DNA of 63,507 nucleotides, the filler included, from Polymyxa betae A26-41 (Eukaryota; Protista; Endomyxa: Phytomyxea): NCBI GenBank assembly GCA_003693705.1. It is 7 parts of 7 records of this genome, joined end to end, with 100 filler letters (N's around TTAATTAATTAA, not from the genome) between each part and the next. Parts side by side here need not be neighbours in the genome. Positions count along the whole stretch, not along the records: positions 49,463 to 54,794 come from RBZT01000224.1; 6 more parts are not named here. One strand, 5' to 3'. Position numbers and translations under genes: made by a program. Below the pieces are notes generated by a model, which worked only from the letters and a program-made list of their open reading frames with translations, searched no databases and was not told the DNA's origin. Within the stretch, counting starts at the first letter, position 1. Each line of letters opens with the position of its first letter. Positions 1 through 63,507 of this stretch are shown one piece after another.

Positions 1-1068
1 GACTTCTACGCTCCTCACATCCGTGCTGGAAAAGCTAAAGAGGTTAGCGACACGAGAGAACATGACTTCAGACGGGATCGGGGGCAGAAATGTCACGAGT
101 GGGGAACGTGGTCGTAGATCTAAGACGTATGCGACCGCCTATATAGGAGGTCGCGCACGCAGTTAAAACTGCGACCGGTTGCAGACGTAGCAGGGTCGAT
201 TGCCCAAATAGATTCCAGAACCCCTACTACCGATTTCGGGGCGTTGCGGTAATTCACCCGTTAATGTAAATGAGATGCAAACAGCATTCCAAAGAGCCAA
301 TCTGTTCAAATCTGGTGTTCAACCCTTTGCGTGGCTGCAGCAGACTTCCGAAATTTGGAGACCGAACCTTCTAGTTGTGCGACTACCGGTAGTTAAAGTA
401 GAGAACAAAATAAAACACAAAATTTTTGGAGTTCTATAAAAATAGATGTGTCCAAATTATGCTCTAAAAAGCTGCCATGTGACATCAATCTGTTCTCGCA
501 GCTAAAAATGTTGAAAACCCTAGCACTAAAACCCTAAATATACACTTTGACTGTCAAAACGAATGTAAAATCTTGTATGTTTAATGGCACCTGTCGACCG
601 TATCTTAAGCGCATTAACCGAATATTCTTCTTACGACGCCAAAAGTGACTGAAATCTAGATTCCTCAGGAGCCCATGGATTTTGCCCTCACTGTTTAAAA
701 ACATGCGATATACAGCGGTTTGTTCGACGTTACTTCCGCCGGCTGAAACTGGGCTGCTCTTATCCAGCTGAAACCAGGTTGCGCTTCCGCTGGGTTTGAT
801 GCTTGCGAAGTCATGCGACTGAACGTTCGGGGGTTCCTTCATGATATACATACATGGATGATATTAATAAAACTAAGGCATCAATCGACCAACACCTGCA
901 TCTTCTTATCATATCAGGCTCTGAACGGCGCTCCCGATCACGATTGCCTCATGCCCGTTAGCGCCGACTCTCGCGATCACGCTCTGTTTATTACCAGCGA
1001 AATCATCGCTCTAGCCAATATAGTCGATCGTATGCTCTATATCGTATTATCGTTCAAGGGGTTCGTTC

Positions 1069-1437
1069 TGTCGTGCAACGGTGTAGGCATCCGAATTTTT
1101 TATTAGTAGGAGAGCCACGGACCTTCGAGTCTGTGCCCCGCACTAGGGTTAAAGTGCCGCCCACCTTGCCGAAAGGCACAATAACTAGTACAATCCAATC
1201 CAATCCAATCCAATCGCTCTGTAGTTCTCGTTCTCGAGGCGCGCCCCGTCGCTCTCGTTCACGAGGCTCGCCCGTCGTTCTCCTTCGCAGCGATTGTCGT
1301 CTTCTTCTTCCCGCTCTCGGCGTAAGTTGCCTTTAGTAAGATTGTAATTGTTTATTGAGGTTCAGCCCCTATTCAATTTAACGCGTAATCGTGGTTAGGC
1401 AAATCTGGCCCTGAGGTTTCTGCATCGTCATGCGACA
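1069..1437. mobile_element. possible LTR relic
   Basis: Bounded by TGTCG...CGACA (5-bp terminal inverted repeat) and contains a (CAATC)n run; no target-site duplication found. Confidence 0.3.
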
Positions 1438-1438
1438 A

Positions 1439-1956
1439 TGTCATGACGAGAGATGTCTCCTTCTCATTGGAAGAGGCCGGGGTTTCAGTCGAAGGGCTGC
1501 CGTTATCCAACCCAACAAACCCTACACCTGTCCAGCGCGACAGCCCCATCCCCTACAATGCCCAGTGTGACAGCCACCTCCCCTACTCTCTACTGCGCGA
1601 CCCCCAATCCCCTACACTTACCAACTCGGGGCGCAAGCCCTGCGCGATCCGTGAATCAACGGTGTCTTCACAGTTGATTCTTATCTTCGTCCAACCACCT
1701 CTCCTCAGTAATGCCACCGTTTTGGACCGACGACGAAGACGCTGCGCTCGACGAATGTTTCCGAATTCGCTGAACGATCGCTCGCTGGGCATCAGGACAT
1801 ACACTGAGCAAGCCGTTAGAGGTCGCTGGAATGAGCGAAAAGTCAAGTTGCTCGAGCTCAACGGACCAGTAATCTTCTACTTTCAGATTTGTTTATTGGT
1901 TTTTTGCTTGTTTATCGTATCGTTTGAATTTTCGTTTTAAAAGTTTTGCTCTAACA
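1439..1956 (+). mobile_element. possible LTR relic (TGTCATG...CTAACA type)
   Basis: Same termini and same C-rich 5' / T-rich 3' composition as the TSD-supported solo LTR at 5693-6155; no TSD seen here. Confidence 0.4.
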
Positions 1957-3564
1957 TCTCTCAGCGCCGGAGAAGACTAACGAGTCTGCTACTCAAATCT
2001 GGTTCGAAGATGTGCTGAGCGAGAGGATTGAGTGGCCTGATGGGTACCGCCTAATCTGCTTACCTGGAAGCACACCCGTACCTATCTTAGACGCCTGTTG
2101 TTTTCTGACACTAAAATCCCTATAACCATCAAGTAGGCATATCGGCAATTTTATTGTTAAAAACTTTTCTGATTCTTACTATTCAGAGATCTTACGAAAA
2201 CATTAGAGCGTCACAATGATATAGTCAGTACAAGAGAATTTTTCAGATTAGGACTGGATCGTTGTGATACCATGTCTGCGGTCAACCCTTAGCAGGCCCA
2301 AACTCCTGTTTGGCGCTTTCATTCCTGTTCGCACATCTGCTACGTTTATGGCCTGCTCGTTCTTCGTCGCCTGCCGTGCCACTATTGATGCCGGGTTTCT
2401 ACACTGGACGGTGGCTGTTAACCCCTGGAACCGTTCTGTAGCCATCCCCTTGGCAGACGCGCTATCCTTGATGATTATGGCGCTCAACGTTTCGGTCGGA
2501 GACGTTTCGTCGTGGTTTGTCGGCGGTATTGGTGGACGCACCATCGTGGTTATAGTTGTCTTCAACTATGACACGCGACAACAGCAACAATATCATCATA
2601 ATAGTAACATCAACTGCAACTTGGTTTTACTTAACCCGAACTTACTTAAATTTAGACTGGAGCGAATACCAAAACGACCAAAGCTCCAAAAACAGGATCA
2701 GTTAACCAATTCTCAAATGTAAGCAATCGTTTCTTACAAACAACTGTGTTGGCCATCCTGAAGAAGACGAACAGAGCCCAATCATTCCTATAAGGTAAGT
2801 GAGACCTACTACTATTTCGCAGTGTAATTTTGATCTGTTTTGATAGTGTCAGATCGCAAGCACTATTCCCCAGGCAAACCTACACACTGCGCGATGCTGT
2901 AGAGGTAATGTACAAGGCGGCAGCCCTAATCAGGTATTTCTTTCTTACTATCAGCAGATCCCCCATGCAGACTGTTTGTAGGCTGAAAATCTCAGTGTTC
3001 TAATCGCACTAAATGATGAATTTCCATGTACTATTGGTAGGGTTTAGAACGCAGACATCGAAAGGGCCTCCCCTACCTTACGATCCGATATCGGTAAACT
3101 TTGAGCACCGAATCGGCTGTGAGGTCTAGGAAAAGCCGTCTATCAGCGGTTCGCGCCGTTAATGATGGAGGGCGAGTTCTATGGTGATGAGATTTTAAAG
3201 CTCGCCAGACCTGCTATTTTCACGGGAGTGTTCGCTGCCGGGGATGCCTTGTTGCTTCCGGGAAACCTTATCCATTTTTGCCCCAAGCTGGAATGTCCCT
3301 TCCAACCCTCCAAGCATGGAAATTCGGATGACTCTGTTTTTAACATTCGCTCCTACAGGCCATCGTCTTCGTAACGATTTGCAGGTTCATGCGCTGAACT
3401 TAGCACAGATTCTGTACGGGGCGCAGTCTGAGCGTGCCTGGAGATGGTCAATTGCCTCGATCTTTATTAGAGCCTGGTCCAAGTAAAAATAATGCGATCT
3501 CAATAATCCGTGGAATGACTAATTGTGGTCCAAGTAAAGAATACTATTTGTATGGAATAAATTA

Positions 3565-4452
3565 GGGTGCGTTTGGCTATCTGAGCTGCGGAATTTTGCA
3601 AAATTCCATTATTGCAATATTGTTGAAAAATATTGTAAGAACATGTTTTGACAAATTCCAGATCGTTTGGATGCACTGTTTATGAATAAAAAAACACAAA
3701 GTTGATAGTCCGCATCGAATATTTTTACAGTAGCTCTCTTTGCGACAATCATGTCAGATGAAGGGCAGTTTCAAAGAATTCACAACAGCATCGAAATGTT
3801 TGCTCAGTTTATATTTATTACTAAAGGGATGTATTCCAAACGTACCCGCTAATAGTCTCGTAGGAATGCTGAAAGCGCTTTTGGGAGCTTTTATTGGATG
3901 CATTTTGACCGACGACATACAGGAAAATAGCCAACTGGTGGTCTTAGGTAGTGATACCTCGAGATGGCATCAGGCACCCTTTAGCAATGATGAATTTTTC
4001 AGATGAAGGAAGGTGAAACGATTCATTCGGAAGAACTCCAAGAAGCGCCGTTCGATTGTAGTATGCGACAGCAATTCCTACATTTAGAGGCAGCCGGTCA
4101 TGATGGACGTTCTGCATGACTCCCTGCAAAGGTATTGTGCCGCATACCATCATGTTGCTAGGACAAGAAAGTCTGCAGCATTGCCGTCACCGTCATCGAT
4201 GCCGCAAGCCTCAAGACCCCTGGAGAAAACAGAAGCCATATCTCGAACGGCAGGTAATATTTAAATTTGCAGCCCAAAAATTTAGGTCCGAGCTGAATAT
4301 CGTATTTTGCAAAATTCAAGGGTATTTTGCAAAAATCCCGATTTTGCAAGAAAGGCATCCCAACACGTTCAGCATCTTTTTCTTTGTAAAATAGGCAATT
4401 TTGCAAAATATCCCCCGGAATTTTGCAAAATTGCGAGTATCCAAACGCACCC
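3565..4452 (-). mobile_element. non-autonomous PIF/Harbinger deletion derivative (Tourist-like)
   Basis: Perfect TIRs GGGTGCGTTTGG (3565-3576) / CCAAACGCACCC (4441-4452); TTA on both flanks (3562-3564, 4453-4455); repeated subterminal TTTTGCAAAA palindromes; internal minus-strand relic RTSIMTG...ELL...RFLEFFRMNRFTF resembling a Harbinger transposase N-terminus. Confidence 0.9.
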
Positions 4453-4524
4453 TTATGTAGAAAATCAAATTTTGCGTGTCCGTGTAGGCAGTAGGGTAGT
4501 CTCATCTCATCGATCAGCTGTCGC

Positions 4525-5332
4525 ATGGAGTCGCTGCCGGATTCGATAGCATTGGAAATTAACACAGGGGCTATTGTAGTGAAGCCAGATGGCGAGCAGC
4601 CGAAGCGAGGCCGCGGGCGCCCTGCTAAAAAGGCGAAAAAAGACATCCCAAACGCTGAAAAAGCAGATTGGTCTACGAAAATGATCGAAACATTGCTGAA
4701 TGAGAGAAGTGAACTCATAGACCTGTTTCTTGAAGCTCAAAAGAGCAAAAAATTGCTGCAGGGTGGACGAAAGTTACTCTTGCAGTCAATACAGACTTTG
4801 ATCTCAAGCTGAGCGTGGATCAGGTGAATAACAAATACAACAACCTGAAGGCAAGTAATCGACAAATAGTAGAAGCCAAGACCGAAACCGGCAATGTTAA
4901 ACAGCCCAAAAAGCCAGAGCACTGGGAAGCTATGTTTGAAGATCCTTTCAACCGGCGAGCTGGTCTAGCCCATGGCGACGTTCTCAAACCTACCGTTTCC
5001 ACTGAAAAGCAGGATATCGCGTCTGAAGTAAAAGGGTCGAAAGAAAGCGGCAGTAGATCGTTTTGGTGCGGTTGCTGCTGTTGGAGCCGATATCAAAGAG
5101 GGTCTGCTGGGCCTTGGCAATATGGTCTGATAAGCGATTGGCAGCAAATCACAGCTTGGGGGTGATGGCGAAGTCCTTACCGCTTTAAAACAGCAGACCT
5201 CTTCACTTCAGCGAGCAAACGATTGGCTCAAATATAATCAAGAGCAAGCGGATAAATTTTTACAACCAAAGCCTCGTCGATTCACAGAACGCCTTGCTGC
5301 AAGCAATAACCAAGTTCTTAGAGAAAGAATGA
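4525..5332 (+). pseudogene. Harbinger accessory Myb/SANT-like DNA-binding protein, frameshifted
   Basis: AT-hook-like KRGRGRP, then WSTKMIETLL...VNNKYNNLK...TGN...PEHW; split over several frames; convergent with the transposase. Confidence 0.7.
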
Positions 5333-5342
5333 TAAGCAATAA

Positions 5343-6900
5343 TTACCGCCGTATATTGAACAGGTATTGCTTAATGGCCTCTCGGGTGTTTTGTCCCTTT
5401 TGGTCCGAGTTGTCCTGTGCTGTGTTTTCATCGCAATGAATAGGTAAATGGACTTCTTCGTACATTGCTGTTATTTCTTGTTCATTGAGGTGACAGAGAA
5501 TGCTGTGTAGTATCAAACATGCCTGTACAACTCTTGCCATTTGCGTCGTAGCTGGAAACCCATTGAATGGATCAGGTTTCTGATTGAATGGAGTCTTCAG
5601 AATTCGAAAGCGATGTTTTTGCATTCCAATCAATTTTTCCACTGTAATACGAGTTCGAGAATGTAGATAATTGAATAAGGATTCATCTGCAGTGTCATGC
5701 TCTACGTGCATGGACACGAAGCCCTTGGAACCCTCCAACCGGCGCGGCCGCAGTTGCGCACCCGCTCGCACCCCTCGCATTACGATCAACGCCTTCCTCA
5801 TCGTCTTCACCTCCTACCTCCTCTCTCTCCCTCTTTCCCTCGACATCGTCTCCGTCCTCCGGACCTCCTCCTAGTTCTCATCCCGCTCACGCCATCGCCT
5901 GGCCCCAATCCAGCGCCCCGGTCCAGTCCCGCGTCCCCGTTTCTCCTATTTCCGACCCAACGTCTCCGTCCCTTCTGCTCCCGCTCCGCAAGCCGTCAAC
6001 TATACTCGTCCCGACTACTCGCCCCGACGTCACCACTGCCCCGTCGCCTTACCTTCCTTATTTCGGTTCCATTGTTTGTTGAGTTGATAAAGCACAGTTT
6101 TCTTTAGTTAATTCGCATTAGTACTGTATCAGGACTTCTTTCCCTCGTCCTAACATGCAGATATATCGTCATGAATAGGATAGGGTGTGATAATTTTCCC
6201 AGATAATTTGTAGCCAGCGTCAGCGATCACCAGCATTCCTTTGGGAACAGTATTGTCGATGTTCTTTCCAAAGTCAGAGTAGTTGAAGACAGCCTTGTCA
6301 TTGGCCGACCCCTGGTCGAAAATCGTACGAGCGAACATTTCCTTTGGAGTCCATGAAAGATGCTACAAGTCGGAGTGCTCAATGTAGGCTAGTTAACAGA
6401 GTGAATTGTATATTAGGTGACATAGGACAGATCATGTAGGACACGAGTCCGGTGCAAGCGATCTAGTACACTGCACGGGACTGGAATGCTGCATCATGGT
6501 CAAGTGACCGTGACGCCTGCTCCAACGGTCCACGCCAATCTGCACGTTCATTGCTGGGTAAAGTTTGGGGCAGCACCATCCTTCGGAGTAATGAAGACGT
6601 TCGATTTCAAAGAGGGTGCCATCCATCGCAAGACAGGTCTTGGGAAAGCCACATATCTCTTCAAAGCTCCTGCAGAGATTTTTCCACTTCTGTAAGCCTC
6701 GGGGAAGATAAAGGAACTGGTCTTTCAATAAAGCTTCAATGACACTAATAGTTTGCCAAATAAAGCGAAGTGCTGAGGCCTTGCCCATTCCAAACATTTT
6801 GGCAGACTGTGATACGCTTCATGAGTGTGCCAGATAATGAAGAGTGACAGCAGCTCGGTCTCGAATAGAAAACGTGGCATTGTCACCTATTTTTATTGTT
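5343..6900 (-). pseudogene. PIF/Harbinger DDE transposase, disrupted by two insertions
   Basis: Motifs GFPKTCLAMDGT, NVQ..VD, GSAND, ADAGY..TPY, FNYLHSRTRITVE..G..K.RFRIL, ACLILH; interrupted at 5693-6155 and about 6337-6514. Confidence 0.9.
5693..6155 (+). mobile_element. solo LTR with 5-bp TSD
   Basis: 463 bp TGTCA...TAACA flanked by TGCAG at 5688-5692 and 6156-6160; removing it plus one TSD restores the transposase frame HDDISADESLFNYLH. Confidence 0.9.
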
Positions 6901-6946
6901 CGAATCCAGCCAGTTCCGCTCGACCATGTTGGGGCAGATGTTATCG

Positions 6947-7177
6947 TGCCGCTGGTTTCCACTTGTGATTGTTGAAATCTAACCGGTGCATATGAACTCT
7001 GAGCAGCTACGAACTTCCTGTTCCAACGGGCCCAGCCAAGGATCCTTTCCCATGTTCTGTCTCAAAATTTCAACAGATGCCGCTGCTTTCCACTTGTGAT
7101 TGTCGAAATCTAACCGGTGCATATTAACTCTGAGCAGCTACGAGCTTTATGTTCCAACGGGCCCAGCCAAGGATCCT
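6947..7177 (+). repeat. imperfect direct duplication (about 100 bp, period about 131)
   Basis: tgccgctg..ttccacttgtgattg..gaaatctaaccggtgcatat..ctctgagcagctacga...cccagccaaggatcct occurs twice. Confidence 0.85.
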
Positions 7178-7953
7178 CCCCTGTCACTGCAACCGACACC
7201 GATGCAACAACGGCTTCGGAAATAAGGGGACGCAGACCTAAATCAGAGAAATCTGCGGATGAAAGGGATTTGCGGTGGACGACCCCGATGATCGAGACAC
7301 TACTGAAATTTCATCGAGAAGCACACGTAAGGTACTTTCAGAACAAGCCTAATCCGTAAGCGGCGGGTGAAGGCTGGGCTTTGTTGTGAAGGACTGGTGC
7401 CAGCAGCAAGAGCGGAATGTTCCGCTGAGCATGATCAGTCCGAAGTACGATGCTCTCCTAAAAATGTGGAGGGATTTCGGGCCAACTGGAACGGAATCAA
7501 AGAAGACTGGTAACGTAAAGCCTGATCTAACACCATAGATGATCCTGCTTTGGCTGTCATCACACCTTTTTTTGCCAAATACCCAGGAACTGGATAAGAT
7601 CTTGGACCGTCCACTGATCACGTTGGCGGTCATGCACGAGATGACGATAGCGATGCAGATATGGACTGTGATGCTAGCTGACTTTCCAGAATCTGATCAA
7701 GCGCCTTCAGCGAAGCGCCCACGTGCTGGAGTGTCCTCAAACGCAACTGATCTTGGCGACAAAAAGGATCCGCCGTCGCCATGGTTTCCGAAAGCTTTTC
7801 CAGCTGAGCGAAGGTTGTTAGCGGTCAGGACGCGGACGTTTTGAAAACTTATATGCAAGAGTGTCGTGATGCTCTAGTCTCTTTGAAGCAGTCCATCGGT
7901 AAAAGCACACAGACTCAGTTGGCAATGCTGGAAGCTATTCAAAAACTCGCTAA
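7117..7953 (+). pseudogene. second Harbinger Myb/SANT-like accessory gene, degenerate
   Basis: RWTTPMIETLL...KYDALLKMW...KKTGNVK parallels 4525-5332; its stop overlaps the transposase stop at 7950-7953. Confidence 0.65.
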
Positions 7954-9050
7954 TGGCGGTTCTTAACTGAAGAAAAATAAAATTTAACAATGTCACGCCG
8001 CAGCTTGGCTCTTTCTCCATTTACTGCTTCGACCAGATCAGTTTGTGGTTGATCATTGTTTGGGGGGAGGGCGTTATCATTATCTTTCTCAGAAGTAGGA
8101 ACAGCATCGGATATCGCAATGAAAACGTTATGAAAAATGAGGCAGCGGTGAACGATTCGCGCTGCTTGAGAGCTGGCCATTTTTGTCTTCGCTCTGGTCG
8201 CCAACCGTTCTCAAGGTTGCCTTTCTGATTGAGAATCGCTTAAAACCGTCAGAAATGATTTTTCAGCATTCCAAAAGCGTTATCCCCACAACGATTCGCG
8301 TACATGACGACAAATTAGTTGTAGTTGCGCTACTCTGACGCCATCTCGTCGTTGTAATCATAAAAAGTCAAACAATGGGTGTACAACTGATAACCAGCGT
8401 CCGCAAGAATCACTTTGAATGGAGGCAACAGCTGATGCACTGTTCTCCCAAACTCAGAGCGATGAATACAACCTTATCGTTTTCAACGCCCGGCCGCATG
8501 ACGTAGCTCCGAGAGCGACGTTTGTAATCAACAACACCTTGTAAGTTAATGGCACGATATCCTTTCCGGCAATACCATCCCCCGTAATCATGCGGACGTT
8601 CAATCTCGATCAAGGTCCCGTCAAATGACAGGCATCGGGAAAGCCGCAAATTCTCTCAAATCCCAGTGAAAGTTCTTGCCATTTATCATGAGATGTTGGA
8701 AAGTAAATGAATCGAGGGCCAGATCTGTCAATTACAATGTCCAAAACCTCTTCGAAATACCGCAAAGCAGAGGCTTCAGGCTTTGCCCATTCCGAAAACT
8801 TTGGCGCGCGGAATCGATGACAGATCCAGATCTTGTCAGGTAATGTAGGCAAACAGCAACACGTTGGCGGACGATAAACTTTACATCGTGATGAATGGGT
8901 CCATGATAGGAACCCCATTCTATGTTCACCAGATTAGCAATCTCATCGAATGACCGCTACGAACAGCGGAATGTGTCGCGAAACCAACCGTCAAACTACT
9001 CAGGATTTGAGCTGCGAGCTCGTGTTTTCGTCCAGCTCTTCGCCATCGTT
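7950..9050 (-). pseudogene. second PIF/Harbinger transposase, frameshifted
   Basis: FDGWFRDTFRC, RVAVCLHYLT, GFERICGFP, DGTLIEIERP, WYCRKGY.AINLQGVVD, ADAGY, CLIFHN spread across several frames. Confidence 0.9.
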
Positions 9051-9199
9051 ACCTGGAAGCTCATAAACAAACGTCGATTGAATACTTTCCGGCAGGAACA
9101 TTCCCTAGAACCCTCCGGGCCAGTACGACTAATGCGCACTTCACGCACTCCGACTCCGTGGAACCTTCCAGGCGTGGAGTCTTCTGGCAATGTCGGTCA

Positions 9200-9900
9200 C
9201 TATACCTTGATCTTTGATCCCGCTTCCTCGTCCAGCTCGTCGGCTAAACTCAACGTCATAGCTAGATGAGCGTACAGATCTCCGTTTTCCGTTAACCTTG
9301 TATGACGAGACGTTTGGATCAGGATGAGAATCGAAAGTCCGCTCCGCTTTCTGTAGAGCGACCTTAAAGCGTCCATGCCTCCCTTGGCGTGCTCATCTTG
9401 TTGACCAAGACGTACTGACTTGACTCCAGAGCTGCAATCAGAACCAAGAAGGCCTTGTTCTGAGTAGCCTTGTTGGCGATATCCTCCTAGCTTGAGTGTG
9501 TTCACCAAGTCATATCCGATCAGGTGCGTTGCAAACCCGAGCTCGAACGCATCCCAATTCTTTCCTTTCAGCTTCTCACCAGTGTAAGCTCGGATAGCGT
9601 CTGGGCCCATAACCTGAGGTGATGTGGTAGATTGCGTGTTGTTGAGGTTCGAGCCAGATCCCTGATCCGCTCCCGTATTGTTCGCTTCGTTGTCGCTCAT
9701 GCTGTCTACAATCGCGATACAAACGATTAGGACAAAGTAACCACGTGAGTTTTCATATATATTATTTTTCCAGGACGCAGACAGGTTGGGCTGCAGGCCC
9801 AAGTGGCCAGCTGTCAGCCGCCAGCCCCACACTACGATGAAAGGTCACTGGGCCTCCGACGCAGCCAGCTGCAGTTTCCAGGGTCAGCGCCACTCTAACA
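9200..9900 (-). mobile_element. truncated Ty1/Copia element: 5' LTR (about 9615-9900), PBS and gag fragment
   Basis: Minus strand TGTTAGAG...ACCTCA followed by GGTTATGGGCCCAG (9601-9614); gag-like KLKGKNWDAF. Confidence 0.7.
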
Positions 9901-10112
9901 AAAATCGTGGATATCGTCGGCGTCGTTTGCAGTGATCGTGGTCGCTCCTGTGAAGAGCACGACGTCAGATGAGTGCCTAGATTCTGTGGTCAGAATTCGT
10001 CAAATTCAAATTATATGCGGTGTCTCAACTATTGATGACACAATTGGGCATATGTTTTGCAACTTTGATCATCGTTACAGAGAATGGCCAAGAAGTGGTC
10101 GCCCTTGATGTC

Positions 10113-10337
10113 TGTTGGGTTACGGATGGCAGTGACAGCTGTTTGATGGGATTTATTGTTGTTGAGCGCCGACAGAGCGATCCAGAACCGGAATCTGTTA
10201 TGATGTCGGCAAGCGTTAGCAGAAAGAGTAGCTATCGTTGAGAGCGAGATTGAGATGGCTACAAAGGTTTAGAAGTGAAATTATTGAAAACATGTAATAA
10301 TATTCATTCATCGGCCATCGGCCATTCTCACCCAACA
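10113..10337. mobile_element. probable solo LTR
   Basis: 225 bp with perfect 8-bp terminal inverted repeat TGTTGGGT...ACCCAACA; flanks do not form a TSD. Confidence 0.45.
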
Positions 10338-10455
10338 CTATTCATTCATCCAGAATTGACTGCGAAACCCTAAACCTTAAAATTATCCTCCTTTTCACAG
10401 GAGATTGTGGCCATGAAAAACGCCGATTTTGTTACGCAAAGTATACAACCGGTTA

Positions 10456-11135
10456 GAGCATCTCCACCGCCACAACGCTCCTTGCATGCCGAAAAAAAGT
10501 GCATGCCAAAACCAAAGATCGTAAGCAACTACAGCTTCAAGCACAATGCAAATTCATTTGAGCCCTCGGTATGATCCCTGCCAAGCGCTTGGACAATTTT
10601 CCCATTTCCAATTATAGCAATCGATGGAGCCATGCAACCATTCCTGGAAAATCCCCTTTTGGCATTTTCTTGCATAATTTTTTGCAGATCATCCACTATA
10701 AGCGACAGTCGATATTCCTCTCCGAACAGAGCAATAGTGGCATCACAGAATCACTCCAGGCATTCGCTTGCAGTAGATTCGCCAATTTTGACATACTCAT
10801 CAACGGCGTCATAAGAATGTAATATGCCAGAATACGAATAGTTGCTACACACTTCTGGAGTGTGGACAATCCGAGATCTCCAATGTCATTCTCCTTTGCA
10901 GAAAATAATTATCGTGGTCTTTGACAGCAACTATTTTCAAAAATAACGCTCATCGCATTCTGAATCGACGTCGAAATAAATTGGAATCGAAAACTGGGCA
11001 CTCAGCAAAGCAATCGTTGTAAATGCGCTTGTCAGCGTCAGCGATCGAAGTCCCGTTCCAAATTAAAGCTTCTTCCAATTCTTGAGCAGCCTGCTTTCTC
11101 ATGGCTGCTTTCAGAACTTGTGGTGCCACAGTCAT
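10456..11135 (-). pseudogene. Harbinger-type (plant transposon protein family) transposase relic with one TIR
   Basis: FRRRFRMR, DEYVKIGESTA.ECL, RGF.PGM..GSIDC..WKWENCP.AWQG, VLEAVVAYDLWFWHA; ends in TTA+GAGCATCTCCA at 10453-10466. Confidence 0.8.
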
Positions 11136-11266
11136 TGAGAACGATGTCGTCTGTATCGTCTACAGCGAGCGCGGGGCCAAATCATGGAGCAAATACCAGG
11201 TCAACGACATGATGATATTCAAAACTTAGGTACAATCCGTAATGTAGTCCCGCCAAATCTGGATAG

Positions 11267-11447
11267 TGTTGGTGCTGCCCCGCCAGACGAACGTCCAGCA
11301 CTTGAACCTGAAGAATCAGCCATGATTGGTGACACAGAACGTACACTAAGAGAGAAGGCTCGTTAGTTAGTCACAAAGAAGAATGAATATTTGTATTCAT
11401 ATAATCGATATTCATCGGTCATAGTTTACTGCGAATATTCATCAACA
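11267..11447 (-). repeat. Copia 3' LTR (181 bp)
   Basis: TGTTG...CAACA; reverse complement of 18934-19114 with no difference seen by eye; preceded by polypurine tract CAAAGGGGGAGAT (11448-11460); followed by CTATC. Confidence 0.95.
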
Positions 11448-12936
11448 ATCTCCCCCTTTGCAGGAAACTATCACGCTCAAAAACACCTAGTTCGTTTCGC
11501 AAAAATAGAAATCGGCTACCGCCTAAATTTTTCGTAAAAATGTCCGCGATCATGCTTTGACTTTTACAATACTGTAACTCAATGTTCTTCTTCTTAACAT
11601 GGTCGCGCACAAAATGATAATGAACGTCAACATATTTCGACCTTTTCGTACTGGTTGTTTGTTCAGCGATAGATATACACGCTTGGTTATCTTCATAAAT
11701 TCTTATAGGATGTGGTAGTTGTTGTCCTGGTAAACTAGTTAACAATTGCTTAAACCACAAAACTTCCGCAACTATGTCAGATAGAGAGATATATTCTGCT
11801 TCCGCGGTAGAACGGGATACGCATCCATGTTTCTTAGAATAGAAAACAATTGGTCCTCCGTTATATAAAATTACTCCCCCTGAAATTGATTTTCGATCGG
11901 AAGACTCTCCAGCAAAATCCGAATCACAACAAATATTGATATTTTGTTGATTTTCGTGAAACCCGATTCCGTATGTTGAAGTCCCTCTTAAATAGCGATA
12001 AATTCGTTTCACTAATTTAACATGATGCTGGTTATAATTTGAAACAGCACGAGCAACAACTCCGACAGAATGTGCGAGATCTGGTCTTGTCATGTTCGCC
12101 AGATACATAAGATGTCCGACGGCTTCTCGATACGGAAACTCGCTGCAATTTTCTTGAATTTCACCTTGAAGAGGTGGTGAAATATTTCCGTTCGGGGCTT
12201 TCACTGGCTTACAATCTTGCATGTTGAATAACTTTAACATCTTGTTAACCTTAGCCTCTTGAAATAGATGAATTCTTTTATGTTTTCGATTCCTTGTTAC
12301 ATGCATGCCTAAAAGAAACTTAACTTCCTCTAGATCTTTGACTGGAAATACGGTAGACAGATCCTTCTTGAATTGATTGTATATGGAAAGAGTAGTACAC
12401 GCACAAATTATATCGTCAACGTGAATAGCGCCCATGATATAATCACCATTGGTATAAGTTTTATAAATGACACACTTGTCGACCGCCACTGTTGTATAAC
12501 CATGTTGTTCTAGAACATCTAATAAGTGCTTATGAAGTTCAACAGCACCCTGCTTAAGTCCATATAGAACTTTGTGTAATTTACAAACATGACTCGCAGA
12601 TGATGTTCCTGGCTCAATAAAACCTGCAGGTTGTTCCATATATATTTCTTCTTTAAGATTTTGATGTTGAAATGCTGTTTCGATGTCCATTTGATAAAGC
12701 TCCAAATCTTCAAATGCCGCAATCGATATAATCGTCCGAATTGATGCCGTACACGCAACCGGACTGAAAGTCTCCATATAGTGACACCCGAAAACTTGAG
12801 TAAAGCCACGCGCAACAAATCTTGCTTTAAACTTGATAACCGCGTTGTTCTGATCTCTTTTCCTCTTAAAGATCCACCGGCTATCAATGACTTTCCGATC
12901 ATCTGGCCTCTGAACTACCGTCCACAAGTCTTTGCA
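11419..12936 (-). mobile_element. Copia reverse transcriptase-RNase H (3' half of the split element)
   Basis: KARFVARGFTQ, QMDIETAF, LYGLKQ, HVDD, YREAVG.LMYL...TRPD, CDSDFAG, STAEAEY, YEDNQ, MIADIFTK. Confidence 0.95.
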
Positions 12937-13436
12937 GGCTGAAGTGACTGGATTGTGCGAAAGGAAAGACCAGTGCGGCAACCGTTCAACAACAGCGTTT
13001 TTAAAAAGTCAATGAAAGTTCATAGATTATTGCTCGTTCTGTTGCTGTGCAGGAATCTCTCCAACTCCTGACATCCAATGACAGGTTGCACTATGTAATA
13101 TCATGGTGATGCAATCAAATTGCCAAACCTTACAAGCAACCTGCAATTGATCTCTGCAACATTCACGAGACAACAGAAGCAATCAATCAAAACATCAATG
13201 TATTGGAATTCAAAAGATGTCGTGTTGCAAATTCAGCTGCTGGATGCGACTTTAGGGAAAGGGAGATTACAAATACGCCTATTGCCCAGATGTTAGAGAT
13301 AACACCTGCCAAACAACAAAGAATATTTACAAGTCGAATGCGAACTTTACGAAGTTCATAGTGACGACCACAAACGTGACATGTTTACGGAAACGTTGTC
13401 TCCTGCAGATAATCAGATTAAGTAGGTTACGCAGAA

Positions 13437-14523
13437 TTACCGCGCATACTGGCCCATAATGATATCGAGAACTTCGTTGAATCGATCCCCGTCTGTCCCA
13501 CAGGTGACCTCCAGTAGGAAGATGTTGCTGTTCGGAGCGTCGCTTCCTTTATCTTCCAAGGACCCGAGAAAGGCGTCCGTATACGGCGTTCCGACCGTAT
13601 CCAACAACTCGAAAAATTCATCGGTGATTTCCTTAATCTCTTCTTTGATCAGATCCTTGCGCATGTTGTCATGGTCGAGCATGGTCGAAAGACAGTGACC
13701 CGCTTCCAATAAACCGAATATCGTTCGTCTGCGGTTTCATGCTGGTCCCCTACAGATTAAAAGGTCAGCATACAGATCCCAGAGATAAAAGAACCTTATT
13801 GACCTTGTAGATTTCCAATTTCGTTTGAACCCGTGGATTGTATGTATTACTGAATCGCTCCATCAAAATTTGATACTCTGAGCGAACTGATTCAGAATGG
13901 TCTCAGGATGTCAAATGGTCAACGTTTCTTACGAAATTGGTCAACGTCTTGAACACCCAATTCGATTAGAGTGTTATAGTCGGATTCGGACAAGAAAAGA
14001 GGTGCCGATGCTGTCTGTGACAATTGGGAGGCGACAGTCGTGGAGACTTTTGGGGTCGAGCTCTTAAGCATTGGTTCAGGAATGAAATGAGGATTCTTAT
14101 TGGATAACTTGCAGACGAGATCATTAACCCCAGAAGAGTTGCAGATGAGGCGATTCTATCAAGACCACAATGAATAAGTTGAACAGATTTGAGACTGCAA
14201 AACGGGAAACGAAGGACACTGTCATAAGTGAACAGAGATATACAATGCAGCATCTTAATTGGAGAATAATCTGGAGGTAAATTACACAGCACAATAACAT
14301 AACAACAAAGAGATCAAGAGCAAGAATAAAGCGAAACAGAATGGAGGGAGGGATAGAACCAGAATAAGTGAAATCATTACCGATTTTGAGAAATTTCTCC
14401 TTCCGCTGATGGGCTGAGGAGCGGAGTAATGGGAGTCAAGACAGAACCAGAAAGCAAGGTTGTTTGAGCCCAGGCCAAGGAGGCCAGCGAGCTGACAAAG
14501 CAGGCAATCACTATCGATGACAT
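13437..14523 (-). CDS. putative secreted multi-exon protein (3' end uncertain)
   Basis: Signal-peptide-like MSSIVIACFVSSLASLAWA, GT-AG intron candidates, acidic exon at 13437-13709, telomere-like box just upstream. Confidence 0.4.
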
Positions 14524-15150
14524 TGCAGAATGAAAGCAGAGAGAGATGAGTTCGATTAACAATGAGAGAGCCGCGATAGGGTTAGGGTTTGTTGTTCAGT
14601 TATCACACTGACAGCAGGAATGAAGAGCGTGTCGTTCTGAGCACGCTGAAATACCTGTTCGAGATTATTTATAGTAGGTAGGGTGCCCTAGTTGCTGAAA
14701 CTGAGGATGGTCTCTGGGATGATTCTCACAGGAAGAGATTCCAGAGGGGTTTTGTGGTATGCCGTGGGGTGGCGCATTGACCTCGGAGTCAGTCGGCACT
14801 TGGCCATTTGAGTCCAAATATAGAACGCCCAGTGGCCGATGAAAGCGACCTCACCCGTTTCGGCATGGCTCTCTTGACTGTAGTTACCCCTCCCGAACCA
14901 GCCTGAGAATAGCACCTGCTGATGATAACTTGCAAAATATCAATCAGAGTAGGATTAATCAAAGATTGATTGTAATTATTAATCAATGGCACAAAGGTCT
15001 CGAAGGAGGAAGACCTCGAGAAATTGCGAAATGTTCCATTCATCCAGCGCTACCTTTAGATACACCGATGTTTGGTGATGCCCTTCGGTACATCATTTGG
15101 CTCGAAATCTTTAAGTGATAATTGAGCGTTTACTGTTTGTTCTAGCAGGT

Positions 15151-15828
15151 TTAACGCTTCGTGTGGGTTTCGTTCCATTCGATCACTTTTGGATGTGAAT
15201 GAACGTTCTGAAACACGATCCCAATATTAGTATACGAATCGAGAGCATCAATCGGAAATCCGGCAATACGTCCTAGGAAATTCAGCAGTAAGCAAATGCT
15301 TGAAAAAATCAAGAACTCACTTAGTTTGAAAACCGACGCCAGAGAGTGAAGAAAAAGGTCGGCAATAGTTAAGGATGAGCCAACGCAAAACCCTGAACCC
15401 TGTTTGCCGATATATTGGTCGAGCAAAAAGCAGGGCTTTGGCAGCTTGTTCGTGACAAAGTCTTCGATTAATTCCATCTTCTTATATGGATCTGGCAGTC
15501 GAAACACCGGATTGATATGCACTAAAATGTCCTCAATTTGATCGACGACCATATCAACTTTTAAGGCTTGCAGAGGGTCGTTGGGGTATAGACCAGAGAG
15601 GCGGCCAGCATATCTCAGCATAGCTAATGATTGAGCATAAATTACGCCATCGACAGTGATGGTTGGTAGCTGGCCGAAGGGTGTTTGGGGCTTCGTTTGA
15701 GCCCAGTCCTGGGCCTGGATGCGTTCGTCTCGGAACGGGATGCCTCCGATCACGAATGCCAGGCGAGTCGGCTCTGCTTTGCCGGTCAGATCGAAGTAGC
15801 TGACGGTGATGTCGGGATATTGAGACAT
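15151..15828 (-). CDS. glutathione S-transferase (sigma-like), 2 exons
   Basis: YFDLTGKAEPTRL, TPFGQLP, AQSLAMLRYAGRLSGLYP, VGSSLTIADL; GT-AG intron 15273-15320. Confidence 0.95.
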   Translation of the reverse strand: MSQYPDITVSYFDLTGKAEPTRLAFVIGGIPFRDERIQAQDWAQTKPQTPFGQLPTITVDGVIYAQSLAMLRYAGRLSGLYPNDPLQALKVDMVVDQIEDILVHINPVFRLPDPYKKMELIEDFVTNKLPKPCFLLDQYIGKQGSGFCVGSSLTIADLFLHSLASVFKLSEFLIFSSICLLLNFLGRIAGFPIDALDSYTNIGIVFQNVHSHPKVIEWNETHTKR

Positions 15829-17510
15829 CTCTGGGCGAATTCGATCGTTGAAGAAACCCTTACAAGGGACCCTTGGACAGTCAGCACAGCACGAGGCGAC
15901 TGAATAATGGGTTGCGCAACGGGCTGCGCTCTGTCCCTTTGACTAAGTTGACTAAGTTGACACCGATAGAGGTTTTCATAGGAGACCATGCTGAAGCTGA
16001 TTCAGCATTTCGGGTGATTCGATAAATCTGTGAAACTTCGACGATTTTGGTTTTTTAGTCACAGATCGAGAATATCATCTATCTCGCTATCAATGTTTCA
16101 TGTTGATGTCCTATGGATGGACTTGGAGTATGAAATTATCTACGCTGCTGAATCCTTCCTAAAGTCACCATCGCTTTGGTAGTCGATAAGATTATTGTCT
16201 TGGTTTTACTTGTACCCGAGAGACTACCGAGGGAGAGAGACGACAAATTCGAATCTTACCATTCTCTATGTCTACTATCATGTTAAGTACAGGAATTGGA
16301 TAATATTGTAGGTAGATTAAAAGCAATGGATTCCTGGATTTTCCATTTAAGGGGCTCAGCTCTATAGAGATGTCTATAATCCCATAGAAAACGACGATGT
16401 ATGATTCCGTATGGCAGTAAATAGCACAGCTGACGCCATCACTCGCGTTAATGAATATGATATTAACAGGGCTGCAATTCTCGGGTCTGTAGCATGAAAC
16501 AGGGTTTTAAACCTGGCACAGATCGCTGATAGTAGGGAGCAATGCCCAGCGAGAGAATCGTTTTCAATATCGTTGAAAAGCATGAAGTTGCTTAAAGAGC
16601 ATATGCTGTTAGAAAACAGAAAACCCCAACGGATGAAATTGATAGAGAATCCACGACTATGGATGGGTTCGAATGCACCGACCCGAAGTCAGCACGGGTC
16701 CGCCAAGATACATTCGAATAGGCCTTGCATTGGTCACAAATTTCGTTGTCCAAATAGAGCTATCATACAGGAGCTTGCTCGAAAGGCAACGTTTTCTTCG
16801 AAAGATTGCGACCGTTTTGATGGGCGGCTGTTGCATTGAGGCAGATAATATCATGAATCTGTCAATCCATATTTTGAAGGAGGATCTGGATTCTAGCGAT
16901 CTGACGGTCATCAATGTGTGTCTACAAGTCTTATAGCGAACACCACGAGGTGTGAGGTCCGAAACTTAGATAGAGTCCTACCGGGCCATGGATTTGGGGA
17001 TGAGATCGCTCAGAATGCATTATGGTTGGAATATCACGTTGGTTCGAATCAACATGATATTTCATGATAATAACAACTGAAAAGATTTCTTCATACTGTA
17101 ACATTCAGGAACAAATTGTGCGAAGATATCCGATTTTTGATCAATAACGGTCAAATACAGATATGAAAGGCTCGGAATAATCCTTCAGAATTTTTTACCA
17201 AGAATTCGGATGGCATCACCGGGCGATAACTATTTCGTATACTGTTAAACCGGATCTGGACTCGACCTAGCTCTGACATTGGCCAGCTTGATTGTGTGCT
17301 CTCATGTCCGATTTATTGGCCATGATTGTTTCAGATGTTGGCAATTTGAACGCTGTTAGATCAACCCGGAGATATCAATAGCGTTGACTAACTCAAACTC
17401 AACCAAAAAGTATTGCCTTGGATTGCATTTCTAAGGCGTATAATCACTTCTTCAAACACATTCTACTATAGTTGCAAACATACCTCTCATGTTTAACGTT
17501 ACAGATTCAA

Positions 17511-17581
17511 GCGCTGTTGGTTAAGTGGTATAATAGCTCGTTGCCAACGAGTTGTCCCGGGTTCGATTCCCGGACGGCGCA
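17511..17581 (+). tRNA. tRNA-Gly (GCC)
   Basis: Acceptor GCGCTGT/ACGGCGC, anticodon loop TTGCCAA, T-loop GTTCGATTC; T-run downstream. Confidence 0.95.
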
Positions 17582-17813
17582 TTCAATATTTTCAAGAAAT
17601 CCGTTTCTTTTTTGCCGTTAATGCTATATTTTAATGCTCGAGGCGGAAATGTTTCGTCTTGGATTCTAGACTTAGCTCGTGATTAGACTAATTCAGTAAA
17701 CATTATTTTTTGTCGATTTTTAAGTAATCAAGATTTTAGATTTGAAATCCGCATGAAATGAGGACATCAATGTCAGACAGAGCCTTTCAGATGTGTGATC
17801 AGAGCAGATCTGC

Positions 17814-18294
17814 TTATTGCTTCTCCGAATGTTTCTGATTCCATTCTGGATTTTAGGCTGGCCGATTACCCTTGCATGGATTTGATTGTGAATCTGACGT
17901 TGTTATAGGGATTTCAAAATCAGCAGAAAAGTCGGGAGCAGCCCCTTGAGATGAATTTACACAGCAGGTTATAGACAACCAGATCAATGATCGTTGAATT
18001 CGGACCGATAGCGAAATTCGAGCCATGATAGGAGACGTTTTTGTCCAGAGATGACTATAAAGCCTGCAGGTTATTATTGGCTATTTCATCAAGCAAGGCT
18101 TTGCTCTTATCACAGCCTTTCTCATGGTAACTTTCACCGATCGGCTTGAATATGTTCGCGTTGGATTGAGAATACATCTCGTCATTCAGAGTTATAACGG
18201 CAATCAGGCCGAAGGTCGTCCGGAGTTTGAAACTCTGCCATTGTTCATGCGTTAGACGATGATTCCAGCCTCGCCGAATCGGTTCATCACGACC
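17814..18294 (-). pseudogene. GST pseudogene (not in the ORF track)
   Basis: Manual translation GRDEPIR..RLTHEQWQSFKLRTTFGLIAVITLNDEMYSQSNA..KALLDEI..TIIDLVVYNL..EWNQKH aligns with both GSTs; internal deletions and stops (e.g. 18055). Confidence 0.85.
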
Positions 18295-18933
18295 GAAAAC
18301 GCAACGATACCCCAGACGAAACAGAACAGGCAGCAGGTCATGCGCGTGCAGTACTGTGTAACAGAACAGACATTGGGCAACTGTTACATCCAGTCTCTGA
18401 TCTCAACAACAACCAACGATATTCAAAAGACATCAACCAGCAATACAAAAGAACGCACAAAACCAAACTATCACATGATAAAATCCTGGTACTCCAATGA
18501 GGCAATGAATTGGGTATAGGTTATACAGAGCAAGTACTGCTGGATATCTGGATGTTCGTAGTAGGCTGCCAGACAAAGGATCTCTGCATGTTAATGCGTC
18601 GTAGTTTGCATAATCTGGACGCTCTACAAAGACAAATATTGTGGTGAGCGGAAAAAACTGCCACTCAACAAAGTTTTAGGATTTAGGGTTTTCTGTGAAA
18701 AGTGTCGCTTTGATGGAATATAACAAAACCTGGGTTGTTCACTTCGGAACGGATGACGATTACGATCGAAATCGTGATGGGTAGCGATAGCTCGTCTGCG
18801 GGCGGTGTTTGTACACAGCCAAAATTACAAGCAATTTAATGTTTTTGCTCCGCACGCGGAGTTTTTAGCTTCAATTTTACTATTTCAAGATCCCCATTGT
18901 CCATTGGGGTAATTTGGGGTATGGAGAGCTATC

Positions 18934-19114
18934 TGTTGATGAATATTCGCAGTAAACTATGACCGATGAATATCGATTATATGAATACAAATATTCATTC
19001 TTCTTTGTGACTAACTAACGAGCCTTCTCTCTTAGTGTACGTTCTGTGTCACCAATCATGGCTGATTCTTCAGGTTCAAGTGCTGGACGTTCGTCTGGCG
19101 GGGCAGCACCAACA
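18934..19114 (+). repeat. Copia 5' LTR (181 bp)
   Basis: TGTTG...CAACA preceded by CTATC (18929-18933) and followed by PBS-like GTTATGGGCCCAG. Confidence 0.95.
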
Positions 19115-21405
19115 ACGTTATGGGCCCAGCAAACACTATAAGGGAGCTCAGCTTATTGGAATTGAAAATTATAGCGTGTGGAAAATGATGATGCGTTCAT
19201 TTTTGGATCGCAACGATTTGCAACAGTACGTTGCTGCTGGTAGCGGAGACGATGAACAGCGAACACGTCGGGCCAAGGCTGTATATGACGAAATACTGTG
19301 TTCGATATCGTCCAGTGTATTACCGAGTTTCACGTCTATGAGAAATGCAAGAGACTTATGGCGAGCAGTGGTAGCCAAATTCGAGAATCAGTCCGCGACT
19401 CATGTGAACACTCTGCGTACGCAGTTACAGCGTATGAAACTGTTTGAGGGTTTACGCGTTTTTGGACAAGTCTATTACGATTACAGAAGAACTTCTTCAA
19501 GTAGATCCTCATGCATCAGAAGTCGATTCTATTCAAATGCTGATTACAAATATCAAGACTCAGCGTTATGAGGCTGAACTAGTTTAATTCTTAATGATAT
19601 GGATGGAATGACTATCGATACATTTTGTGATGGTCTCAAACAGTACGAAGAACATCTTTCTATGCGGTTTGGTTCCGGTAAACATAAGAAGAATCAAAAT
19701 AAGGATGAAGAACAGCTCTTGTTCGCTGGTGATCAGTTCCGAGCAAAACGAAACCCCCGATTTCTGAAATGTTATAACTGCGGACGTCGCGGACATTTAG
19801 CGTGGGATTGTTGGTCAAAGAATCAAGATAAAGAAGACAGTCCTGAGGAGCTGGCGTTAACAGCTGATGAAGACATTTCAAATTCATCAACATTGTGTTA
19901 CGTGGACTCCGGTGCATCACGACATATGACCGGATCTAAACACCTTCTGCAAGATTATGAGGACCTGGATAAGCCTGCAGATATTATTACAGCTAATGGC
20001 GTCAAGATGTCCGGGATTGGTGAAGGGAAGATGAAAATGGGGCCATTAATATGAAAGATGTACTTTATGTTACACATCTAAAGACAAGTTTGTTCTCAGT
20101 GAGCGCTGCTACTAAGACTAAGAATGTCGCTGATATTCGTTTTGGTCCGGAAATTTGATATGCCATCTTTCACGGTAAACAATATCAACTAGGTGTTCGT
20201 CAAGGCAAAGCCTATGCTCTGAAAGTTGAAGCAGATGGGAAAGAGTCCCCTATTGATCGAGAACTGCTTCATCAAAGATTAGGCCACCTCAATTATGCAA
20301 CAATGGAGAAAATGATCACTTCTGGGACAGTATACGGAGCCAAATTGACTGGCGCAAAGCCCGATTTGTGCGAGGGTTGCGTAGCGGCAAAATTGAGTCA
20401 GTCTTCTTTCCAAACACGACCAAGTTCCCGGGAGGCTACTGCAATCAACGATTTTATACATTCAGATGTCGTTGGGCCTATGAAATCGCAATCATTGGGA
20501 GGTAAAAAATATGTTGTCTTTTTTATAGATGATTATTCCAGATATGTAACTGCTTATTTTTTGGCGGCGAAAAGCGATGTCTATAACGCATTCAAGGAAT
20601 ATAAAAGGTTCGCGGAAACGTTGCATAAACGTCCAATTGGTCGAATTCGTTCTGATAATGGAGGAGAATACACTTCTGCGAAGATTATCAATTGGCTAAC
20701 GAAAAGCGGCATTAAACAGGAGTTGACTGTCGCAAGGAGACCGCAACAGAATGGAGTTGCGGAGCGTTATAATCGGACTGTTATTGAGATGGCAAGGGCT
20801 ATGTTATTGTCATCGGCGTTAGCCAGAAATTATTGGGCAGAGGCAGTTCAAACTGCTGTTTATATTCGTAATCGATGTTCGTCATCGTGTTTACCCAAGG
20901 GAAAGACTCCTTTTGAGCTATGGGCGCATCGAAAGCCAAGTGTACGTCATCTGCGCGTTTTCGGATCTAAAGTGTGGTATAAAGTTGATCAAGCTGGCAA
21001 GTTTGATCGTAGGGCTCGAGAAGGTATCTTTATAGGATATCCAGCTAATAAGAAGGGATACCGGATTATGGACCAATCCTCAAAGAAAGTTATTGTGAGC
21101 CGAGATGTTGTGTTTCAAGAATCCAGAAAACAACAAGTTGATCTTGATAATGATGAACTGGATATCGAAAATCCGGACATCAAGGTCCTTGAATCTGAAC
21201 CTGGATCCAGAGTGGAAGAAACCCCTGCTAGACGATCCAGTCGAATGCGGAAACAGCCGACCAGATTTAGTGAAGAGCAGACATTATTTTGTTATATTTG
21301 TCAAGAACAAGATGATCCAAAATCCCGAATCGGAGCTTTGAAAGACAAGGACGCAAAAGAATGGAAAAAAGCAATGGAGACTGAGTATAGCGCGTTAATG
21401 AATGC
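19058..21405 (+). mobile_element. Copia gag-protease-integrase (5' half of the split element), frameshifted
   Basis: NYSVWK..M, zinc knuckle CYNCGRRGHLAWDC, DSGASRHM, HQRLGH..CEGC, HSDVVGP, DDYSR, RSDNGGEY, QNGVAER; ends at EWKKAMETEYSALM. Confidence 0.95.
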
Positions 21406-23590
21406 TTGCTTTGTGATTCCAGCAGCAAGCTTTACTGTTGGAGCCAGTGTTAGCGCACCGAACTCGGAAGATCTCGATGAAAGTAGCGGTTCTTAACAGC
21501 CCGAATTAGAAAGCGACTATAATGTCAACGATCGATTGATTGTCGAGGAATCCACTGCAGAGAAGCATCCGTCCAACGGAAAGCTATCAGAACACCAGAG
21601 TTATTGAGCTGACCCGGCGCAATCAGAAAATTAAGCAGAAAGATAGCATTGCTTGGTGCGCTCATGAATTCAGATTGGCTTTATCGCAAGGTTGGATCTC
21701 AAAACTTGAAGAAAAAGTCGAGAAAATTCAGCAACGACAGCAGCATGAATGTGGCCGGGCTGGGCCAGTACAGCGGCGACAAGCAAAAGGGCGGTGAGCA
21801 GAATGGTGAAGAGGCAGGAGGGCATCATGAACGACCGTTAGAGAATCTCTCTCGGACTCCGTGAAGGGTCCAATAAAACTGACGGAGGCCGCGCACTCCC
21901 GCAGAATTGAAAGCCGAAAATATGCGCAAAATTTTCAGAGCCAATGTGAGCGGATCTGCAAATACGGCCGCCTACATAGGGGCAATGAGACAATTTGTTA
22001 TCGCTTTGGAAGAGGACTTGTAATATTTGAAGGTATCAAGATCGCGATATCTTTGATTGTTTGAAGCACACCGAGTTTCGACAGCTGAGGGTCGTCGCGT
22101 TCGTACTCAACTGCAATGAGTTGGTCTTCTGGTGTTGTTGAGTTGATGGAGGATCCACTCATCTTGAATGAGATAGTAGCTGACGTCACTTCCATCGGGA
22201 GTAGGGAACAGTGGTTGATCACTGCTGTTTCTGTTGATTAGACGTGATCTATCCGATAATCTTGTGAACAGGCACAAAAAGGTTCGACTAAGAATTGTGC
22301 CCTCTTGTGTTCCCAGATATGGAATGAAACTTGCGGTCAGATTGGTGACAACAAGATCTGATATGAGCACCCAGCACTGGGCGACCCTAACCCTGTCATT
22401 TCAAAAAATATTGGATGTTGTATGGCTCTACAAACTCTAACTCTGGATATCGATCAACTATGATGGGCTCACTAAGGGATTGGATTCACAATATTCTATA
22501 AAGACAGATACGAATCTTCATTACTGCAGCAATCGTCTCAAGTTTAAGCCCGTGGTTGCCACACATTTGCAAAACATTCAACTGGCTCTTTCTATGAAAA
22601 AAGCCTATTTGTGTTATCAAACGTCGCCGATTGCACCATTCATCTATGTATTTATATCACGCCGATTCCAAGTGTCATAGCAATCCGAGATCTGCTTTTC
22701 GTCCCAGATTTCAAGTTGTAGCAATTGTCACATTTTCTCCGACTTCGGCTTCGACAGAGACTCTGATCGTTCAGAGATCGCAAATCTTCTTTTCAAATCA
22801 AACATTTTTTTCAACATTCTAAAACGAAGGTAATTCATCATCAAATGTCAGTAAGCGACTCGCTTAAAAATGTCGAATCCAGCACCATTATCCACCAAGG
22901 TCGAATAACTTGATTCTAACCCTATCGTGAGAAATCGTCCCAAGACGGTGCCGATGGGATCCCTGACGCAAACCGACGCCAACTCCAATACAAAGGAACC
23001 CGATATGCAAGACAGCGGTCGTCCCGGTCCCCGGCCCAGTACGACCGATTCAACAGACACGACCAAATGAGCAGAAACAGAGTGCCGAACGCTCCAGAAC
23101 ATCCAGCCATGCTGCCCGGTTACGCTTCACGTTTTCTTCCTGAAGGTCGGCAGGATCCTAGAGAGCTCTCGTCCAGCAGATTTGGGCCGTCTTCAAGCTT
23201 GCATGTGATGGCCCGCGATTGGAACGTGACCCCGATTACTAAGGACACTATTTGTTGGTTAATTGTTTATGGCCTCATATAGTGATTCGGGATTCAATCG
23301 GCAACTTCTGAAGAGCTCGCAATCTTATCGTAGATAAGAATCATCAAATGCTAGTCCAAACCTAACCCGAGATGCTTCAATGTTGATTCGAGATTGCATT
23401 GAACTGAGAAAAGGGTAAACTTACAGCAATGTCTCTGACAATGAGAATGACAAAACAACACAAAAGGGGAGGCCATGTGGCGCAACCCTTCTGGCTCGAC
23501 TTGGAGCAGCCACTTTGGCTTTGGATGGTTGTACTGTGGAGTTGCACTGACACCTGGGTTTCTCAGCCTGCCATCAATTTTCACTCGCCA

Positions 23591-23770
23591 CTGTCAGATA
23601 GGGTTTCCTCACTCAACCAAGGCGCAGCCCTCGATTGTCAATGATCCCACGCCTCTGTCAGATAGGGTTTCCTCACTCAACAAAGGCGCAGCCCTCGATT
23701 TTCAATGATCCCACGCCTCTGTCAGATAGGGTTTCCACAGTCAACCATGGCGCAGCCCTCGATTGTGAAT
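23591..23770 (+). repeat. 64-bp tandem repeat (about 2.8 copies) immediately upstream of GST
   Basis: Unit ctgtcagatagggtttcctcactcaaccaaggcgcagccctcgattgtcaatgatcccacgcct starts at 23591, 23655 and 23719. Confidence 0.95.
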
Positions 23771-23804
23771 TTTAAGTGTCTGTTGATTGTCGTCATTCTT
23801 AACA

Positions 23805-24491
23805 ATGGCGCAACAACCCGACATCACCATTACCTACTTCGACCTGACCGGCAAGGGCGAACCGATTCGTCTCGCATTGACGATCGGTGGGATCCCGTTC
23901 AAAGACGAACGTCTCCAACGAGAAGACTGGCTCGCCTTGAAGCCCAAGACGCCATTCGGGCAGCTGCCAACCATGACGATTAATGGTGAGACCTTTGCCC
24001 AATCGCATGCCTTGCTTCGTTATGCTGGACGTCTTTCTGGTCTGTATCCGGAGGATCCAATTCAAGCGCTGAAGGTGGACATGATTGGCGACCAGGTCGA
24101 AGATATCATCCAAAACTTGTACCCAGCCTTCCACGAAGAGGATCCCGGTAAACAGAAGGCTCTGATAGAGGAAATCGTTAAGTCGAAACTACCTGGACCG
24201 TGTTCGGCTCTGGAGAAGTTCATCTGCAAAGAAAAATCGGGATGCTCTGTAGGGTCATCTCTTACCACTGCTGATTTACTCATCTACAATTTGGCGTCGC
24301 TTTTCAAATCTGGTGACTTTTGTTGCTAATGCATTCTAAAACCTTTCTCTTATATTTCCACGTTAGATCGTTTTTCTAAATCCCCGAATAACGCTTTCGA
24401 ATCCTACAAGAATATTAACCGAGTTTATGACACTGTCTGCGGCAATCCTAAAGTCGTCGAATGGAACCACAAACACTTCAAGAATGCCTAA
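23805..24491 (+). CDS. glutathione S-transferase (sigma-like), 2 exons
   Basis: YFDLTGKGEPIRL, TPFGQLP, AQSHALLRYAGRLSGLYP; intron 24313-24366 at the same position and phase as in the paralog; exon 2 ends PKVVEWNHKHFKNA*. Confidence 0.95.
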
Positions 24492-24718
24492 TCGACTGTC
24501 TAAGCAGTTCAGCACAAGTTGGCGACCTTCTTTGATTACTAAATCCGATTGGTTTTATTAGTATATTTGTTTTAAATTAGTCTAGCACAAACCAAGTCTA
24601 GAATCCAGTATTTACAAAGCATTTTTGTTCTGCCTTGGACATCGAAATATCAAGATACCTTTCGAACCATCCCTCTCGAAACCCACAAAATGCGACCGGT
24701 TTTCCTAAAAATTATAAA

Positions 24719-24789
24719 TGCGCCGTCCGGGAATCGAACCCGGGACAACTCGTTGGCAACGAGCTATTATACCACTTAACCAACAGCGC
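24719..24789 (-). tRNA. tRNA-Gly (GCC)
   Basis: Exact reverse complement of 17511-17581. Confidence 0.95.
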
Positions 24790-25373
24790 TTAATTTTATG
24801 TAACATTAACGTCCAATAGATCTAACATGCGACTACACAATAAAATCAGTCAGTGCCAAAACTGGATCGTGCAGGTCATGGCCCTGGGCAAGTACGGCAT
24901 CAAAACGCGAACTCGGAGTCGTTCAAAATTCGAATTTGCAGATATACCTATTGAATACAAGGACACTTGTCATTTCGACTGATTTCTCTAACGGCTTCAA
25001 AATCGTTGCTCTGTAATACAGATCTAATACGAGCAGGTACAGAAGATCGTGAAACAATGTCCTTACTATCAACGATCGCAGTCCCTGATCGTCCGATACC
25101 AAGATCAGTTCGTGGACCAGTACGACCGTCCTCCGGAGGCCGAAGAAATTAGGATTATCCGTTCGGTTGCTGTTTCAACATCCATCCGCCAGCTCTGCTG
25201 GAAAAAACAGGAGGCCAAATACAAATTTCTGCCGCTCCAGACTTAAGATTACAGCATGCCGCATCCGGCAGCATCCTAATCCTAAACACATTTATGTACT
25301 TATTCAATAATGCACTTAGTTTCTGATGGATCGCTGAGGTAATCCCGCATTGGTTGCTCGAGCACTTGCTCGC

Positions 25374-25612
25374 TGTCATGCCCATTGAGCATGACAGTAC
25401 TCGCAGCCGCCCAGCCGACCACCAGGCAGTCGTACTGGCCCTTCCTGAGGGGCTGCGCAGAGGGCTGCGCCCCTGCTGACGATTCCTATAGGGGAAGAGC
25501 CCTAACTGTCACGGACTGCGCGGGTCCCCTCATCTCCATACTATGAATGGCGAGGAGCGGCCTCCACGCAACGATTCCGATCAACTCCAAAATTCATACG
25601 TTTCTCATCTCG
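25374..25612 (+). mobile_element. LTR-like repeat running into contig end
   Basis: Begins TGTCATGC; near-identical to 45762-46006. Confidence 0.75.
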
Positions 25613-25712
25613 NNNNNNNNNNNNNNNNNNNNNNNNNNNNNNNNNNNNNNNNNNNNTTAATTAATTAANNNNNNNNNNNNNNNNNNNNNNNNNNNNNNNN
25701 NNNNNNNNNNNN
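25613..25712. other. artificial contig spacer (also 32493-32592, 46007-46106, 49363-49462, 54795-54894, 60031-60130)
   Basis: Identical 100-nt N-TTAATTAATTAA-N blocks with stops in all six frames. Confidence 0.99.
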
Positions 25713-28245
25713 TTATTCATATTGAATGGGAAATCCCACACTGAATCTGTAATTCAGAAAAAGCAGCCTGATGATGACGAGATCGCGTTTCTTACTGATA
25801 CGAATATATTGATTCCACCAATACGTAGACAACGCCCTGCAAAAGTGCCCATCATTATCAACAGTCTTGATGATCAGATCATATTGACGGAAACTTCGAA
25901 ATTATCGTCAGCGGAGACCACGTTACAAAAGTTGATATTGGTGGCCAGTTTATGTCTAAAAATAGGTCGGGCCAAGATTGCCGACCCGACATTGAACCTG
26001 GATCGTGAAGGCTGTGGTCAATGGTTACGCCGAACATGTTACCCAGTACTTTCATGTCTTCGAATATGCTGTCTGAATGATCTTCGGATTTTTCAATCTC
26101 GATGGGGAATCCGTTCTCGCATTGTCTGTTTGGGAAGCTTTGTTTTGTGTACAATGACAAGAGTAAACAGTGCGGATTTGAGACACTCCATGCCAGTGAC
26201 AATTGGGAATACTCGCTCAAATTACAACTAGTTCGTGATAGAGGAGGCGCTTTTCATTGTCTATTGGGATATTCTATGAAAGGAATTGAGACGGTATTAC
26301 TGTGTTCTAGTAGTTTATTAGTATTTTCTGAACATTTCACAGAAGAACAAGTTGGAGTGGATGCAGCGAATGAATAATTTCCTGAAAGAGCAGAATTTGG
26401 AACATTCATCTGATCTGAGTGAATATCTCGAACATTCTTTTCATCCAATATTATACTGTCTTAAACATCATTGTAATAATGATGTCAATTAGTTCTCTCA
26501 TATATTTGGACATGATATTGATTATTATCAATTTCAGCACAATTTCTGTCCTGGACCTACTGGACAATGTCTGCTCTATCTGCACTACATGCTAACAAGA
26601 GTATTTGATCATTAAAACAGTGCATCAGATTTCCGTCTGCGAAATGTCTTAACTTACTCAGCCTTTGGATATCTCTAAACCGCGATGATTTCGGATTTTG
26701 GGCTCTAAATAGTTCCTGTCTCAAATAATGATACTGATATTGACTGTTACAAACATGTCTAACATTGGGTCCAATCCATATTGGATTATGCAGGATCCTG
26801 TCGTACTTTACTGAGACATCCTCAGGTCCGGACATTCCGTACAGAACATCTGAAACTTTCCAATGCGTCCATGCAAATTCCGTCCCTTTCAATTCTGTCC
26901 GGCTGCCTGGCCCTTGGCAAGAAATAACAGATAATCGATAGAACTCGGTCTGCTGGGCAACAACACAGAGCGATTTTTGAAGACTGACAATATGCTACAG
27001 TTACTCAGTTACTGTACCACCGCCGAGGTTGCGCGGAAAACTGCGCCCTCTGAAGGAAAGTACGTGACTGTTAACAAGAAAAACTAACGTTTGCAATGAT
27101 CAGCGATGCTTTTGTTTCACAATTCCCTCTGCCATACAGCTATAGCGTCTGCGGATATTTTTCTGAACAGAAATCCGAATGCATAAATCGATTGTCTTGA
27201 CAAGATCTTTCAATTTATGCATTCAGAATCTGTTTCGGAAAATTCTGGAGGACGAATTCCAAAATTTCGTGGCCCTTAGTAAAAATGTCGAGTTTTGACA
27301 TATGACGCATGTTGAGGTAGGAGCGCTACTTGCTGCTTTAACAATTTTGAGAATCAGGAATGATTTTCTATTATTTGAGAGAGTGTTAGTTTGAGCTGTC
27401 TAAGTTAAGTGTGAGTCATGAACCCTTATTTGGTGCACGTGCCGGCGGTGCCGCTGTCTGTTTCAACAACGCATGGGGTGTTTTCGTCTAATTCAGGAAT
27501 GTCAGAAGACATGATTTAACTAGAACAGAGATATCGAATTTGAGACTAAGCAGAAAGATAAACCAGAAATAAAGATATATCAGAAGTGATCTGATGACTG
27601 TATTATATTCTTGATCAGTCCTTAATCTTGAATCATCGCAATGTTAGAAAGGATAAAGTTGACTCAACTCGTCTTTTCACCACAAATTCCGCATCGTCGT
27701 GCTCCGCACTTATCTTTTTCATTACAATCAATCGTTTTTTTCAACTTTTGCATATGTTTGAACCGTTTTTTTTCGGGGTTTGAAATTTAAAAAGTTCAGA
27801 CGCCAATAAAACCCTCGCTGTAGGACTCTTTCTGATTCTTTACTCGAATTATATACAAAACCTGACAACGGAATCAGATTTAAATTGGATCATCGGGATC
27901 TCAGGATCACGACACGCATTTGAAAAGTGCGTAGAGCGTGTGATTTTGGGTGGCATCCCGAAAACCACAACAGTACGGTCTTTGTCGGTTCTTGCTTTAT
28001 AAAATTGGGTGATCCTTAGTGGCTTCGGCGATTTGTTTATACTGTCCAGGGATGTCTGTCTAGTCGGATCTCTGATGGGTAGAGTGTCTTTACCTGGTTC
28101 TAGGCCGTCGAGGATTATATCCCCGTCTTCTCTGGTTGTTTTCTGTTTGCGATACATCCCATTATCTGTACTGAGAGTGCTTCCTCTCTTCCTGACTTTG
28201 AGCAGTAATCTCTATCGGCTGATACCTTGCAGATATGAGTAATGT

Positions 28246-28319
28246 GTCCCGGTGGTGTAGTTGGTTATCACACCTGTCTAACACACAGGAGGTCTCCAGT
28301 TCAAGTCTGGGCTGGGACA
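28246..28319 (+). tRNA. tRNA-Val (AAC)
   Basis: Acceptor GTCCCGG/CTGGGAC, anticodon arm CCTGT-CTAACAC-ACAGG, T-loop TTCAAGT, TTTTT terminator. Confidence 0.93.
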
Positions 28320-30437
28320 TATTTTTGGAAGAGCTTTATAAGCCTAATTATTTTCCTTTACAGATTGCTTTTTTTAAGCAAATCTTGGAGTCACAAAATG
28401 GTGCCACAGTATGCTCTAAACCCCAGTGCAGTATGAGCTTTCCTTTCGAGAATTCAGCACCCAGCGGTATAGCAGCCGAGATGCCATCCGCCAATGTTTC
28501 ACATTTCTCACAGCTAGCTGTCGTTCAATTTTAATGCCGATCCCTCAATCGATTCTACATCATCCGAAGAAGTCAATCGGCCAGCTGCCGCTTCCGGCCG
28601 GGGAGTACCGGAGTATCAACCGGATACGTCCTTTAAGTTTATGTGCTTCGCACCCGTTTGAAATTTCGTCTGTTTGATTTTGTTGAGATTATTCATCAAT
28701 GGTCTTGATAGAATCTTCTCAAATGCAACGCTAAAGACGGATGAGTTACGATGAAAATCGTATGCGAAGGAGACTATTTGTGTGAAATTTTTTGAAGGGA
28801 ATGGATCTGAAGACGCCCCGGGAAGCCGATTCCTGGTCGGACGCAGGATTCAAACCTGATTCCATGTCCAACAGCGACTTCACCAGTCGCAGCATTAGGG
28901 GTTCGAAGTGTTGGAAAAGTGAGTAAGAGGTCTCGACCACAGTATTTGTTGACCCCGTTCTGAGCTGTTTCGCGAAGAATTCCAACCTATACAAGCAATC
29001 TTCGGGTACTTTACAAGATTCAGTTTAATCCCATTTGGACGTCTTCAAGGTTGGAATGGTCGGTGTATTGTTGGGATTTGTCAACTGACCTCCTAGTCTG
29101 TAGGTGGCCAAAGATGAATCAGGTATTCAGTTTGTTGCATTCGCGTCACTGCTTTTCACTCCAGAAAGCAACGAAGAGCTTGAACGCGCACCGTTCGAGA
29201 AAATGGTCACCGAAGAGATAGAGAAGATCAAAAGTATGGTCGAATCATGCAGTCAGAGTGCTAGGACCCCTGAGGAGCTTCTAAGGCACGGCTTTCTCCT
29301 ATCGAAGGTTGCATGTTCGCCAGGAGTGCGTTCTCGTCTTAATCTTCCGGATAAGCAGTACATTGAGCAATCTTTCGTTTCCTTCGTGATCTTTTTATCT
29401 GTAGACTCAGAGACTACTTCGCTGAAAATAGTCTCGTCTATCACTGGATAACTGATTGGTCAGGTCAATATTTCACACTTTCCAGATCCCCTAAGAACAC
29501 TGTTTTCTAGCATTCCAGTCTCAAAGTCATTGTCATCCGAATTTACATCACAACATCATCTTGAACTCGATGTTGAATACATCACTGTCTCAATTACTGT
29601 TGCTGCTGTCTGTTGGTAACTGGCCTGTTCCGCATAAGAAGGTTCTGCAGTCACATTTGAAATCGGCGATATCGTATTGTTACAGTAAGAGGTGCGATCG
29701 GCTTTCAGACTAAGCTACTGCCAGCTCTGAAAAATGGAAGATAGATCACCAAGGATCACAAGGTTAAAGGCTGGCGTACCTCAGGTTTTTTGCTATTCAT
29801 ACAGCACCGCCCGTCTCTGACAACGAACTAGTCAAATCCAATCCACTCAAATCTTTTTCTGATGGTGGTGACAGCCCTCAATACGATCGAGATCCAATTG
29901 TAGAGGCTTGAGAAAATCATTGTCATCATAGATCTGAGAAACTGCTGACTTCATTAAGGAGTCCCAGGAACCAAAACGAACGCTAAAGGAGAACGGGACA
30001 CAGCTGATTTATTGAAATAACTCGTTCAAGAGGGCACGCAGCAGCGGCTGGAAAAAACGAAGGTAAGAAGGAGGATTTGACCTTCTACATTGAAAGCGCA
30101 GGTGAAATAAAACTTGATGAGATCGAGAGTCACATTGAGGCCAGCATGAATAGCGCCATGACAGTGGTTGCGAACATTGTTTTCATGATCGGGCTCATAT
30201 CACGAACCAGCACGAACATCGTCAGAAACAGCGCGCCCATCTGGAGTTTACTCGCCATCATCAGCGGATTGCCGCCTAAGATCACACTCAGAGACGGCCA
30301 GTTATTGTGAGACCAGACTATCAAACCGCTGGTGTCGCTAGACAGCATGCGCTGCAGGTTTTGAGGCATTTTATGAGCGTAGCGATGATGGTGCCAATGA
30401 TGGAAACCTTCGGTGTCTATGAATGAACAAGGTTAGT

Positions 30438-31160
30438 TTATCGGGCCTGTACTCCCCATCGAGTCTTACGGTTTGTTTCGTCACACAGCAGACGTCGGCG
30501 AAAAGGTGAAGGGGGCACCTGAATGCTATCTTCGGGCAAGACGCAGACCATCTTGATATTGTTTAGATCGCAGGGTGGATATGAGCAATACAGTTGATGA
30601 GTGGTCGGGTCCACGCAGCCAATGTGTTTCATGAAGTCTCTCAGCATTGCCGGAACGGGTCTGTCTTTACGAGAGCAGATATTGCCGCCTTCACCCTGAC
30701 AGTCCGGATTGGGAATATCAATAGGAGGAATATAACCAGACCAGATCGGCGAATGATCAGGGCCTTCAGAAATGTTGATGCCGATGGAAGGAAGATCGAT
30801 ATCGCCGTTGTCATCGAACGTAATGGGCGGAATGCTGAAGTCGATCGTAGCAGATTCGGAGCTGTATTCGGGAATGGGCGGAGAAGCAGGTTCATAGCTG
30901 AGGCTAGGAGATGGCTCCCCGGACATGGCAGGAGGATCTGAAACATATTCAGGAGAAGGTTGATCGGGGATAGGAGGAGGTTTGGGGGCATAGCCAGGTG
31001 AAGGCTGATATGGAGAGGCAGCAGGCTCTGGGATGTAGACAGGCTCAGGCTGTTCGTGGGTTGGCGCGGCGGCAGAAGCAGGCTGGCCTGGAGGGTTGGG
31101 GACATATTCCTTATGAAGGTCGCCGCCACCTTGAAGAAAACGACGCTTAAGAGTAGACAT
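30438..31160 (-). CDS. proline-rich protein with Cys-rich C-terminal domain (start uncertain)
   Basis: 240-aa ORF with (P/S)PEY/PxY repeats followed by several Cys; RRFLQ and RRRLL motifs. Confidence 0.5.
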   Translation of the reverse strand: MSTLKRRFLQGGGDLHKEYVPNPPGQPASAAAPTHEQPEPVYIPEPAASPYQPSPGYAPKPPPIPDQPSPEYVSDPPAMSGEPSPSLSYEPASPPIPEYSSESATIDFSIPPITFDDNGDIDLPSIGINISEGPDHSPIWSGYIPPIDIPNPDCQGEGGNICSRKDRPVPAMLRDFMKHIGCVDPTTHQLYCSYPPCDLNNIKMVCVLPEDSIQVPPSPFRRRLLCDETNRKTRWGVQAR

Positions 31161-32592
31161 GATGAATGAGAGCGGGGTGACGCTTCGAGAGATGGGGTGA
31201 TGGGGGCGGCGCGACCTTCACCAGAGTCTGGCTTTGGCAGGCACTGCTGGTACCGGATTGCGCCTTGGTGTGCGAATGTTCAAAGCCATGGCAGATTGGC
31301 AGTGGTGACACGTTACGGGGAAACAGCAGCCCTAACCCTAGCTAGAACCCTTGCTTCTCGTCTTGCCTACAGATTCTGTATTGCCATGCGGTAGATTTTA
31401 ACGACCATCTCCATTCGTTGAGGATTCAGGGAGGACAGGCACAATATCACATTCAGTCCTTCAGTATATGGCCGCGGTCAGTTCTAAATCGAAATCATCT
31501 GCGGTTATAGATCACAGCACAGATGATTTGAAGGCATCCATTAAAATCGTAATCATTCGTGTTGGCTGTAGATGACTTTGTAGTGTTCAGCACTGGTGTA
31601 ATCCTTATAGCTCTGGATGTAGTCGGAAATGGCCTAGTGCTCAAGTTGACAGCACCTCCAGTTTATTCTATCCAACGAACTAGACGCTTCCATTCCAGTC
31701 ATTTGCAGTGCTCTGCCTTGAATGGAGCTCTATAAAGCAGGGGGGGGGTTTCACGCCCAAGAATACTGCATTACACGCCTCGAGCTGCATGAGAGCGTAA
31801 GCTGTCAAGGAATGGTTTCTGATATAATTTCTATCGTGACAATGTTGTTATCTGATCATATGCTAACTTGAATCAAATAAAATTTGTCAGAAGTAGTGTG
31901 ATAGTGCGGTTTCCTATACGACAATTTTTTATTTTGATGATAGCAGGAACACAGTTGGACATTCCGAAATGGTAGCCCAATCGATGTAGACAAGCCCGTT
32001 TGACGATACAGATTATCTGTCAGTCGGAATAGGTTAACAGTACGGCACACTGTCACCCGAACCGAAATATGCGGGAAGATTTCCTCTGAAAAAAAAGACG
32101 AGGCTTGCAGAGAGACGAGGAGCTTGCCTGGCTGTCCGCTGTTAGTACGACAATAATCGCGAAAATTAGGGCCGGACCCAATTCACTAGGGATTTTAGAC
32201 TCAAAAAAAGATGACACGACGACAGTGGATTCGCGGACATAATCGGGAAGGGGACGGGGGCCGATTCGTAACGTGCTCAACCGCAGTGCATCAAGTGTGG
32301 ATTGATGACCGGTAACGTGATAACGCTGCCATCCACTTGGATGATGTGAATGGCAACAAGTTTCATAAGAAGAGATGGTGTGATACAAGTCTGGATTGGG
32401 GCCGCACAACCTCTGGCTCATCACAAAAACGGCCAGAATGGTTTTTTGTAACAGAAGCTCCAAGCACGTTACTGTTGGATTAGCTCAATCCANNNNNNNN
32501 NNNNNNNNNNNNNNNNNNNNNNNNNNNNNNNNNNNNTTAATTAATTAANNNNNNNNNNNNNNNNNNNNNNNNNNNNNNNNNNNNNNNNNNNN

Positions 32593-33681
32593 ACCTAAAG
32601 GTCAAGATCCTGGGGGAGGCCAAGCGGATTCTCGGATGGCAGGTCACACATGACCGCACTCATGGCCGCGTAACAGTCACACAACAGGCATATGTTGAGC
32701 GACTTCTAAACCACTTTAATATGGCAGATTCCAATCCTGTCAAGACTCCATCACTGAAGTCGCAGCAGTCCGAATCTCCGGAACAAACTGAAGATGTCTC
32801 GTTCCCATACAGAGAGGCCGTTGGCAGCCTCCTCTATATCAGCAATTCCACTAGGCCGGATATCGCTCAAGCAGTCCACGCAGCTGCAAGAAATGTTTCA
32901 AATCCAACTTCTCTCGACGTATGCAAGATTAAGCGGATATTACGTTATCTCCGCGGAACAACAAGTCGAGGCATTGTCTTCCGAGATTTCCGATCCAAAT
33001 CCATATACTGTTACTGCGATTCGGATTTTGCGAGCGAGCTGGCCGACTCCAAATCAACATCCGGATGGGTTTTCTTTACGAACGGCCCGATCTGCTGGTC
33101 ATCGAGACTTCAGAAAATCACAGCATTGTTCACCACTGAGGCTGAATGCAACGCCTTATATGAGGCCGCAAAGGAGGCCACGTGGCTTTCTAACTTGCTC
33201 CATGATATGTGCTTGAAGAATCCTCAACATGCAATCGACATCTATGAGGACAATTCCGGATGCATTGCTTTGGTGCAAGGCAGTCGTACACCAGCGCGCA
33301 CCAAACATATCGCTCTTCGTGTCAATTACATCCGAGACATGACCAAAATCAACACTGTTCGAATCAAGAAATGCTCAACAAACAATATGATTGCGGACCC
33401 GCTCACGAAACCTTTAGGAACCGTAGATTTCATCAACAAATCTGCACTTTTACTTGGGGAATCGGATCCAGAGACCTTCCACGACGACAAGGGAGAGTGT
33501 GAAGATTCTGACCAAGACATGATCACGTGACGAACTGTCACGTTACATCATCGATCTCGTGCCGTCGATCAGGCCCTTGATCACGTGCCCTGCCCAGGCC
33601 CTTCGGGTACTGTCCTATATCAATACAGATCATTCCATTAATTCATAAGCTTGCGCGACTTCACTTTCTACCAAGCCAACA
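32593..33681 (+). mobile_element. 3' part of a Copia element (RT end, RNase H, PPT, 3' LTR)
   Basis: PYREAVGSLLY...TRPDI, CDSDFA, TTEAE, YEDNSGC, MIADPLTK; purine tract AAGGGAGAG then TGTGAAG at 33498; LTR end (33681 or 33693) uncertain. Confidence 0.9.
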
Positions 33682-34919
33682 CTAAGGTTGACATCGTTCT
33701 TCTATTTTCCAGTCCAATTTTACGAACTATTTCTCTGTCGATGTCAAATTTTTTTCGTCCAACACGGCCTTCAATCTATTGGAATACGAAACAGCCTAAA
33801 CCCGTTCATACGACAGAATCTCGTGAACTTTGTCAAAAAGAGCAGAAAGCACGACATCGGGTAACGAAAACCGCCTTACATGAAAATCGAAGTCGAATTG
33901 CGACGATTTCCCCATACTGAATATCATTGGCAAATCATCATTCTGAGAGCGATCATCAACGGGATCATCGGACTCCGATAGCAAGACATGCGAATCGACG
34001 GAGATCTGGGCCGTACTGGCCCAGAGAAGGTGTTCGTCGCATGAGCAGTGACCAGAATGAGGACGACGATGGCGGAACTAATCCCCGTTGCCATCAAGGA
34101 CGACAGCAATGGCAGAATCGGAGTTCCCGTCACGCAATCTCGGGGGTCCGTGCGTGCTGCGTGAGGTTTCGAACAAGTGCGCGGCCCGCTGCCATTCAGC
34201 ATCTTGATGCCTTACTGAAGATTTAGGGTTCGGAGGCCGTTTTCGTTCGATCTCGTCGAACGCAATTTGCAAAACAGGAAAGAAAACGGAAAATTTCACT
34301 ACACTGGCGCAGTTTTTGTATCGCATATTTGTGCGTGAGTACGCGCATATTTGAACCTCTGTACAACAAGAACCGAAAATTCGTGTCTTGTAAATCTCGT
34401 TCCGTGAATTCAGTTGCGTACGTTTTTCGCACATTTTGTGGATGCATCTTTTCGGGAATCAAAATCACCGCAACAAACTATGAATTTCCTCAGGTAAAGT
34501 GTCAATTAGGTCAGCTTTTATCGACAATCCAAGATAATGAATGATGGAATTCCGATCAAGCAGTACAGCCTGAAAAATAATCAAAGTCCGGTCTCAGTGG
34601 CTGATCCGAACATTATTGAGCGTCTCGAGCAGGGATCGGTTTGAAAACAGCACTCAAATCCGTACGCATTATTTCATTACAGCGAGATACTCGAGATCGA
34701 ACGCCTCTCTCTTGATCGTTTGTTTTCGAAACGTTGTATTTGATTGCGGACATTACGTTACAGATTGGTTTCGAAAAAACGTCCATCAATAATAGTCAGC
34801 CTGTTTATTACATTCGAAACTGCAGGTTGGAGATCCCGTGGAGCCGCATTGCTGTGTAACAATACAGCGCCGAGACTTCCTTCAGTTCATTTGCGGCGGA
34901 GATTCCCTGACACCGGATA

Positions 34920-37900
34920 TCATGCAGCGTACGCCCGCCGTGACATCTCCACTGGATTATGTTTCAGAGCCATTCGACTGGTGGATTAAATGCAATAAAA
35001 CTGGAGAAGTTAATCGTGTTTTTTTTTCAAAAAAATAAAATATGTTCGAGCTGTAACAAATGCGGATAAAGTGAAAGTTAACGTGACATTTGTTACCATC
35101 ATAGCTCTTGTAACGTACCAACGTCCCGGTCATGGGCTGTCTACGTTCCCGCATTCTGTCCACGGCATGCAGCAGCTGGAAAACCGCCACTTTGACAAAA
35201 TCCTGAATGCTGACAGTTAGCTTACGATACCGTTGACTACGGACTTGATTATTCAGTGCAGGAAACGTAAATCAGACCTCAGCCATGAAAACAGTCTCCG
35301 AAACGGCAAATTAACGAAACAATTGTAACATAACACTAAAGGTCTTTCGAAACGTGAATTCAGAGCAACCAGAAACCGAAATATTGCGGAATCTTGTAAC
35401 GAAAAATGGGCGCAGACAAAAGCGAATCCAGTACGACCTGGATCAGGAACCAGATGATGCAGTAGATCCATACGAAGAGAGCCCAATGCCCCGTGATGGG
35501 TTCGGATTCGCCGTAGAACCCCCAGAGCATGGAAAGGATCGTGGAGACGGATAGAGCGAAGACCGTGGAGCCCAGCAGCTGCCATCTACGGGCAGGGTAA
35601 CGATCAGGGCGCGGAGAGACGGACGACAGCAGTGTGTGTTACGTTACCCGGGACGAGTCGTGAAGAAGAAATTCGGGCCGGTTCGGGCCGAGAAGATGGT
35701 CAGGAAGTCCGACAGACTGATTTTGACTGGAGGGCGGCCGCGGTTAGATGCGGAGCGGATCGTGATGCTGACGAACTTACGATACATGATGTTGATGATG
35801 AGACGGAAACTGGGATCGGCAAGCCCGAGCATAGCCACGAACGAGCCCGGTCTGTTATTGATATCAGAATAGTAAAACCTTCAAGCAAAGAATCGCATTG
35901 AAAACCATTGAGAAAAGTTTTTCAACAAAAATGAGAAAAGCAGCTCTCAGAAAACATCAAAACAAGTGGCAGAAAGTTTAATAACATTTTCAAATGAAAA
36001 AATCGCAGAAGTTTTGAAAAAAATCCGTCAAACGAAAACCCGCACAAACTTTAAACATTTTCGAATAGGAAAACCGCAGATTTTGTTTTAAATATTTTCA
36101 ATTGAAAAACCGCAGCGTTTAAAAAAAGTTTCAAATGCAAAAACCGCAGAAATTTTGTATAAAAATTTTCAAATGAAAAAACCGCAGAATTTTGTATAAA
36201 CATTTTTCAATTAAAAAAGCGCGTTTGAAGTTTGATTGAGCCGATAACGATACCGTTTGGCGTCCAAGGCGAGCCACAGCAGCAGTAGAGACGATACACA
36301 GGCCACGGACCCCAGCAATATGGACTGACCCCATAATCGCCCCATATTCCAGGTCTGCGGGAACTTGGGCACCGAGACCTTGTCATACGCGATACTAATC
36401 TGCCGAGCCGGATCAGTTGCGGCCTGTAGACCCCCCACCCGAACACGTTACAATCGACAAATCGTTCAGGACGGTGATGATGATCAGGGCCAGCACGGGC
36501 ATGGACCAGAAGCGCGGATACGACGGGTCGTAGCCGATCGGACGCAGAATCAGCGTGGCGAGAAAGAAGAACACCAGCAGCTGTAACGTGGCGGCGATAC
36601 GATACACCAAGAATGCGTGCATACGACGAAAAATTTGACGGGCGATCAATACAGCCTATAGAGACTGATATGAACAAACCCTAAACCCTAGATTGTTGAA
36701 ATTCTTTTGAAAACGCTGTTTTTGTATGGAAAAAATCATTCACATTGGACAGTTTGTTGCCATTGAAAGTTGCGGCATTTCTGCAAAAAAAACGAAATGC
36801 AGAAAAGATGCGGAATGTTTCCGTTCGCGATTTACCGTGGCGATGGTGCTAAGCCCGGGTGCTGTCAAAACAATATCCGCTGCAGCCCGTGCGGCATCGG
36901 TAGCTCCGGATACGGCGATCCCGACACTGGCAATCTTCAATGCCGGAGCGTCGTTAACTCCGTCCCCGGTCATGCCGCAGATCACACCCGCCTGTTTCAG
37001 CGCCGATACGATCACGAATTTATGCTCCGGCAATGCCGACGAGAACCCGTCCTTCTGCCTAAGACACAGCATGATAGGAGCGGGGAAACCCTAAAACACT
37101 AACGCACATGATGAGTCCGGAGAAGTCGCGTCCCAGCGTGTCCGGGACTTCGACTTCGGCTCCGTGCAGCTCAATGGTCGGCAGCTGGCCCAGGTCGCAG
37201 GGCATGATATCGGCCATGCCCAATTGTAACGTCTGTAACGTGGCGTCAGCACTCGATTGTAACGTAGGGATTACGGGGCCGCACGCGGCACGTCTCGACT
37301 GCAATCAGCAGATGATCGCCTGTGATCATCTTCACTTCGATTCCGTAATCGTTCAACGTCGCGATCGTTGTCGCCGAATCGGGCCTGTACGACCCCCCAT
37401 ACAGGATTCAGAAAATGGCAGTACGAAGGTGGTTTGTGTAGCAAAACCAAAAACGACTGAGCAAACATGCGCAATAAATTGAAAGAAGAGTTTAGAAAAA
37501 ATGTGCGCGACTGTGAGATGCAAGTCTGTAGAAAAAAAACATGCGCAGCAAATTCAACAAAAGCGTCAGGAAAACTTTGCGCGACTGTGCGATGCGAGTT
37601 TGTAGAAAACCAAACTAATTCTGAACAAAAGATGCGCAACAAATCGAAAAACAGAGTTCGGGGAAATGTGCGCGACTGTGATGCAATGTTTGTAGAAAAA
37701 CCAAACGAATAAATCGACAAAACAAAGAGTTCAGGAGAAATGTGCGCAACTGTGTGATAAAACTTTGCAGAAAACGAAACGAATTCTGAACAAAACATGC
37801 GACACAAATTAGAAAAAGAGTTCAGGAACAATGTGCGAGACTGTGTAATGCAAATACCGTGGCGGATCTAAGAAGGCCAGCATGGCGATGAACTCATAAT

Positions 37901-40711
37901 CGAGGTTGATATTGGATGATTTGGCCACGCCCAGACATCGGACACCACGATCAGCGAAATCGTAGATGTTCTGGACGACGGCGTCCTGAAGACGGGTCAG
38001 ACCCGGAATCCGACGACCTCCGTGACGGGATCGTCACACGCACCTCGACTTGCGCCTTGTTCATGCATAAGTCCAGCACCGTATGAGGAGCGCCCTTGGC
38101 CACGCGGAATATTTCGCCTGAGCCGGATCGCCTCAATGAGAAAACCCAAAAGATGAAAACCGATGATTTAGAGCCAAAGTAAAAAAAGTTGCAAAAGTTT
38201 TGCGAATTTTCACATGAAAAGTGGCGTTGAGTGTGCAGAACAGCAAGTCGCTTGAAATGTAACATAGGCAGTACGGATCTGGTAACGAACGTTACCTGTG
38301 GTGAGATTGCGGACCGTCGACTCTGTCCGTTTCAAGCTGGCATCGAATGCCGTATGCTCCAAGGTCTCATATGTATAGCATCGATGCAGATCCACCTCCG
38401 ACAAGATCTGAAACATAACAGGTCAGAGATCATCGGGCAACCTCTGCCATGTTACGTTACCATTTTATCGAGCGCGTCTTTGGGCGGATGTTGGAATTCG
38501 GACGCCAGCGCGGCATAGAGCAGGACCAGATCGCGATTCAGTCCGGACTTGTAGATCGGACATTCGTCCTGTACGACCATTCGATTCTGTGTTAATGTCC
38601 CTGTCTTATCGCTACATAAGATCGAGATCCCAGATAAGCGCTCTATGGCGGACAGATCCGATACGATCGCCTATCAAACACATTCAGAAACATGCGCTGC
38701 CAACAATGGCAAAATCGACAACGAAACCCTAAACCCTAGTTTAGACAGCAACCTTGACTAAGGCGGCTCCTGTCCAAATTTCCACCCTGAAACGTTAGGA
38801 ATAACAGTTCGAGAATCTGTTCGAAATTCTAAAACCCTAAACCCTAACATAGAACCCACTTGATGTGATGATAACTGGCGACTACCAAGCGCCAAGGTGG
38901 CCGTGACGACCACTTCCATGGCCAGAGGGATCGAGGCGACGGTCAGTACGACCACATAGCTGCGCCGCGTGATTCAGGAATTCCGGAGTCCGATACGGGC
39001 CCGTGGGTCCAACCTACCCGATCGATTGCGACAGTGGCTCTCCCTCCAGCAATAGAAACGCCAACGTGGTTGCGCACAGAATCAGAGATAGCACGAGCAG
39101 GACGACAACGACCCGGATCAGGATGCGGCGTAACTCGCCCAGCTGCTCCGTGGCCATCTGGACAGCCTCACTTCAGAGCAACGAAACATTCCGGCAATAA
39201 AAAAAGTAAAAAAACACAATAAAATAAATAATAAAAGAATTAAAAAAATAAATAAATAAATAAAAACTTCGTAAAAAACAGCGCGATGTTTTTCCGTAGA
39301 AAAAAAGTTGTGCAAGTCCAAACTGGACAGGTCACGTGGTGTCCCGAAAAGGTAACGAAAGCCCGCACCGACCTGTAACATGGCCGTGGTCTTGCCGAAG
39401 AACGTCTTCATGCCCGTAGCGACGACCATAGCGCGGGCGTTACCACTGGACACTGTCGATCCCATCGATATCTGCGCACCGTACTGACAGTGGACTGGTA
39501 ACGATTCCCCTGTTGGACATTCGCCGTCATTGACGTTACCAGGGCAAGCGGCCGAGACCCGTCACCTGTGATCATGGATTGATTGACCATGATGTTACCA
39601 CTGGCCACGATACAGTCGGCGGGGATTGCGTTACCCTCACGTAACAGGACACAGTCTCCTGGGACCAGCTCCGCGGCATCCACCTCGGTCGTTCTAGCGT
39701 CACGGACCACATTCGCTACTGAACAACATTCCGAGATCAGAAATGTTATATCACTGTTGGCGAAACCCTAAACCCTGAAACCAGTTGCCTAGAAGCAAAA
39801 CACACTGCCGCATGATCGCATCGTTCGTCTGTAACATAATGTAACGTAACACGTACTAATTCTCAGGTCATTTTTCAGCGCTGCGATCGCATCGCCAGCT
39901 CGGCTTTCCTCAACATAGGCGATGGTGCCATTGATCATTTGCAATCCGAAGAGGATCGCGGCGTCGAGCCACGACCGCAGGGCGAACTCGATGATGATGG
40001 CGATCCAGATCCCGATCGGCATCGGATGCGAGAATTGGGCCACGAACAGGGCCAGCTTGGAGCGGCGTTTCTCCACGATTTCGTTACGTCCGTGCTGGAG
40101 CAGCAGTCGCTCCGCCTGCTTCTTTGACAGGCCGCGATCCGAGATCGGCTATATTATGTTACCAAAACATCAATCACAAACAAGGGCAAGCGGTAACATC
40201 AACTGTAACATAAGCGTAACATAAGGTGAAACGTGGGAAGAACAATTGTATCACAGGCCATTCAGTCACCAAAACATCAATCAACAAACAACTGCAAGCG
40301 GTAACATAAACTATAACATAAGCGTAACATCAGATGTAACGTGGGCGGAAGAATTGTATCACACGCCACTCAGTCATCAAAAACATTAATCAACAAACAA
40401 CTGCACACGGTAACATCAACTGTAACATAAGCGTAACATAACGTGTAACGTGGGCGGAGTGATTGTATCATGAAGGCTATTGGAAACGTGGCGATGATTG
40501 CGATTACCAGTGGGATCTTATCATGGGACGGGAGACGGTTCTTATCGGGCCGCGCCGAGTGAAACGTTTTCTGCAGATCCTCGAGCGGGAACGAGGCCGA
40601 GGACATCCGGGGCACGCCGAGCTCGGCCTCCAGATCGTAGGCGCTGCTGGCACGCCGCTCCAGGATCCGCAGCGACTCGCGCCTGCTCATGTCCTGGTGG
40701 GACTTCTCCAT
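34920..40711 (-). CDS. P-type IIIA plasma-membrane H+-ATPase, many exons (terminal exons approximate)
   Basis: GL...[47 protein letters not shown] (about 38590-38620), [53 protein letters not shown]. Confidence 0.93.
35880..36215. repeat. intronic degenerate AAAACCGCAGAA repeat array
   Basis: Recurrent tttcaaatgaaaaaccgcagaa-like units inside an ATPase intron. Confidence 0.7.
37440..37855. repeat. intronic minisatellite (about 80-bp degenerate units)
   Basis: Recurrent aatgtgcgcgactgtg..atgcaa..tgtagaaaa and aacatgcgca units. Confidence 0.8.
40160..40470. repeat. intronic tandem repeat, about 108 bp x3
   Basis: aaaacat(c/t)aatca..caaacaa..gcggtaacatcaactgtaacataagcgtaacat..aacgtggg..attgtatca repeated three times. 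Confidence 0.9.
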
Positions 40712-41696
40712 GGCTGCTGATAACGCCACACAGCAACAACAAACCAGCCCGACGACGATGGGTAATACTGGCTCAGTTGAATCTGGATCGGACGAATATC
40801 GGAGCCTCGCATTACGCTGTACGCAGAATACAGAAATTCGCCGAAGTATCGTTAGATAGTCACAGTTCTGACAGAATCTCAGTGCTGACCTGCGTTACCC
40901 CTTCGGCATTACGGTGTCCGAAGTTTTTCCAGCGATGGCGGTAAATGCTGTTTTCATTGTCAGCTGCGATCGAGGAGAGAGGTTTTGAGATGGGGTTTAG
41001 GGTTTAGGGTTTCAGCTGTTCTGTCTCTATCATCGATGACTCACCCATAACGAGCTCTCTCTGTTATCGATGATACAGAGATCATCAGCTGTGAGTAAGT
41101 AACGAAGGAGCTGATATTGCTCTTCTTTCAGAAACAAGCGTAGATTATCATATTCCAGTCGAGGGTTTCAATCTCTTCAATTTTCGATGTGGTGTTTGAA
41201 ATCCGATAATGTAATGCTGCTGCTTCCTGCTTCAGTTAGTTTCGATCGACCTGACTTTAATGCACTATTCTGTATCGTGCATTAAAGTCAATTGAAAACT
41301 CCAATCAAACACTTGGTTATCTGCTGTGCAAATATTCGATTAAAGTCAACACAGATTGGAGACATAACACGTAAAATTGAATTCTATAGAAGCAAACCTC
41401 CCTGTCTAGTCCCAATGTGACTGCTGTGAGCCATTCTCTTTCAAGCTTGGAAAGAATCGGCGATCTCGCGCCAGTCGCGCAGTCGGTGTAAACTCTTCAT
41501 ATTTGTCGCGATTTTAAAACGTGCGTATTCTGAGTACTCTGCAAATGTGTTTCCATAATTGCCGTCAGACAGTTATAATACCTGAGTAGATTTCCCGTAA
41601 AAATATTTAAATTATGCCTAATATCTATAGCAAGGAATATGAACGGCCTATTTCCCCTAATCTGTATAGCATAATGAATGTCACGGATCTGCTGTA

Positions 41697-42100
41697 TTAA
41701 CGACGCCCCATTCGGTGAAGAAATTGATGCAGGGTATTGGACTGCCAGAGATTCTCGTCGTCGGAGTCGGACAGCTCCCAGATGTCTCCATCACTGTGAT
41801 GATTTCCCGCCTCGGACATCTGCCAGTCTTCGTTCAGGACTAAGAAGGCCGGCGCCGGGTTGCTGTCATCCTGCAGAAAGCGCTGTCGTGCGATCATGTT
41901 GTCGACGAGCGAATCCGATTCCGCATCGCTGTCGTCATCGTCTTCGTCCATGAACGACGATTCGGCCGATTCATAGTTGATGGCGGGAGCGAATCGGATC
42001 GGCTCGGAGATTTCATGACGCCTTTCCCAGCGATCCATCTGAGCGGAAAATCGTTCGATAAACGCCGCCCCGTGCGTCTTTGTCACGCGACAGCTGTTTC
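41697..42100 (-). other. acidic ORF fragment directly abutting the Gypsy 3' LTR
   Basis: Open D/E-rich frame without its own upstream ATG; may be a gene interrupted by the Gypsy insertion. Confidence 0.35.
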
Positions 42101-45100
42101 TGTAGCAGGCTCACACTAGCTAGATATGTAAAAGCAGAAGTCATTTTATTTAGTAGGGTACTGTTGATCGACCCAAGAAAAAATAAAGATAGTCACAGCA
42201 AAAAAATTAAGAAAGAGATTTCATAAAACCTCTACATTCCCCCATCCGCCTGAAGAGAGGCAAATGCCTTGCTGCTAACAGCATCTTTACGTTCAGAGAA
42301 GAACGCAAGAACAACTTGAGGTGCGTCCGCGTAGATAGCAGATAGCGGTTCCCACGTAGACTCTTCCTTGGCGAATCCTCGCCATTCGACATGAATCTCG
42401 AAACGAGATTCAAACTCATTCCAACGAACATCGACAATACGATCGATTTCAGATGCTCCTTTCTGATGAAGTATCGCTTCAAAGAGAACAGAACTGACAT
42501 TCAAAGAACTGTCAGAATACAACTTAAGACGTGTAACATGGACTTCCAGCCGAGTCCCATCGATCAAATCCTCAACCATGTAGATTCAATCAAAGATAAA
42601 CCCCACAACGCGGTAAGGTCCTCTCCACCAAACACTCAACTTGTCGTGCGACCGGGTTGGTTCGCGTGCAACCAGAACGAAATCACCGATATTGAAATTC
42701 GGTAAGACACCTTGCTTACGGCGAGAGTCCTTCTCACGACGCTCGTCTTTGACCTTCGCGACTTTCTCCTGCATAGAAGATAGCTCACTATCAAGTCGCT
42801 TCATCATCGACTCCAAAGCATCTGCAGAAATAGAAGACTTCGCCAACGTAGACACGACTTTGGCTCCTGAATTGTAGACACAATCCAGAGGTCTACTTGG
42901 CGGCAAACCCGTAAAGATAGTAACAGGTGCATAGCCATGAATACCCTGAATCGCATGGTTCAAAGCCCAATTAGCCATCGGCAAGACGTGGGGCCAATCC
43001 GAAAAGCTCAACAGGAATTCAGATGTTAACGCTCGCAGCACAAAGAGAACTTCTCGATTCTGGCGTTCAATCGTGCCATTTGGCCAATGCAAATTTGGCA
43101 GACAGAAATGATGCTTGATCTCAAGGATTCGTTCCAAATCCTCCATCACCTTATTCTTGAAACGTGATCTGCGATCAGATACATGAATAGGCACAACTCC
43201 AAAGCGCATAAACCATTGAAGCAGCGCCTTCACAACCACAGAATGTTCTGCTTCGACAGCAGGAACAAGCTCCTCAAACCCGGAGAAATCATCCATCAAA
43301 ACTAAGATTACTTGAAAGAATTTGTAGCTGATTTCGGTGGCTTCGAAATGAACAGAAAATCATAATGAATGACCTGGTTAGGTTTCGCAGCATGAATGGC
43401 ATGTCCATGCGGTCTCGCGATAACCCACAGTTCAAACATTGTCGGACGAACAGCTCGACGTCCCGCGACATTGTTGGCCACCAGAAACGCTTTCCGATCT
43501 CCATCAACGTGTCATAGACACCACGATGTCCAGCGCTAGCACAGTGGGCTATAATACTTAAACGAACCCTCAGATGCTCAGTCGGCACCCTCGCGCGCCC
43601 TTCTTCATCCGTATAGAGACCAGAATCTTCATCAACCGACAGACGAGATTTGGTCGCCTCTTCCAGACTATCTATCGAATAGATTCCAGCGTTGGCCAGA
43701 CCGCATCCTTCCAGTCCTTCCAGACTAGACCTGGCCGAAACGTCATTCCAGGCTTCTCTCCGGCCTGAAAAGAATTCACAGAGACAACAGGCGACTTCCA
43801 ACGGCTCAGAATATCAGCCCAAATGTTAATCTCTCCAGAAATATGGTAAATCATGTACCGGAAAGGACTTAATCTCCAGGTCCACCTCTCCAGCCGATCG
43901 CTGGTGTGCTTCGCTTCATTCACAGCTCGGCGTTCCGGGTCGAATATATAGACCAAATTCCTATGGTCAGTGAAAATCGTGAACCCTTTGTCCCTTAATA
44001 AGAAATGCTTCAGGCGAATCGTAGCCTCCATAATGGGAAAGGCTTCTTTCTCAATGATGGCCCATCTCTGCTGAGCGCCTCGAAACGTACCACTAAGAAA
44101 GGCCAAAGGCTCGTGCCCCTGGTCGGCGATATCCCTCTTCTTCAACATCTCCGGATCTGTTTGTGTCAGCATGATACCCCAGTGATCTTTGCTGGCGTCA
44201 ACAAACAAACAAAACATCGTGTCATCTTTAGGATGCGCCAAGGTCACAGCCTTCGCGATCACATCCTTACAATCCTCGAAACAACAAGCATGCTTCTCGG
44301 AAAATCCAGCTGTAGTTAAGGGTATGGTCGATAGAGCTTTTCGTGTGCTCGAATTCGCTAACTGCATACAATGCTTTAGTAGATCCTGCAGCGGCGCGAC
44401 GATTGTCGAGAACTTCGGGATCGACATTCGCATCCAGCTCAATCCACAGACGAACTTCTGCAGATCCGCTGCGGTCAAACCATCGATGATGGCCTTGTCA
44501 TAAGCCACTCCACGTTCCGATATCGTACGGTCACACCACTTTGCCTCGGTCGTGTACAACACGCACCGCGTCGCATTCAGCTTAATCCCAAATAAGCGTA
44601 AGCGTTCGAAGACCTTTCGTAGGGCCTGCACTAAATCTTCGTCAGATTTCGCTTTAACCAGCAGGTCGTCAATCCATATCAGAACCGAACTATAGAGTAA
44701 CTCATCCCCAATAGCTTCCTGCATTCCGGCCTGAAAATGTCCCACTGCGTCAGTACTTCCTTGAATAACACGACCCGATGTGAAAACACCATCATGCGTC
44801 ATAAACGAGAGGTACTCCTGGCAATCAGGGTCCACTGGGAACTGCCAGTAACCTTTGAAAGCATCCAGAACCGCCAACCTGGCGGCTCCAGATAGATGAG
44901 CCATAACCACCTCGAATATAGGCATCAGCCACGAAGACGGGATCGTGATCGCGTTCACAGCACGCAAATCCACGGTCATGCGGTAGCCTCGTTTGCCAGG
45001 CTTCGCGACAACCAGCGCGGGAGAGGAACAGCATGCATTCGGGTTCCGTCGCACGAACCCGTTCCGTTCCAGCTCCGACACAATTTCAGAAAGAAACGCC

Positions 45101-45761
45101 CTGTGGTGGGGCGGATAACGTCTCGCTCGCGCCCTCGGCAGCTCAGCATCCTGTTTGATGCGAATCTTCATTGGCGTAATCCGAGCTGGCGGGTCTTTCC
45201 CCAGCTTCGTCCGGAAAATAACCTTAAACTCTGAAACTAACTCTCTCAGTTTCGAAATCATCAATTCTGTAGCGTTTTCCCTTTCCGCTAACAGCAACAT
45301 GTTCTGCAGGGCCGATTCCAATTCCTCATCGTCCTGCCGTCCAATAATCTGTATTAGATCATCATTCTGCTCAACGTTCAGATCCTCAATTTCGTCCCCT
45401 ATATTATCTTGTTCTCACAACAGCTTCTCCAGACTCGAATTCGGATCAATTCCTAACACGTCGAGCTCTGGTAATCCTATCAGAATGTAATCCATAGAGC
45501 TGTCGATAATCCAGCACACTGCCTTGGGGATTCGAACTTGGCCAGCGACAGACCTGATCTCAATATGTAACGTTACAGTTGACCTCACAATGCCTCCAGC
45601 CATGGGATTCATAGGCGTTCCGATCGCCGACTTGATCCTGACAGGTTCTTCAAGCAGCGTCTCCTTCCATCCCAAAGCTTTCAGAGAATTCATCAAAGAT
45701 CGCGGAACGATTGTTCGATCAGCTCCACTATCAAACACTGCTGATGTCGTAATATCTCCGA
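42101..45761 (-). mobile_element. Ty3/Gypsy chromodomain retrotransposon (PR-RT-RH-IN-CHD, 3' LTR 42101-42236), degenerate
   Basis: FDSGAD protease; RMTVDLRAVN, LDAFKGYWQ, WIDD; FVDAS, EKEAF, FTDHRNL; H..GH..CLNC; NGTIER; chromodomain VEWRGF.KEESTWEP; PPT GGATGGGGGAA then 136-bp TGTAG...CTACA LTR; in-frame stops at 45415 and 42586 plus frameshifts. Confidence 0.95.
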
Positions 45762-46006
45762 TGTCATGCCCATTGAGCATGACAGTACTCGCAGCCGCCC
45801 AGCCGACCACCAGGCAGTCGTACTGGCCCTTCCTGAGGGGCTGCGCAGAGGGCTGCGCCCCTGCTGACGATTCCTATAGGGGAAGAGCCCTAACTGTCAC
45901 GGACTGCGCGGGTCCCCTCGTCTCCCTACTATGAATGGCGAGGAGCGGCCTCCACGCAACCATTCCGATCAACTCCTACGTTTCTCATCTCGTCTCCGAC
46001 TCTCTA
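45762..46006 (+). mobile_element. LTR-like repeat nested just upstream of the Gypsy protease
   Basis: Near-identical to 25374-25612; starts TGTCATGC exactly where Gypsy similarity stops. Confidence 0.8.
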
Positions 46007-46107
46007 NNNNNNNNNNNNNNNNNNNNNNNNNNNNNNNNNNNNNNNNNNNNTTAATTAATTAANNNNNNNNNNNNNNNNNNNNNNNNNNNNNNNNNNNNNN
46101 NNNNNNC

Positions 46108-46920
46108 ATGAGAATCTCATTAATCGGTCGGATTAATATTTTATCTGGTCGGGCCGTCTCGTCGCCTGCTGTTCCCGACGCTACTGACTGTAGGGCGCCG
46201 TCGTTTATGCCCCGCTCACCATGCCGATATTGGGGTCTGAACAAAGGCCCGCAATCAGACCGGATCGAGGACCTTGAACCTGCTCGAAAATCTTGGAAAA
46301 CCATCCGTATTATCAATAACTTGCGAATTCTTGATTTATTAATGACATACAGGACGCAGAAGAATATCCATTTCTGGTGCTCCCGCCAATGGCGATGGAA
46401 ATTTGACGACCTTCCCGGAGCTGTTTGCGATTTTTAAAGTGATCAAAATCATCCATCGCCCTTGGGTGATATAATACTCCCATCGACTATCGTCAACTGG
46501 GAGGCATCGATGGCGCTCTCAGTGAAGGTAAGGTGTGTCAGATACATCAAGAGAATGTACGTTATAGTTAATTGCGATACAGCTGATGATACGATTTCAT
46601 CCTAATTCACGCTTAATGTTGGCGTTTTTTTGTGGTGTGTATGGAGAGGAAGCCGTCAAGCAATTCGCTTCGTTGCCAGCAAATGTGACCTGTTACAAGC
46701 CGGCCATACCAAAGAAGCACTTCCTTAATTTCCGAGTCACCATAGATGGAATGGATCGATGAGAATCTGGACCCTCACAATGTTCTGTTGATAGAAGCGG
46801 AATCCTGAGAGTCCTGACAAGGCCAGGCAACATATAACTGATCCGCTTCAGGACCCTGGCGTTGATACAGTTAAAATGAACTTGAACCCTATTTTAAATC
46901 CGTTGAAATTTATGTCTATT
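46108..46920 (+). pseudogene. degenerate paralog of the adjacent GTPase
   Basis: KGPQSDRIEDLEPA vs QGPQLNWMADLEPA; VYGEEAVKQ/IRFVASKCDLLQAGHTK vs VYGEETVRQIRFIISKCDLLQEGRTR; frameshifts and stops. Confidence 0.8.
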
Positions 46921-47364
46921 CCATCTCGATTATGATCATTGCTGCTGTACTATCTGCGTTAAGCTCTGTTTTTGTGTTAGGCTGTAATACCATCATGCTC
47001 ATATCGTAGGCAATCGGTTTTTTGCGGGGTAATATGGGAATTATTCGATGAGAGTTATGTAGCCTCGAGATCTCTTCCGCCTTGTTTGAACGTTCAATGG
47101 TACCACTATATTTGCTAGTTCCAGAATTGCGATGCAAAGTCAACGATTTGACCAACAAAGTTTTTTAGTTGAGAAAAGTTCAAACGCGTTAATCAGGAGG
47201 CGGATCTTTCTATAGCGTTAAGGGTTAGGGTTTGAAATTTTCTAATGCTATGTCGTGCCCATCTGTGAAGTCTTGATACTGGATGGGACCAAGTGTTAAA
47301 TGAAAGCCAATCAAGCTGTTGTATTTGATTCTGATATAAAAAGGTGAAGCAGAGATCGTGATTT

Positions 47365-48546
47365 TCATGCAGCCATATCCAGCAAAGTTTTGATGTCTTG
47401 GTTGTGTTCTTTGATCTTCTCCTCGGCCTCTAGAAGTGATAACATAACGGATCTCAGATCTTTATTACTGCCGACAGTAGTAGCTGACACTCCGACAGCG
47501 GTCAAGGCTGAAGCCGTCGCAACCGATCTCATCTTTGTGACCACATCTATCCCTAGTTTTCCTACCCGGAAAGTGCTTGCAGCAAATCCTGCCGCCAACC
47601 CGACAACTTCCAATGAGATAGAGGCCGCCAACTGTGTCGGGAGCATGCTTAACAGCTTGTCCTTGATAGCTGTATACTCAGCAATAAACTGACGACGCTC
47701 TTGAATAAAGTGCCTCAACGCATCCACGTTTTTACAGATCGACCCTCCATTGAGATGTAAATCGGGGCCATCGGCAGCTGCAACCAGATCATCAGTGAGA
47801 TGTCGCATCGTTCGACAGCGATTCCGTTTCTCAGCTGATATAAACAGAACACGATCCAGCCGGAGATTCGCGTCAAATACCTCTCGATACAGGTCGTACA
47901 GCCTGAATCGGAACGCAACGAAATCATCTCGTGTGCGGCCTTCTTGTAGTAGATCACATTTGCTGATAATGAAGCGGATCTGTCTGACAGTTTCCTCTCC
48001 ATACACAAACGCCAGAGCGTGCAGGTTCGCTGCAATGCTGTCTGGGATAGCAGCAGGTGATTTATCGCAATCAATCATGAAGTAGATTCGCTTGACGGGC
48101 GCATTGCATTGAATGGAGAGTTGGAACGCGCTGTCAATGCCTCTCAATATCAACTCCTTTTCCTCATCAGAGCTTGTCCCAAACCCGGGTGTGTCGATCA
48201 CCCAGAGACGATGCCCGTTATCATTCTCGAGGTTTCCATAGGCTTTGGATGTTCTAGTGAGACCATCACAACCGCTTGCAGGAATACCAGATACTTTTCC
48301 TCGAGAGACGCCGTTCAGAGCTTCAATGAGGCGGGATTTGCCAGCCCCCATGACCCCATGTATAACGATACTAAAGCTTCCATGATCTAATGCAGGCTCT
48401 AGGTCGGCCATCCAGTTGAGCTGAGGGCCCTGGTCGTGCAGTAAATCGATATCATGCTGATGGGCTTCGAATGTTATGCTGCCCGAGGCCAACCCTAACG
48501 AAAATAAAGCGGCAAGGAACAGGATCACGAGACGAGGGATTCCCAT
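47365..48546 (-). CDS. signal-peptide-bearing TRAFAC-class GTPase (AIG1/Era-like G domain)
   Basis: Hydrophobic N-terminus MGIPRLVILFLAALFSLGLA; G1 GVMGAGKS, G3 DTPG, G4 SKCD, G5 ISA; C-terminal small-residue hydrophobic helices; intronless 393 aa. Confidence 0.88.
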   Translation of the reverse strand: MGIPRLVILFLAALFSLGLASGSITFEAHQHDIDLLHDQGPQLNWMADLEPALDHGSFSIVIHGVMGAGKSRLIEALNGVSRGKVSGIPASGCDGLTRTSKAYGNLENDNGHRLWVIDTPGFGTSSDEEKELILRGIDSAFQLSIQCNAPVKRIYFMIDCDKSPAAIPDSIAANLHALAFVYGEETVRQIRFIISKCDLLQEGRTRDDFVAFRFRLYDLYREVFDANLRLDRVLFISAEKRNRCRTMRHLTDDLVAAADGPDLHLNGGSICKNVDALRHFIQERRQFIAEYTAIKDKLLSMLPTQLAASISLEVVGLAAGFAASTFRVGKLGIDVVTKMRSVATASALTAVGVSATTVGSNKDLRSVMLSLLEAEEKIKEHNQDIKTLLDMAA

Positions 48547-49462
48547 GATTTGAACAATTTAAAATTTGCAGGCGCGAAGCAGACACAGAAGGGGGTCACG
48601 CCGTTCGGCATGAAACGAACTGACACAATTTCAAAGACCCTGGTCATAGATTCCACTCGTACGACGCTATTTCTAGAAAAGATGAGTCTGTGTCTATTAT
48701 GGACCTGGCTCTATGATTCTGAAGTGCATTCAGTTCATGACAGATTCAGGAAACTTACTCGAATAGCAATAGCCACGATTCTGACAAAGGCAGTTCTGAT
48801 TCTTGTATTCAGCCGATAAGAATGATATACAGTACTACGAAATTCATCAGTTAAGAAGGTACATCATCGAAAGCCAGCAGGAGCCGTGATTATATTCGGT
48901 CTAGAGCATCGGTCCAGAGCGTAATCCGAGCCATTTGATGATGCAGGCAGGTTATATTCAGAGAGCACGAGACCAATTATCTGAAAGTCCTTTAAATGTT
49001 TACTGGGTCTGAAATCTATGGACAGCGCTTATTGCGACGTTTTGCTAATAAGAAATCTATAAAAAAGCCCTAAGCAAATATCAGAACTGGAGCTTCGCAC
49101 GCGTCAGGTTGCCATTTGAAATTCAGCATCTTAAAGGTAGATCGATATACTTCTTGGAAGAAAACTGAAGGATTTTGCTGCATGAAAGCGATTAATTCTG
49201 TCAAGGAGGTGCTAGCTTAAGGCCAGAAGATCTGCCCTAAAAAAATTACAGAATTCGCAGCGGGAGGGAAGAAGAAACCCCCAATGCTTAATCCCGGCCC
49301 CAATTTTTTTCTGACAAGACAATTTCGTAAGAACGTTATTATAACGCTAAGAAACATCAACGNNNNNNNNNNNNNNNNNNNNNNNNNNNNNNNNNNNNNN
49401 NNNNNNTTAATTAATTAANNNNNNNNNNNNNNNNNNNNNNNNNNNNNNNNNNNNNNNNNNNN

Positions 49463-49932
49463 CCCCAGACACTTAATTAAAACGCGGATAACTTGATCAA
49501 TGTACCGAACTGCTGACGCTTTGCTCATCCCAAAACTCCAGCTGAGTCAACCACAGATCCTGAATGCGTTAAGTAATGCAGACAAACTGCGACACGATCA
49601 CGATGGAAGAACCGAGCGTTATGACCGATCACAGAATTGACTGTGTCCCAAGCGATTGTGATGTACCCGACAATTTTATCAAAAGACGACTTGTTACAAC
49701 GGAACTGATTCCGAAACCATCGTTCGTCGAACCATACGTTTGCATCGGCTATGGGAATTTGTGAGTCGCGAATCGACCATCCAACCGATGCAGGACGTCT
49801 GGACGAGCGGCCATCCCAAGAAATATCAGACACCGCCAGGACAGCCGTAGTGAGACAGCTGGTCAATGTAATTTGGACAGCAGCGCCCAAAGCGCCGATC
49901 AAAGCCGCCAATTCGTGGTCAGATAGGTTCAT
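49463..49932 (-). mobile_element. PIF/Harbinger transposase N-terminus (truncated by contig end)
   Basis: WFRNQFRCNKSSFD..RDRVAVCLHYLTHSGSV matches the transposase at 7950-9050. Confidence 0.85.
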
Positions 49933-50316
49933 GATTGGCGAAGAAATGCCGCTATTTATGAGAAATGGACCCTCTGAGGGTCCATTAAATAATAGCGCAA
50001 AAATAACGCCACGGAATTTCGGGGGTCGAAATCTGATTGGCTCGATTGAAAAATAGCGGTACCGCGTTTTTTACTTGAACCAGTCTCTAACTCAAATCCT
50101 TCGCAAATCTCTTGAGTGGCCTCTCGAATATTCGACGTAAATTTGTTGAGACCGGAAAACGGTCTCAACAAATTGACGAAAGCCGACGCAATTTAGAGGC
50201 CGCGCGCAAAGTCCGCAACTTCATGGTCGCATCATTTCTAGGGTTTTCTTTGCTAGTTTGCCATCAGCTGGAATTGTCTATCGTTCCATTATTATCATCA
50301 ACAATGTCCCAATCGA

Positions 50317-51574
50317 ATGGAGGACGTGGTCCAGCGTGAACCTCGGACATTTGAGAGTGCTGATGCTATTATTACTACATTTGATGAGTTTGCTAATTCA
50401 TTTTTACCATTTAGGGGCGTTGGACTGGCAGAGCATCTACTGCCGTTCGGGGGAAACAAATGGGCTGCTTTGGCTCATGGCTACATCCGCTATCTACCTT
50501 CAGGTTGGCAACCTCGCGGTGGTGGATCCATTGAAAGAAAACAGCAGGCTTTACGAAATATAAAAAAGCCGACAGGTTGGTAGTTTTTGGGTAAAAATTG
50601 ATCCCTAAACTGTTATAAAAAGGTGATCCTTTTTGGCAACCTCGCGATGGTGGATCGATTAAACGAAAACAGCAGGCTTTACGAAATATAAAAATGCCGA
50701 CAGGTTGGTAGTTTTTAGGTAAAAATTGATCCCTAAACTGTAATAAAAAGGTGATCCTTTTTGCCTCCTGAAGTTTCGCGTGCGAAACTGTTGTTCCGGG
50801 CAATTGCAGCACATTGTTCAATTTCCGAGCTGGACGACAGTGCTGACGTTATTAATGACAACAATGACAAGGACTCGCAGTCTCAGAGCCCAACCATAAA
50901 CGCTCTGTCAACACCTTGTTGGCGTTTAAGCAGCCTAAGACTGATTTTGGCTCTCTTAGTTTGACTGATATCGGCCTTGAGAACGAATTGCTGCCGTAAA
51001 ACGCTCCGGTAACTCCGATCGGTCCCATTTGTTCTCCTGTTTCCACTGTAGCGCCAGCGCTCCCGCTTTGTCGACGCTGCCCACGACACCTGCATCTTCA
51101 ATTCCGTCTCCAACATCATCTTCGGCGGCGCCGATCAAGATGTCCTTCAAATTGACGTCATCTTCGGATGCTCCGAAGAAGAAGCATGGATTGCCTGCCC
51201 CTACATTGACTGCGTCTTCGCGTTCTGGATGTCGCCTAACTCATTGTCCATTTGGTCTTCTTGAAGTCTCAGTCACCCATAACTCTAGGCCAATCGACAG
51301 CATGATAGATAAGCTTGCCTCTTCGGAGGATGGGAATAGTATGTTGGAATTGATGGCGATGCTTGATGAACACCAGGCAGCGCGGGACTTGGCCTATCGC
51401 CGTGAACGCGATGAAGCACAGGCTTGCTTGCACGCTGAACGAGAAGTCGCCCGCACTGAAGAGCGGAAACAGCGGGAGGAGCGTGAAGAACGGATGGCAG
51501 TTCGGGAAGCCCAGAATCAGCAAATGATGATGATGATGATGGCCAAAATCTTCGGTGTCAACAACGACAAATGA
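50317..51574 (+). pseudogene. probable Harbinger accessory (Myb-like/coiled-coil) gene, divergent from the transposase
   Basis: HLLPFGGNKW...GSIERK...KKPTG N-terminus and E/R-rich coiled coil ending QQMMMMMMAKIFG; interrupted by a duplication. Confidence 0.55.
50505..50763 (+). repeat. 128-bp tandem duplication
   Basis: ttggcaacctcgcg..tggtggatc...aaaaaggtgatcctttttg starts at 50505 and 50633. Confidence 0.92.
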
Positions 51575-51949
51575 TTCCTGTTTGAAATGACTTTGCATTC
51601 TTTCAAAAAAAGTTACAGTGCACAGATCGGATTTGGCTAATGCCTGTGCTTCTCACCCGAAAGTTGTAGAGTCGAAATATATTTCCCAGTCGCAACTAAC
51701 GTAGCTCGGGATTGCACGGTAGAGTTAAGTTCAACTGTCAGTACACTCGGGGGGCCGATCCCATTCGCCATTCGCCAGCTTGACCGATCGCTGTGATCGC
51801 ATTACTCATCGTTATCATTGCAAGGCGACATTGTGGAGATGCCCTTTCCAGATCGCCTTTTTTCATGGGCGTGATAATCTTGCCCTGAAAATCTTTAGAG
51901 ACAGGAAATGCAGAATCTGTTGCTATCCCTGATCCGTATAGTGTTCATC

Positions 51950-54430
51950 TATGGGAAAACGAGAGAGGGGAAGAGAGGGATCAATCGAAAAGTGCGGACG
52001 CACTTTCCGCCAAACGTCTCCCTGCAGATTCAAAATCAATAACAAAGAACTCATAAAAAAAGTATATTGATGAAATAGTATTATGCGGAATGGCTGCAAA
52101 CATCCTTGCTGCCTCCCAATCCTGGGCATTTCTCGCGCCCGAAGTTGGAGTGAGCGAGTCTTTCGCCCCAACGACTGACGAAAGTGTCCAGATTTCCATC
52201 AAAATGGTGATGGAAACAGTTCATGATCGGCTCTATCACCGAATAGCATGCGGTCCGCAAGCCTGGCACCATATCGTTGAAGCTGATGCCGGGCGACTTA
52301 CAGGATTCGAAAATGCGGCCGAAGACCGCCATCTTCTCCCGCGTGCCCTTGATCCTGCTTAATGATTCGCGCTCCTTTACATCAAAAGAAGCGTTCAGGC
52401 GCCGACGCTTTGGAGGAGGCCGCTCCACTGTTGGCTCATCGCGAACGGGGTCAGCACGACGAACTACAGTCTCGCGATCTTCAGCTTCAGCAACTTCGGG
52501 ATTGTCGGCTTCGGCTGCGGGCTGCCGGATCACTGGCAGTACAGAATCCGCATACTTTCGAGCCAATATGCTGTTGATCTCGTCCGCGACGTCACCGAGT
52601 CCAGCGGCCTTGATCTTATCGAACAGCTGGGCCAGATAAATGTCCGGGTCTTCACAGTCCTCGTAACGAATAATCGCATTGCCTAATGCGATTACGTTAC
52701 GGGACTGGCGGACTTGCAGAAGTCGTCTCTCAATCATACGGTCGACGAACTTTTGGGCGCATAATGAGAAGTCATTATGCTCCAAAGCATTAATCGTCAC
52801 GGCCATGGCTGGACCCGGATTATCGATGTGGAACGGGCGCCACTTATAGCTGTAACTTAATAGGCCGTCATCCCTGAAAGCCAAAATTAGCGGAAATTTA
52901 ACAAAAATAAAAAATTACTGACTTCTGACGCCGCGCCAATTCCAGAACGGACAGAGCATCCGAAAAGTATCGCCTCGCGGAATTGAGGCTCTTATGTCTC
53001 GCCGACAACATGATCTGGGGCCCTTCGCCCCATAGGGCCAGTATGTAGCCGGTTGTTTGCATCGAATGCGTCCCCCACGGACCTGGGCGGTCAATCACAG
53101 CTCTCACCGACTTCTGAAAGCTGAGCATTGATTCAGTTAGGGTTTTAGGGATTCCAGATCACATACCTAATATTAAGGGATTTGTATTTGAAAGGGCGCC
53201 CGAAACAGTCGCTGAACACGAATCCAGAATCTCTTCCCGATAGATGAATCCAGCCCAGCATATGACGGATGAGACAGAGTTCCGGGATCTCGTCATTGCG
53301 GTGGATAATCAGGTATTTGTACGAATTATCAGACTTTCCTTTGATCCGCAGTCCGATAGTTAGCAGATCTCCGGAAGTCCGATTCACCGTGGTCATGTTC
53401 GGGATAAAGTCCTCGAACTTGATGTTGATCGCCTCTCGAGACCTCAGCATCAGAACGAAGCTGCATAAGAAGATCGTCCAGAGCCGAAACCCGGACTTGA
53501 CGTTTCTGGAGAGCAGCCCCGCTCGGACCATAATCAGTTCATGCGGAAGTAGGCCGGAATCGGCCTGCGGCTGATAATCGGGCAGGTCGATCTTGGTTAC
53601 TCGCTCATAACGATTTCGGACTTTGTCCAATTCGCGCGGAGATCCGCATCGCCATAAATGACGCTCCCGATGAAAAAACACAGGGCGCGGGATCGGCCCG
53701 GTTGAAACTTTCCCAGCAGCGCGAACATGGCTCCTGATAGGGTCCGGATTGTTTTCGGGCAGAATGCAGCCGAGAAATGGCGCCCAGAAATAAGTTGCAG
53801 TTTCCCGGGTCATTCCAGGACTGGTTCGCCACAATCGGCTCCCGCGTAAAAATGTCCGTCACAGCACCGACACGACGCCGACACGACGCATTCGCCACAG
53901 AAATATGGATACTTCTGCCTTCTGGAAGAACTTTGAAATCAATAAACGCCATAATAGAATCGGCGCTCATAGACTGGCAGAACTCCGTTGGGGCCCGCTC
54001 GTTCAAAATAATAAGTGATTCGAAATCTCCGATACGCTTTAGAAACAGTTCCAGCTGACTGTAGTACGACTGATGTTGTCGTACTGAATTTTCAGCCAGA
54101 GGCCGCGTTCCCGTCAGAAGAGTGGGCTCATCAGCCATTTGCAGCTGCCAGCGATCCATAACGGCAGACAGCTGTCGCGATACAAACTGCTCTTGATCCC
54201 CGGTCAACGGCTGTATAATAACGGAGCTGGAGCGACAACGGCGAATTTCCTCCTGAAATGACGCGGGCAGCTTCCCAGGACCCCGATCGCAGGGACGTTC
54301 CGGATCGGAGCTCGGCGCAAAAACTGCGGGATTAATCTCCGCGCTCTCTCTGGTTTCTGATCTCGGCGAATTCATCCCCGGTGTTCATTAGGGTTCAACT
54401 AGGGTTCAACCTCGATTCTAGTATGGGAAA
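51950..54430 (-). mobile_element. Crypton-like tyrosine-recombinase element
   Basis: Single YR gene bracketed by a 9-bp direct repeat TATGGGAAA (51950-51958, 54422-54430); no RT or long TIRs. Confidence 0.75.
52081..54375 (-). CDS. tyrosine recombinase, 3 exons, one frameshift
   Basis: LMLRSREA (box I Arg), KGKSD (Lys), THSMQTTGY (HxxR position), ARHKSLNSARRY (His and Tyr); GT-AG introns 53121-53166 and 52874-52922 join the ORFs in frame; 1-nt slip at the A6 run near 53673-53678. Confidence 0.88.
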
Positions 54431-55063
54431 GATTCGTCTCTATTACTATAGAACGGATATAATGTATAATATACACTATTACGGAGTTCGCAATTTTTTA
54501 ACCCAAATCGTTAAAGTGTATATTATATGTTGGTATTGCGTCCAATCCCGAGAGCATAATAGACGTCTATACGCGGGGAGGAGAAAAGGCTCACACGACA
54601 GACAATCTCGCTGCCACCGCGAGCCAACACTCGACTAGTATCTGTACACCTTCCAGCAGTGTGGCGCCTCCACAACAACCCAAGTCGCTCGAGAACCCCG
54701 ACGCGCAGAATTACTATACTGTGAAACCAGTGGGTGATGGCCTACAGCCACGGTGGATGAAAACTCCGCCGCGGAGTTTACCAAGGTATGAGAGNNNNNN
54801 NNNNNNNNNNNNNNNNNNNNNNNNNNNNNNNNNNNNNNTTAATTAATTAANNNNNNNNNNNNNNNNNNNNNNNNNNNNNNNNNNNNNNNNNNNNTGTTGC
54901 AGTAAAGAGTGACATCAACAACTGACTGCAGGTCTCAGGAGCGACGGGCGAAGGCTGCGCTTTCCTAAGCAAAGGGCCGATTATGTAAACGAAATATTTA
55001 TATCAAATGGGCATATTAATTTAATGAGCTATTTACACAACTTGATAAAATTAAGTTAACCAT

Positions 55064-57172
55064 TTACAAGTGGTATAAAACAACCGCAATTAAGATCGAT
55101 ACTAAATATGTTAAAGGCGATGCTGTGAAATCGCTGGAGGAGTCGGAGTCAGTAAGGGGCTTGCGACGAAGTTTCGGTGGCGCTTTGCCAGGCGGGAAGT
55201 TATATGAAACCTGATACGTACATGTTATTGATGAAGAAGAAAAATGCTTAAAATTGCAGTCTTACTTTGAAGAGTTTCCCATAGTACAGATCCATTATGT
55301 ACAGGTCGCCGTCAGGTGATTGTTGGATATCCACCTAAAGTTCAATTTACATAAAGATATGATTCAATGAAAGCCGACAAACATATTGGCCTTCTTTCTC
55401 ATCAGGACCGTCATTATCTGGAGTCCAAAGTAATGTCTTCAGCGTGTTCATATCGGGATTCCCATCTTTATCTTTTCCGAAATAGAATACACACCTGAAC
55501 AGAACACATTCAGTCAATGAATCCTGCATAGAAAGAGAAGATGTAACACCGTTTTGAGCTCTCAAGCATAATTAAAGTGTTATTCCATTCTTCTGGTAAG
55601 CCAGGTACGTTGAAGAACAGCAATCCAGAGGGACTAGCGGCCGTACTAGAGCACTCTTCGGCATACGAATCAGCTAAAGGCATAGGTTTTCGGTGCTCTG
55701 ATTTCAACTAAGCCTTTTCAAATAGCTCGAATAGATTGATGAAAGTACCATAAGCGAACTGAGGCAAAACCGTTGCAGACTTCGGAAGATCCTGGCAAAT
55801 TTTGTAATTCTGAGAGGCGAAAAGAGGCATTGGAACATTTCCTTCGTAGCAAGGCCATCCTAACTAGATGTTAAAATGTTAGAACGATGCTTACTGAAGT
55901 CGTACCGTAATTAAGAAGGGGGCCATCAAGATTTTTCAAAGGGTTCGGCACCATGTTAATTTCTTCGACGAAATCTGAAATGAATCGTTAGATTTACAGA
56001 CAGAAAAAGCACGTTGATCGTGCATACCAGATCCAACATCGCCGAACCAGATGTCACCAGTATCAGGCCGGAAGGTCATTCTGTTATCAGACTTAGAGTA
56101 CAGAGGATGAAGAACAATGCGATCATACCGATAAGGGTTTCGCGCGCCTTTGATGATCATTTGGTAATCAGAATTCTTGACCAACTTTCTCTTGACCAGC
56201 AACGCTTCCGGATTAATTCTGAAGATTTTGCCCATGTGGGTGTCCTCGAACTGAGATCTGAAAGATCCTTGCGGGCCAGTTCTATTTGGATCAGAACAGG
56301 GATCCTATCGAAATGAGAAGCCAACACGAAGACAATGCGACAAGTTAACCTTAAGACCGATATCAGCACCTATTCGGAATTTAGTAGCAGCAAATCCATC
56401 ATCGTGAATCGCTTACGATCAAATGGAGCACCGTCACCAATGGAGATGAACAGCGATCCATCGCTTGCAAATTTCAGGTCATCGACATGATGTGAATAGC
56501 TGCTGCCACAAAAGTCGTCCATCAGAACCTGGTCGACCTAATTCGCTTTTTAGCTTTCCGTTCAGAGCCGCACAGAAACGGTTTGAACCTCGCCCCTCTT
56601 TCGTTTGAGATCAACTTTTACACGAATTAAATGACCAGGAGTGGAACAGTAGCCATTGTTGATAGCCGGGCATTGGTTAGGAGGGTTCCAGCTGTGTTAT
56701 GTATTAGCGAAGAGTTCGAGATTTACAGGATGCTGTTCCTTACATAACAGTCTTTGTTACAGGATCCAAATTGACGCTGTACATAGCATAGATATACGGA
56801 ACCTTGGGAAACTCGGGATGAATCGCCAGTCCTAACATTCCTCGATCATGGTGGATATAGGTCTGCTTCGACAGATCCAGAATGAAGGCATAATCGCCCT
56901 AAGCAGCATCGTGAGTGAACCCAAGACGTAGCGTTCGCGTTTTGTGTGTTTACCGCCTTGACATCGATGTTATCGTATAGACGAATGCGCCCGTTTTTTT
57001 CAGCAACGAACACATGGTCGGAATTTGGGCTGAATTGCAAGCATAGCGAGTATTCCATGCCGCCCCAATGCAGCGTCTGAGTGAACTGCGACTTGAGCTC
57101 GGCGACAATCTCTGCCACTGCAGTCGCCATCAGCGACGCCATTGCGACGATTAGCATCACCGTTGACCTCAT
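55064..57172 (-). CDS. secreted glucose/sorbosone dehydrogenase-type (PQQ-dependent beta-propeller) protein, multi-exon
   Basis: Signal peptide; VFVAEKNGRI, DRGMLGLAIHPEF, HHVDDLKFASDGSLFISIGDG, GKIFRINP, GARNPYR, WFGDVG, GWPCYEG; hydrophobic C-tail LTYLVSILIAVVLYHL*. Confidence 0.85.
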
Positions 57173-57841
57173 ATCTTTTGGAAGCTATAATAAGTATGAA
57201 GACGAAACCCAGAATATTCAGAAGATGAGAGAAGCACAGAGTCAGTGATGGCGGAACCCTCCAGCAGAGATGTTCAAGATATTCTTTTAGCTGTTACAGT
57301 GTAGTCATAGATGGCGTGGCCTTCAATCTAGTCGCCAAATTCCAACTGTTTCAATCTCTCGATTTCCACGATTCTTCTAGAGTGTAGGCTGGCAGTGATG
57401 CAGGACATGGATTTGTAAGTGGGATGCCTCCATCACCAACTTAAATAGCTTCAACATAGATGGGCACACAAAGCCAAACGATGCTCTTGGCATAGACACC
57501 TTCAGCATCATAGAATGACGACATAAGTTGGCATGACGGCTTACTAGCAGTGGGCACATATTCGCTGACCTGGAGATGATGTGTTGACCAGGCAAGCAGT
57601 AAGCTCTGCCGAGCTGACTAGGGATTGTCATCAAAGCGTTCACCGAACTCTTTATGAGCTCCAATATTCACTTGACGAATCAGGCTGCTGTTGACTATTG
57701 AATAAACTGCCTGAACGATTATTGTGTCAAAATGGATTCTATAGACTTCACCTGACATAATATTACGATCACTTGGTTCGAGATATAATAATTCGCATCA
57801 TATATTTAAGGTTAATGAGATCGTGCAAATCCAGATCGAAA

Positions 57842-59499
57842 TCAATTGAGTGGAATGAGACGACCCCAAACTCCGTCCTTCGGGACCGATATTAACGACT
57901 CCTTATCCATATCGAATCGCTGACCAGGACGGAATTCGAACTGGAAATTGGCCAGCAGAAATGACAGGAATATTCTAATCTCAGTTAGCGCCAGATGCCG
58001 CCCAGGACATTCACGATATTTCCCTGAGAATGGGAGATACGCCTCAGACGGGACTCCTTCAGGACGCTGCTCGGCACGGACACGCCCGTCCTTCAGGAAC
58101 CGGTTCGGATCGAACTGATCCGGGTTGGTCCAGTACGCCGGATGTCGCGCGAGTGAGCGCGACCCGACAAACACCATATGACCGGCCGAGATCGGGATCC
58201 CGAACAGATCAAAGTCCCGCGACGCTGTACGTCCGAACCCGGCCGCCGCCGGGTACAGGCGCAGCGACTCCAGTACGACGGCGTGCAGGTACGGCAGGTT
58301 CTCGAGATCCGCATGCGTCGGAAACGTTTCGGGGGACGACGAGATGGCGCGGGCGTGTTGGACCTCGATCCGGCATTGCTGCTCGATCTGGGGCTGCGTG
58401 TAGAAAACGGACATAATCCAGGCTGTCATACCGGCGACCGTATCTTTACCTAGGTAACGTTACATTGGAGTGTGGTCGTGTTACTAGTTGTAACGTTACC
58501 TCCCACAATCATCATCATGACCTCATCACGGATTTGTTCGAGACTCAGCCGTCTCTGATGGGAGTCTTCGAATCGCAGCTGGGCGTCGATCATGGGAATC
58601 GTGGCCGGGTCATCAATGCGGGCGTTGTTCAGGATGATAGGGTTTAGGGTTTCCAGCCGCTCGGTGATCTTATCCTCAAGATACGCACGTAGACGATTCC
58701 GTAGCGAGCGGAGTCGGAGCCGGAGAACGATCTCGAGCCATTTCAGGTTGGGAGCCAATACTAACGGGCTCTGTGAGTATTTCTGTGCCAGACTCATCAT
58801 CTCGTTGAATTTCTGGGCGAAATCCGGTTCGACTTGACATCCGAGGACGCCCTGGGAGATCACACTGAACGCCCAATGACGGAATAGTTCATGGAAATCC
58901 ATCTCCCGTCCGATCATGTCACTATAGACACAAAACATATTCAGGTCCCCATATCACGGGTCCAGTATAACGTGACACACTCACACATACCTCAGTAACG
59001 CATCCTGACGAATACAGGTCATCATGAGGTCCGCATATTTCGGCATCAATGAGCTTCGAAAGAGAGGCGAGACCAGAGCACGATGTTGCCGATGTGCTAG
59101 CCCATTGAGACTACCAACGACCTTACCAGCCATCGGCTCTATCAGAGTCCGTGTTAGGTCATTCTGGAGCAGCAGCTCCTTGGATTCGGCCAGGACGTAT
59201 TGGGCCAGTTCGGGATCGCAGACCATGAAGGCCGGACGCACGCCGAAGAATAGGAGACGGACCTTGCCGAAGGTGGCGATCTCGGACGAGGTCCGCAGCA
59301 GGAGATCATCACGAAACCGGAACAGATCGCCGATTAAGGGCGCGGGCCGCGAGGATACCGTCAGGCCGAGCTCCGGTCGCTCCCGGCCCAGGCGACGGTA
59401 CTTGTTGTAGATCAATTGCGGGCGGAGCAGTATCTGAAACGCGAGAATCAGCACGACCAGCACGATCACGAACACCTTCAGGCAGTAGAAGAGATTCAT
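57842..59499 (-). CDS. cytochrome P450, 3 exons
   Basis: N-terminal membrane anchor and PAPLIG hinge; I-helix GGKDT after splicing 58450-58499; ESLRLYP, PDQFDPNRF, PFSGKYRECPG; first intron 58922-58990. Confidence 0.95.
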
Positions 59500-60854
59500 T
59501 GAGATCGCTGGAACTTGAGAGTGACGAGAGAGATGGATGGGATGGGATTTACTAGTTTGATTTTGTCAACGGGCGGCGCGGTGACCTTGGCGCAAGGCAG
59601 GCAGTACTGAGGCCTCGCCTTAATATTTACCAGGGGACTCCTACTTCCAGTTTCAGAGCCGTACGGACTTGCGCAAATCTTTGATAAACTCGGTGTGTAA
59701 TCTTTCAGAGTTCTTTTCAGAGATTAATATATTTCTGTCTTTATAATATATCGTAAACAAACAGGTGAACGGTCGTCGAGCATCCAGCGCCAGTCATTAA
59801 AACACGTCCAGAATCAGGCTTATATAATTCCATACACTACTTCCCCCAAGACAAATTTATGCTGTGAAGGTAGGAAATTTGTGAGATTGCACATGTAGAA
59901 GCACCAGTAAAACCGCCCCCGTCAAGCCCTGTGGGATAAATACAGGTTTGGAAAAAAGGTCTACTTACTAACAGGTGCACGCACTTTTGGCAAAGATGCG
60001 TTGATAATGGGTAAAAATGGGTGATTTGGANNNNNNNNNNNNNNNNNNNNNNNNNNNNNNNNNNNNNNNNNNNNTTAATTAATTAANNNNNNNNNNNNNN
60101 NNNNNNNNNNNNNNNNNNNNNNNNNNNNNNAAGCGAGAACCCATCTCGGCAAACGTTCGACCGTTTTACCCCCAACATCACATCTGGCTAAAAATCGCTA
60201 ACAGCGGTGGGCTGCGCCCCTAAAACTAAAAAGTGCGCTCTCTATTTCTCACAATTATTTGTGGTCGCTCATTCTCAGAAAATACACATTTCTATCGGGA
60301 CCCGCATCAAACTTGAATATAGCTCCTGGATCAATCTTGGTGATGGCAGAGCCGGCTCGCGCTCAACAATTTTTCCCTCTGGATGGATGTTTCAAAGTAT
60401 GTGACTGGGTTTTCAACCTCATGCGACATCTGCGAACTGTCCATTCGGAGCAGCCACTCACCGTAGAATTCTCTTGTCATGATATGGCCGCAACTCGCTC
60501 CTCGTGGAAATCACATTGAAAAACATCGACTCAGCTAGGCTTACGACAGGTCGAGAAATAACTACGCGTACGATTACCAAAACGAACCTTCTAGATGCGA
60601 ATTGCGGCCATATCATGACAGTAGAATTTTACGGTGTTACCGCAGATTTGGGCACCGACTGTCAAATCTGTTTCTCTCTTACAATTGAGAATTTCGGAGG
60701 CCTTTACCCTGCTTCTAGAGATGTTGGCGACTTTGAGTCAATTTACGAAACAAGCCTTTTCGTTGTCTGCAGAACAGTAATTTGCAACCCGCATAAATAT
60801 ATTAGAGCATTTATTAATGAAAACGAAACAAAAACTGCCCGCGGCATCTTTGCT

Positions 60855-62238
60855 TTAATCACAGATTTGTATATGTGGCTTAGTTCCCTGATTATGACTT
60901 AATATATGCATAAGATGTGACTGAGTATTCAGACGTAGGGACAGAAATAGCCCGGATAATAGACATAGCACAACTCCGATCAATATAGCAGCAGTCGATA
61001 TCACCAGGTAACTTCGCTGCTGATTCACAGGATCGGTCAGCGGCACGAACGGGCAGGTACGGCAAGCGGGCGGACCCTGGACCTGATCCGCAAGGACACC
61101 GCTCTCCGGAGACGTTTCGGCACCCAGTACGACGGCACCGACTTCAGTTTTGGGAGGCGATTTGACCTCCGGAGTGATCTCGGATTTCGTGATCGAATCC
61201 AGGTCCGGAATGTCAAGCGGAGGGAGTTGAAGCGGAAAAGGCGTGACGGGCTCCGAGAGCGACGTACTCCACAAGGGTTCGCACCGAGTCGTCGACGTAT
61301 TCAACGCGGATTCGTACAGAGTGCTCGACGCCGGCAACGACAGATCCAATAATATCACATTTCGTGTCCGCCGATGCGGGTGAAATGACGTGCAAGCAAC
61401 AGGCCGAACGGGAAGTGGAAGAACCTTCCAAATGATATTCCATCCCGTCCATAGAAGGCGCCAATCTGGCTTTATGGCCAGAGAGCGACCGAATAGAAAC
61501 AGATTCGGGTTCGGTCGCCAAAAGCCATCGTTGTGATCATCGTCGGAATGGTTCTGGAAGGCCTGATGTCGTATGAGGTCCTGATTCGGGAGAGAATCCT
61601 CCCGCAGGATCTCCCAAGGAACGTCGAATACCCAATTGAATCGGAACAGAAACAGATACGGTGCTGCAAGGCGCTCTAATCCAGCCGAAGGCACGGACGG
61701 GACGTTGTCCGCCGGGGCCAGTATATCGATCTGGGAAGGGACGGAGATATCGACGCAGTGGATACGATTGTCGTCGCTGCATTCGATACCCTTGCCCATG
61801 ACATTATCTGAGTGACATAATCAGAGACAAAGAGAGACAGCAGCCCATCTCTTTCGAAAAGGGCGTCCAGTACGACCTACAGTGGAGCAAATTCCACAAA
61901 AGATGCTCAAACGCCGGTGGGAGAAGGAGCGTAAAAATGCAAAAGAGGAGATATGCGGTCAGGAATTTCGAAGAGAGATATATTGCAGTACTACAGACAC
62001 GGCTAGCTTGACTTAGTACACAGAATATAGAGCATGGCGTCTTTAACGGCGTATCGGGCGTGTACGCCATAGGCCGCCCATACTGACCCAGATCGATCAC
62101 ATACGTCCTGGAGAGCATGGTCAGAGATGGGAGGAGGCGGCGCCGCCGCTGCTGCAGCCCGTCACGTAACCGACTGTGACCAACGCCAGCTAATGTTACG
62201 GCGAGTAGAAGCAGCTGTAGGAGACGGAGACGATTCAT
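60855..62238 (-). CDS. putative type I membrane / surface protein
   Basis: Signal peptide MNRLRLLQLLLLAVTLAGVG, RRRRLL motif, probable short introns, C-terminal TM helix YLVISTAAILIGVVLCLLSGLFL; exon joins uncertain. Confidence 0.6.
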
Positions 62239-63507
62239 GATGGGGGCAGTCAGGCCATGAGCAGGAACGACGATATCGTCGAGGTCGTCGTGAACGCCGT
62301 CTCTCTCTCAAAGTCCGTGTGACGACTCTGTCGGGGAAATTTCTGCGCAGGCCGCGCCGCTTTTCCTTTCGGTGTCGTCAATGAAGGCAATGATTGACCA
62401 TCTCGAAATCCAGAATCGTTTACAATTTTTTTACATGAAACATTAATTCCTTTAATACAGCCGGGAGTTCAAAACGTTTGTCTGGCAGCTGTAACATAAA
62501 CATAGACAAACTTTGACAATACCGATTGCATGATTCATCATGTCGGTAAGCAGCAACCAACAGAAATCACTGAACGCGCTCATTACGCTGAGAAGTGGAT
62601 ACTGATAAATTGAGGCATAAAACGGAAAGGGAAAGTGTCGTTTGGAGGTTCCTGTCTACGTTCACCTTCGTTTCACTGTAAGAGAGGACGTACATCCCCA
62701 ATCCGGCATGTCTCCGACCGCCGTTGCTATTAATAGCATACTTTATTTAAATGTTTTTTTAGCCCTAAATCAAACAGAGACTGCTGTTCCATTAATTAAC
62801 GGGCTGAATACTTTAGGCTGATTGGCCATGGCTCGGTTTTATCAAGGTAACAGTCTGCGTATACAATTTCCACAATATCAGCTGCCTGATGCAGTTAACA
62901 GTATCTGCCTGTTCTGATAACTGACATTTTCTCTCATTTTCGTTCTGTACATTATGGAGTAATTGGAAAGCCCAGCCTTAGAGATCTGATGGGTTGAGGG
63001 TCTATACATAATGATTATTGCAGTAACTGTCTTAGAATGGGGTCGCCATTGTAACAGTATTTTGAATTTTGAGAATGTTACCGCCATGTAAAGATAATTG
63101 TCCCTGCCATCTTGACCCTTTCATCAATTCCTCTTCTCTAACTCTCTTTCTACCGATTTCGCTTCCACTCTCCGTTTCTATCAATAGGATCTATATTGAA
63201 AATCGGCTCTGACAGCTACATTCACAGATTCCATTAGGAGCCTCAGAAACTTCCAATAACATCCTAGAAGAAGCTATTGAATAAAGCCTAGCGATGAATG
63301 AAGGTGATGTGGGTAAACTGGCTTTAATTGTCCATTGAAACAGTTAACTGAAAGCAGCATCTGCCATCGGCTTGATCTCAGAATCCGAATGCCAAACGAG
63401 CTTTGTTAGAAACTCGAACCCTTCATCAAACCATGATCTAACCTCAGCCTGTTTTTGCATGCGTGACTGTACAGAATAAAAGGACTTTGTAAACAGAACA
63501 CGAGCGT

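What the first reader, a model, noticed from the sequence alone, without database searches (positions are those of the whole stretch)
51950..54430. Apparently complete Crypton-like tyrosine-recombinase transposon with TATGG ends and att-like junctions
Seen: three separate ORFs join into one roughly 730-aa protein through two canonical short introns and a 1-nt homopolymer slip. It carries the YR catalytic order R..K..HxxR-position..H..Y, a CxxC...C..H cluster before the core, and a C-terminal PIMNCFHHH...RWG...HSNF...C region I cannot name. The gene is tightly bracketed by TATGGGAAA direct repeats. Joining the inner ends gives CTCGATTCT-AGTATGG-GAAAACGAG, an imperfect inverted repeat around the core. 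Joining the outer flanks gives an imperfect ATCCG..TATAGT / ACTATA..CGGAT palindrome, as expected for a continuous empty site. Knowledge: Cryptons are intron-containing, YR-only eukaryotic DNA transposons with short terminal direct repeats; from memory, TATGG ends are reported for stramenopile CryptonS. Inference: a site-specific excise-and-circularise element, possibly in a lineage where such elements are undescribed.
Basis: partly seen in the sequence, partly recalled or inferred. Interest (0 to 1): 0.82.

Follow-up and report, generated by a model that had tools for sequence, protein, structure and literature searches.

The report
Defective CryptonS-type tyrosine-recombinase transposon copy
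This is a 2.5-kb mobile element of the already described CryptonS kind: its recombinase gene is full-length but disabled by a one-base slip and a lost catalytic arginine, and it sits inside another repeat, so it is a well-preserved but ordinary transposon copy.

Summary
A minus-strand gene (54375..52081) gives about 732 aa through two short GT..AG introns and one extra T in a T-run. TATGGGAAA occurs exactly twice, 46 nt upstream of the ATG and 122 nt past the stop.

All four coding pieces align in order to one large eukaryotic protein family (640 clusters). A full-length member folds like Cre (Z 16-17), and the window's own exon-2 piece matches XerH/Cre. Named relatives come from Saprolegnia, Aphanomyces, Plasmodiophora and Spongospora. 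Some relatives sit next to a C48 peptidase gene. Kojima and Jurka (2011) describe CryptonS with the same traits, TATGG termini included.

So this is a new member of a known kind. It is not an intact copy: besides the frameshift, the catalytic Arg-II and the next Lys read Gln-Thr, while sister copies in the same organism read Arg-Lys and lack the extra T.

The "att-like" inverted repeats are no better than chance. The proposed empty site is not supported. Other copies of the flanking high-copy repeat are continuous, which puts the inserted DNA at 51938..54456, 12 and 26 nt beyond the TATGGGAAA repeats. This discrepancy is unresolved. The host organism could not be identified.

The parts
51950..51958 (+). 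Left TATGGGAAA direct repeat. It lies 122 nt past the stop codon and reads TTTCCCATA in gene orientation.
   Evidence: One search finds exactly two matches. One search gives the chance estimates. TATGG is the published CryptonS terminal repeat.
54422..54430 (+). Right TATGGGAAA direct repeat, 46 nt upstream of the ATG.
   Evidence: L003, a relative with 49% aa identity, also has CCCATA 33 nt upstream of its ATG.
53167..54375 (-). Exon 1. It holds the N-terminal Cre-like DNA-binding domain, the CxxC..C..H cluster, and the first half of the catalytic domain with Arg-I (53442-44) and Lys (53334-36). It is read in two frames because of one extra T.
   Evidence: (profile positions 20-191 and 197-347).
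53673..53678 (-). T6 run carrying one extra T, which causes the frameshift. Other copies and relatives have T5 and read ..CVFH.. in frame.
   Evidence: table 4 ('53673 left out 1' in X1, X2 and X9). (P0001)..
53121..53166 (-). Intron 1, 46 nt, GTATGT..CAG, phase 2.
   Evidence: table 5: a contig of X9 joins 53120 to 53167; an intron at the same place in L001.
52923..53120 (-). Exon 3. It holds the second half of the catalytic domain: His 53066-68, His 52994-96 and Tyr 52967-69.
   Evidence: profile positions 371-436, E 6e-21..
53057..53059 (-). CAA (Gln) at the family's near-invariant Arg-II position. The next codon, ACA (Thr, 53054-56), replaces the conserved Lys.
   Evidence: R390 is conserved in at least 90% of the family. 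GtHilRKT aligned to GTHSMQTT. table 3: 53058 T>C gives CGA (Arg), and 53054/53055 give AAG (Lys), in the other copies of X1, X2 and X9.
52874..52922 (-). Intron 2, 49 nt, GTCAGT..TTTCAG, phase 2.
   Evidence: same position in L001, GTAAGG..TTTCAG.
52081..52873 (-). Exon 4. It encodes the family-specific C-terminal region with the C..H..C motifs, and it includes the stop at 52081-83.
   Evidence: profile positions 447-674, E 2e-28. (no GCR1_C or any other Pfam hit). (the same motif downstream of the Aphanomyces gene model).
54389..54410 (+). Tandem pair of the 11-mer TAGGGTTCAAC in the 5' untranslated region, next to the right repeat. It may be a protein-binding site; this is inference only.
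51927..51940 (+). First 11-14 nt of the high-copy repeat R (CCCTGATCCGTATA), cut off from the rest of R by the insertion.
   Evidence: table 7: loose ends before 54457 in 4 contigs of X1, 3 of X2 and 1 of X9 end in CCCTGATCCGT.
51938..51949 (+). 12 nt between the end of R and the left TATGGGAAA. Its origin is unexplained.
54431..54456 (+). 26 nt between the right TATGGGAAA and the rest of R. Its origin is unexplained.
54457..54794 (+). Remainder of repeat R. Depth is about 25-30 times single-copy, and it is nearly identical in organisms A, B and C. It runs to the edge of the piece.
   Evidence: tables 2 and 8.

Best explanation
The stretch is one copy of a CryptonS-type DNA transposon.

What it is: it is a single-gene element. 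Its roughly 732-aa protein has a Cre-like two-domain tyrosine recombinase core, a zinc-type CxxC..C..H cluster, and a C-terminal region specific to the family.

How it works (inference): by analogy with the Goodwin model, and with the active Chlamydomonas Crypton reported in PMC9977147, the recombinase would join the two directly repeated TATGG cores. That would release a circle carrying one core. The circle would re-insert at a TATGG-like target.

What is shown here:
- the gene model and its two introns;
- membership of the protein family and the fold;
- the repeats;
- that this DNA is an insertion into a young copy of another repeat, R;
- that the organism holds about 2-4 related copies.

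State of this copy: it cannot make an active enzyme. It has an extra T in a T-run, and Gln-Thr replaces the conserved Arg-Lys of the HxxRK motif. At most it could be moved in trans by a sister copy that keeps these features.

Inserted DNA: it extends 12 and 26 nt beyond the TATGG repeats. I take it that the element arrived with short pieces of a former flank. The true ends may instead be the junctions with R.
For: Gene model. Intron 1 is skipped exactly by a contig of X9. Both introns are conserved in L001.

Family: a profile search of 1.84 billion representative proteins found 640 clusters, many of 650-800 aa. The four pieces align in order to the family profile, with E-values from 2e-48 to 6e-21. 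Invariant family residues are CxxC, C..H, R, GK, HxxR, RH and Y.

Fold: the model of P0045 (pLDDT 85) matches Cre/Tre at Z 16-17 over about 290 residues. The model of the window's own exon-2 piece (pLDDT 86) matches XerH, Cre, XerD and Ndc10. Pfam NDC10_II scores 28 bits on P0045.

CryptonS traits:
- TATGG termini, a conserved C-terminus, no GCR1_C, and a C48 peptidase in some members are all stated in PMC3212892.
- The window has TATGG repeats.
- It has no Pfam hit of any kind.
- Contigs carrying relative P0037 have a Peptidase_C48 gene next door.
- Named relatives include Saprolegnia parasitica and Aphanomyces stellatus.

Multicopy and inserted: depth over the element body is 2-4 times single-copy, and R is continuous elsewhere.

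Defects: tables 3 and 4.
Against: - The R junctions do not coincide with the TATGG repeats, being 12 and 26 nt off. Continuous R has no TATGG at that point.
- In gene orientation the repeat reads CCATA. I could not check whether Repbase CryptonS elements carry TATGG in the same orientation relative to the gene.
- Sister copies in the same organism lose likeness (80% or more) left of about 52057 and right of about 54270. So no second copy confirms the termini.
- Two Aphanomyces copies share a left boundary at ..ATGTATTC.., which is not TATGG.
- L020 has no CCATA pair around its gene.
- No circle junction was seen, but only contigs were available.
- No Repbase CryptonS sequence was available for a direct comparison.
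Confidence: 0.75

Rival explanations
1. The mobile unit is the whole 2,519-bp insert bounded by repeat R (51938..54456). Its ends carry an imperfect short repeat, CGTATA on the left and CGGATA on the right (or only the 3-nt ATA). On this reading the TATGGGAAA pair is subterminal: either binding sites or a relic.
For: table 7: eight contigs of other R copies read ..CCCTGATCCGT|ATATAATG... The window's R copy differs from the others at only 1-2 of about 340 positions (table 3). A private 47-nt variant of R as the target is therefore unlikely. Imperfect terminal repeats are listed for several Cryptons.
Against: The extra CG match at the junction is worth only about 1 in 16 by my own estimate. The TATGG identity with published CryptonS termini, extended to 9 nt, would then be a coincidence of about 1 in 1,000 (my own estimate). 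CCCATA also lies a similar distance upstream of the ATG in L003.
Confidence: 0.18
2. The recombinase gene is a domesticated or otherwise immobile host gene. The flanking TATGGGAAA repeat is chance.
For: A 9-nt bracketing repeat alone arises in 11% of shuffles, and such repeats are seen in loci of relatives. No second copy shares the termini.
Against: The DNA is an insertion into a young, high-copy repeat. Depth shows 2-4 copies with different flanks. This copy carries a frameshift and has lost a catalytic residue, which is not what a conserved host gene looks like. The family shows up as short stand-alone contigs in many samples and next to C48 peptidase genes, like described Cryptons.
Confidence: 0.04
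3. The gene is the recombinase module of a larger element. That could be a DIRS/Ngaro-type retrotransposon or a composite with the neighbouring transposon remnants.
For: The piece is a nest of repeats. Some relatives travel with three further genes.
Against: No reverse transcriptase, RNase H or DDE domain was found in the 5.3-kb piece. R is continuous in other copies, so only the 2.5-kb unit was inserted. The full-length family proteins have no such domains.
Confidence: 0.03

Closest known systems
CryptonS elements of oomycetes and a diatom (Kojima and Jurka 2011, PMC3212892)
   Same: Both are elements whose only gene is a tyrosine recombinase. Both have TATGG terminal direct repeats, a conserved C-terminal region without GCR1_C, and a similar size (2,481 bp here; 2,541 bp for CryptonS-1_ALai). 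In both, some relatives carry a C48 peptidase gene. The nearest named proteins include Saprolegnia and Aphanomyces.
   Different: The repeat is 9 nt (TATGGGAAA), not 5-6 nt. It reads CCATA in gene orientation, and the orientation in Repbase was not checked. The gene has two short introns. The window belongs to a well-supported clade of eight otherwise unnamed environmental sequences. The host is unknown. This copy is catalytically dead.
CryptonF-1_cRei, the active Crypton of Chlamydomonas (PMC9977147)
   Same: It is the mechanistic model: the terminal motif (CACCG) recombines with a near-identical target (CAYCG), and clean excisions leave only the target.
   Different: It belongs to another Crypton group (F) and has another motif. 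Activity was observed there and not here.
Cre, XerH and lambda Int tyrosine recombinases
   Same: They share the two-domain fold (Z 16-17 to Cre/Tre for a family member) and the R..K..HxxR..H..Y active-site layout.
   Different: Identity is only 12-15%. The family adds a zinc-type cluster and a C-terminal region of about 250 aa. It is eukaryotic and has introns.
Ndc10/Cbf2 (Pfam NDC10_II), a Crypton-derived kinetochore protein
   Same: There are weak Pfam and fold matches.
   Different: Ndc10 is a domesticated, non-catalytic host protein linked to CryptonF.

Membership tests
CryptonS (member by descent) | The only gene is a tyrosine recombinase with a Cre-like fold; no RT, RNase H or DDE gene is present. 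| tested here: met
CryptonS (member by descent) | A C-terminal region conserved within the group, and no GCR1_C domain. | tested here: met
   Exon 4 aligns to profile positions 447-674. There is no Pfam hit. The same C..H..CC motif lies downstream of the Aphanomyces gene model. Oomycete relatives lack GCR1_C.
CryptonS (member by descent) | Terminal direct repeats of 5-6 bp, TATGG in most members. | tested here: met
   TATGGGAAA lies at both ends and fits the published list. Caveats: the junctions with repeat R lie 12 and 26 nt further out, and the orientation relative to the gene was not compared with Repbase.
CryptonS (member by descent) | The recombinase clusters with reference CryptonS recombinases in a phylogeny. 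| not testable with these tools
   No Repbase sequences were available. Indirect evidence: within a weakly supported group of 22 sequences, the nearest named relatives are Saprolegnia parasitica SPRG_16639 and Plasmodiophora proteins.
CryptonS (member by descent) | The host is a stramenopile (oomycete or diatom). | not testable with these tools
   Organisms are coded. The closest relatives are metagenomic only.
Autonomous, active Crypton copy | An open reading frame with the complete catalytic R-K-H-R-H-Y set. | tested here: not met
   An extra T at 53673-78 shifts the frame. Gln stands at Arg-II (53057-59). Sister copies keep both features.
CryptonF | A GCR1_C DNA-binding domain at the C-terminus. 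| tested here: not met
   Pfam scan of exon 4 at E up to 1 gave no hit.
CryptonA / CryptonI | A DUF3504-type recombinase, no C-terminal domain and no terminal repeats. | tested here: not met
   No DUF3504 hit. A conserved C-terminal region of about 260 aa and terminal repeats are present.
DIRS / Ngaro retrotransposons | Reverse transcriptase and RNase H genes together with the recombinase. | tested here: not met
   None found in the piece or in the relatives' proteins.
Starship captains | A DUF3435-type recombinase at the end of a large cargo element. | tested here: not met
   No such Pfam hit. The insert is only 2.5 kb.

The most novel reading that the evidence does not exclude
The window and its seven unnamed environmental relatives form a separate, intron-bearing CryptonS lineage. 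It would live in a host outside the oomycetes and diatoms where CryptonS was described; the nearest named relatives include plasmodiophorids (Rhizaria). On this reading the copy also carries 38 nt of its previous integration site into a new locus. That would be a natural record of aberrant excision or capture by a eukaryotic tyrosine-recombinase transposon.
Probability: 0.25. Interest if true: 0.45.

Novelty: new member of a known kind. Interest (0 to 1): 0.3.

Why it matters
Cryptons are among the least studied eukaryotic transposons, and their ends are hard to define. This case adds four things:
- a cleanly modelled gene with two confirmed introns;
- evidence that the CryptonS-type protein family is far larger than the 2011 survey showed (640 clusters at 50% identity, mostly environmental, and also in plasmodiophorids);
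- a nested insertion whose borders can be read against many intact copies of the target repeat;
- a mismatch between those borders and the TATGG repeats. If the mismatch reflects aberrant excision, it bears on how these elements move.

None of this changes the picture of what Cryptons are.

Tried and rejected
- Pfam on the four coding pieces gave no hits.
- A sequence search of the exon-2 ORF against PDB found nothing.
- The word-index protein search found only two unnamed relatives. With a 40-sequence profile it found 12 unnamed ones, so it gave no taxonomy.
- The ESM Atlas search on exon 4 gave no usable hit.
- The metagenome locus scan returned one false positive, a bacterial ABC-transporter contig.
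- Two scans of viral contigs found nothing.
- Rfam and tRNA scans of the piece found nothing.
- Exact look-ups of two window ORFs, meant to find the source record, found nothing on record.
- I tried to define the termini from relatives. The P0153 and P0037 contigs are the same locus in many samples, so they show no boundaries. L020 has no CCATA pair. The Aphanomyces pair gives a left boundary that is not TATGG, and neither contig reaches the right end.
- I tested whether the 12 and 26 nt filler sequences derive from repeat R and rejected it. 40-47% of shuffles score as high.
- I considered programmed frameshifting at the T-run and rejected it. Sister copies and relatives simply have one T fewer and are in frame.
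Each piece was used separately by reference.

Full report
**Observation**

The piece 49463-54794 carries a minus-strand gene in four ORF pieces. The model is as follows.
- The ATG is at 54375.
- Reading runs in one frame to a T6 run (plus-strand A6 at 53673-53678), then in the next frame to 53167.
- Intron 1 is 53121-53166 (46 nt, GTATGT..CAG).
- Exon 3 is 52923-53120.
- Intron 2 is 52874-52922 (49 nt, GTCAGT..TTTCAG).
- Exon 4 runs to the stop at 52081-83.
- The total is about 732 aa.

Each piece was used by reference.

Both introns lie at the same places, with GT..AG ends, in L001, a metagenomic contig whose product is 67% identical. A contig of run X9 joins 53120 to 53167 exactly (table 5). 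The kind of that run is not on record. It therefore shows either a spliced RNA or an intron-less relative.

TATGGGAAA occurs only at 51950 and 54422.

**The frameshift and a second defect**

Other copies in runs X1, X2 and X9 lack one base at 53673 (table 4). P0001 reads ..GCVFHPERRLW.. in frame. In X1, depth of about 222 remains for the window's own version, so the extra T is real in that sample.

The family profile has GTHxxRKTGY at this point, with the Arg conserved in at least 90% of 40 diverse members. In the other copies, 53058 T>C turns CAA (Gln) into CGA (Arg). Changes at 53054/53055 turn ACA (Thr) into AAG (Lys) (table 3).

This copy is therefore structurally complete but cannot encode an active enzyme.

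**What the protein is**

Pfam finds nothing on the pieces. A profile of the exon-2 region, searched against 1.84 billion representative proteins, found 640 clusters at E of 0.001 or less. Many are 650-800 aa, with the match at residues of about 200-360.

A profile built from 40 full-length members aligns the four window pieces in order:

| Piece | Profile positions | E-value |
|---|---|---|
| ex1 (exon 1 before the frameshift) | 20-191 | 5e-39 |
| ex2 (exon 1 after the frameshift) | 197-347 | 2e-48 |
| ex3 (exon 3) | 371-436 | 6e-21 |
| ex4 (exon 4) | 447-674 | 2e-28 |

The invariant or near-invariant residues are the CxxC..C..H cluster, Arg-I, Gly-Lys, HxxR, Arg-His, Tyr and C-terminal cysteines.

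The AlphaFold model of member P0045 (pLDDT 85) matches Cre/Tre with Z 16-17 over about 290 residues, across both Cre domains. The model of the window's own exon-2 piece (pLDDT 86) matches XerH, Cre, XerD and Ndc10. P0045 also passes the Pfam NDC10_II threshold.

The refuting condition "does not model as a YR fold" is therefore not met.

**Which Crypton**

Kojima and Jurka (PMC3212892) define CryptonS by these traits:
- no GCR1_C domain;
- a conserved C-terminal region;
- 5-6 bp terminal direct repeats, mostly TATGG;
- lengths of 2.5-5.9 kb;
- a C48 peptidase gene in some members;
- hosts among oomycetes and a diatom.

The window matches the first four. Contigs carrying relative P0037 have a Peptidase_C48 gene next door.

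Named relatives, at 31-44% identity, are:
- Saprolegnia parasitica SPRG_16639;
- three Aphanomyces stellatus proteins;
- several Plasmodiophora brassicae proteins;
- one Spongospora subterranea protein.

None of those tested has GCR1_C.

In a tree of the exon-2 region, the window pairs with P0001 (support 98). It sits in a clade of eight sequences that are otherwise unnamed (support 99). That clade lies inside a weakly supported group of 22 that holds the Plasmodiophora and Saprolegnia sequences.

I could not compare the window with Repbase CryptonS sequences.

**Is it mobile DNA?**

Depth in X1 is about 226 in the unique flanks, 460-850 over the element body, and 5,000-6,800 from 54447 on. 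So there are about 2-4 related copies, and a high-copy repeat, R, starts at 54457.

Eight contigs of other R copies read ..CCCTGATCCGT immediately before 54457. Those letters are window 51927-51937. R is thus continuous elsewhere, and the window carries an insertion of 51938..54456 (2,519 bp; the junction is ambiguous by the 3 nt ATA).

This rules out a conserved host gene. The TATGGGAAA repeats lie 12 and 26 nt inside the junctions, and continuous R has no TATGG there.

The window's R copy is otherwise almost identical to the others, so a private 47-nt variant of R is unlikely. The filler sequences are not R-like.

I see three readings:
- The element came with scraps of a former flank, through aberrant excision or capture at a break.
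- The true ends are the R junctions, with an imperfect CGTATA/CGGATA repeat.
- This R copy was a private variant.

I favour the first. My reason is that a 9-nt repeat beginning with the published pentamer should arise by chance only about once in 1,000 (my estimate). In addition, L003 has CCCATA at a similar distance upstream of its ATG. This is inference.

**Limits on the termini**

Sister copies lose likeness left of about 52057 and right of about 54270, so no second copy confirms the ends.

The inner "att" inverted repeat matches at 6 of 9 positions. By my own binomial estimate, allowing for free spacing, chance gives that about once in ten. The outer palindrome is asymmetric and partly made of R's own end.

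Two Aphanomyces copies share a left boundary at ..ATGTATTC... No circle junction was seen, but only contigs could be laid.

**Mechanism**

By analogy with the Goodwin model, and with the active Chlamydomonas Crypton, the family's enzyme should recombine the two TATGG cores. In Chlamydomonas the terminal CACCG targets CAYCG, and clean excisions leave only the target (PMC9977147). That reaction would give a circle and an empty site, followed by insertion at a TATGG-like site. For this copy the enzyme would have to come from a sister copy.

**Verdict**

This is a new, defective member of a known kind. The host lineage is unknown. The mismatch at the borders is the only unexplained point.

Noticed in passing
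window 54457-54794 and 51927-51940: High-copy repeat R has about 25-30 times single-copy depth. It is 98-99% identical in organisms A, B and C. Its 5' end reads CCCTGATCCGTATATAATG.. and is preceded by TAA/TAAT/CTAT in different copies. A possible ORF start is at 54661 (MAPPQQPKSLENPD..). What kind of element R is remains unknown.
   Followed up: partly
window 50505-50760: A 128-bp tandem duplication (95% identical) lies inside a gene remnant. The product of that remnant weakly matches Pfam DUF6818 (E 3e-5, just under the cut-off) and carries a KKPTG motif. The reading frame looks broken after the duplication.
   Followed up: partly
window 49463-49932, minus strand: This multicopy ORF (3-7 times single-copy depth) is broken by a frameshift near 49525. 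From memory it resembles the N-terminus of a PIF/Harbinger transposase, but Pfam gave no supporting hit. L020, a relative's contig, has a DDE_Tnp_4 gene near its Crypton-like gene.
   Followed up: partly
window 51814-51920: A stretch of about 107 nt just left of the element is also present in organism C at 84% identity. In X1 it shows extra depth above single-copy. It may be a separate small repeat.
   Followed up: no
L003 576-613: The closest Logan relative has CCCATA 33 nt upstream of its ATG and a hairpin, ATCCGTAACAAACGGAT, just before the ATG. The same hexamers, ATCCGT and ACGGAT, sit at the two outer junctions of the window's insert.
   Followed up: no
L018 245-290 and 2815-2835: A relative on a 2.9-kb NCBI contig has short iterated ACGTCACCCA(AT) motifs on both sides of the recombinase gene. 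They may be binding sites or terminal repeats.
   Followed up: no
L012 (GCA_049240585.1) and P0026: Family members are deposited under bacterial MAG labels (Fimbriimonas sp., 'bacterium'). These are probably eukaryotic contigs that were mis-binned.
   Followed up: no
window 52190-52788 in run X3: Organism B holds a 609-nt contig that is 99.8% identical to part of exon 4. Short letters at contig ends in that run (ATATTGCGAG here, CTCGCGATAT at 49779) look like linker sequence rather than genome.
   Followed up: no
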